Origin: Welwitschia mirabilis
Taxonomy: Eukaryota
Reading direction: 5' to 3'
DNA length: 64,000 nt
NCBI GenBank assembly: GCA_051453625.1
Contig: JBOZIK010000001.1
Span: forward strand, 17,316,760-17,380,759
Shown here: positions 1 to 64,000 of the stretch, one piece after another
Layout of the letters: each line of letters starts with the position of its first letter
How positions within the stretch are numbered: position 1 is the stretch's first letter
The notes under the pieces: model-generated
What the model saw: only the letters and a program-made list of their open reading frames with translations
The model's database searches: none
Told to the model about the DNA's origin: nothing
Position numbers and translations under genes: made by a program

Positions 1-1649
1 TTGGATCCATGTTCACTCTATTTTTCTTTGATTTTTAAGTTTAGAATTTCAAAGTTATTTTCACATTTTCTTATTTTTTTATAGGACCTTAATCATTTAG
101 TAGTTTCCTTGATATTTGATCATGTTAAATCATTTTTTTAAAAAGAATTTGAAAAACTTTAAAAGAACATATTTTCATTCCATATTTTTTATAAGTTCCC
201 TTGTAGCTTATCTAGTTCTAAGTTTTCATTCTTTTATTTTATTTCTAGGTACATTCATATAGTTTTTTATTTTAGTTCAACCTCAACAATTTATTTTTTT
301 TAGCCATAGATTTTTCTTAATTGTTTATTTGTCCTTTTTTCTTTGATTTTCTTGGTTTTTTGTGTGATATTTTGTCTTTCTATATTTTTCTTTTCAAAAA
401 TGCTATTTAAACAATCATATTTAAGCCTAAGTTTTTTGCTAATATTTTTGTTTTAAAATCTTTTTCATATCCTATCATCCACTGGTTCATCTGGATAATA
501 CTAGGTGAATGATAGTCTAATTTTTTCTAAGATTCATCCTAAGGCTATTATTTAGATGGCGTGACCAGATAACAGTGTGATAAAACTATGGACTAAAATC
601 TTTTTCCTTATTTTCTCTTGTTTTCTTATTATTTTCATCCATTATTTTGAGAGACAACAATCTTTCTAACATATACCAGCATTTTAAAACTNNNNNNNNN
701 NNNNNNNNNNNNNNNNNNNNNNNNNNNNNNNNNNNNNNNNNNNNNNNNNNNNNNNNNNNNNNNNNNNNNNNNNNNNNNNNNNNNNNNNNNNAATCATTTA
801 GTAGTTTCCTTACTATTTGATCATGTTAAATCATTTTTTCAAAAAGCATTTGAAAAACTTTAAAAGAACATATTTTTATTCCATTTTTTTATGAGTTCCC
901 TTGTAGCTTATCGAGTTCTAAGTTTTCATTCTTTTATTTTATGTCTAAGTACATTCATGTAGTTTTTTATTTTAGTTTCAACCTTAATAGTTTATTTTTT
1001 TTTAGCCATAGGTTTTTCTTGATTGTTTTTTTATCCTTTTTCCTTTGATTTTCTTGGTTTTTTGTGTGATTTTTTGTCTTTCTGTAATTTTCTTTTTAAA
1101 AATGATACTTAAACAATCATATTTGAGCCTAAGTTTTTTTGGCTAATATTTTTTTTAAAATATTTTTGATATCCTATCATTACTAGTTCATCTAGATAAT
1201 ACTAGGTGAATGATAGTCTGATTTTTTTTAAAAGGCATCCTAGGGCTATTATTTAGATGGCGTGACTGGATAACAGTGTGATAAATCTATGGACTAAAAT
1301 CTTTTTCCTTATTTTATATCATTTTCCTATCATCTTCATCCATTCTTTTAAGAGACGATAATATTTCTAACTATACCAACATTTTAAAACTTTTACCACT
1401 CAATTTTATTGCTAGATTCATGAGTTTTTACTAGAATTGTGAAAATGAGGTATGCTTCTCTTTCCTCTTGTTTTTCATTTTTTTTCACGTTTTTCAGCTG
1501 TTCGATGTGTAGTTTTTATGTATATCATAAAGTTTTTCATACTCTTCATTTTAGGACTTATGGATTTGAATTTCACTACGTATTTTTTAAGTTATAAGCA
1601 TTTTTCTAGTTTTTTAATCTATTTTAGAGGTTATTATTATGCATATTCG

Positions 1650-2760
1650 CCATCTTGACACAGTCATTCTTTAAGTACATAGATTGCTAGCATCCATGTT
1701 AAGCAATATTTTGAAGATTCTTGAGCTATATAAAGCCCCATGTAGACTAGAGATTGATAGACTTATGACTCTATTAGACCATAGATGCACATGGATCTTA
1801 CTATGTATTAGAGATGAGAGAGTTTTAAGATACCATGCACACAGAGAGGCAACTTGACAATCATGGTCATCTTTAGGACACAATAGTTACTTTTATATGA
1901 GATCATAAGATATCCATTCTTCCATCCTACATTGTAGTTATCATAGATCTTGGTGGGCTTGGGAGCATGCATATTCATTTAGTTAGTGGAACAGAGGAGC
2001 GTCAAGCCTACAACACCATTTTAGGTATACCAAATGACTTGATGACTAATCGACAAGGGGTAAACGTTATTCAGCTGACTCCTACTTATAGAGGATTACA
2101 TAAAGGATTGATTCATAATATCATTCCATCATTTCATGATAGTCATGCTATGGTGGTACACCTACAGAGTTTGGTAGCTTTTCAATAGGAGGAGCAGATG
2201 GGCTTATTGACATTTATCTAGAGGAGACTCACATCTATGATAAAGGAATAATCCTTTTAGACATTTAATTATCCATACCTTTTCTAAGTATTTTTTAGAT
2301 GATTTAGGATACCATATCCCATTAGTGAAAAGTGCATTTCACACATTCAGACATCTACTTACCATCTACAGGACATGGATATACATGTTCCAAGAAAAAC
2401 AGAGAGACCTTAGGTATAAAGACTTCTAGTTGGAGCTAGAGTAGATTCACGCTCTTCTAGTTAATACCACTAAGACCATCAGAGGTTTTGTGGATAGAGG
2501 TATCCAGACCCTTGATTAAAGGATCTAGACTTTTGAGTAGATAGTTAAGCCATGAATCCTATCCATGGAGAGGAGAGTACAACACACTAAGAACTAGATG
2601 ATGGATAGGCGCTAGCGTGTTGTCTTCATTTAGCAGAGTATGAATATTGATAGTCTTAAGGAAATTCATGTCTAGGGTAACGAGATAGTCAAATCCATCT
2701 CCACATTTTTATACATTTGTTTTTCTATGGATCCAAAGTATCCTCCTTCTTCTCCCTCTA
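1650..2760 (+). pseudogene. Decayed 3' extra (env-like / putative plant transposon protein) ORF of the Athila-like element; partial duplicate at 2909-3596
   Basis: Higher-GC, coding-like stretch upstream of the PPT. Peptide remnants TWILLCIRDE, YNTILGIPND and LSIPFLSIF resemble the IN.LLGLP and LPFPSLIT blocks of Athila 3' ORFs. Many stops. Confidence 0.4.
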
Positions 2761-4645
2761 CTCGTGAGCTAGTTGTCGAGCCCCAGTTTGTCATGTGTAG
2801 ATGAGGGANNNNNNNNNNNNNNNNNNNNNNNNNNNNNNNNNNNNNNNNNNNNNNNNNNNNNNNNNNNNNNNNNNNNNNNNNNNNNNNNNNNNNNNNNNNN
2901 NNNNNNNNTCATTCCATCATTTCATGATAGTCATGCTATGATGGTACACCTATAGAGTGTAGTAGCCTTTTAATAAGGGGAGCAGATGGGCTTATTGACA
3001 TTTATCTAGAGAAGACTCAAATCTATGATAGAGGAATAATTCTTTTAGACATTTGATTATCCATACCTTTTCTAAGTAGTTTTTTACATGATTTCGAGTA
3101 TCATATCCCATGAGTGAATAGTGCATTTCATACATTTAGACATCTATTTGCTATCTATAGGACATGGATATACATGTTTCAAGAGAGATAGAGAGACCTT
3201 AGGTATAGAGACTTCAAATTAGAGATAGAGTAGATTCACACTCTCCTAGTTGAGATCACTAAGATCATTAGAGGTTTTATGGATAGAGGTATCTAGACCC
3301 TTGATTAGAGGATCTAGACTTTTAAGTAGATAGTTGAGCCATGAATCCTATCCATGGAGAGGAGAGTACAACCCACTAAGAACTAGATGATGGATACGCG
3401 CTAGCATGTTATCTCCATTTAGCAGAGTATGACTATAGATATTCTTAAGGAAATTCATGTCTAAGGTAACGAGACAGTCAAATCCATCTTCACATTTTTA
3501 TACATTTGTTTTTTTATGGATCCAATGTATCCTCCTTCTTCTCCCTCTACTTCTGAGCTAGTTGTCGAGCCCCAGTTTATCATGTGTAGATGAGGAAAAT
3601 TATTTTGTATTATATTTTGTATCTTTTCTTCTATACTTTTTGTATTGAAAAAACTATCTTTTATTATGATATAGACATATCATTTTGCTAGCATGGCATA
3701 TTCATTATCTTTGATTTACATGATTATCTTTTAATTTCTTAAGATGAGGATTTATTTATACTTGGGTAAATTTTATATTCTTGATTTTTATTTCAATGGG
3801 GTTATTTATTATATTTGACTAATTATCTGTAAAAATAAAAATTCTATTGCAAGTTCCAAATTTTAAAACTTTTTTCTGAGCCTATCATCCCCTTCATCGT
3901 CTGAATAATAAACCAGACAATTGACTCGTGAGCTCCTAGAAGCTGTTTATTTAGTTTTTTTTTTATTTTCTAAAATTTTAGTTTATATCTGTATAATTTA
4001 TGCAAATATTTTTAAGATAATTTCCTTAGGTATCCTGGCTATTTTATTATCTAATAAGTTAGCTGATAAACATGGTTTACTACTTAGTTTTATTAGGGAC
4101 TAATAAGGAAAAGTGTGGGGCTATGTTGCACTGCCAACTTATGCATATTTAATAGGGTATTTTGAATGGTTCTGTAGGTGAATAGAGAAATAAATACTTG
4201 ATTTCTATGATAATGGAGAGCTAATATGAAAAGAATGAAGACATGAAAGTCTTTATGATAATNNNNNNNNNNNNNNNNNNNNNNNNNNNNNNNNNNNNNN
4301 NNNNNNNNNNNNNNNNNNNNNNNNNNNNNNNNNNNNNNNNNNNNNNNNNNNNNNNNNNNNNNAAAATTCTATTGCAAGTTCCAAATTTGAAAACTCTTTT
4401 TTGAGCCTATCATCCCCTTCATCGTCTGAACAATAACCCAGACAACTAACTCATGAGCTCCTAGAAGCTATTTATTTAGTTTTTTTGATTTTCTGAAATT
4501 TTAGTTTATATCTCTATAATTTATGCAAATCTTTTTAAGATAATTTCCTTAGGTATTTGGCTATTTTATTATCTAATAAGTTGGGTGAAAAACATGGTTT
4601 ACTACTTAGTTTTATTAGGGACTAATAAGGTAAATTGCAGGGCTA

Positions 4646-6319
4646 TGTTACACTACCAACTTATGCATATTTAATAGGGTATTTTGAGTAGTTTTATAGG
4701 TGAATAGATAAATAAATACTTGATTTCTATGATAATGGAGAGCTAAGATAAAAGGAATGAATACATGAAAATTTTTATGATAATTTACAATATTCTGAAC
4801 AAATTTGAATACTTAATATTTCTAAGGACAACTTTCTACAAAACATTGAGGCTGATGTAATAATTAAAGAATTATCAAAGATCATCATCTATCTTATTGT
4901 CCAGATGATTACACAGATGACTGTGCCAACTGAATGCTAACTATAGCCTATCTGGTAGTTAATGTGGATTGATTATGAGGTGGCNNNNNNNNNNNNNNNN
5001 NNNNNNNNNNNNNNNNNNNNNNNNNNNNNNNNNNNNNNNNNNNNNNNNNNNNNNNNNNNNNNNNNNNNNNNNNNNNNNNNNNNNGGCATCATCTCGTCTA
5101 TCATCTAAATGATCAGCTAGATGATACAATTATAATGTCTATACTAAACATTTACCAAACTTCCACCACTTATATTTTCAATTTTTCCCTTGTACGGTCA
5201 TTACAATTTTACCTGCAACTTTCTGTCTTTATTTTTATGTGTTGAGTAAATAAATAGAGATCTCACCGTTAACTTCTGCTAGTCTTTAGTTACACATAAA
5301 ATTCTCATGATAGGAAATTAAAAGACAGATATCCATCTTGTAGTTTTAGAGAGACATTTCCTTGGTGTTGAATGGTGTTTCCTTCATTAAGGTATGGCTA
5401 CTTTGTAATATAGATGTGGTTCAATTATTAATATAAAACATTTACTTTTATGCTTTCAATGTGTAATCGTTTCTTATCCTTATAGCTTATGTTGCTTCTA
5501 ATTCTGTGATAGTTTTTCTAGTGATATAGGTTATGAAAATAACCTTTGTCAAGGTTGTGCTTGGTTAGTTTAGGTTAAGTGCTTTATTATTTTCTTTTTC
5601 TAGATTAGCTTGACACGAGTGTTTTTTATTTTACTTTCATGCATGCCAAGTTATTTTGTAGATTAGGNNNNNNNNNNNNNNNNNNNNNNNNNNNNNNNNN
5701 NNNNNNNNNNNNNNNNNNNNNNNNNNNNNNNNNNNNNNNNNNNNNNNNNNNNNNNNNNNNNNNNNNNGAGATCTCACCCTTAACTCCTACTAGTCTTTAT
5801 TTACACCTGAAATTCTCGTGATAGGAGATTAAAAGACAGAGATCCATCTTGTAGTTCTAGAGAGACATTTCCTTGGTTTTGAATGACGTTTCCTCCATTA
5901 AGGTATGGTTACTTTGTAATACAAATATAGTTCAATTATTAATACAAAACATTTACTTTTATGCTTTTAATGTGTTATTGTTTCTCGTCCTCATAGTTTA
6001 TGTTGCTTCTAATTATGTGATAGTTTTTCTAGTGATATATGTTATGAGAATAACCTTTATCAAGGTTATGCTTGGTTAGTTTAGGTTAAGTACTTTATTA
6101 TTTCTTTTTCCTAGATTAGATTTACACGAGTGTATTTTATTTTACTTTCATGAATTACAAGTTACTTTTCTAGATTAGGGTGTAAGTATTTCTCTTTGGA
6201 AAGAAACTCTCTTATTATGACACTTTATCTATATTAGTGTGTTTTATTTGTGCATTATTATTTGTAATTAATAAGATTCAACTCAAGATAAAAATGTTGC
6301 ATAAATATGCACCTCAATA
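4646..6319 (+). repeat. 3' LTR (TGTTG...CAACA family; ends eroded to TGTTA/CAATA)
   Basis: Starts right after the PPT and is the inverted homologue of the LTRs at 41022-44069 and 45041-46124. Contains gaps and one gap-flank duplicate. The right end is approximate. Confidence 0.65.
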
Positions 6320-7219
6320 AGATTACATTGGAATAATTTTTAAAATAAAGCTACATATTTTAGATAAATTTTACCACTTGTCTATAATTAAAACTAATAA
6401 GAAAATCAAAGTTATTATTTGCAACATGTGTGATACTAATTTTTCTTTTTAAATTTGAAATGAACATGTGGAAAATATTTTTCTCATGTAAATACTTAGG
6501 GTTAAAATGGTTATTGAAATTAGAAATGTTTTCAATGCATTATTAAAATATTCATTGAAGGTATAAAAGATGTATTACATTAAATAAACATAATGAAGAT
6601 AATTTTTTTATATTATTATTAAACTGAAGAAGCTAAAATACCTCCCAAGTCCTATACTACATGCATTGAGGTGATGACACGTGGCATAGAATTTGAAACT
6701 TTTGGTGTGCATTTCATTTGTATACATCATTTAATATGAGATAATAGACTGTTTATTCCACTTCATTAAATTCATATAAAATTTTGACAACATTGGAAAA
6801 AATTTTAAACCTATGAAAATTCCCATTAAAAGCCAAATTGTATAGAGAAAATTTACATGAATTAGTTTGGTTTACAGTATTTTGAGTTTAGATAACTTTT
6901 TAGTTNNNNNNNNNNNNNNNNNNNNNNNNNNNNNNNNNNNNNNNNNNNNNNNNNNNNNNNNNNNNNNNNNNNNNNNNNNNNNNNNNNNNNNNNNNNNNNN
7001 NNNNNATTTGAAACTTGTGGTGTGCATTTCATTTTTACACCTCATTTAATGTTAGATAATAGAATGTTTAGCCTGCTCCTTATTAAACTAATAATTTTAT
7101 ATGTCATGTTATCTTGAAACTTAGATTAGAAGATAAAATTATAAGAAAACAAAGAAAGAATATAAATAGCTCTCATTAGAATAATTTAAAGTAAAATATT
7201 AATAAAGTATGACATGTAG

Positions 7220-7700
7220 TACTTAAAGTTGAATTGATGCCTTTATAAGTAAAATATGTCTATTTATATATAGCTTTTGTTTGATAATCTCTTAAATTTT
7301 AGTACTAATAAATTTTCGAAAAGCATGTTCCATGTAACTTAAACAAAATATTATTTTTAACAAGAAAAGAATTAGATTTAAAAATGAATAATTTAGTTAA
7401 AATATTTTAATTATAAACCTATATAATTTCAAATAGCTATAAAAGAAAAATCACTTCAAAGAACTTGAAAAAAACATAATAGAAAATAAATAATTTTTAT
7501 TTAAAGAATACTAGTGGAGGAATCTCTATGAAGTTAAGTTATTTAATTACTAATAAATTTTGTCTATTATTTTAGATTAATAGGATAATAATGAGATCTC
7601 ATTTTTCTAGGATTAAAATAAGCATATTTTCTCAAGTATCTCAAAAAGAAAGAATGTGTTGACTTTATGGCTAAAATGCTATTGCAAATGAATAATTCAC
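7220..7700 (+). pseudogene. Possible relic of an RNase H-like (RVT_3, LINE-type) domain
   Basis: Frameshifted motif remnants in the expected order: LKLN-DA (~7223), RILVE (~7504), ECVDFMAK (~7652), resembling KLNxDG...VEGDS...NxxADxLAK. Confidence 0.3.
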
Positions 7701-9105
7701 CTTAATAGATTAAGACCTATGATTTTTTATTTTTTTTAATTTTTATCCAAAATTATAGAGAATCTTATAAATGGAATCTTTTAGATTCATAACATATAAA
7801 TTTATTTTATTTAATATATTCTTAAGATCTTATGGATCTAATAATAAGTTTTGGTTTTAGTGGCATTAGATAATTTTATGTATGAAATATATGGATTTAT
7901 ATTTGGATTTATGAATTGACTAATTTATTTTTTTTAATTCGATTTATTTGTGATATTAATATGATTCCTCTAATATCTTTGATACCCCATCTTAATTCAT
8001 AAATCTAGACTTCTTTATAATTAGTTTTCAAATATAGGTTTCATGGAATTTAATGAATCTAATTTTAGGTAAGGACTTAATGAGTCTATTTGCAATTAAA
8101 TTCTTAAGTTAAATATATTTATCACAAATTAATTTGAAGGGATATTTCATAATTTCTCTAGGAGGCTATAAGATTTCAATGATCCTTTTAGTCTTAAAAA
8201 TAAAGTTATTTATGTAACATATTTGGATTTAGAAAATGATATAATTGTCATATTCTATTTTTAGATAAACCATAATATTTTGGAGACACATTAATTAACT
8301 ACATATTTTGTAATTAATGCAACATGTTTTAATCCTATTGAATTTGCATTACAAAATCCTATTGTTCCTTCATCCATTATTTATAACTTAAGTATTAATT
8401 TCTTGGATTTAATCATATATTTTATTTAAATACATTTCCTAGAACTGAATTCACAACTACAAAGAATTATAAGAGCTATTCTATCACTAGGATATAACAT
8501 TAGCCATTTCTATCTATTTCACTATGTTAAATGTTAAATTTAGTAATTCTACATTATATTGCATATGTAGAATGAGTGTGATTTTATTCNNNNNNNNNNN
8601 NNNNNNNNNNNNNNNNNNNNNNNNNNNNNNNNNNNNNNNNNNNNNNNNNNNNNNNNNNNNNNNNNNNNNNNNNNNNNNNNNNNNNNNNNTGCATATGTAG
8701 AGTGAGTGGGATTTTATTCATTGCATAGTTTATCTAAGGTATCATATTCATCAAATAGATTAACTACCTAATTAAATATTGTTACAGTTTCAGGTTGCAT
8801 GGCTCTAAGTATTAAGGTTTTGATGTTGATTCAAAATTCATTAGAATGATTTTTATCTTATAGTTTTTAAATTTTACTTATTTACTAGTTTTATGTTGTG
8901 TTTTTATTATTGCATAATTAAANNNNNNNNNNNNNNNNNNNNNNNNNNNNNNNNNNNNNNNNNNNNNNNNNNNNNNNNNNNNNNNNNNNNNNNNNNNNNN
9001 NCATTAAAACCTTTTTTATAAAAATACAAACGTTTTGTAGAATATTTGATTTAATTAGTCATGGGTTGAGATTCATCACTTATGTTTATCTCTAAGATGA
9101 TATGT

Positions 9106-10636
9106 GTGAGGATCATAAAACTTACAGGTGAGGTATGAATTAGTTTGAAATAATAATAAAACTATAATTAAGAATTTAGTAACTAGTAGAAGTAAGTGCA
9201 TGTATTTAAAAAAAAGGATCTATTACTATTTTAACATGATTTTCCCATGGTAGTATCCATGCTTAAAGGGTTAAAACTGGTACACCTCTAGATCATTTTT
9301 TTCTTATTACAATTCACTGGTTATGGCTTACTACTAATTACAAAATATTTAATATAAATGAATTTCTTCCTGTAAGAAATTCAAATTAACTCCTTAGGGT
9401 TCAAGCTCACAATACAAGTGTTTCTATTAAGAATACATCTAAGGTCTTCATTTGACACATGTACAACTTGGAATTTCTTCTTACACCTAACATACATGCA
9501 ATTCTTTCAAAGGATAGAATGAAGCAAAATATATATGGAACTATAGGGATTTGACTTAATCAAATGCTCACCTTTAAGTGTCTTTACAAAAGGAAATAAA
9601 GCTTAAGAGAAAGAGAAAAATAGAAAATAAATATTTCTTTCTTTAGAAGAGGATGTTAACTAAAATATTGATTATTCTTTCTTCTTATTTCCTATGTAGT
9701 AGTCTTGAGATTATTCTTTAAAGGAATTAAGCATTATAGCTAAATAAAAAGGGATCTTATTATTTCAATCCTAAATCCCTATGATTTTTCATGCTTCTTA
9801 ATATTTCTTATTAGTGTCTTTATTAGTTGATATTATGACTTTTATTTTCTAATTGTTATTATGATTTAGAAGTTTTTATTCCTTCTTATATAAAGTCTCT
9901 TTTTCAAGATTTTTCATAAAGGGAAGAATGCAAAATGATCAAATTCATGCCCTTTAACCATTATTTTATTTTTACATTTTAAAATAGAGTAAATGTTTAC
10001 ATAATTTATAGATGTTTTTATATGTTGTAAAAATATTTAATAGGTGAAAATTTCTTTAACCTATAGCTATTCTACCAATTATTTATATTTAGCTAAGACA
10101 TGTTTAACTTCAGTAGACATATTTTGATCTTTTAGATATCTTCACTAGGTATAAATGCCTTCAGTTCCTAGTTATTTATTATCATTCTTATGTTTATTTA
10201 AAAGTTTTCAATTAAGTATATGCCTTATATTAGGTTTTTATAAATTAGTTAAGATGCCCTTTAGCTTGAAGACATATCAAGATTTTATGTATAGACACCT
10301 TATAGTAAGTTCCATTAATTCAACCCAGATATATTTTGTTCTATTAATATTTTAAGGTATAACAAACATCTTCACTTTGTGTATATGTCTTTAATTTAGA
10401 GTTCCTAAAATACATCATACTAACTTATACATTAGTTTTAAAATTAATTTTGAAATTTCATTAAATTTCTTATAAATTTCTTTTATTTTATGTATATATT
10501 TACATATGGTAGATGTGTTTTAATCTTTGTAAACGTATTTATTACATTTAACTTAAAATTTAAGTTCATGATCCTTACGTACACATGACATTAATTTAAC
10601 AAGTTTTATCACATCAACATTGGATAAGTTAGTAAT
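9106..10636 (-). repeat. Putative 3' LTR of the SIRE-like element
   Basis: Left edge tgaggatc...caggtgaggtatgaattag resembles the Sirevirus LTR-end motif (ctagaggggggtgaatagg). Right edge is followed by an eroded PPT-like context (ttcttagttttaatgatg). No partner LTR in the window to confirm it. Confidence 0.35.
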
Positions 10637-10999
10637 ATTCTTAGTTTTAATGATGTTCAAAATTTCACAAATCTATTAGAAGTCTTTATTCTGAGTCACT
10701 TAATAGAAAACTTATAACTTAAGAAAAGTATAATCATCTTGACCCATAAAAGAGTAATATGCATTAAATTAAAATTATTAAAAGGTATGATGTATAGATT
10801 TTATAATTGAATGTTATAATATGATAATGATATAATAAGTTACAAAGATATGAAAACTTAATTTAACTAAGCTAACTTAAAGTAAGCTATTGCAAAGATC
10901 AATAATAACATAGTAGATGTATCCAAATGATCAAATACATAAGTATGGATACATGTCTTCAACTAGGCTTTAATAGTTGTCTCTTTTAACTATTTAGAC

Positions 11000-12450
11000 A
11001 TCATAAGGCATTACTTACTAGGAGAACCATTAGAACTAGAATTTTATTGCTATTATTTATATGATCATAATTTTTAGAGGATGGTTTCTAATAGGTACCA
11101 TATGATAAATAAGCTTCTTGCTAAGAATTGAAACTTGAAGGATGTTATTGCTTATTTTGTGCCTAAGTAGATGAATAAGTAACTTGCTAACACATCTAAT
11201 AATAAATCTATGACATGATAGATGTATGAAATAAATTGTAAGTTAACTCTTGGATAAGCTTCTATGTGCCTAATGGTACCTTTATAAGAGGTAAAGGAAT
11301 GTATTATGGAAACTTATCATGAGGTTGCATTACTTCATCATGCACTATAAATTTGCTACAGTGATAAGCTTAAAATGATACATTAGACTTAGTAGATGAC
11401 TACTATGGAATTTCTTATATTCCCCATTAAATTTTATGTCCCTACACATGTATATCATCTTCTCTTCTATTGATTCATATTTTTTACCTTATAGAGATTG
11501 TTCCTCCTTTGACTCAACCATTATCAATACCATATTCATTACTATTGGTAGATCAAACCAGTGCATCCATTTCTTTAAGTTCTAATAACGGTTTCTTTCT
11601 CTCACTAACTATTCCATTAACAAATCTATTTGATATTTCTGGAGCCTCCAAATATCTCATCTAATATTTCCTATTGTATTTGTAATCATTTTAACCCTTT
11701 TATTTATAAAATATGATAACTATACATTAATATATTTGAATCTTTTAAAGGTTGGGTTTTAAGAATTAATACTTTTACCTTTTTTCATAGAAGCTTTTAT
11801 CTTTTTACTAAAGTTCAAAAGTGGTTGATTACCCTTAATCAAATTATAAGAAACAAAATTTATTCCAACATCACAAATATGTAGAATAATTAAAAATAAA
11901 GCTAAAATTTTAAGCATTGTGATACTATGATATCATGTCTCTGCAAATTACAAAGCCAATGCTAATATGAATACAACATAATGTATCATAAATCATAAAG
12001 ATCTACATTATAGTAAAATATTTATATCTACATCATCTAATGAGTATATCATAAAATTTCCTTTCATTTAATACTTTCTTCAAAAGTAGTACAAGGTCAT
12101 CCAAATTTTTATGAAGTAAATTTAATTTTAAAAACTTTAACTAGTTTACATCTGAAAATGCTTATAAAAGTGGAGAAACATACTTAAAGAACATTATCTA
12201 TGTTAATACCAAGTAATGTATTTAAAAATTTAAAAGTATTGCAAAGGCATTATTTTCTTATTCATGTTAAAAAGGTACCTTATTCTTCATTAATTACATG
12301 TATGTATAAGAGACTCACTAATTTTTTGCCAGCTAAAGGTCTGAAACTAATAGTGGATCTTAGTTTGCTAGTTTGATTTGTATTTTTTTCCAATAATATT
12401 TATAGATTTCAACTTAAATTTCTTAGTATTTATTTCATAAATAAAGGATC
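11000..12450 (-). pseudogene. Possible decayed env-like ORF of the SIRE-like element
   Basis: Lies between the end of pol and the 3' LTR. Coding-like minus-strand remnants, e.g. RYLEAPEISNRFVNGIVSERKKPLLELKEM at ~11560-11660 and YVSPLL*AF at ~12160-12185. Confidence 0.3.
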
Positions 12451-13069
12451 ATGCCTATTTTCTTAAGCCACTTCATTTATTTCTCTACTTTAGATGCTTT
12501 TCTAGAACAGAATGTAATTTTATACATACCATCTTATAAAAAGAGAAATAAATATAAAGAATAACATAAAAACTATTCTTAAAAATGGAAACCTAAAGCC
12601 TGTTGAGTGAGTAGATATATCCAAATTAGATACAAGACATTTTGAAATAGCAAAAAGTAAAGGCTATATATTTAAAAAACTTAAGATGAAAGATGTCTAT
12701 CTTGTTTAGAACATGAAAATGATAATTAGAAGGAGGTTTTCCCTTTTCAGAGATTTCTAATCATAATTATTGATTATACCATAATCTATATTACATTTTA
12801 TTTATACTTAATGATATCTAAAGGTGCTCTAGAGGCATGTATCATATGGGTGATGTGTATGTTAAATTAAATCTAAAAAAATCATAACTTTAATAGTGAA
12901 TGTTTATAATCTTGTAAGATTCTATAACATGTAGAGGAATATACATAACTACATAGGTTAATCCCAAAAATGCTCACATAAAAAACTACAAATAAGTATA
13001 AATTAATGAAAAATAACCATGAAGTTAAAAACTAGATACATTCCTCTAGCTTATTTACTTGGGCATGCT

Positions 13070-14668
13070 AGAATCTCTAAATCTCTACATAGCTTACTAA
13101 TTTTTACTAATTTAGAGGTTTGGTAAAACTAACAAGTTGTTTACTATCTATTATGGGATACTCTAATCTAATGTCTTCATTATATATAAAGAAAATAATG
13201 ATAGATCTCTAGGTGTTTATTTCTTAAGTACCAAATGGAATAATTTGATATGTTCATGGTTCTCTTATTATTAAAATATATTAAAACGTATTTCATCATT
13301 ATGATAAAGTGCTTAAGTATTTTTCACATCAATAGAACTTGCATCTAATAGATTATAGTAGCAATGTATGTAGATTTTTCATTAGATAGCGCTATTACTT
13401 TTCTTTGATAAAAATTCATATCATCAAATACTAACCTAGGAAATAGAAATAACCACTTTTACTTCTCCTATTATCTTTGTAACCTAATCAATTTACATCA
13501 TAATATGTAATCGAATCAAAGGTTGAAGTCTTCAAAATATTAAAGATCCTACTTAACAATACTTTCTAGATAAAGACAAATTCATTTGACTATCTCTAAA
13601 TATGGTTTCGTGGAATCAATTTTATAAAAAGAATATATACCTATGCTAAGCATTAGGTCATGTCTATAGATAGTAAGATATAAAAAACTTTCTATCATAA
13701 TTGTATATACATATTGATTTATCTTCTTATTAAGATCATCCTTACCTAGTTTTATGATTGAGCTTATAGGTGTTCCTTTAAGCTTCACATTATATAACTT
13801 GTATTTATCCAATAAATTCTTAACATTTTTTAATTGAGAAATGAATACACCTTCCTATTGTTGTATAACTTGCAATCCAAGGAAGTTTTTTGTCTCACTG
13901 ATCATGCCTATTTCAAATTGATCCTACATTAGCTTAATAAAGATATTATAAAAACATTTAATAGTAAAATAAAAAATTATATCATCCATAATTATTTGAA
14001 TAGCTATAAAATTATGATTGAGAACTTTCATGAATCTCATCACATTTGATGTACATCATTTAAATTTATTATTAATATGATATTTATAAATACATTCATA
14101 CCATTCTAAGGGTGATTCTTATAGTCTATAATAAGCCTTATTCAACTTATAAATATAATGAATTTTATGTGATTTAATAAAACCTTTAACTTCTTTGAAA
14201 TATACCTCTTCTTAGATGATTTTTTTTAGAAATGTACTTTTAATGTTCATTATATATAGGATGAATCCTTTATAGCATGAAAGTTCCATTAGAATTATAA
14301 TATATTCTATTCTAGAAATAGGTGTAGTGGTTCGTTATAATAAATTCTCTTTTATTGGTTGTAATATTTTTCAATAAGATGTATTTTATTTTTTAACCAC
14401 ATACTTATTCTTATTTTTTTTAATTTAAATAGTAATGTTATTCATATGATTAGATGATTTAGTGATTTAGATACTAAATTCTATATATCACATATTTAAA
14501 AGTGGCTAACTACTCTTACATAGTGAAAATCCATCTTTCATCATCCTCATCATATTTGAGAATTTTAGCTTTCTCTAATATATGTAAGCTACATACTAAT
14601 AAAACTATTCTAGTAATTTCCTTACTTTGGTACTACTATAGATATTTCCAATAATTTTACTAAAGGAT
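13070..14668 (-). pseudogene. pol: Copia reverse transcriptase and RNase H (decayed)
   Basis: ORF 13582-13812 (GTPISSIIKLGKD...MIESFLYLTIYRHDLMLSIG) matches copia TPM...MIGSLLYLTASRPDIMFSV. Also VKSTFL/EEVY near 14200-14250, YKLNKAYY, and QLVSFTKPL near 13120-13140. Confidence 0.9.
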
Positions 14669-14838
14669 TATTATTTATGGTTATTTTGGTTATAGTTTTC
14701 TCTTCTATGAAATAAAGATAAGTGAANNNNNNNNNNNNNNNNNNNNNNNNNNNNNNNNNNNNNNNNNNNNNNNNNNNNNNNNNNNNNNNNNNNNNNNNNN
14801 NNNNNNNNNNNNNNNNNNNNNNNNNNTTACTAAAGGAT

Positions 14839-16171
14839 TATCATTTATGGTCATTTTGGCTATAGTTTTCTCTTTTATGAAATGAAAGATAAGTGTAGAA
14901 TCACCACAAGGATCTAAGATGATGCTCAAAAATGAATCAATTTTACCAATACATTTCTAAGACTTCTATTGTATAAAAGGTCTCATAGGAATTTTTCTAT
15001 AGGAATAATGATGATAAGAAAAATAGTAAAAATAAACATAGTATGATATTGCAAATAGATTTAAGCACTAAAGAAAATTAAAATGATAAAGGAATTTAAA
15101 ATGTTGAGAGTATGAAAGTGGTTTTAGCACTTGAAAATTAGCTTTAATGTTTTAATATGAAAAATACATTGATTTAATGATACAAGGCAAGTTCCATTAA
15201 GTCCTAACATACCAAGTTTATTATGTCTTAAATCATGATGACATAATTACATTCACCATATGAGTAATGGTGAGATCCTATTGTCACTTACATTCACCAT
15301 AATCTATCTATAAATATAAAATAAAAAGCAAAATCCAAGATTCATTAACCAAACTAAACTATAAAATTAGAATGTAGACAAAGAGGATTTACTTAAAAAT
15401 TTAGATAACTTGGCATATTAATGTCTTCAAATCAAGTATTCTAAATATGAAACAAATCACACCTAAAACCAAATAATGCAAACTTATTTCTTTGTTAAAA
15501 TGAAAAAATGATAGTACATCAAAGAAGAATACTTAACTCAATAATAAAACATCTAGCTATCCTTGAGACTAGCCCATTCTCAAAAGGAAAATTTAGAAAG
15601 GCATATCAAAAGGCTTCTTCACTTGAAGGGAAGTGCTCTTGTCAAGTGATAATTTACAAAGTACAAAGCTTGGCCCTTTTTATAGTAAAGGCTAGGTTTG
15701 GAGTACTTTGTATTCCTTGTCCTTTTATGTTAGATGCAATGATTGATATTTCATCTTGTAGCATTTAGTGAAGTGATTGAAATATTTATCTATAGCATTT
15801 GGTAGAGTGACTAAAATGTTCATCTTATGGAATTAGAGTAGTTGAAATCTTTCTCTTGGAGTGTTTGATGAAGATTATCATGAAGATTCCAACACATAAC
15901 ATTTAGAGAAAAATTCCTCCACTAATTCATGTTATCACTCCATCTCTCTAGCATATTTATTGTGTTGTATAGAGTTGGATTTATCTTTGGAGATGTTTTT
16001 CAAAATGCAAATAAAACCTTGAAATTATTACAAATAAAAGTGTAAATTAACATATGGGAAAAAAGGAAAAAAAGGCATATTTTTATATTAAAACTATTAT
16101 ATTAATATCTTTAGCTATGCTAAATTGGCCTAATATACTTCAAAAAAAAAGTCAATTTTGACATGTTATCA
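14839..16171 (-). repeat. 3' LTR of element A
   Basis: Aligns with 25713-27167 plus 36016-36401. Ends ...catgttATCA on +, followed by a PPT-like tract. Confidence 0.75.
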
Positions 16172-19100
16172 TAGCCTTAAATCAAACTTTTACCAGTTCC
16201 TTAACAAAAAGCATGATAATTAATGACTAACATAGAAAACTTTATAAGGAAAAAATCAAATATAAGAATGATAAACTTGAAATATTTAGCCAATAGTTAG
16301 AAAATCATTCATTAAAATACAAAATATAAATGCATACTTCTCAATCAGAGTTGAAGTCTATCCTTAAAATTTGAAAAAATGGTAAAAATTAACTGCAAAA
16401 TTTAAGAAAAACTTGATATAAGTTTAGAAGGAAAGTTATTCATTACATAACTTTTTATTTTAAATGGGAAAAAATGCAAGACAATACAACTAAGCTACAA
16501 TGCAAAGAAGAAACCTGACTAATGAAAAATCATTATCTCTACCTTTTGATCAATATTTTATTTATACTAATTTAAGCATTCTTTTCCTAGATAAACATGA
16601 TGTAAAAGGTTAATTCATAATAAAAACATTCATAACCCATGACTTTCTTTCTCATAGAATGGGAATGAGGTAAAAATGGTAATGTGAGTAGGCATAAGTC
16701 AGAAAATGGCAATGNNNNNNNNNNNNNNNNNNNNNNNNNNNNNNNNNNNNNNNNNNNNNNNNNNNNNNNNNNNNNNNNNNNNNNNNNNNNNNNNNNNNNN
16801 NNNNNNNNNNNNNNNNNNNNNNNNNNNNNNNNNNNNNNNNNNNNNNNNNNNNNNNNNNNNNNNNNNNNNNNNNNNNNNNNNNNNNNNNNNNNNNNNNNNN
16901 NNNNNNNNNNNNNNNNNNNNNNNNNNNNNNNNNNNNNNNNNNNNNNNNNNNNNNNNNNNNNNNNNNNNNNNNNNNNNNNNNNNNNNNNNNNNNNNNNNNN
17001 NNNNNNNNNNNNNNNNNNNNNNNNNNNNNNNNNNNNNNNNNNNNNNNNNNNNNNNNNNNNNNNNNNNNNNNNNNNNNNNNNNNNNNNNNNNNNNNNNNNN
17101 NNNNNNNNNNNNNNNNNNNNNNNNNNNNNTAACCATGTAATCTATGAATAAAAGAGAGAAAATCTACCTAATATAATGGCCTTATTGTATTGTAAATTTT
17201 TGTTTTTAAAATAAATCTTAGTGCCAAATAAGTGAGATATTAACTAAGTTAACTTATAAATTTCAAGACTAGTAAGCAAATTTTTAGTACAATTGTTAAA
17301 ACATGAAAAACATAGAAGGCCTACCATTTTCACCTTAATTTTCATTCTACTTTTCATTATATAATCATTAGCATACTTCTCTAGAGTAGATTGGAATTGT
17401 AATCTACGTAATTTTGGATTGCACTCCAAAGGAAAATACTCCATAGTAAAACCCAATCATTATGATCCATAGTAGTGAATCTATGTGATTCTATGATCAT
17501 GTGGATCACTCATGTAAAAAATGCATAGCACACTATCAAAAAGAAGAATATTACATTAAAGAATAAAACTTAAAATAAAATAAAGTATTCGAAGTATGAA
17601 ATGAAGATTTTATAGAGGAGGATAGAATGAATGATAAATTTACAAAATAGTCCTCATGTTGAAAAATAAAATTTGATGTATGCTTTGGAGACTAAAGAAG
17701 TGAAATTTCTTTAATAAAGCTAAAGATTCCTAGAAATTTAATTTCAAAGGTAAACAAAATCAAGAAGAAATGAAGGATTTTTCTAAGCCTAAAGAAGATG
17801 AGAGTGATAATTCTATATCTGATTTTTTAAGGTTTTTAGTATGGCCTTTTACATATAATAACATTAGTAGAGAAATTATACTTCTCTACAAGGAACTTCT
17901 TCATCTTTGAAGATCCAGTAACAAGCTAATCAAACTATTTTGTTAAGAGTGCAATCTATTCTATCTTTGAGTTTCATAAAGCTTTATAATAATAGTAGAG
18001 GTTTTTATGTAGTGTATTTTTCTAATTTATAAATCAAGATCAAAAATGTTTGATGCTTTGTTTGTAGCCTTTCATAACTCCATTGCTAATAGTATATTAA
18101 CTTTTTAGAGAAATCATCTAGACTTATAGCTTTACTTAGTTACTTATGTGATTTTATTTAAAATTAATAATAGTATTGAAAACTAACATTATAGTTTATA
18201 ATATATATTTACATTTTTTAATGTTTGCAATCTAGAGTAATTTGTAATATGCTTTGCAGTGATTCAGTGATTTGAAATCTCTAAAAATAATCCATCTACT
18301 TCAATTTATTTAAGTATGATCATAAGTATATTTTTTTCAAGTGTTTTGATTTTACTAAGCACCTAGTATTAGAATATTTTTCTTCCAATAAAGTTAAGCA
18401 TTTTATCCTTGAATAAACTAGTGTTGCATTGCTAGTGGGCATCTATAACCTTAATGTAGCTCAACATGTCATAAGTAGATAGTTAGAGCTACATTGCTAG
18501 CAAGTGTTTATAGCCCTAATGTATTAACTAGATCCAATAAACNNNNNNNNNNNNNNNNNNNNNNNNNNNNNNNNNNNNNNNNNNNNNNNNNNNNNNNNNN
18601 NNNNNNNNNNNNNNNNNNNNNNNNNNNNNNNNNNNNNNNNNNATAAGTAGATAGTTAGATCTACATTGCTAGCAAGTGTTTATAGCCCTAATGTATTAAC
18701 TAGATCCAATAAACTAATTAAAGATAAAAATGTGATTTTTAAGAAGAGATATTATTTCATTTATAATTCCACTTCTCATATACATTTTTTATGCACATGA
18801 AAGGGGTCATTAGATCATTAACCTAATTAAGAAATATATTATTCTCAAAAATTATTAGAAATAAAGAGTACACCATGAAAATAGGTTTTAGCTTTTTATC
18901 CATTTTTCATTTTCTAAATTAAAGATCTTAAGTGAATGAAAGATTTAATAACATAATTCAAAAGAAGCATAAATTTCTCTTAAAAGTCATAAGTACATAA
19001 TAGAAAGACCACTTATTACTAATTTAATTATTAAAGGTGCTTAACCAAGATTATTAAGTCTTAGAAACTTATAAGTAAATGGGAGAGGGGGATAGTTTAT

Positions 19101-19899
19101 AAACTTAATGGAGTTATTTGAAAATGAAATGGATGAATGAAAAGGCTTAAAGAAATGGTTAAATAGGTGGTAATGCTTTTATATATTCTCTGAGATAAGC
19201 ATTCTTGGGCAACATTTATTTTTCTATCAAATTATTTGACTAATCAGAGGCTAAGCTATTCAAAAAGAAAATATTCTCATGAAATGTAAGGTGAAAAATC
19301 AGAAATATAATGACCATTAGGCTCAAAATGAAGATAGTGGAAATCAAATAATGGTATAAAAAGGATAATGTTTTCATAGTTTAGAAATGAGATGTGAAGT
19401 GCAAAAATTAGGATACAAATGTTTAAAATGAAACATTTTCCAGCCTATAGCTTCTTTGTATTTTTTGAACAATCCCTTAAAGGGTCATTCTAGAGTAGTA
19501 TAAGAGTGATTTTAATAATTAAATTTATATTTCAAAGATAAATAAGTAGAAGAAATATTTTTTTCATCAAGAAAATATTTAGTATTATGAATGTGTTAAA
19601 GGTGATATTGGCTCTTAGTATTATTATTGTCACTTGTTTATTTCATGATATTAAAGATTTGTAAATCCACTGTTATANNNNNNNNNNNNNNNNNNNNNNN
19701 NNNNNNNNNNNNNNNNNNNNNNNNNNNNNNNNNNNNNNNNNNNNNNNNNNNNNNNNNNNNNNNNNNNNNNNNNNNNNGTAATTACAAGAAACATGCTTTA
19801 CATGTTTACAAAGTGATTTCAAATCAAAATAAAAGTTATTTTCATAAATAAAATTTTACTTAAACTCCAAATATTGATAAAGTTGAGAAACATTTTATT

Positions 19900-20640
19900 C
19901 ATAGGAGAAATTTAAAGTCATTAATTTCATTAACAAAATCAAATTCATTAATGTCTCCTTGTCATTTCATGGTATTAAAAATGTTTAAATCAATAGTCAT
20001 ATTATAAAATAGAACCTTCATGGGACTAGAATTATAATTAATATGAGTACTTGAACTAGATAGGAAGGGTATACCTAATATGGCATGAATTGAATAGTGT
20101 TTCATCAAATCCATTTCTAGAATAATAAAGTCTAACTAGAAAATAGTAATTATCTACTTACACTATCACATCCTCTACTATTCCTAGTAGTAACTTCAAA
20201 GAATTATTAGCTAAATTGGATTTTGATTTACTTAAGATAACTTAAGATAGTTCCTTATAGATTTAATGGGATAAAGAATTAATGGTCACTCCAATATCTA
20301 ACAAGGCTTATATAAGACATTTATCACTAATTGTAATAACTGTAATCAGGTATTTAGGGTTTGTATACAACTGAAATCTAATTTAGTATAGTCATGTTAA
20401 ACCATTGAGCTAGAAATGCCTTTTTATTAAAATTCAGGCATCTCTTAACTATGCACATATCCTTAAGAAAATTTATCTATGAAGGTATTTGTTTTATCGC
20501 TTATAAGAGAGGCATGTCTACTTTTACTTCTTTAAAAATATCTAAGGCCTCTAGCTATTTTATCACTATGTTTTCCTTTCCTAATTATTATGAAAATAAT
20601 AGAGGTTCTCTGTAAGTGATATAAGATTTTTGATTTTCTC
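19900..20640 (-). pseudogene. Athila-type aspartic protease region of element A
   Basis: KVDMPL...KFLKDMC, ALLDIGVTIN (cf. ALxDLGASIN), ILGIP and MTIDLNIFNTMK; collinear with 30293-30960. Confidence 0.8.
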
Positions 20641-21169
20641 CATTTTTCTTATTGATTTTTATGGGTATTTTTTCCTTCTTAAGTTATTTTAGTTCTACTT
20701 CTTCATTTATTTCTTTTCCACTTNNNNNNNNNNNNNNNNNNNNNNNNNNNNNNNNNNNNNNNNNNNNNNNNNNNNNNNNNNNNNNNNNNNNNNNNNNNNN
20801 NNNNNNNNNNNNNNNNNNNNNNNNNNNNNNNNNNNNNNNNNNNNNNNNNNNNNNNNNNNNNNNNNNNNNNNNNNNNNNNNNNNNNNNNNNNNNNNNNNNN
20901 NNNNNNNNNNNNNNNNNNNNNNNNNNNNNNNNNNNNNNNNNNNNNNNNNNNNNNNNNNNNNNNNNNNNNNNNNNNNNNNNNNNNNNNNNNNNNNNNNNNN
21001 NNNNNNNNNNNNNNNNNNNNNNNNNNNNNNNNNNNNNNNNNNNNNNNNNNNNNNNNNNNNNNNNNNNNNNNNNNNNNNNNNNNNNNNNNNNNNNNNNNNN
21101 NNNNNNNNNNNNNNNNNNNNNNNNNNNNNNNNNNNNNNNNNNNNNNNNNNNNNNNNNNNNNNNNNNNTT

Positions 21170-22420
21170 TAGTTCTACTTCTTCATTTACTTCTTTTCCA
21201 CTTTTAAGGTGTACACCCTTACTTTTCCTAATGGGATTAGATTCTCCTCTTTCTATAATGTTGAATCCTATAAAATTTAGTTTTTAACTCATTGGAATTT
21301 TATCTGACTCTCAATGATTAATGAAATATAAATGGTAGGTTATTGGAGTTATTAGATATGCTACTCAAGTTTTTAGTTTCTTTGCTTTTATACTTCCATA
21401 AATGTTTTAAAAGTATTTGATAATAGATTTGATGTGTGATTTATGATTTAAGGATGACAGGTATGGATAAGAAGATAAAAAAACACATTTCTAGGTTGAT
21501 TGTTGAAAATGTGGTTATGGTTATTTTCCTATCTTGAAAAGAAATTTAGATTCTTCATCCATCCATATTTATAAGTATTCAAATAAGGGTTATTTTTATG
21601 ATTATACTAATTTTGTTTTATGTTATTAACTTCTTCATTAATATTATTCTAGAAAATGGATATGAAAGGATACTCAGCTACTACATGAGATTTAATTTGA
21701 CACATCAAACACTTGAGTTTATAGGTTGTAAGTTTGGGCTCTGAAGTGAGGGGTTATAACTTCCTATAGAGCTCATCAATTTAGTTACAAATTCTTGTAG
21801 AACTAATTAAATGTAAAGATCTATAATATTAATAGATTTATTATAATTTTTATAACTTTTAAAAACTAATTCTAAATAGTTTCAAACTTTGTTTCTATCA
21901 AGGTTGAAAAAACTACCATAACTCATCATTTCTACTAGTTGCCTATTATTTAAGAATAACACTTAATCAAACAAATTAATTATCATACTTGACTCAAATC
22001 CATATTATGGACATTTTAACAAAAGGTATTTAAATTTTTCTAAGGCTTTTGAAAAATTCTCATAGTCTTTCTATTAATAATTCATTATTTCTTATCTTAA
22101 GAAATTAGTTGTATGATTAGAGAAGAAGTTTGTAACGAAGGCTTTATTTAAATTACTCTAAGTTAAGATATAAATATATTTCAAGTTGTACAACTAGGAT
22201 TTGATTTGTTTCATTTAAGAAAAATTTAACCTAAGTGCAGTAGCTATATTAATGTATTAAGGTATAATTAATAGCATGCATTCAAGCTCTTTCAAATGCA
22301 AGTATGGATCCTCAGGTTTAAGTTCATGAAAATCTAAATAAATCTAAATGATGGATGAATTAAATTTTAATTTACATACTACTAGTGATTAAACTATACA
22401 CAAAGGTATTTCTAAACATT
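21170..22420 (-). pseudogene. gag: Athila-type gag of element A (second copy at 23732-24560)
   Basis: EDPYLHLKELEC at ~22275-22315, LLLKCP*YGFE, NNRQLVEMM, and a zinc knuckle CLMCQIKSHVVAEYP at ~21665-21712. Confidence 0.85.
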
Positions 22421-25400
22421 GTGGTTAAAGGTAATCCTTAAGATTTTTCCTAGGTGGAGGATCATTATAGACATTCAATTGAATTAGTGAAAAAGAGTAG
22501 TTTAGATTTTGAATTAGTGACTAGTGTAAAACATGGAATAAAAATTATTGAAAATGCTAAGGATACAAAATAGGTGAGTTACCAATTTAAGGATTTATGA
22601 ACATATATTGTTTATTTGTATTAGTCTATTATTCTCATTGAGATCCTTTTTGTGAATAATTTCTAGAGAAAGATCTTTACTTGTTACTATGAGTGGAATT
22701 CATGTTTTTTTCTAGATGGGATTCTAAGGAGTCTTTCTTAATCATTAGATTTCTGGTGCAAGCAAAATAAAAAAACTTTAAATAATGGTTGGGAGTATAA
22801 ATTATTCAAGGATTTTATAGAAAATACAAGCAATGTTATAGAGAGTTTTTCACAAGAGAGTTAACAATGGTGATTAAGTTTCATGAAAGCACTAGTTATT
22901 TGAGGAGTTTTAACATAGAGAAAAAAATTATTACATGTTTTATCATAGTGTAATTTAGTTTAGATAATGAGAAATAAGGAATAACTTATAGAAAATAAAA
23001 GAGCAAAGAAACAATGTGAAACAAAACATATTAAAAATCCTAAATAAAAATTTTTATTTTTGTGAAAATTTAAAATAAAGGTCAAAATATAAGCTATTAT
23101 ATACAATATCTAAAACTAAACTATCATATTAAAAATATACAAAAGAAAAAGAAAGGAAAATAAGGCTCTTGCATATTTCATATAAATTTCTTTGATTCTT
23201 TGATCATTATTACTTTGTCCTTTATTTAAGAGAAATCACATAGTGAAACCTACAAAAATTAGTTAATTTTAAAATTATAAATATTAATATAATAATATAT
23301 TTTTTAGTTAGGGTTCAAAATCTTGATGAATACTTGAAAGAATTGGACTAGTTTGATATCACTAGAAATAGATTAGTACCAACCACTAAATAGTATAGAA
23401 CATAAAGAACTGTAGAAAACAAAATAGAACCATCTTAGCTAACATTAAGAGGAACTATTACTAGCTATTAGAGATGCATAAAAAAAGTAGTAAACTAAAA
23501 TAAAAGACACGTTATATATATTCACTATAAATTTACTATGCCATTATCCCTAGTAGTAATAGTAAAATGCTCTTCATGTTCAACTTGACTATGATTGTAT
23601 CTTTCATGGAATACAAGATAAGTGTATAATCNNNNNNNNNNNNNNNNNNNNNNNNNNNNNNNNNNNNNNNNNNNNNNNNNNNNNNNNNNNNNNNNNNNNN
23701 NNNNNNNNNNNNNNNNNNNNNNNNNNNNNNNAACTTATTCACTAATAGTATTCTAGAAAATGGGTATGGAAGGATACTTAACTACTTCATGAAATTCAAT
23801 GTAGTACACCAAACACTTGGGTTTAGAGGTTGTAAGTTTGGGCTTTGAAGTGAGGGATTATAACTTCCTAGAAAACTCATCAATTTAGTTACTAACATTA
23901 GAATTATTATGTACTTTAACAATGCTTATAGAACTAATTAAATATCAAGATCTACATAGATTAATAGGTTTCTCCAAATTCTTATAACTTTTAACAACTA
24001 ATTCTAAATAGTTCCAAATTTCGTTTATGTCAAGGTTGAAAAAACTACCACAACTGATCATTTCTACTAGTTGCCTATTATTCAAGAATAACCCTTAATC
24101 AAATAAATTGATTATCATGTTTAGCTTAAAACCATATTATGAACATTTTAACAAAAGGTCTTTAAATCTTTCTAAGGCTTTTCAAAAGTCTCATGGTCTT
24201 TCTATTAATAATTCATTATTTTTCGTCTTAAGGAATTAGTTTATGACTAGGAAAGAATTTTGTAATGAAGGATTTATTTAAGTTGGTCTAAGTCATGATA
24301 GAAATAGATTTTAAGATTTAGAACTAGAATTTAGTTTTTTCATTTAAGAAGAAATGAAATAAAATCAACCTAAGTTCACTAGTTATGTTAGTGTATTAAG
24401 GTACAGTAAATAGCATGCGTTAAAACTATTTCAAATGCAAGTATGAATCCTCAAATTAAAGCTTATGAAAATGTCGAAAAAGCTAAATGATGTATGGATT
24501 AGAATCTAATTTCCATACTAATAGGGATTAAAGTAAGCATAAAGGTATTTCTAAACAGTGTGATTAAAGGTAATCCTTAAGAGTTTTCCTAAGTGAAGGA
24601 TCATTATAGAAATTCAATTTATTGAGTGAAAAAGAGTACTCTAAATTTTGAATTAGTGACTCATTTAAAACATGGAATAAAAATTATTAAAAATACTAAG
24701 GATAGAAAATAGATGATTTACTAAGTTAAGGGTTTATGAACATAGATTGTTTCTTTGTATTAGTTTATTATTCTCCTTGAGATCTTCTCGTGAATGACTT
24801 CTAGAGAAAGGTCTTTGTTTATTGTTATTAATAGAATTCATGTTTTTTCAACATGCGATTCTGAGTAGTCTCTCTTATTCATTCAATTCTAGTGCATGCA
24901 AAATAGAAATGCTTCAAAGAATGCTTGAGAGTAAAAATTATTTAGGGATTTTATAAAAAAATACTAGTAATGTTGTAGAGAGTTTTTCACAACAAAGTTA
25001 GTGACGCTAATTAAGTTTCATGATAGCAGTAGTTATTTGAGGATTTTTAACCTAAATAAAAAATTATTACATGTTTTATCATAGTGTAATTTAGTTTAGG
25101 TCATAAGAATAAGGAATAACTTATATAAAATAAAATAGTTAAGAAATAATGTGAAATAAAACATATAAAAAAATTCCTAGATAATAACTTTCTATTTTTA
25201 TTACAAATTAAAGTAAAAATCAAAATCTAAGATATTACATACAATATCTAAAACTAAAGTATCATATTAAAAATATAGAAAAGAAAAAGAAAGAAAAAAA
25301 GCTCTTATTTATTTCATAATTCATCAAATTTTTTGATTCTTTAATCTTTATTGCTTTGTCATTTATTCAAGAGAAATCACATAGTGAAACCTACAAAAAC

Positions 25401-25690
25401 TAGTCAATTATACAATTACAAAGATTAATACAATAATATATTTCTCAAGTTAGGGTTAAAAATCTTGATGAAAACTTAAAAGAGTTGGACTAGTTTGGGT
25501 ATCACTAGAAATAGAGTAGTATCAATCACTAAATAGTATAGAAAGTGAAAAAGAAGTATAAAACAAAGTAGAACTAGCTTAGCTAACATTAGAAGAAACT
25601 ATTACTAGCTGCTACATATGCATTAAAAAAAAAAAGGTAGTAAACTAAAAGAAAAGTTATGTGTATTTGCTATAAACATACTATGCCATT

Positions 25691-25709
25691 ATCCCTAGCA
25701 ATAATACTA
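25691..25709 (-). promoter_or_regulatory. Eroded primer-binding site (tRNA-Asp) of element A; duplicate at 23546-23564
   Basis: ATCCCTAGCAATAATACTA vs the plant tRNA-Asp 3' end ATCCCCGGCAACGGCGCCA. All differences are C>T or G>A, and the site abuts the LTR. Confidence 0.75.
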
Positions 25710-25712
25710 AAA

Positions 25713-27167
25713 TGCTTTTCATGGTTAACTTGGCTATTCTTGCATCTTTTATGGAATAAAAGATAAGTGTATAATCATCAAAATGACACATAATTATAAG
25801 TAGTTAAGTCTCACTTTCATCAACAAGTTTCTAATACTTCCTTCATAGACAAGATCCTAGAGTTATTCTTCTATAATGACAATGACAATAGGAAAAATAA
25901 TGAAAATAAATATAACATAGTAGTGCAAGAAGATTTAAGAACTAAAATAAAATGAAAGATTCATAAAGGAATTTAAAATGTTAAGAGTATGAAAATGGAT
26001 TTAGCACTTGAAAACTAGCATTAATGTTTTAATAGGAAAAAGGTCTTTATTCAATAATATAATGCAAGTTTCCTTAAGTCATAACTTACCAAGTTTATTA
26101 TGGCTCTAATTATGATGACATAATTACATTCACCACGAAAGTAGTAGTGAGATTCTCTTGATACTTGAATTTATTAAAGGCTATATGTAAGCATGAAAAG
26201 TAGAAAGCAAAATCCAAAATTCATTGAAAAAGACTAGATTATAAAAGAAGAATATAAATAAAGAGAATTTACTTAGAAATATTAATAACTAGATGTTATA
26301 ATAGCTTGAAATCAACTGTTTTAGGGATCAGACAGATCACACTTAAATTAAGAAATGGAAACTAACTTCATTTATTAAACTTAAAAACTATAATAGATCA
26401 AAGAATAATACTTAACTCAATCATAAAACATCTATCTAGCCCTAGCCTATTCCTAAAGGAGAAACCTAAAGGGACATGCTAGAATGCTCTTATAATTTAA
26501 AGATAAGCACTCTCAGTAAATGATGATTTATAAAGTGGAACACTTGATCCTTTTTATTATGAAGATTAGGATTAGGATAGTTTGGGTTTTCTTTTCATTA
26601 TTCATTTAAGTACAATGAATCAAATTTAAACTAAGTGAATACCTAGTATTATTTTCTCCACAGGGTAATTGGAATGGCTTACACAAGTTATAAGTCTTAC
26701 TTATCTTGCAAATTATAATTAAAAAAANNNNNNNNNNNNNNNNNNNNNNNNNNNNNNNNNNNNNNNNNNNNNNNNNNNNNNNNNNNNNNNNNNNNNNNNN
26801 NNNNNNNNNNNNNNNNNNNNNNNNNNNCAAAGAGAATTTACTTAGAAATATTAACAACTAGATGTCATAATAGCTTGAAATCAACTGTTTTAGGGATCAG
26901 ACAGATCACAGTTAAATTAAGAAATGGAAACTAACTTTATTTATTAAACTTAAAAACTATAATAGATTAAAGAATAATACTTAATTCATTAATAAAACAT
27001 CTATCTAGCCCTATCCTATTCTTAAAGGAGAAACCTAGAGGGACATGCTAGAATGCTCTTATAATTTAAAGATAAGCACTCTCAATAAATGATGATTTAT
27101 AAAGTGGGACACTTGATCCTTTTTATTATGAAGGTTAGTATTGGTATAGTTTGGATTTTCTTTTCAT
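25713..27167 (-). repeat. 5' LTR of element A, left part (resumes at 36016-36401 after element B)
   Basis: Homologous to 14839-15750. The remainder (cttgtagcatttggtggagtgattgg...) at 36016-36401 matches 15750-16171. Confidence 0.8.
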
Positions 27168-28508
27168 TATTCATCTAAGTACAATGAATCAAATTTAAAC
27201 TAAGTGAACACCTAGTATTATTTTCTCCATAGGATAATTGGAATGGCTTACATGAGTTATAAGTCTTACTTATCTTGCATTATAATAAAATAAAAGGAAA
27301 AAGGAAAGAGAGATAATAAATATATTGTTAAAACTTCGTTTGAAGAAGCATGGAAGTAAGCAATCATCAATGTTTAGTTTAACTTATGCATTAGTTATTA
27401 TTCACTTCAATGATTCTTGTACCTTCTTGAAGAAACTTTAAATTATTAAGTAATTATAGTTGAGGTCATGATGACAAAATGCCATTTATCATATGGAAAT
27501 TGGTAAATTCAAAAGTTAGTTGATCATTCACAACTTTCAAATAAGCATGAAAAGTAAAGACTTAAAGCATTGAAGGTCTATCAAATAAAAGATACTTAAT
27601 CTAAATACTTAAGAAATACAATCAAATAATAAAATAACTTGTTAATATAGGTTTACTAAGCATTAAAAGTATGAAGTTATCTAGAACTAGAATTAAAATG
27701 AACATCTATTTTGTATTAAATCCAAATAACTACACTACATCAAGGGAAGAAAAAGGAAGCTAAAAGAACTCCTTAAGCTATTCTTAAATCAAGCTCGCTC
27801 CTAAGGAAAGGTCTTAAAAGGGCATGTTGACTTGATGCTCCAAGAGTTCTATTGCTGTGACAAAATAAAGAATGTTATAAATGAGGGCTCAAGGCCCTTT
27901 TATAGGTAAGCATGAGTTGAATTATCATTACAAGCCTTTGTGTTGTAGCATTAGATGAGTAGTTACAAAATATGTCATATGGCATGAGGTAGGATTTTGT
28001 CACTTTATACAAGATCGGATTCGTGCATTAGTTAGGAACATTATGATAAGCCTTTACTTAACTATTAATGCTATCATATGTTTCCGTCAGCATTCTACTT
28101 AGCATTGCCACATGTTTCTATTATCTATCATTATCATAATTACCAAATGTTGTTAAAGATGCTAGTTATTTATGATGTGAAGTCTTTTTAAGTCCATAAT
28201 TTCATTTAAATAAAATTTTCATGATAAGTTTAGAATGTGGGATTTCAGATGATCTACTCATGAGAACTAGTAGTACTACTGACTAGATGGTGGTGCTAGC
28301 TTTCTAGACCAAATGATGTTCATATTTTATAATGTTCATGTAAATGAGATAACTATCCTAAAAATTTCATAAAAAGATGATAATTTCATGATTATTATAA
28401 AAAAGAAATAGAAGACATGTTTTATGATAAAGTAGTTATATTAATATCTTCTATTATAATAAATCGATCAAATAAATTAATTAAAATATTAATATTTACA
28501 TGTTAACA
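27168..28508 (-). repeat. 3' LTR of element B
   Basis: Collinear with 34581-36015 along its length, e.g. aggtttactaag.attaaaagtat and aaggccctttta ta.gtaagcatga. Confidence 0.85.
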
Positions 28509-30292
28509 TACCTCCTAATCAAACATTTGCTATATTGCTAGCAAAAATATGATAATTAAATGATTAACATGGGAAAATTATATAAGGAAAATCACTAAAG
28601 TGTGAAAAATGATATATTTTTGAAAAATTTATAACTAATTTTTAAAATTTAAGGATCAAAATTTAAAAATTCTATGAAAAGTAATGTGAAAACTAGGTGT
28701 CATACCTCTTAATCAAAACTAGACTTTATCCTCAAAATTTTATTATATAAAGTTTTAAAACCATTTTGAGAATAGATCCTTAGAAAAATCTTGATTACTC
28801 CTTTTTTATTTGAAAAAAAAAAAGAAGAAAACATTACCTAATATGAGATGACCACTTTTTATAGTTTGCTAAAAATTCTAATTGAAAAGTTAATTCATAA
28901 AAAGTATCTTATCTCTTATGATGTTATTACTCATGAAATGAAATAAAGTGGAATGGGTAATGGAGATAGGAAATGAAAATGTGTCAAAGGACTCAACCAT
29001 ACAACCATGAATAAAGAAGAGAACCTACCTCAGTTAATGATCTTTATAATGTTTTTGTAATTTTTAATAGATCTTGATATCAAACAAGCATAGGATTAAC
29101 TAGGTCACTTTTAAAAATTTAAGAAATCATAGCAAATTTTAAGCATTTCAGTTAAAAGATTAAAAAATGTAGAAGGCATCTAATTCCCATTTCGTTCTTT
29201 CCTTTATTTTTCTTTTCTACTAGCATATATGTCCTTTTGTTTTAATCATTTGAATCACATTGAACACCTAGTGTTGCAACATTTTACTTCAATAGAGTTA
29301 ATCATGTTGTTTTATGAATAAATTAGTGTTGCATTACTAGTAAGCATCTTTATCCATGATGCAAGTGATTATATTGTAAATAGATTAATAGAGCTTCACT
29401 ACTAATGAGCATCCATAGCCTTGATGTAGTTAACTAAACTTAATCAAGTGATTATGAAAGTACATGTGGAGAAGAGATATTAATTTTCTTTTTATTCGTA
29501 TTCATTTTTTAGTTCATGTAATAGGGGTTATTAGCTCATTATCATAATTTAAAGAAAAAAACTTGTTTTCATTAAAAGCATTATAAACATAAGAAACATA
29601 ATATAAAGGTAGTTTCCTCCATTTCCAGCCATGTTTTACTAAAATTAAAGGTCTTAAGTAAACATGACTTTAATGATCAAACTTAAAATAAGGGTATCTT
29701 TTCCTTAAAAATGCATAAGTATACTTAATCATAACTATTACTTAAATGGTAATGAGATTACTTATTATTGAGTTTTACTAAAGAACATTAACCTGGGTCT
29801 ATAGGTCTCAAGAATTCATAAGTAAATGATTGAGGTGAATGATTCATTAGGAAATGGAAGGGGTAAATGGGGAGACTTAAGTGAATGATTAAATAAGTAT
29901 TAATGCTTTGGTGTTTTCATTAGAAATATATCCTTAGGAAACACTTGACTTCTAATGAAATGACTTATTTGAAGAGTTTCAAAAGACTCAAAAGCATGAT
30001 AATTATTAGATTAAGAGTTGGAAAAATGAATGCTAATTGATAACATAAGATGGAAAATATTTTTAAGGGAGGAACCTGCACATAAGTTCAATAATTTAGA
30101 TAAAGTACTAGGATACAAACAGTATATTCCAAACCTTTGAAGTATTAGGGTGAAAATAGTATTAGGGTGCAAGTAGTATATAATGTAAAACATCTTTCTT
30201 AAAAGGTAGTTGAATAGAATTCAAAGAAACATGTTAGATAATCCTATAAGATAATTTTAAAGCATCAAAGGAGTTATTTTAATTATGAATGT

Positions 30293-32420
30293 TTAGTTAA
30301 AAATTAAAGGGGTAACATTTAATATATAAGGATAACATTCAAAGTTATAAAATTCATTAATAAAATTACCCTCATTAGGAAGGCTTGGTAATTTCATCGT
30401 GTTGAAAATATTCAAGCTTATAGTCATTTTTTCAAATGATATTTTCATTTGATCATTTCTATAATTAATGAGAGCATTAGATGTCACAAGAAAAGGTCTT
30501 CCTAAAATGATTGATGCTAAGTTATGTTTTTTTATTTTCATTTTTAGAACAATGAAGTCTATTGGGAACTAGCATTTATTCACTTAAACTATTACATCCT
30601 TAACTATTTCTAGTAATGTCTTCATATAATTTTCCTCTGGGTGTAATTAGATTTTAGTATTTTTAGGATCTTTTAAGCCAAGTTCCTTGTATACATAACA
30701 AGGTATAATGTTAACACTTACTTTAAGGTTTAACAAGGCTTACTTAATTTTTTTATCTCTAATTCTAATGGCTATTATAAGGCAATTAAAATCTTGAATG
30801 ATTGTGTTGGTTTCTTGGGCTAAGAAGTCTTTACATTCGACATTCATACATCTCTTTACTATGCTTATATCCTTAAGGAATTTTGCATAATGGGGAACTT
30901 ATTTCATTACTTCTAAAATAGACATGTTAATCTTAAGTACCTTAAAACTGTATAAGGCATTTAGCTATTGTTTCTTTATGTTATAATTCTTAAGTTATTG
31001 AAGAAATGATAAAGGTTCTCAATAATTAGCAAAGGTTTTTCTAAGTCCTTTACTATTTCCTTATTCAATGCTTAGGGTAAGGGTAAAGGTCCTTTTATCA
31101 TTTTATTCTCTTCTTTATTTTCTCCAAGAATTGGTTTTTTTCTTAATCATGTTCTACTTGGGTTGAATAATTAATTATTTTTCACTCCTAAGATAAACGG
31201 CCTTAGTTTTTTCTATTTGACTTATANNNNNNNNNNNNNNNNNNNNNNNNNNNNNNNNNNNNNNNNNNNNNNNNNNNNNNNNNNNNNNNNNNNNNNNNNN
31301 NNNNNNNNNNNNNNNNNNNNNNNNNNNNNNNNNNNNNNNNNNNNNNNNNNNNNNNNNNNNNNNNNNNNNNNNNNNNNNNNNNNNNNNNNNNNNNNNNNNN
31401 NNNNNNNNNNNNNNNNNNNNNNNNNNNNNNNNNNNNNNNNNNNNNNNNNNNNNNNNNNNNNNNNNNNNNNNNNNNNNNNNNNNNNNNNNNNNNNNNNNNN
31501 NNNNNNNNNNNNNNNNNNNNNNNNNNNNNNNNNNNNNNNNNNNNNNNNNNNNNNNNNNNNNNNNNNNNNNNNNNNNNNNNNNNNNNNNNNNNNNNNNNNN
31601 NNNNNNNNNNNNNNNNNNNNNNNNNNNNNNNNNNNNNNNNNNNNNNNNNNNNNNNNNNNNNNNNNNNNNNNNNNNNNNNNNNNNNNNNNNNNNNNNNNNN
31701 NNNNNNNNNNNNNNNNNNNNNNNNNNNNNNNNNNNNNNNNNNNNNNNNNNNTTATTAACTTCTAAGTTATCAAGTAATTTAAATACACTAGTGAATCTAA
31801 CAATATGATTAAATATGAATTATTCACTTCACCATTCTAAAATATTAGAGTCTTAGCTATCATTTTAAGATAATTACAAACTTCATCTAATGGAATACTA
31901 AGGAAAATTTTCCTACTTATTGTCTCAACTAAGTGCTTATTTTGTGAATAACCCATCATGAAAAAAAGCTAGTTTAATTCTTCACATAAATATATGCTAT
32001 GGATAGTTTGCCAATAAGTCCTTATACTTTTTAAGGCTTGGGATGATTTCTCATGGTTCTTTTTTTTTTTTGGATAGTTCATTATTTTTCTTTTTAAGGC
32101 ATTTATTTTATGATTGGAAAATAATTTGGATATAAAGGCCTTCTTTAAATTATACTAGGATCTAACTGATAAGAAATTGAGAATACAGAGACATGATTTA
32201 ACCTTCTCGTTTAAGAAAAATAAAAAAGAAGTAAACTTATGTGTGTTGTAAGTGTTTAGATATTGAGGTATTATTGACAATAAATATTTAAAATTATTAA
32301 GATGTAAGCATGAGTTATCTAATTATAAATCATGAATGTGAAGGAATATCTATATGGTAGATGGTTTAATCTCTAACCTTTGATTTATATGCAGTTAAAC
32401 TATGTATGAAGGGATTTCTA
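30293..32420 (-). pseudogene. gag: Athila-type gag and protease of element B (decayed)
   Basis: ORF 30293-30541 (IILGRPFLVTSNALINYRNDQMKISF...LNIFNTMK), ALLNLKVSVNIIP at ~30700-30740, PHYAKFLKD, and Retrotrans_gag remnants at 31900-32400. Confidence 0.85.
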
Positions 32421-34580
32421 AGTNNNNNNNNNNNNNNNNNNNNNNNNNNNNNNNNNNNNNNNNNNNNNNNNNNNNNNNATTTTTATTTTTTACTATATCT
32501 TGGTTAATGAAAAAGGTAGTTAATTGGTTGATTAATGCTTGGTTTAACCATAGAACAATAAAAGAAAATTAAAATCTAAATTAAAAATTTGAGATTTTCT
32601 ATTAGGATGAGAAGGCTTATTTTCTTTGAGTGTTGTTATAAGGTTGGTTTTCCTATGGAATTCTATTCTCTTATTTGGAAATGAGGTCCATATTATTGAA
32701 GGGATTTCTAGTTAATCTACCTAACGCATCTCAAATATAAGACATACAATATTCAAACAAGTTTGAGATAAATTCCAAGAATGTTTTAAATAGAGCCGAA
32801 ATGATAAAGAGGCTTTCAAATTTAACAAAAGGTTTGGGAAAATTTTTGAAGTTTTCTACTCAAAAAAGTTAATGAAACTAGTTAATAAATTTAGTAGCAC
32901 TAGTTAAGATGGAAGTTCCGATTTCCAAAAAAATTAGGGGTTCATAGGATTTTCAAAGAGGGTTTGACATAATAGGGTTATAGGAAAACATAAAAAAATA
33001 AAAAAATGGTAGTGCACTCAGAAACAAACCTAGAGAAAACTAAATCCTAAAAATTTATTTTCATTTTAGTAATTTTTTAATAATTAATTCATAGAATGCT
33101 TTAAGTAGAAATTAAACTACCAAATTAAGAAAATGCATGAAATAAAAGAAAGAATGTAAAGTAAGTTAAATTTTACTTCTTTCATCTATTGATCACAACC
33201 TAGAAAAGCTCTGTTAGATATAAAACATAAAGAATTGATATATAATATAGATTTATTAATAATAGAANNNNNNNNNNNNNNNNNNNNNNNNNNNNNNNNN
33301 NNNNNNNNNNNNNNNNNNNNNNNNNNNNNNNNNNNNNNNNNNNNNNNNNNNNNNNNNNNNNNNNNNNTAGGGGTTCATAGGATTTTCAAAGAGGGTTTGA
33401 CATAATAGGGTTACAGGAAAACATAACAAAAATAAAAAAAATGGTAGTGCACTCAGAACCAAACCTAGAGAAAATTAAATCCTAAAAATTTATTTTTATT
33501 TTAGTAATTTTTTAATAATTAATTCATAGAATTCTTTAAGTAGAAATTAAACTACCAAATTAATAAAATGCATGAAATAAAAGAAAGAATGTAAAGTAAG
33601 TTAAATTTACTTCTTTCATCTATTGATCACAACTTAGAAAAACTCTGTTAAACCTAAAACATAAAGAATTGATATATTATATAGATTTATTAATAATAGA
33701 AAAAATAAAGAAAATACATAGCTTGACTAGTTTTATTATTACTAAAAACCACTAGTATCAACCATTAAAAAGAAATATAAAGGAAATAAATAAACAAATT
33801 AAACAAAAATAGGATAAATTCATGTATCACTGGAGTAAACCATTACCAACCACTAAAAAAACAAAAACTAACTAACTAGATGGCTTATAAGAAAGTANNN
33901 NNNNNNNGTAAAATTTGTGCTCCTTTAGAGTAATTACCATGTCATTATCCTTAACAACAACATTAAAATCTATTCATGTAAGTTAAACAAATTAAATTTA
34001 AACTAGATGAATATCCAATATCATTCTCTTTGTAACTTATAAAAGTTACAAAAGTCTTACTTATCATGTAAGCTATAATAAAAGAAAATTAAAAGAGAGA
34101 GAAAGAGAGTTAAGAAATGTGTTGTGAAAACTTTGTTTAGAGAGATAGGAAAGTAAGAAACTTCCAAGGTCTAGCTTAACTTGTTTACTAGTTATTTTTA
34201 AGCNNNNNNNNNNNNNNNNNNNNNNNNNNNNNNNNNNNNNNNNNNNNNNNNNNNNNNNNNNNNNNNNNNNNNNNNNNNNNNNNNNNNNNNNNNNNNNNNN
34301 NNNATAGATTTATTAATAATAGAAAAACTAAATAAAATACATAGCTTGACTAGTTCTAGTATTACTAAAAACCACTAGTATCAATCATTAAAAAGAAATA
34401 TAAAGGAAATAAACAAACAAATTAAACAAAAATAGGACAAATTCATGTATCAATGGAGTAAACCAATACCAACCACTAAAAAAAAAAAGCTAAACTAACT
34501 AGATAGCTTGTAAGAAAGTAAAATTTGTACTTCTTTAGAGTAATTATCATGTCATTATTATTGACAACAACATTAAAATC

Positions 34581-36015
34581 TATTCATGTAAGTTAAAAAA
34601 ATTAAATTTAAACTAGATGAATTTCCAATATCATTCTCTTTGTAACTTATAAAAGTTACAAAAGTATTACTTATGACATAAGTTATAATAAAATAAAAGG
34701 AAAAGAGAGAGAGAGAGTTAAGAAATGTGTTGTGGAAACTTTGTTTAGAGAGGTAGGGAAGTAAGAAACTTCCAAGGTTTAGCTTAACTTGTTCACTAGT
34801 TATTTCTAAGCTCCAATGATATCTTGCACCTTTCTAAAACATACTTTTAATGTCAAGTAATGATGGCTTAGGTTATGTATACATAATCTTATTTCCTATA
34901 TGAGAATTAATGAATTTAAAAGTTAATTGATCCTTCATAACCCTTAAATAAGAATGAAACATAATGACTTAAAGTACTTAAGATCCTTTACATAAAAATA
35001 ACTTAAATAAACTAAGTAAGAAATTTACTCAAATAAGTAGGTTTACTAAGTATTAAAAGTATAAATTTATCTATAACTCAAAATCAAAGTGAACATATAC
35101 TTTGTATTAAATTATAATAGATACATTACATTAAGGAAAGAAGAAGAAAGCTAGAAGGAACTCCTTAATCTATCCTTGAAGCAAGTTCACCCCTAAAGAA
35201 ATTGCTAGAAAAGTCATGTTGAATTAATGATTGAAGAGTTCTATTGCTTTATTAAAATAAAGGATGTTTCAAATGAGGCCTTAAGGCCCTTTTATAAGTA
35301 AGCATGAAATGGTGGATAGTTACAAGCCTTTTTCTTGTAGCATTAGGTGAGTAGTTATTAAAATATGTTATGTAGTATTAGGTAGGGTCTTTATCATCTT
35401 GCATTAGGTAGGAATTATCACGATGAGTTAATAGTTATTTTTTAAATATTATTACTTCTATCAACTAATGGTATTACCATTTGTCTCCACCATTACCCTA
35501 CTTAGCATTACCACATGTCACTATCATGTGTCGTCGTCATCGTCATCATGTGTTANNNNNNNNNNNNNNNNNNNNNNNNNNNNNNNNNNNNNNNNNNNNN
35601 NNNNNNNNNNNNNNNNNNNNNNNNNNNNNNNNNNNNNNNNNNNNNNNNNNNNNNNTGTGTTATCAAAGATGTTAAATATTTTTGATGTAAATTCTATTTA
35701 ATACCATAATTGCATTTGGATGAATTTTGCATGACAAGTTCAAAATGTGAGATTTAAGATGATTTGCATATAAGGATAGATGGCATTAATGACATAGAGC
35801 CCAAGTGTTTTAAACCCAATAATGTTCATGTTTTGCAATGTTTCTCTCAATGAGATAATTATTTTAAAAATGTCATGAGAAGATGATAAGTCCATGGTTA
35901 TTACAGAATAGAAATATTATACATATTTTTATAATAAATTGATTATATTAATATCTTTTTTATAATTAATTTAATTAAATAACTTCATTAAAATGTTAAT
36001 ATTTATATGCTAACA
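34581..36015 (-). repeat. 5' LTR of element B
   Basis: Follows the eroded tRNA-Asp PBS and matches 27168-28508. Confidence 0.85.
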
Positions 36016-36401
36016 TTTATCTTGTAGCATTTGGTGGAGTGATTGGAATCTTCATCTTGTAGTTTTTATGAAAGTGGTTAAAATATTTGTCTTCTACTAT
36101 TTAGTGGGATTATTATGAAGAGTCCAAAATGTAGTCTTGTAAGAAACATTTCTCTAGTAATTATTATCACTGCCATATGTCTTTAGTGCAATTATTATTT
36201 CATGCAGATTTGGATTCATTATAGAAAATGTGGTCCCAAACATGGCAAAAAATCTAAAAACATTATGGATAAAAGAATAAACTCATAGAAGGCAAAAATT
36301 ATAAAATATATTTTTTATAATGAAATTATTAAATTAATGGCTTCATCTATGCTAAAGTATCTTGATATGCTTAATATAAATGTTAATTTTATACATTATT
36401 A

Positions 36402-38023
36402 AGTGTGAATTTTCTAATCTAGTCATCTTATTAGGCTTTAATGTATTAGTCTTAATGTCAACATCTATGTTACTATTAGAGTGTAATGGTTGCACATGTA
36501 AATGAGGTTTATTTTTCAAATCCTTATCCTTATCATCCTACATACAAATAGAAGTTTATATGTAGGCATCATTAATTTTTACATTTATTATTCCTTCCAT
36601 AATTAGAGTTTTTTTGGTTATAAAGTTTATAAGCTTTTGTAATCATAGAATATCCAAGGAAAATATTTTCATCAACTTGGGCATCAAAATTTGTAAGTTA
36701 GCCCTTTTCATTTAAGATATAAAATTTAGAACTAAAGATGTGAAAATAACTTATAGCCTTCATTATGCATTGTCCTACCATAGTGAAATTGAAATATAGT
36801 AAGTAGTATTGATTATTTTAGTCCAAGAATGGTAAATTATCTTTCTATCATTCAACATAAATCTCACCATCTCATTTAGATATCCAATTTTGCACTTTGC
36901 ATATCTATTTCATTACATATACTTGGAGAATAAAATTAATAGTTTATTCCTTATTATTTACAAAAATCCCTAAAGTGTAAATTTTTAAATTTATCATTAT
37001 TGTTACTTTGAATGGTCTTGATGGAGTACATTTTTAATTTTATAGCCTATTTTACAACTTAAAGGAATTGTTAAAAGCATTTTCGTTATGAGCAAGAAAG
37101 TTTACCCATGTAAAATAAGTATAATCATTAATCATAATAATGTAGTAGCATTTACTTTTAAGATTTATAGTTTAAGAAGAACAAACTATGGTAATATGTA
37201 GCATCTCTAAAGGATAAGAAGTAGAAATCAGCTCTAACTTTTATTTACTTTTCATTTTGATGGACATCACAAGATTATTTATCAAAGTTTTTAAGATTGA
37301 AAATACCTCTTAGAAGTTGTTTTGATTATAATATTTATATGAATTCCATGTTCACATGTATAAGCTTCTTGTGTAAAAAATTTGTATCACCCATGATACA
37401 GAGTAAACACTTGATACATTTGTTAGTAATATTATGAAGTAATGTAACATAACTTTTTTCTTTCATGTTATTAATGAATAAAACTTTAGAATCATAATCC
37501 TTAATAGTACAACCATTTTTTAAAAAAGTGATATTAAAATTAGAGTTACAAAGCTAGCTAATTTTTAAGAGGTTACGTTATAATCCATTTATATAAGATA
37601 CATTTTTAATCCCAAGAATTTTTTACCTTCTTTTGTACTAATTGCTCTAATTGAATACTTTTTACTATCACCAAATGAAGGAACATCCTAATCTTAATTA
37701 ATAAGATGGTGAAAATTAATTTATCTTCTGCTACATGTCTGAAGAACCCCCTATCTACATAATAAAGGTGTGTTTTCATGACTCATAAGGCTATTTAATT
37801 AAGAAAGGTACTATTTTAGTAATTTGAAATTTAATTTTTTTTAATTTTCTTGCATAACTTTTCTATTCCCTTTCTCTAGCATATTAACCATGATAAGCAT
37901 AATTATGTCTTCTAAAAAGTAATGATAAAAATTCCTACAATGTTCTCTTTTAGGATAGTAAGAAAATAATGTTATCTATATATGCTAAATATTCATATCT
38001 TGGCTTATAATTCTAGCTTAAAA
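36402..38023 (-). pseudogene. pol: Copia protease, GAG-pre-integrase and integrase (decayed)
   Basis: Minus-strand remnants YVDRGFFRHVA (cf. YLDSGCSRHMT, ~37730-37765), NLLKIS*LC, STSYPLEML and FDAQVDENIFLGYSMITKAYKLYNQKT (~36610-36690). Confidence 0.85.
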
Positions 38024-38123
38024 NNNNNNNNNNNNNNNNNNNNNNNNNNNNNNNNNNNNNNNNNNNNNNNNNNNNNNNNNNNNNNNNNNNNNNNNNNNNN
38101 NNNNNNNNNNNNNNNNNNNNNNN

Positions 38124-40390
38124 ATGATCTTTTTTGGTTACTTTATTTAGTTTTTTAAAATCAATATACATTATTCACTTCTCATATTCCTTAGGCACTA
38201 CTATTAAATGGATAATTCATTTACTATTAGATATGATAAAAATAATTCTAGAATCCATTAATTTAATGATTTCATACTTTATGACTTATTTAAGAGCTAG
38301 ATTTAATTTATTTTAGGGTTTTCTAATAGGTTTTGGATTATCCTCAAAGTAGATTTTATGTTAAATAATGGAAGTAGGAATGGCTATTAAATCTTTATAG
38401 GATTAAGAAAATGCATTAATCTTAGAATTCAAGAGTGATATTAAAATCAATTCTTGTTGAAGGAAAATATTCTCATTTATTACCAATAGTTTGTTTTGAT
38501 CATTACACATGAAGATATATTTTAGTCCACTAAGTAAAGGTTTTATATTTAATTCCAGATTTTTAGCTTTTGTAAAATTTTTATCAAAGTTAACTATTGA
38601 CTTAGACTTTCATCTATAAGACTATAATGGATGATCTTCCTTAAAATATGAAATCTCAGTTGTTCCTAAATGTTAGACTTCTTTATATATTGCAGTTTTA
38701 GTTTCTTCAATATTCTAATTAAAACAATTTATTCCTAAATGCTCATAATTGAGTTGATTATCATTGAAAGCTTTTAAGTTTTCTAGTTTAAGTGCATTGT
38801 CAAATAAGATAGGCTTATGAAGCATTAATCATCTCTGTTTAAGTGGATGATGATATAAAAATATAGTTGGCTTAATTTATTCTTTAATATTCACCTCATC
38901 ATCTAGGTCTTTTTTAGCAACATTAAAATTTTAATGATAAACTTTTTATTGCCTAAGTGACATTCCATTATTCTAGTTCTTATATTTATAATACAATGGG
39001 ATATTGCACAAAATTCTCTACCTAGAAGTAGTTCATAACCTCCCTTATTCTCAATTTCAATCACAACTATATCTATTGGATAGAATGCTTCCTTAATTTA
39101 TATCACCAAATCTTTCATTACTCTTAAATATTTCTTTGTTAATTTATCTATCAATTCTAAGACAACTCATGTAGGCTCAATTCTACTTTCGAAACCAAAT
39201 CATTGACAAATGTGTAAAGGCATAATGTTAACACTGGTTCCTATATTAGTGAAGGCTATTTTTATTCTTTTATATTTTTTGTTAATGTGACACTTACTGG
39301 TGTTACCTCTGGATCCTTAAATTTTGGACATTTTTATAAAGCTAAGTTGGTTATAAATTGGGCTAGGAAGACTTTACTAGACATGGTTTGTTTTTACTTT
39401 CTTCTAATTAGATATCTCCATAACTTAGAATATTTAGAATTTGTTTATATGAGTTTTTAAAATAGTAAATTTATACTCACATTTTGCATTAAGGCTTTAA
39501 GATTTTCATGAAAAGTAAGATTTGTATGTAATATATCAAGCCAAGTTGTAGTAGGTTTCTTATCTTTATCTTGAGAAGAATTTTTCTTTTTATCATTTAA
39601 AGGAGAAGAGAAAGTATGATTTTTTAAAATTTCAATATCCTCTTCTTCTTTATTAGTCTTATCATTTTAAAAAGTTTAAACCTCATGGGTAAGAGGTATT
39701 ATATCATTTCCACTTCTTGTTATAACCTTACAATCTTTTATTACTTCATTAGAATTTGGTAAAAGTTGTGTTGTAAGTAATCCTTGTGATCTTTCATTTG
39801 CAAGCATAGTTTATTAAATAACATTCATAAGATTTTCAATATTTATATTTGTTTTCTCTTGAGATTTTATTAATTCATCAATTGAATTTCTAAGTGGATC
39901 ACTTTGATTTTGTGAATTTGATGTGCTTGCTTAACAATTTAAGTTACTTGGTTGAAAGTTTGAATTGTTTGTTTGAAAGTTAATATTCTCAAATCTATTT
40001 CTGAATGGTTAAAAATTTGGATGATTTGCTTGAAATTTTTTAAATTTTTTCTCAAAGGATTAAAAATTTAATTGTTCATTCATTCTAGGTTGAATATGAT
40101 TTTGATTTTCAATTTTAAAGTTTGAAAACTTTTGGTTAAATGTGCATACCTATTCATAAATCTTCTCTTTGTAAGTAGGTAATAAAGGATACTCTTTTGT
40201 TATATGATAGTTATCTTTACACAAATCATAAGTTGAAACCACACTCTTTTCAATTGTCACTTTTGCATATAATATCATTTTAATATACTTTTCTAATGTT
40301 GTTATAAATTTTTTAAGGAAATTTTTTGGTTCTTTTGTTTTTTCTACTTCCTCCTTTCCTTATTTTACTTCTTTAAGATCTTTTATGATT
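38124..40390 (-). pseudogene. pol: Athila-type gag-pol relic (element C): zinc knuckle, protease and start of RT
   Basis: DLCKDNYHITKEYP (~40190-40230), AFTNIGTSVNIMP (~39220-39258), LLLGREF, IKPLLSGLKYIF, HKIYFEDNPKP, and LNLALK*VIKYEIIKLMDSRIIFIISNS...VVPKE (cf. RLNPxMKEVVKKEVxKLLDAGIIYPISDS...VVPKK). Confidence 0.85.
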
Positions 40391-40396
40391 TGGCAT

Positions 40397-41021
40397 CATT
40401 ACAATATGTATTTGTATAAATGATTATGCTCAAGAATATTTTGTCATTTACAAATAAAATAGATATCTTATACAACACAACATCCTAATATAGATAAGAT
40501 GGATCTAAATATCATAATCCATCAAATTCCCAGGATAGAAAAAAAAGAATTGATTTCAATAAGAAACACTTATGTATTTTCATAATAAAAATAAATTACA
40601 ATGCAGCAAAGTATAATGTAACATACTTATACAAAGTTAATGTAGGAATAAAAATGAATAATGCATTTAAACTAATAATGATCAACCTTGATAAAGGTTA
40701 CTTTAATAACCTATATTACTCAAAAAATTATCACTATATTAGAAGTAACATAAACTATGAGGTTAAGTATAACAAGCATAGAAAATGAAAAAGAGTTTTT
40801 TATATTATTTAAACCACATCCATGTTACAAAACAACCACACCTCAATGGAGAAATCACAACACAATACCAAAAAAGATGTCTCTATATGACTACAAAGTA
40901 TGGTTCTCTAGCCCTTCGATCTCCTATCATGAGAATTTCTGGTGCAAGTGAAAAAAAGCTAGAGTTAAGAGCCAAACTAATACTTATTAATAATAAACAT
41001 ACAAAGAATAAAATAGAGAAA
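40397..41021 (-). repeat. Partial LTR (TGTTG...CAACA family) interrupting element C gag, itself interrupted at 41022
   Basis: Collinear with the first ~600 bp of the LTRs starting at 41022 and 45041. Confidence 0.7.
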
Positions 41022-44000
41022 TGTTACAATGTGTATTTGTGCAAGTGCTTAAGTTTTAAAGGATTTTGTCATTCATAAAATAAATAGATATCTCACAAAG
41101 TACAACACACTAATATGAGTGGGGGTAGACCCAAAATGTTGTATTCATGTTAAAGACTATGAGACAAAACTCGGATTGCTTTGTAAAAGACTATTATGAA
41201 CCAAAAATAAAGGATAAATGTTAGAAAATAAATTACAACATAAAATGCAAGGTGAAACTAATCTAGATGAAATGCAAAATGGAACTAATACTAATTACTT
41301 TTAGCCTTAACAAAGGCTACCCTTGATAATCTATATCAACTAAGAAATTATCATCAGATCAAGGAAAACATAGACTATAGGGGTTATAATAAAAACTAAC
41401 ATGAATACATGAAAACAAAATAAGTTTTTTGTATTAAAGAGTAATAAGCATTTTGGTTACAAAACAACTAGTTCTCAATAAAGGATTCACATCCCTACAC
41501 CAAGTGCATGTCTTTCTGCAAAGCTCAAAATGGATCTTCCACCCTTTAATTTCCTATTATGAGAATCACCGATGTAATAAAGATAAGAAGGAGAGTTGAA
41601 GGAGGACTTATTTATAGGAAAATATAGCAGAAAAAGACAAACAGAAGGTGTGGTTAGGCATGCTCATTTGCAATTCAGAAATGGATAAAATGATCAAGGG
41701 CCATTGTCAGAGTCGATTACATATCAGTGTCATCTTGACTATCGTCTGGATAACATGAGGGATGATAGTACATTATAAAAGATAACTCATGCTGCTGACT
41801 TAGTAGTCTACATCAGCAGTCGTTGTCTTTCTTGACATGGGGATAACAGAAGGGATGACGGTCTTCTTTAATCATTTTCTTGAAGAGAACTTAGCATTTT
41901 TGTTAATAATCATTCTTCAAAACTCTATGAAAAAGTTGAATAAGNNNNNNNNNNNNNNNNNNNNNNNNNNNNNNNNNNNNNNNNNNNNNNNNNNNNNNNN
42001 NNNNNNNNNNNNNNNNNNNNNNNNNNNNNNNNNNNNNNNNNNNNTGGTGCAAGTGAAAAAAAGCTAGAGTTAAGAGCCAAACCAATACTTATTAATAATA
42101 AACATACAAAGAATAAAATAGAGAAATGTTGCATTGTGTATTTGTGTAAGTTCTTAAGTTCTAAATGATTTTGTCATTCACAAAATAAATAGATATCTCA
42201 CAAAGTACAACACACTAGTATGAGTGGGAGTAGACCCAAAATGTTATATTCATGTTGAAGACTATGAGATGAAACTCGTATTGCTTTGTAAAAGAATAAT
42301 AAGAACCATAAATATAGGACAAATGTAAGAAAATAAATTGAAATGTAAAATGTAAGGTGCAAATATCTAGATAAAATGAAAAATGGAACTAATACTACTT
42401 ACTTTTAGCCTTAATAAAGACTACCCTTGATAATCTATATCATTCAAGAAATTGTCATCAGATTAAGGGCAACATAAACTATAAGGGTTATTAAAAAATC
42501 TTCAATGCAAATATGAAAATAAGATAAAGTTTATATTAAAAATGAGTAATAAGCATCTGGGTTATAAAATAGTTAAGCTTTAATGCAGGATATGCAACCC
42601 TCCACTAAAGGAACATCTTTTTGTAATACTCGAGATGGACCTCTTACCCTTTAATCTCTTGTCATGATAATTTCAAATGTAATGAAGATGATAAGAAGAA
42701 TCGAAGGGGAACTTATTTATAACAACTTATAGTAGAAAATAATAAACAAAAGGTATGATAAGATATGCTCTTTTACATNNNNNNNNNNNNNNNNNNNNNN
42801 NNNNNNNNNNNNNNNNNNNNNNNNNNNNNNNNNNNNNNNNNNNNNNNNNNNNNNNNNNNNNNNNNNNNNNNNNNNNNNTAAACTATAAGGGTTATTAAAA
42901 AATCTTCAATGAAAATATAAAAATAAAGTAAAGTTTATATTAAAAATGAGTAATAAGCATCTAGATTATAAAATAGTAGAGCTTTAATGTAGGATATACA
43001 ACCCTCCATCAAAGGAACATCTTTTTGCAACACTTGAGATGGACCTCCTACCCTTTAATCTTCTATCATGATAATTTCAAATGCAATGAAGATGATAAGA
43101 AGAATCGAAGAAAAACTTATTTATAACAACTTATAGTAGAAAAAATAAACAAAAGGTATGACAAGATATGCTCTTTTACATAAATGAAATAGACAAAATA
43201 ATCAAGGATCACTATCAGAGTCAATTACATATCAGTGTTGTCCTAACTGTTATTCAAATGACAAGGGGTATGATAGCTTATTACAAAAGATGATTCAAAA
43301 TAATGACTTAGCAGTGATTTGGTAGTTCACATTAGCAACTAGTGGTGTCATCGTCCTACCTATCATGTAGACAACAAAGGGAACAATAATCATCTTAATC
43401 ATATTCTTAAGGAGAAATTTAGTATTTTTATTAGTAATTTTCTTNNNNNNNNNNNNNNNNNNNNNNNNNNNNNNNNNNNNNNNNNNNNNNNNNNNNNNNN
43501 NNNNNNNNNNNNNNNNNNNNNNNNNNNNNNNNNNNNNNNNNNNNNNNNNNNNNNNNNNNNNNNNNNNNNNNNNNNNNNNNAGTAGAAAATAATAAACAAA
43601 AGGTATGATAAGATATGCTCTTTTACATAAATGAAATAGACGAAATGATCAAGGATTACTATCAGAGTCAATTACATATCAGTGTTGTCCTAACTGTTAT
43701 TTGAATGATAAGGGGCATGATAGCTTATTATAACAGATAATTCAAAATGATAACTTAGCAGTGATTTGGTAGTTCATATTAGCAACCAGTGGTATCATCA
43801 TCCTATCTATCATGCAGATAACAAAGGAAACAATGATTATCTTAATCATATTCTTAAGGAGAAATTTAGTATTTTTATTAGTAATCTTCTTTCAAAGATC
43901 TTTGCATCAGAATGTGCCTTAAATACATCAAATATGGGTAAGAATTACACATTTCTGATATCTTTTATCATTTCTCTAAAATCCTCAAAATTGCACTTAA

Positions 44001-44069
44001 ACCTATACAAAAGTCTTATAAAACAACTCATAAAACCCCATAAAATAACCAAAAATTTGTAGTACAACA
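41022..44069 (-). repeat. 3' LTR of a second family member, inflated by gap-flank duplicates (alternative start 42127)
   Basis: TGTTA/TGTTG start and CAACA end at 44069, followed by TACTCCCCCACTT (PPT AAGTGGGGGAGTA on the minus strand). Confidence 0.8.
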
Positions 44070-45040
44070 TACTCCCCCACTTAGCCTTTATCAGTCCTTG
44101 ATAAAAACTAGGCAAAAAACCATAATTATGAGGTAATGTTTTTTCAAAAGATAAATATGGAATTATAAAATAGGCTCATATAACATATCACATAGATAAA
44201 TAACAAGAAATGCATAATGTGTATGGGAATTTAAAAATTCTATATCATGAAAGATCTAAATTAAGTTAAAAAATTTTGAAAATGGATCATGAAAATAGGT
44301 CTCTCAATTTATTTGTAATGTGTATGTATGTAAGTGTTTATATTCAAAAGGATTCTATCATTTATAAAATAAGATAGATCTCTCACATAATCCAATATCC
44401 TAGTATGAGTGGGAATTAACCTGAAATGTCATATTCTCATTGAAGACTATGGAATAAGACTTATATTATCTTTTTCAAAGGAAATGAAAATACGAAATAA
44501 AAANNNNNNNNNNATGCAATGCAAATGAAAATGCAGTTTTATCTAAATGCAAATGCAAATAATCCTAAACTACCTTCTTTCATCCTTAACAAAGGCTACC
44601 CTTAATGATCTATATCATCCAAGAAATTGTTACTAGATTAATAGCAATATAAACCATAAGGATCATCTTAGAAACTAATATGTGTAAAAGAAAAATAAAG
44701 TTTTATATTAAAGAAGTAATAACATCTAGGTTATAAAATAGCCAAGATTCAATGAAGGATGCATATCTCTCTACCAAAGGAACATCTTTATGTAATATTC
44801 TAGATGATATTCTTCCCTTTGATCTCCTATCATAAGAATTTCCAATGTAANNNNNNNNNNNNNNNNNNNNNNNNNNNNNNNNNNNNNNNNNNNNNNNNNN
44901 NNNNNNNNNNNNNNNNNNNNNNNNNNNNNNNNNNNNNNNNNNNNNNNNNNTATATGGGAATTTAAAAATTCTATATAATGAAAGATATAAATTAAGTTAA
45001 AAATTTTTGAAAATAAGCCATGAAAATAGGTCTCTCAATT

Positions 45041-48000
45041 TGTTGTAATGTGTATGTATGTAAGTATTTATATTCAAAAGGATTCTATCATTTATAAAAT
45101 AAGATAAATCTCTCACACAATACAACATCCTAGTATGAGTGGGAATTAACCTGAAATGTCATATTCTCATATAAGACTATGAAATAAGACTTATATTATC
45201 TTTTCCAAAGGAAATGAGAATAAGAAATAAAAAATAATGCAGAAAAATAAATCTGCAATGCAAATGAAAATGTAGTTTTATCTAAATGCAAATGCAAATG
45301 ATCCTAAACTACCTCCTTTCATCTTTAACAAAGGCTACCCTTAATGATCTATATCATCTAAGAAATTGTTACTAGATCAAGAGCAATATAAATCATAAGG
45401 ATCATCTTAGAAACTAATATGCATAAAAGAAAACTAAAGTTTTATATTAAAGAAGTAAAAACATCTAGGTTATAAAATAGCCAAGCTTCAATGAAGGATG
45501 CATAGCTCTCTATCAAAGGCGCGTCTTTATGTAATATTCCAGATGGATCTTCTTCCCTTTGATCTCCTATCATGAGAATTTCCAATGTAATGAAGATGAG
45601 AGGAAGAGTCAAAGAGGAACTTATTTATAACAACTTACAGTAGAAAGCAACAAACAAAAGGTGTGTTAAGATATACTTTTTGTAAATGAAATAGATGAAA
45701 TGGTCAAGGATCACTGTCATAATGGGTTACATGTTAGTATCATCCCAGATATTATCTAAACAATAAGGGAGGTGACAACTTATTTCAAAAGATGACTTAA
45801 AATGATGACTTAGCATTGATTCAACAGTCCACATTAGTAACAAGTAGTATCATTGTCCTGCTTGTTATAGGGATGATAAAGGTGACAATAGTTTTCTTAA
45901 TCATATTCCTAAGGTAAAACTTAGTATTTTTATTAGTAACAATCCTCCAAAGTTCTATATATTAGAATGGGCCTTAAATACATCAAATCTAGGTAAGAAT
46001 TGTACATTTTTGAGATCTTTTATTATTTTTTCAAAATCCTTAGAATTGCATCTAAGCCTATACAAAGGTCCTACAAAATAACTCATAACACTTCATTAAA
46101 TAATCACAAATTGGTAGCACAACATAGCTCCCTACTTAGCCTTTATTAGTTCTTGACAAAAACTAAGGAAAAAGTCATAATTGTGAGCCAATTTTGTTTT
46201 TAAAAGACAAATATGGAATTATAAAATAGGCTCATAAAAACATCACATAGATAAATATTAAGTAATGCATAATGTATATAGAAGATTAAAAATTTTATAT
46301 TATGAAAGAACTAAATTAAGTTAAAAATTTTTAAAAATAAGCCATGAAAATGGATCTCTATCCCCTAAAGAAAAAGCAATACATTCCATATTGGAAACTA
46401 TATAAAAAAAAGTAGATGAGAGTGCAAAAGTAGATAAAAAAGGAAAACTTTCTAAAATGAAGTGCAAAGCTAAGTAATGCCAGTTTTGAAAAATATAGAT
46501 CTATGGAATATTTGGACAAGTAAATAAAAATGCTTCATTACAAAAATAAGTAATAGCAGCAGTTATAACACTAAAAGTAAACATCATAAAATTTATTTAA
46601 AAAACTCAACTAAGTAAGAAATCATGATCATAAGAAACTATAGTAATGACTTTAAAATAACTAATCAAACTATAAAAGAAAATAAAAATAATGGGTATAA
46701 GATAATAGGAATAAACGATAGCTTGTCTATCTAATATTTTAACCTAACACACTCTCATAAAAGAAATCATAACATCACTTGATGTAAAAATGCATCACTT
46801 CATGTGTAAAAAATTCCATTCGATAAGGCAGTCGTTATGATGATGCTAAAGATAAAACAAATGAATAGACCAAAGAATTGCTCAAAAATGAACTCACTTA
46901 TTGGCATCTCAAAACAAAGACCCAAATCTTAAGAAATGAAATGAGCTTATGAAATAGAATAAAAGTATAGAAAACAATCAATGCCTTCTATGATACTAGA
47001 AACACCACTAATTCATAGCCTCGAAATTTTAGTACAACTTTATTATCCATGATGAGAGGAGTGCAGCCACCATCAAAGAAGTAAAAAGCTATGAAGCATG
47101 ACCAACTAACCTCCTAGTAAAGTTTTAACAGCTATCATATTACACTGTCAAAGGCTCCTATCAGAAATATTTACCCCGATGTACTTGCAGTAAGACATCA
47201 TGATAATCATGTTTTTAAAATATCATAAATAAGACATCATGATTTTATTTTACCTCTTTTTTTCCCAAAAACTTGAAAGACACATTCCACATAATCAAAC
47301 ATTCCAAAAGATAAAGGTAAAAGTTGTAAGATAAAGACCAAAAATCTCTTAAATAATCTAAGATTCTTTTACCATTGAGAAAAATGAGCATCTTCCTTTA
47401 AATTGANNNNNNNNNNNNNNNNNNNNNNNNNNNNNNNNNNNNNNNNNNNNNNNNNNNNNNNNNNNNNNNNNNNNNNNNNNNNNNNNNNNNNNNNNNNNNN
47501 NNNNNNTCACTATCATAGTGGGTTACATGTTAGTATCATCCCAACTATCATCCAAACAATAAGTGAGATGATAGCTTATTACAAAAGATGACTTAAAATG
47601 ATGATTTAGCATTGATTCAGCAGTCTACCTTAGCAACAAGTAGTATCATCTTCCTGCTTGTTATAGGGATGATAAAGGTGACAATAATCTTCTTAACCAT
47701 ATTCTTAAGGTAAAACTTAGTAATTTTATTAGTAACATTCCTTTAAAGCTCTATGTATTAGAATGTGCCTTAAATACAACAAATATAGGTAAGAATTACA
47801 CATTTATAAGATCATCTATTATTTTTCCAAAATCCTTAGAATTGCATCTAAGCCTATACAAAGGTCCTATAAAACAACTCATAACACTTCATTAAATAAC
47901 CACAAATGGATAGCACAACATAGCTCTCCACTTAGCCTTTATTAGTCTTTAATAAAAACTAAGCAAAAAACCATAATTGTAAGCCAATTTTGTTTTCAAA

Positions 48001-50770
48001 AGATAAATATGCAATTATAAAATATGCTCATAAAACACATCACACAGATAAATAACAAGTAATGCATATTATATTATGAAAGAACTAAATTAAGTTAAAA
48101 ATTTTTAAAAATAAGCAATGAAAATGGGTCTCAGTACCCTAGAGAAAAAGTAATACATTCTATATTGGAAAATAGAGTAAAAAAAGTAGATGAGAATGAG
48201 AAGGTAGATAAAAAAGGACAATTTTCTAAAATGAAGTGAAAAGCTAAGTAATGCCAGTTTTGAAAAATATAATCTATGAAATATGTTGACAAGTAAATAA
48301 AAATATTTCATTACAAAAATAAGTAAGAGCAGCACTTATAACACTAAAAGTAAACATCATAAAATTTATTTAAAAAACTCAACTAAGAAAGAAATCATGA
48401 TGATAAGAAAATATAGTAATGACTTTAAAATAACTAATCAAACTATAAAAGAAAATAAAAAGAATGGATATAAGATAATAGGAATAAAATATATCTTGTC
48501 TATCTAATATTTTAACCTAACACACTCTCATAAAAGAAATCATAACATAACTTAATGTAAAAATGCATCACTTCATGTGTAAAAAATTCCATTCGATAAG
48601 GTATTCATTATGATGATGCTAAAGATAAAATAAATGAATAGACCAAAGAATTGCTTAAAAATCAACTCACTTATCGGTATCTCAAAACAAAGACCCAAAT
48701 CTTAAGAAATGAAATGAGCTTATGGAATAAACTAAAAGTTTAGAAAATAATCAATGCCTTCTATGATACTAGGAACACCACTAATTCATAAACTCAAAGT
48801 TTTAGTACAACTTTATTATCCATGATGAGGGAAGTGAAGCCACCATTAAAGAAGTAAAAACCTATGAAGCATGATCAACTAATCTCCTAGTGGAGTTTTA
48901 GTAGCTACCATATTACACTGTCAAAGGCTCCTCTCAGAAATATTACCTCGATGTACTTGCAGTAATACATCATGACAACCATGTTTTTAAAATATCACAA
49001 ATAAGATATCATGGTGTTATTTTACCTCTTTTTTTTCAAAAACTTGAAAGACAAATTCCACATGATCAAACATTCCAAAAGAGAAAGGTAAAATTTGTAA
49101 GATAAATACAAAAAAAGGACTCTTAAATAATCTAAGATCCTTTTACCATTGAGAAAAATGAGCATCTTCCTTTAAATTGAAGTTGATGAATGTGTGAATG
49201 TCCTATGATTGAATAAATCCAATCTTACCACCAAAATGCCTAAGTTAAAAGACTAGTCATGGAGATAAATACATAAGTCAAGTTTGAAAAATGATTAAGT
49301 AATGCCATAATAATGTTTAAAGAAAAAAGCTAAGAGAAAATTTAGATGATTTACTCATGTAATTCCAAACTTTTCCCCTCAACTTCCTGAAATTCTTGAA
49401 TAGCCAAGTTAGAAATGTCAACAGAGCCATAAAAATGTATTTTCTCAAAATAATAAAAAATGAAAATTAAGATTTTATTAACTCTCAACCTGCTCATCAT
49501 CCAGATGATAGAGGGGATGATAAGAATAGGGAAGAAAAATAAAAAATTATCAAAAAACACAAAAAATATTAAAAATCTATCAAAACTAACTATCATCCTA
49601 TCTATCGTGAGGATGACAAAGGAGATGACAAANNNNNNNNNNNNNNNNNNNNNNNNNNNNNNNNNNNNNNNNNNNNNNNNNNNNNNNNNNNNNNNNNNNN
49701 NNNNNNNNNNNNNNNNNNNNNNNNNNNNNNNNAAGTAATAGAAAACAAAAATCATGATTTTATTAACTATCATCCTGCTCATCATCCAAATGATAGAGGA
49801 GATGATAAGAATAGGGAAGAAAAATAAGAAATTATCAGAAAACACAAAAAAATATTAAAAATCTAAAAAACTATCAAAACTAACTATCATCATGTCTATT
49901 ATGAGGATGACAAAGGAGATAACAGATTATTATTGAAGAAACAAAAATAGAAACTACATATAAAAATAAAAACTCAAAGAAAAAAAAATGAAAACAAAGA
50001 CTATTAAAACAAAAAGCTGAAAATAAAATTCCAAGGCAAGCAAATTTTTATTTAATTTTTAAATCTAACTCATACTTTTATTAAAAAAAGGAAAAAAATT
50101 AAGGATCTATTTTGGTTGCAAGATATTGCATTCTTTTAGAGAAATAAGCTCCAAACCAGAAATTTACCAATTGATAAAACAGAAAAGAGGTATAATTATT
50201 TTCAAACAAAATCAATTGGATGAAAAGAGGAGTAATGTATANNNNNNNNNNNNNNNNNNNNNNNNNNNNNNNNNNNNNNNNNNNNNNNNNNNNNNNNNNN
50301 NNNNNNNNNNNNNNNNNNNNNNNNNNNNNNNNNNNNNNNNNNNNNNNNNNNNNNNNNNNNNNNNNNNNNNNNNNNNNNNNNNNNNNNNNNNNNNNNNNNN
50401 NNNNNTTATGATTTTTAATTTTTGGCTTATGTGATAGACAATCTCCCTCAAGATGTGAATCTCAGAATTGGACTTCCTTATATACTAAAGATTCTTTCTC
50501 ACTATCAAAGTTGGATGAATCAATGGTTTCTTCAATCCCAAGTTGGTCATCAATAAGCATAGGCTTATATGATTTTATCTTTATTCCTTTAATTGGATGA
50601 TGTTATAGGAATAAAGTTGGTTTCATGTTATTTTTAATGTTTATTTCATCATCTAAATATTTCTCAGTTACATCAAAGACTCTAATCATAAACATTTTAT
50701 TTCCACAATGACATTTCATTATTACTGCTGTTATATCAATGACGTAATGGGCTATTGCATAAAAGGCTNN
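45041..50770 (-). mobile_element. Third family member (element D): 3' LTR 45041-46124, long non-coding 3' region and protease C-terminal remnant; cut by the Tekay element
   Basis: TGTTG...CAACA LTR with PPT context tagctccctactt (duplicate LTR end at 47920, duplicate start at 44310). 50560-50768 reads PFYAIAHYVIDITAVIMKCHCGNKMF and is homologous to 38800-39020. Confidence 0.7.
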
Positions 50771-52457
50771 NNNNNNNNNNNNNNNNNNNNNNNNNNNNNN
50801 NNNNNNNNNNNNNNNNNNNNNNNNNNNNNNGTAGCAAGCTGAAATGACCTACCATGAATTATAAAAATTTTAACTCGCTTTGAGGTCAAAATTTAATCCC
50901 AGGATATCAAAGTTGCAAATTTTAAGTAATGCTCTAATACTCACATGTGATATCCCTAAAAAGATCAATTTAAAGAAAAGGAAGAACTTACTTTCCTTTA
51001 TACAAAAATTATGGATACTTAAACAAGGCTTAAATTTAAATTGTACATGAAATAATATGATAGNNNNNNNNNNNNNNNNNNNNNNNNNNNNNNNNNNNNN
51101 NNNNNNNNNNNNNNNNNNNNNNNNNNNNNNNNNNNNNNNNNNNNNNNNNNNNNNNNNNNNNNNTTACTTTGAAGCCAAAATTTAATCCTAGGATATCACA
51201 GTTGCAAATTTCAAGTAATGCTCTAATACTCACATGTGATATACCTAAAAAGATCAATTTAAAGAAAAGGAAGAACTTACTTTCCTTTATATAAGAATTA
51301 TGGATACCTAAGCAAGGCTTAAATTTAAATTGTACATGAAACAATATGATAGAAAAGGGCCTCTACAAAAGAAAGAACAAGTTTCAATCAATTTCACTAA
51401 AACTAAGTATAAGAGATTTTATCCCACTAAAATGCCATGGTGATGCTAATTTAACCATATGATAAGTAATTCATAAAGGATGTGAGGACCTATTCAATAT
51501 GAGTAGGAAACTTTACTAGGCACTCATGGTATAAAAGAAGCTATAAGAAAATCAACTTTTATTTTATTCATAAGTAATCATCATCAATTCCATAAGAGTG
51601 CAATGTATTACAATTACAATTACCTAAATNNNNNNNNNNATTATAAGAGGAGAAATTTGATGGCCAAGACTAGACTAATTATTAAATTCTATGGTAATAG
51701 CAAAATGTTTGCACTTATTAGGAATTAGACTAGGGATCTCTTCTTTTCTAAACTATCTAATAAATAATTATGCTAATGCTTTCATCTGAAAATTCTATTG
51801 ATGCAAAATTATAAGAAGGAAGGCCACCTTATCTTTACCATTTCTTAGCAAGTGAATGCCTATCTTGAAACCCCATAACTACAATGCAGTTTCTTTAAGA
51901 GCTCATAATGATAGTGTAGATTATTTGAGGATCTCTCCACTACAATGTAGCTAGAAGCTAGAAAGATAAACACTTGGCAATGGGAGAGGAAAAATGCACA
52001 GGGAGAAAATTCATTATGTGAGATTTCTAACATCACTTTACAAGCAAAATGTAGCAGATTTTTGATCATTTAGCTCATCGAGTAGGACCTCTTCTTCTTA
52101 GATAATGGTTTTTTCAGGCTAGGGAAGTTTAAGATGAGGTATTTATCCTATTGTTGGAAGTTTAAGAAACCATTTTTTGAGTGTGAAAGCATCTGAAATG
52201 CTCTAAAATGTTTCTACAATAGGGGTTTATAATGTGTTAAGAAAAAAAATGTTTTCTTGCAGGAAAGCGATTCTAACTTTTAGCTGCATTCAACGCTATC
52301 TAGTGCATCCTGATCTCACTTCTTTTTAGGCTAAATTAATTCAAAATCCTCTAAAACACATAAGGAAATCATTGTGTTGAAAATCCTAAAATGTTCAAAC
52401 TACAGTCTCAACAGAAACATGGGATACAATGAAGGGTAACACTCCTTAACTAATAAC

Positions 52458-52529
52458 GGTTTGGTGCTGTAATGGAAAGAGGCTGTTATTGTAAGAAGAA
52501 GGGCAGTGGTTCAAATCCCACCAACACCA
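52458..52529 (+). ncRNA. tRNA-like Pol III cassette inside the LTR (not a functional tRNA); second copy at ~61860-61924
   Basis: A box TGCTGTAATGG (TGGTGTAATGG in the other LTR), B box GGTTCAAATCC 32 bp later in a GTGG/CCAC T-arm-like stem, ending ...CACCA. The anticodon arm does not pair. Confidence 0.55.
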
Positions 52530-53406
52530 AAATGGTCCACAATTTGTTTAAATAGAACATCCCTCCTATTTTACATTTAAAATCTTATTTTAAGGTTTAA
52601 ATTATAGTTATGGGTATTACCTTTTCTTTATTTAATCCAACATTTAAGATTTCATCAAAATTGAGGGGCATCAGCTAATACCCATTCTCCAAGCTTATAA
52701 AATTATTACATTAAATAATTTTCATTTTAATCATGATGATTCTTAAAATTTCAAAAAAAACATCATTACCAAATATTTTCACATTACATAACCTTATCAT
52801 TAGATAACAAAAATAGCTCATAACATAAGGACAAGATTCAAGTTCCTTTAATAGATAATAATTGAAAATCTTCAAATAATAGATTTTATTGCAAACCTAT
52901 AGAAGGAAAAAAATCATTCCAAGTATCAATTTTTTTCCCCAACAATCTTCAATACTGCAAGCCACATCCAAAAAGGAAAATAAAATTGGTTTCATAATAA
53001 TAATAAGTACTGCAAACTACACAAACAAAAATAGAGTTTGTCTCATAATAATAATTAACACACTGAATACTTAAGAATTTAGAAATTGAACTCTAATAAC
53101 CCAAAGGAGGTACATTTAATTAAAATATTCTCCACCATTTTAAATTCATCATTCCTTCATAACGCATGTCATCTCAACAATTAAGCTCCATATTTTTCAC
53201 CTGTTACAAAAGAGTATGGGATGAGAACTGTGAAAATCTCATAGCCTCTAGTATGGCCTAGGAAAGAATAGGTATTTGACAAGATACTTCAATGATTGAG
53301 ATGATAAGGAAAAGTTTAAGACTTTTAATAAATCCAAGACATACACAAATAATGAATTCATGGTTATGTACAAAAGTATTAAATATGTAATCTCCATTAT
53401 TAATAA

Positions 53407-53738
53407 CTTCATTGCCTCATTCGATGATCTATGAAGCCCACTATGTAATTTGGTAATATATGGTTTTCCAATAATATTTAACTTCACTACCTTATTTGAT
53501 GATCTGTGAAACTCACTACCTCATTCGACGATCTATGGTACTCTCAATTATCATCAACTTCATTGCCTTATTTGCTGATCTGTAGGACTCTCAATTATCA
53601 TCAAATTCATTGCCTTATTTGGTGATCTGTGAAGTCCACTACCTCATTTCGAGATTTGTAGTAATATGATATTTCCATTGCCTCATTAAGCAATCTATGA
53701 GATTCTCTCTTCACTGCCTGATTTGGTGATCTATGAAG
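53407..53738. repeat. Degenerate tandem array in the 3' LTR, core CACTGCCTCATTTGGCGATCT(G/A)TG, about 9 units
   Basis: Directly visible repeats with short, reused linkers (aagtc, gtactctcaattatcatcaa). Confidence 0.85.
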
Positions 53739-54126
53739 TATAGACAAAATAATGTTATAAAGCTAAAGAAGTTTAACTACAATAATATACCTTACTAAGA
53801 GGATAACTTAATGGATAAATTTTCTCATAAATGTTTGTCTTATATAATATGATAGTTCAAGAAATCGAGGATAATTCGATAGAGATGAGATATGTATTAA
53901 CATAGAGTTTTTCATTATTCAAGTAACACATGATTTAGTAACTATCTTACATGAATGGATACACATCAATTTCAATAAGCAAATGCATAAAAAGTAAAGG
54001 ACCATACCAATTTTTAAGAATAACTCAAGATCTTTACAAGTCTTCAAGGCTTTTCTGGCTCTAAAACTTGGTAGAAAAAGATTCTCCAAAAAGAATGAAA
54101 GTGAGGAAAAAGGAGGAGGAGGGTTC

Positions 54127-54134
54127 TATTTGTA
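54127..54134 (-). promoter_or_regulatory. Likely LTR TATA box (eroded, TACAAATA)
   Basis: Minus strand reads TACAAATAGAACCC followed by a CT-rich tract, the usual LTR promoter layout. Confidence 0.45.
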
Positions 54135-54619
54135 ATTAAGATTTGGTGGAATGTGAAAAGTCATAAGAATATGAGGATAAATGAAAGTTGGCAAAGATTC
54201 CATACATTTGAAGATAAAATATCATGAATGACGGTAGTTAAGAGAGGGGTTACATAACATCTCATAAATGATTGACTCATCATTGATTGCTTTTAATAAT
54301 ATAAATAAGATAAATGCTTCACATTTCATAATGAGAAAAAGGAATAAATAGCATGTCTTGACATTCAATTACATAAGTGAATAAAAGATATCATTTCCAC
54401 CACTAGAGCATATAAAAATTTGGTACAAAGATTTATTGAAAAGGTATTCATATTACAACTCAATAGTACTACATAGTAGTTACAATAATTAGGGTTTTAA
54501 GTAATTAAAAATTTTTCAATTATTTCTTAAAAAATAACTTTCAATTATTATAAGAAAAGTAAAAAAAATTGTGGATGTGACATTGCTGATCTCCTTAAAA
54601 AGTTTTATTCTTGAAACTT

Positions 54620-57032
54620 GCTAAGAGGTCAGGTCTCCATTGTGTAATATCTACTTTTTTTCCCAAGTTGCTTCATATATAGATTGATTTAACCACTAAA
54701 CTTTGTATAAAAGCATAGTTTTTCCTCTCAAAACCATCTACTTTCAATCAAGAATTTTAGTTATTTATGCTTTGATTAAATAATCTGGGAGTATGTTAAC
54801 TTCTTGATTTAGGATTACCTTACATTCATCAACCAAGCATTTTCTTAGCAAGGATACATGAAATACGTTATAAAGCATAGATATATGAGGTGGTAAGGCC
54901 AATTCATAAGCAATAGGCCCAATCCCCTTAATAATCTAATAGGGCCCTATAAATCTTGGTGTAACTTTTCCTTTCTTATCAAATCTAAAGACTCATTTAA
55001 AAGGCGAACATTTGAGATAAATGTGATCTCCTTATTGAAGTTCTAATTGCCTTCTTTGATGGTTTGCACACTTAACTTGATGATCCTTTTCCATTTTTAA
55101 TCTATTTCAAATCAATATTATCTTCTCTTCAAGATCTTGAGTGAAAGGAACCCTTAACAGTCTCTTTTCAGCTACATCAAATGATGTAATAGGAGGCCTA
55201 TACATTCTACCATATAAAGCTTCAAAAGGAGCACAACCAATTAAATCTTAATGGCTATTATTATAGGTAAATTTCACTAATGATAAATGATCCATCTAAG
55301 TTCCCCCAAAATCTAGAATTATAGATCTCAGTAAATCCTTCAATATTTAGTTTGTTCTTTTAGTTTGACCATCCATTTGAGGATGAAAGATTATGCTTAA
55401 ATTTAAATTGGTTTCCAACTCATGATGAAAAGAAGTCCAAAATCCTTATGTAAACTTACTATCTCTGTCAAAAATTATCCTCTTTGGTAGACCATGCAAT
55501 CTAACAATGCATCTAATATATTCCTTGGCAATTCTTTCAACTGAATTAGTTGTCTTAACTGGATAAAAGTGTGCACTCTTAGTGGACAAATCAGTTACTA
55601 CAAAAATGGAATCATATCCTTCTTTTAACTTTGATAGATCTATAATAAAATCTATCTCAACTACTTNNNNNNNNNNNNNNNNNNNNNNNNNNNNNNNNNN
55701 NNNNNNNNNNNNNNNNNNNNNNNNNNNNNNNNNNNNNNNNNNNNNNNNNNNNNNNNNNNNNNNNNNATTTAACTACTAAACTTTGTATAAATACATAGTT
55801 TTTCCTCTTAAAACGATCTACTTTTGATCAATAATTTTAATTGATTGAGCTTTGATTAAACAATCTGGGAGTATGTTAATTTCTTGATTCAGGATTACCT
55901 TACATTCATCAGCCAAACATCTCCTTAGCAAGGATACATGAAAGCCATTATGAAGCATAGATAGATGAGGTGGTAAGGCCAATTCATAAGCAATAGGCCC
56001 AATCCTCTTAATAATCTAATAGGGACCTATAAATCTTGGTGTAACTTTTCCTTTCTTATCAAATCTAAAGACTCCTTTAAAAGGTGAACATTTGAGATAA
56101 ATGTGATCTCCTTTTCGAAATTCTAATTTCCTCCTTTAATGGTTTGCACACTTAGCTTGATGATCCTTTTCCATCTTTAACCTATTTTGAATTAATATTA
56201 TCTTCTCTTTAAGATCTTGAGTGGAAGAAACCCTTAATAGTCTCTTGTCAGCTACATCAAACCATGTAATAGAAGGGCTATACCTTCTACCATATAAAGC
56301 TTCAAAAGGGCACAACCAATAAATTCTTAATGGCTATTATTGTAGGTAAATTCCACTAATGTCAAATGATCCATCCAAGATTCCCTAAAATCTAGAATTA
56401 TAGATCTCAATAAATCCTTTAAGATTTAGTTTGTTATTTTAGTTTGACCACCCATCTGAGGGCAAAAGGCTATACTTCAATTTAAGTTTGTATTTAAGTT
56501 TGTTCCCAAATCATGATGGAAAGAAGTCCAAAATCCTGATGTAAACTTACTATCTCTGTTAGAAATTATCCTCTTTGGTACACCATGCAATCTAACAATG
56601 CATCTAACATATTCCTTAGTAATTCTTTCAACTAAATCAGTTGTCTTAACTAGACAAAAGTGTGCACTCTTAGTTAACAAATCAGTTACTACAAAAATGG
56701 AATCATATCCTTCTTTTGACTTTGATAGACCTATAATAGAATCCATCCCAACTACTTCCCATTCTGGAATGTCATAAGGATATAAAATTTTAGCTAGGTA
56801 TTAATGTTTAGCTTTTATCAATTAGCAAATCATGCATTTTGATACATAATCCATAATTTTTTACTTCATTCCTAGCCACCAAAAGTGTTATTTGATGCCC
56901 TTATACATCTTGTTAACTTTGGGATGGATAGCATATCAAGTACTATGGAACTCCTTATAAATGATTTTCTTTACTTGGTCCTTATTTGTTATTATTATCC
57001 TTCCCAAATAAGAAAGAATTCCATTAGTTGAA
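54620..57032 (-). pseudogene. pol: Integrase with GPY/F motif and chromodomain; C-terminal ~950 bp present twice across the 55647-55766 gap
   Basis: HHCC remnant YAIHPKVNKMY...FWWLGMK...SKCMIC, ORF 56477-56746 (GYDSIFVVTDLLTKSAHF...IVRLHGVPKRIISNRDSKFTS), PRFIGPY, and chromodomain KILD*K*MVLRGKTMLLYKV*WLNQSIYEATWE. Confidence 0.95.
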
Positions 57033-57466
57033 NNNNNNNNNNNNNNNNNNNNNNNNNNNNNNNNNNNNNNNNNNNNNNNNNNNNNNNNNNNNNNNNNNNN
57101 NNNNNNNNNNNNNNNNNNNNNNNNNNNNNNNNNNNNNNNNNNNNNNNNNNNNNNNNNNNNNNNNNNNNNNNNNNNNNNNNNNNNNNNNNNNNNNNNNNNN
57201 NNNNNNNNNNNNNNNNNNNNNNNNNNNNNNNNNNNNNNNNNNNNNNNNNNNNNNNNNNNNNNNNNNNNNNNNNNNNNNNNNNNNNNNNNNNNNNNNNNNN
57301 NNNNNNNNNNNNNNNNNNNNNNNNNNNNNNNNNNNNNNNNNNNNNNNNNNNNNNNNNNNNNNNNNNNNNNNNNNNNNNNNNNNNNNNNNNNNNNNNNNNN
57401 NNNNNNNNNNNNNNNNNNNNNNNNNNNNNNNNNNNNNNNNNNNNNNNNNNNNNNNNNNNNNNNNNN

Positions 57467-58520
57467 TCCGTGCCTAGAAGCATCTGTAAAAACTATATAG
57501 ATTTTTCCTAGTTCTGCCATTTTTAAAATAGAATTAGATATAAGTGCTTCCTTTAGTCTTTGAAATGCTTCATCACATTGGGCAGTCTGAACAAAAGAAT
57601 GATCCTTTCTTAGCAATATTATAAGAGGGACTACAATCTTATAAAAGTTTGGAATGAACCTCTGATAATATCCTGCTAAACCAAGAAAAATCCTCACCTC
57701 TATTACTGATTTAGGATTAGGTCAATCTACCACTGCTTGTACTTTATCATTGTCTATGGTAATTCCTTCCTTAGATATCACATGTCCTAAAACTTTAATC
57801 TCAGTTAACCAAAATTCACATTTTTTAAGGTTGGCATAGAAATTTTTTCTTTCTCAATATCTCTAACATAATTCATAGATGATTTTCATGCTATTCCTTA
57901 ATTGTTGAATATATTAGTATATCATCAATGAATACCACCACAAATTCATCAAGGTAAGCTCAAAAAATATTGTTCATTATCATCATAAATGTAGTAGGTG
58001 CTTTGGTGAGTCCAAATGGTACTACTTGAAATTCATAATTACCATACCTCATATAAAATATCATTTTGCAAATGTCTTCTTCATTTATTGTAAGTTGGTA
58101 ATATCCTGATTTAAGGTCAATATTTGATAAAAAATTTGTAAATTTTAGTTAATCAAAAAGGTCTTCTATCCTAGGCAAGAGATAACTATTCTTAATTATC
58201 ACCCTGTTCAAAATTCTGAAGTTCACACACAACCTTAAACCACTATCCTTTTTCTTAACAAATAGAACTGGCACACCCTAAGGAGAAATACTTTTTCTAA
58301 TTAACTCCTTATCTAGAAGTGCTATTAATTATGTTTTTAATTCTACTAATTCTATAAAAGGAATTCTATAAGGTGCTCTTGAAATTTGTTCTGATCCTTC
58401 TTTAAAGATTATCTCGAAGTCCTCTACCCTTTTGGATGGATAACCTGACAAGTCTTTTGCAAAACCATCTAAATACTCTTGTGCTACTAAAATGTTCAAT
58501 AAGTTTGGCTCATGATGCAA
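57467..58520 (-). pseudogene. pol: Ty3/gypsy reverse transcriptase and RNase H start
   Basis: ISRAPYRI, VPFGLTKAP, YLDEFVVVFIDDILIYS (~57905-57958), and FLGLAGYYQRFIPNF...VFTDAS. Confidence 0.95.
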
Positions 58521-58559
58521 AGAATGATTAAATTTAATGATCCTAAAAGCTTATCCATG

Positions 58560-60419
58560 TCTGACTTCTCTTTTTATGCCTACTTTTCATTATTTGTTCA
58601 AACATGGGATTTGACAAAATTGGCAAATTCATTCTTCTTCCTTTAGAATCTATCACTAACATCATTCTATGGTAGTAATCTATCTATGCCTTATTACTTT
58701 ACAACCAATTCATTCCTAAAATAATATCAAAGTAATCCAGCTTCAAAACTAGTAATTGAATTATGAAATTTAAATCATCAATTTGTAACATACACAAAGG
58801 AGTTTACCANNNNNNNNNNNNNNNNNNNNNNNNNNNNNNNNNNNNNNNNNNNNNNNNNNNNNNNNNNNNNNNNNNNNNNNNNNNNNNNNNNNNNNNNNNN
58901 NNNNNNNNNTTTTAAAAAAACATCTAAATACTCTTATGCTACTAAAATGTTCAATAAGTTTGGCTCATGATTCAAAGAATGATTAAATTTAACGATCCTA
59001 AAAACTTATCCACTTCTGACTTCTCTTTTTATGCCTACTTGTCATTAGTTATTTAGACACGGGATCTGACAAAATTAGCAAATTCATTCTTCTTTCTTTA
59101 GAATCTATCACTGACATCCTTCTATGGTAGTAATCTATTTGTGCCTTATTATCTCACAACCAATTCATTCCTAAAATAATATCAAAGTAACCTAGCTTCA
59201 AAACTAGTAATTAAATTCTAAAATTTAAATCATCAATTTGTAACATACAAAAAGGAGTGTACCAATTATTTTTAGTTGTCTNNNNNNNNNNNNNNNNNNN
59301 NNNNNNNNNNNNNNNNNNNNNNNNNNNNNNNNNNNNNNNNNNNNNNNNNNNNNNNNNNNNNNNNNNNNNNNNNNNNNNNNNGTTGTCTTCCATCTAGAAG
59401 TTCTACAATTAATTACTTAGTCTTCAAAAGTTTTAAGAATATCTTACTAGCTCTCTCATAGAAAATGAAGGAATCGAATGCACTAAGGTCTAATAAAAAT
59501 TTCACAAGAAAGTTTAATAATGTACTTGAAGTTTGTAAAATTACTTTTAGTTGGGTGCCTTCTTTGGAAACTAAGGCATACGACTTACTAATATCTAAAT
59601 AAGTAGATTCCCCCTTCTTCTTAGGGTACTCTCTGAGATAGTGGGGTCCTTGGTNNNGAAAACACTTTACATTTCTGATATTAGTAATCTGATTATTTCT
59701 TAGTGGTCTATCCATTTTGCCTCTTTCTCTAGTTGGTTGAAATGTTTCCTTGTTGTTGACTTTGGTCATATTCACCTTGGCTCTTTTTCTGAATAAATCT
59801 ATACTTGGATTAAAGGGCTTTTTCCATGGTTAAATCCTTCTCATCTCATGAGGCATCTTTCTTTTATCTCTAATATTTTTATTTGTGGACCATGATCCTT
59901 CACTGATTCTTGCTTTTTCTAATGCTTCTACAATGGTTTTAGGTTGGAATAATTTAACTTGATTTTAAATTGCAAGATGTAACCCAGCCATATGAACCTT
60001 TAATTCTTTTCTTTCTACTAACTTAGGAACATATCATAAAAGTTCTATGAATTTGTATTCATATTAAGCTATAGTCATTGATTCCTCTCTAAGGCCATAG
60101 AATTCATTGGCTTTTGAATTTAAGAAAAACACTGAAATATAACTGCCTTTAAATCTTTCTTCAAATGCCTCCCAAGAAATAAATGAAGGAAGAGGTATTT
60201 GAAGTTTTCTACATCCCACCATAAGGCTGCTTCTTTCATAGGCTAATGGATTACTAGTAAATCTTTTATTTAGAGGTAAAATCAAATAAATCCAGTTCTC
60301 TTTTTATAGAGATTAACTAAGCTTCTGCATCAGCTATGTTATCAACACCCATAAAAGTTGGAGGGTTTATTCTTTTAAATTGCATCATTAATTTCTTGAT
60401 AGATTCACCACTTTCTCTA
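58560..60419 (-). pseudogene. gag: gag (Retrotrans_gag, zinc knuckle) and aspartic protease of the Tekay element
   Basis: FKRINPPTFMG, ISWEAFEERF...KANEFYGLREESMTIA, KCF..QGPHYLREYP, LLDLSAFDSFI (cf. LFDSGASHSFI) and FDIILGMNWL. Confidence 0.9.
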
Positions 60420-60730
60420 NNNNNNNNNNNNNNNNNNNNNNNNNNNNNNNNNNNNNNNNNNNNNNNNNNNNNNNNNNNNNNNNNNNNNNNNNNNNNNNNN
60501 NNNNNNNNNNNNNNNNNNNNNNNNNNNNNNNNNNNNNNNNNNNNNNNNNNNNNNNNNNNNNNNNNNNNNNNNNNNNNNNNNNNNNNNNNNNNNNNNNNNN
60601 NNNNNNNNNNNNNNNNNNNNNNNNNNNNNNNNNNNNNNNNNNNNNNNNNNNNNNNNNNNNNNNNNNNNNNNNNNNNNNNNNNNNNNNNNNNNNNNNNNNN
60701 NNNNNNNNNNNNNNNNNNNNNNNNNNNNNN

Positions 60731-63700
60731 NAAAACGAAATGACCCACCCATGAATTATGAAGATTTTAACTTACTTCAAGGCCAAAATTTAATCCCAAG
60801 ATATCACAGTTACAAATTTCAAGTAATGCTCTTATACTCATATGTGATATCCCTAAAAAGATCAATTTGAAGAAAAGGAAAAACTTACATTCCTTTATAT
60901 AAGAATTATGAGTACTTAAGTAAGGCTTAAATTTAAATTGCACATGAAATAATATGATAGAAAGGGCCTCTACAAAAGAAAGAAAAAGTTTCAATCAATT
61001 TCATTAAANNNNNNNNNNNNNNNNNNNNNNNNNNNNNNNNNNNNNNNNNNNNNNNNNNNNNNNNNNNNNNNNNNNNNNNNNNNNNNNNNNNNNNNNNNNN
61101 NNNNNNNNNNNNNNNNNNNNNNNNNNNNNNNNNNNNNNNNNNNNNNNNNNNNNNNNNNNNNNNNNNNNNNNNNNNNNNNNNNNNNNNNNNNNNNNNNNNN
61201 NNNNNNNNNNNNNNNNNNNNNNNNNNNNNNNNNNNNNNNNNNNNNNNNNNNNNNNNNNNNNNNNNNNNNNNNNNNNNNNNNNNNNNNNNNNNNNNNNNNN
61301 NNNNNNNNNNNNNNNNNNNNNNNNNNNNNNNNNNNNNNNNNNNNNNNNNNNNNNNNNNNNNNNNNNNNNNNNNNNNNNNNNNNNNNNNNNNNNNNNNNNN
61401 NNNNNNNNNNNNNNNNNNNNNNNNNNNNNNNNNNNNNNNNNNNNNNNNNNNNNNNNNNNNNNNNNNNNNNNNNNNNNNNNNNNNNNNNNNNNNNNNNNNN
61501 NNNNNNNNNNNNNNNNNNNNNNNNNNNNNNNNNNNNNNNNNNNNNNNNNNNNNNNNNNNNNNNNNNNNNNNNNNNNNNNNNNNNNNNNNNNNNNNNNNNN
61601 NNNNNNNNNNNNNNNNNNNNNNNNNNNNNNNNNNNNNNNNNNNNNNNNNNNNNNNNNNNNNNNNNNNNNNNNNNNNNNNNNNNNNNNNNNNNNNNNNNNN
61701 CTAGTGCACCCTAATCTTGATACATTTTAGGCTGAATCAAATCAAAATTCTTCAAAACACATAAGGGAATCATCGCATTGGAAACCCTACAAATGTTCAG
61801 ACTATAGTCTCAACAGAAATGTGGCATACAATGAAGGGTAACGCTCCTTAACCAATAGCATTTTAGTGGTGTAATGGAAAGAGGCGATTATGATAAGAAA
61901 GTGGTTTAAATCCCACCACCACCAAAATGGTCCACAATTTGTTTAAATAGAACATCTCTCCTATTTTACATTTAAAATGTTATTTTAAGGTATAAATTAC
62001 AGTTATGGGTATTACCTTTCATTATTACATTAAATACTTCCCATTTGAATCATGATGATTCTTAAAATTTCCAAAAAAAATCATTACCAAAGATTTCCAC
62101 ATTTCATAACCTTATCATTAGATGACAAATATAGCTCATAACATAAGGTTAAGATTCAAGTTCCTTTACCAAATAATAATTAAAAATCTTCAAAGAACAG
62201 ATTTGATTAGAAACCTATAGAAGAAAAAACATCATTCCAAGTATTAATTTTTTTTTCTCAACAATCTTCAAAACTACAAGCCACACCCAAAAAGAAAAAT
62301 AGATTTGATCTCACAATAACAACAAGTACTGTAAACTACACAAAAGAAAATAGAGGCTGTCTCATAATAAAAATTAATGTAATAAATACTTAAGCATTTA
62401 GAAATTGAAATCCAATAGCCCAAAAGAGGTACATTTAATCAAAATATTCTTCACCATTTTAGATCCATCAATCCTTCATAATTCATGCCATCTTAGCAAT
62501 TAGGCTCCATATTTTTCACTTGTCACAAAAGAGTATGGGATAAGAACTATGAAAATCTCATAGCCCCCAGTATGGCCCAGGCAAGAATAGGTATTTGAGA
62601 AGATACTTCAAGGACCAAGATGACAAGAAAAAGTTCAAGACTTTCAAGAAATCCAAGACATACACAGATAATGAGCTCATGGTTGTANNNNNNNNNNNNN
62701 NNNNNNNNNNNNNNNNNNNNNNNNNNNNNNNNNNNNNNNNNNNNNNNNNNNNNNNNNNNNNNNNNNNNNNNNNNNNNNNNNNNNNNNAATTATAGTTATG
62801 GATATTACCTTTCCTTTATTCAATCCAATATTTAAGCTTTCATAAAAACTAAGGGGCATTACCTAATACCCATTCTCCAAGATTACAAAATTATTATATT
62901 AAATACTTCCATTTAAACCATGATGATTCTTATAATTTTCAAAAAAAATCATTACCAAAGATTTCCACATTTCATAATCTTATCATTAGATGACAAAAAT
63001 AGCTCATAACATAAGGATAAGATTCAAGTTTCTTTATCGAATAATAATTAAAAATCTTCAAATAACATATTTTATTGCAAACCTATAAAAGAAAATACAT
63101 CATTTCAAGTATCAATTTTTTTTTCCAACAATCTTTAAAACTACAAACCACACCCAAAAAGGAAAATAGATTTGGTCTCATAATAATAACAAGTACTGTA
63201 AACTACTCAAACGAAAATAGAGTCTATCTCATAATAATAATTAATGCATTGAATACTTAAGCATTTAAAAATTGAAATACAATAGCCCAAAATAGGTACA
63301 TTTAATTAAAATATTCTCCATTATTTTAGATCCATCAATCCTTTATAATTCATGCCATATTAGCAATTAGGCTCCATATTTTCACCTGTCAAAAAAGAGT
63401 ATGAGATGAGAACTGTGAAAATCTCACAGCCCCATGTATGGCCCAGGCAAGAATAGGTATTTCATAAGATACTTCTAGGTTCGAGACGATAAGGAAAAGT
63501 TCAAGACTTTTAAGAAATCCAAGATATACACAAATAATAAGCTCACGGTTATGTATGAAAATATCAAATATGTAATCTCCATTATTAATAACTTCACTGC
63601 CTCGTTTGGCAATATATGAAGCCCACTACCTATTTAGCTTCACTGAATTATTTGGTGATTGGTGAAGTCCGCTGCCTCATTTGGCGATCTATGGTATACT

Positions 63701-64000
63701 TAATCATCATCAACTTGACTACCTCATTTGGCAATCTATGCAGCTCACTATCTCATTCAATGATTTGTAATACTCTCAATCATCATTAACTTGATTACCT
63801 TATTTGACAATCTGTGAAGTCCACTACCTCATTTGGCGATCTATGGTAATATGATATCTCCACTGCCTTATTTGATGATTTGTGAAATTTTCTCTTCACT
63901 ACCTCATTTGATGATCTGTGAAGTCTAGACAAAATAATGTTTTAAAGATAAAGAAGTTTGAACATAATAATATACCTTGTCAAGAGAACAACTTCATGGA
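60731..64000 (-). repeat. 5' LTR of the Tekay element (truncated by the window; PBS presumably in the 60420-60730 gap)
   Basis: Matches 50835-53800 in order; includes a gap-flank duplicate 61993-62687 / 62788-63555. Confidence 0.9.
63592..63923. repeat. Tandem array in the 5' LTR, about 10-11 units
   Basis: Same core as 53407-53738, with a different unit and linker arrangement. Confidence 0.85.

Follow-up and report, generated by a model that had tools for sequence, protein, structure and literature searches.

Helenus (TRIMp3) is a non-coding TRIM of 311-1263 bp with tRNA-derived boxes that are thought to be its own promoter, and the available text describes one plant case, from Selaginella (Kojima 2024; PMC10886601). 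In the same text, "not a few" Repbase LTRs are said to resemble parts of tRNAs, and only TRIMs under 1000 bp were kept (PMC10886601); by this size filter, longer cases were possibly seen and then set aside. In the accessible part of another paper, Cassandra and Helenus/Ajax are the only elements for which LTR regions derived from tRNAs are mentioned (PMC13570524). A literature search over titles and abstract openings, with subscription papers and Repbase reports mostly outside its reach, found no paired tRNA-type boxes in autonomous plant LTRs.

The window is the whole 64-kb stretch of Welwitschia mirabilis DNA analysed here, and its tRNA-type boxes are located in an element (Table 1) that is 14.4 kb long, including gaps and duplications, and has gag-pol remnants. 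Judged from its features, the element is a Ty3/gypsy insertion of chromovirus type, with the order RT-RNase H-integrase, TG...CA LTR ends, a 5-bp target-site duplication (TSD), and a tRNA-Met primer-binding site (PBS). The PBS was read in family copies L037 and L039, its place being a gap in the window copy. After the integrase, SH3_Tf2-1 was recognized with E 1e-11 and Chromo with E 0.055, the latter as a weak match on a truncated piece. The RT is 42-69% identical to plant Ty3/gypsy proteins among the 120 matches listed. Tekay, the clade named in the preliminary description, is reported from seed plants only, and clade placement is made by RT/RH/INT phylogeny, according to the available text (PMC6317226). 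Both repeats are LTRs of a single insertion, as an identical 5-bp target duplication is present at the 50840 end and at the far end; the cassette is accordingly carried in both LTRs of one element, as had been claimed. Among metagenome contigs, a search by gag turned up no relative.

Tandem duplications of 0.2-2 kb with 82-95% identity flank many 100-N gaps throughout the window (e.g., 45711-49180, 54687-56757, and 62021-63550), and they are probably contigs of different copies or haplotypes scaffolded together. With so many gap-edge duplications of about 90% identity, details of a single copy are less reliable than family patterns, and the LTR-LTR identity at this locus is a poor clock. TATAWAW was found at the TATA-like site in 8 of the 12 family copies that cover it. 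Because this conserved site lies about 450 bp from the LTR start, the two cassettes described below would both fall within a long R/U5, at distances of 1.6 and 2.3 kb downstream from the likely TATA box. A TATA candidate at 52226, with which the promoter would be between the cassettes, was rejected; it is not conserved across copies, and the conserved site is near 54130.

Table 1. Features of the element and of its cassettes in the window (positions of the 64-kb stretch).
Feature	Position	Strand	Remark
5-bp target-site duplication	50835..50839	.	matched at the other end of the element, about 1.2 kb past the window edge
3' LTR	50840..54582	-	about 3.7 kb including gaps
Cassette 2, sense to element	51702..51782	-	A box 51775-51764, B box 51731-51721, TTTT 51705-51702
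Cassette 1, antisense to element	52458..52530	+	in 3' LTR
A box of cassette 1	52465..52475	+	one mismatch to the generic box in the window copy
B box of cassette 1	52508..52518	+	32-nt spacer from A box
First TTTT after cassette 1	52569..52572	+	50 nt behind B box; predicted Pol III stop
Tandem block, units of about 76 nt	53380..53740	.	65-80% shared with other LTR families; anchor for the homologous place of cassette 1 there
Likely Pol II TATA box	54126..54134	-	mutated in the window copy; about 450 bp from LTR start
Internal region, broken gag-pol	54583..60736	-	gag piece near 60317-60419, RT 57963-58148, RNase H 57467-57721, integrase 56480-56800, SH3_Tf2-1 55821-56015
5' LTR	60737..64000	-	continues past window end; gap 61009-61700 covers the place of cassette 2
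Cassette 1 of 5' LTR	61860..61925	+	A box 61867-61877, B box 61903-61913, 7-nt spacer deletion

Cassette 1 is the sole A+B pair at up to two mismatches in a scan of the window. Its A box, B box, 32-nt spacer, and TTTT run were all located as first described, and so was its antisense orientation to gag-pol, which is on the minus strand. For the copy in the other LTR, the perfect A box and the B box hit by C>T are correct, but the 7-nt deletion that leaves a spacer of 25 nt had been overlooked. The tRNA-like details of the preliminary description fared worse. The T-arm-like stem is one base outside the tRNA register, its 5' side varies among copies as CpG decay would, and T-stem pairing across families is at chance. 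The CCA-like end has its CCA at tRNA positions 71-73, and nuclear plant tRNA genes are not known to encode CCA. Searches for a tRNA were negative, with no tRNA gene found by ARAGORN in the 64-kb window and no tRNA match in Rfam on 52200-52800 with E up to 10. Folding of the unit is at the level of shuffled sequences (z -0.43). Cassette 1 is not a tRNA gene, as the cloverleaf stems are absent. Two motifs near cassette 1 are common in family copies, one resembling a telo-box at 52380-52387, some 80 bp ahead of the cassette, and one resembling site II at 52534-52539, directly behind it; telo-box and site II are linked to promoters of proliferating cells, and the two motifs would be candidates for these. 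In L142 and L177, the B box of cassette 1 and its tail are shortly tandem-duplicated.

In the species' own genome of 6.27 Gb, a 241-base query gave 299 candidates, of which 40 were scored. Family copies were collected by a flank 200 bp away, avoiding selection on the cassette. Among the 30 loci found in this way, one was too short and one was gapped over the site, and the cassette is present in 27 of the remaining 28, in agreement with the view that the family replicated with it. The majority frequency in the family is 0.90 in the A box, 0.92 in the B box, 0.82 in the spacer, and 0.84-0.86 in the flanks. The excess of the boxes over their flanks is modest; shared transversion or gap sites make up 2/45 in the boxes versus 164/1025 elsewhere, with Fisher p 0.02 and permutation p 0.07. 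Within-family box conservation is modest support. The middle part, said to be neither paired nor conserved, is within the family conserved to nearly the same degree as the flanks, and its differences are confined to comparisons between families.

Searches with the cassettes alone (best 40 of 206 and of 74 candidates scored) revealed no free-standing SINE copy among the best 30 + 30 matches. For cassette 1, LTR flank was recognized by BLAST in 28 of the best 30 and the other two end at a contig edge; for cassette 2, it was present on both sides in 28 of the best 30 and on one side in all 30. Dispersed free copies with their own TSD and tail, by which a tRNA-derived SINE would be known, are absent from the best-scored matches, and the unit is not a sporadic SINE insertion, since the best cassette-only matches sit in LTR copies; a diverged free SINE may still exist among the lower-ranking candidates. 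A tRNA family search of the whole genome gave roughly 384,000 first-look candidates, a rough count that may reflect very many tRNA-like repeats.

A second cassette, overlooked in the preliminary description, lies in the same LTR in opposite orientation and 690 bp from cassette 1. It was first met as a sense cassette in family copy L241 of a blind survey. Cassette 2 is decayed in the window copy and recognisable over 43 aligned copies; its B box is CpG-rich and its raw majority frequency is not above that of its flanks. When C>T and G>A are forgiven, both cassettes are kept at up to one mismatch in 41 of the 59 copies covering all four boxes, and in 15 of the 59 when they are not. Divergent pairs 0.7-1.1 kb apart are also present in L253 (both LTRs) and L168 (28 bits). 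Weaker ones, of 14-17 bits, were found in 4/11 loci of another family and in L200, while the reversed control gave one match, of 16.9 bits, in 22 loci. The antisense unit may have arisen through inversion or a second capture.

The cassettes are not confined to the window family. An exact two-box pattern had 40 matches in the genome and none in the reversed control, and in 8 of the 30 fetched pattern loci the spacers and flanks are unrelated to those of the window family. A second box pattern gave 23 matches in further families. Five loci (L174, L176, L180, L198, and L201) have a tandem LTR block common to the window LTR or to each other, with 65-80% identity, and their cassette is at the same offset and in the same orientation; the shared LTR block of several families lies 700-1400 bp from the cassette. 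Both orientations occur, with the cassette sense to gag in L175 and L179 and probably in L164, and antisense units are mostly within the clade of the window element. In the family of L169 and L204, the sense cassette is followed by a TATA-like site after about 780 bp and by a PBS-like motif after 2.6 kb, and a search of 10 kb gave no coding match; the cassette of this family may be situated in U3, in contrast to that of the window family. Two or three PBS-like motifs, 60-180 bp apart, were observed at the boundary of the 5' LTR in the L168 context (L184), L277, L281, and L287.

For the blind survey, 60 chromosomal loci were taken in list order from 150 SH3_Tf2-1 matches, with near neighbours skipped, and 8 kb downstream was scanned. 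An A+B pair at up to two mismatches was present in 11/60 loci. Controls gave 1/60 for reversed sequences, 0.2 on average for shuffled ones, and 0, 0, and 1 when wrong spacers were used. With a matrix made from tRNA genes of the same genome, 18/60 loci were positive versus 3/60 in the control at 18 bits, and 6 versus 0 at 22 bits. The matches in L221, L248, and L252 are probably not LTR cassettes. When 20 loci were traced upstream, an aligned cassette was seen in the two LTR copies of eight; for the others, the partner is gapped, absent, or only flanking. The RT of positive elements is down to 59% identical to that of the window family. In an integrase-end tree of 58 rows, two of the 60 having been dropped for gaps, cassettes are in 0/19 of one long-branch clade and in 17/38 of two others. 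With the dropped rows restored, the counts are 18/40 versus 0/19 (Fisher p 0.0002), with L259 counted by rounding and L224, too close to SH3, left out. The 0/19 covers the 8 kb scanned, and LTRs of that clade may lie beyond it. Cassette presence on the integrase tree is not clustered beyond shuffles (16 changes versus 16.2). The families are related, and binomial p values consequently overstate independence. In family G, collected by flank alone, the unit is present in 15 of 17 usable copies. L294, the partner LTR of L175, has a clean 62-bp deletion of the A box, the spacer, and most of the B box. Its interpretation as an empty site was rejected in favour of deletion, as the terminal part of the B box is still present together with the T-run, and 15/17 relatives carry the unit.

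From the pattern and survey sets, 28 cassettes were chosen, and stems were tested in the 26 usable ones. The distance from A to B is 43-44 nt in 24/28 (scan range 41-46), and a trace of the tRNA variable loop is retained just before the B box. Even where spacers and flanks can no longer be aligned, the 22 box positions and the spacing of the boxes are retained. CAA, which the available text gives as a plant Pol III start motif when directly upstream (PMC13578239), is at -10 to -3 in 9/26 cassettes, with 12% in the background and 10/39 in tRNA genes. Acceptor pairing is 2.50 against a null of 2.67 in cassettes and 6.75 against 3.85 in tRNA genes. The T, D, and anticodon stems are also at the null in the 26 cassettes, and 12 tRNA genes pass the same test strongly. 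An alternative stem of positions 4-9 with 63-68 was discarded (3.00 versus null 2.88). No parent tRNA could be named, as the best local scores vary by set (Arg, Cys, Gln) with small margins among the nine amino-acid types sampled.

The boxes are very probably under constraint, since they are kept across families where spacers and flanks are unrelated, and here the preliminary interpretation is supported. These patterns point to selection on a DNA-level Pol III promoter and not on a tRNA-shaped RNA; a promoter kept while its product is discarded is what one would expect if a Pol III unit is selected for its action on DNA. It is decidedly doubtful that the cassettes are passengers without a use, stemming from old SINE heads or tRNA pseudogenes that U5 had captured. 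The variable-loop trace before the B box with a T-rich tail, the weak within-family excess of conservation, the many relatives scoring negative, and the loss of the unit from one LTR copy through the 62-bp deletion would suit passengers. Passengers decay evenly, yet the box positions and spacing outlast alignable spacers and flanks; moreover, free-standing copies are lacking among the best matches of both searches, and family G keeps the unit in nearly all usable copies. A pure-passenger origin is unlikely, although it may hold for single families.

The units also keep a close T-run, the predicted terminator. TTTT follows within 34 nt of the B box in 20/28 cassettes, compared to 31% in the background and 11/39 in tRNA genes of the same genome, and a T-run is within about 20 nt behind most units. 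The predicted RNA has a median length of 86 nt and a mean fold z of -0.2, with 1/26 below -2, and a hairpin precursor was rejected on this mean. Such complete units could mean that the short Pol III RNAs themselves matter as decoys, small-RNA precursors, or antisense regulators of the element. Simian foamy virus LTRs are described, in the text available, to have Pol III microRNA cassettes of this kind in U3 (PMC3993851). This possibility is unlikely, as neither the sequence nor the structure of the RNA is kept between families, a hairpin signal is absent, and both orientations are used. The antisense RNA of about 110 nt proposed in the preliminary description is weakened for similar reasons; most related cassettes are sense, the sequence and fold of the RNA are not kept, and the LTR holds a divergent pair.

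In six raw mRNA-seq runs, about a quarter of each run being covered, no read fell on either cassette, these libraries being blind to 85-nt RNAs. The window LTR had 29 reads over four runs, none of them on a cassette, and in the LTR of another copy the depth was 0 in both cassette bins in two raw runs. The silence suits old silenced copies and libraries of this type. The tandem block at 53380-53740 and the stretch just before it are common to many LTR families, and most of the few RNA reads are located there, all as partial matches.

The cassettes likely still bind the RNA polymerase III machinery, and they likely act on the element's own chromatin. The reading put forward, tentatively and with slightly more doubt than confidence, is that the two divergent A+B cassettes, kept by a whole clade of autonomous Ty3/gypsy elements, are DNA-level Pol III promoters whose bound complex acts as a chromatin barrier in the manner of a tRNA gene; a TFIIIC barrier was among the options of the preliminary description. 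A tRNA gene or SINE head would have been captured in an ancestral U5. TFIIIC would bind the A and B boxes and then load TFIIIB and Pol III, whose transcript of about 85 nt would end at the T-run. The useful output would be an occupied, open patch of chromatin that holds back silencing between the Pol II promoter, the PBS, and the flanking heterochromatin of a new insertion, and the genomic RNA itself would still come from Pol II. According to the accessible text, the tRNA-gene barrier of fission yeast needs the A box, the B box, and Pol III, is independent of orientation, and does not depend on the RNA product (PMC2040200). The barrier reading was chosen because a barrier needs exactly an A box, a B box, and real transcription, and ignores orientation (PMC2040200). 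A demonstration of tRNA-gene barrier activity in plants was not found in the literature.

Against a barrier, the cassettes lie downstream of the likely TATA box and not around the promoter, and a block of Pol II would hinder the element's own transcript. The same position, inside the putative transcribed U5, favours a bound Pol III complex that serves as a Pol II roadblock, either ending read-through behind the 3' LTR or throttling the element transcript, and so limiting double-stranded RNA and host harm. In yeast, tRNA genes block the passage of Pol II and TFIIIC sites stop or trim Pol II transcripts, as stated in the available text (PMC4228148). A roadblock in the 5' LTR would, however, cost the element its full-length RNA, and this explanation seems quite unlikely.

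In many families, the sense cassette is situated about 0.45-1.7 kb upstream of the PBS, where it might drive element RNA by Pol III, as in Cassandra or as proposed for Helenus, perhaps for short non-autonomous derivatives. This is very improbable. The elements are at least 10 kb long with a likely Pol II TATA box, the antisense unit faces away from the element body, and because of the T-runs Pol III would be unable to make a 10-kb genomic RNA. The close T-run and the likely TATA box argue against a Pol III element RNA of the Helenus type. These coding elements are too long for Pol III, and their cassettes would hence need another use.

Returning to the barrier, a wider version holds that a large clade of autonomous plant chromoviruses carries portable tRNA-gene insulators. 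Each element would have in U5 one or two Pol III genes reduced to essentials, and these would recruit host TFIIIC and Pol III and keep new insertions open in heterochromatin. This version is rather doubtful. If true, these elements would counter silencing through a device encoded in cis instead of through a dedicated protein, and TRIMs of the Helenus type could be miniature descendants of it. If the chromatin effect is true, retrotransposons would have a new route of resistance to silencing, and whether tRNA genes act as barriers in plants would be open to a natural test. Such sites, numbering in the hundreds to thousands, could also titrate TFIIIC and mislead the annotation of tRNAs where plant genomes are large.

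Compared with described systems, the window element resembles Helenus in tRNA-derived sequence in both LTRs, with A and B boxes, in conservation limited to these boxes, and in the lack of a functional tRNA. It differs from this short non-coding TRIM of about 0.3-1.3 kb in its 14.4-kb size and its gag-pol coding. Its LTRs measure 3.7 kb, have a likely Pol II TATA box, and contain two cassettes in divergent orientation, and most units are directly followed by a T-run. With Cassandra TRIMs, it has in common an internal Pol III promoter and a terminator that plant LTRs have retained, but according to the accessible text Cassandra has a 5S-type promoter, is non-autonomous, and its promoter was shown to drive element RNA (PMC10886601). 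Foamy-virus LTR cassettes are, in the text available, likewise A/B-box Pol III units with a T-run, and the long LTR in which they are located belongs to an autonomous retroelement that relies on Pol II for its genome; they are in U3 and give hairpin precursors, whereas the window cassettes would be in U5, lack a hairpin, have tRNA-like spacing, and occur in both orientations (PMC3993851). Fission yeast barriers are host tRNA genes at centromeres and were shown experimentally, as the available text reports, while the units here are degenerate, belong to a mobile element, and are known from sequence (PMC2040200). Pol III promoters are known from the LTRs of tiny non-coding plant TRIMs, for which the element RNA is the supposed product; here they are retained, paired and in both orientations, in the long LTRs of coding elements.
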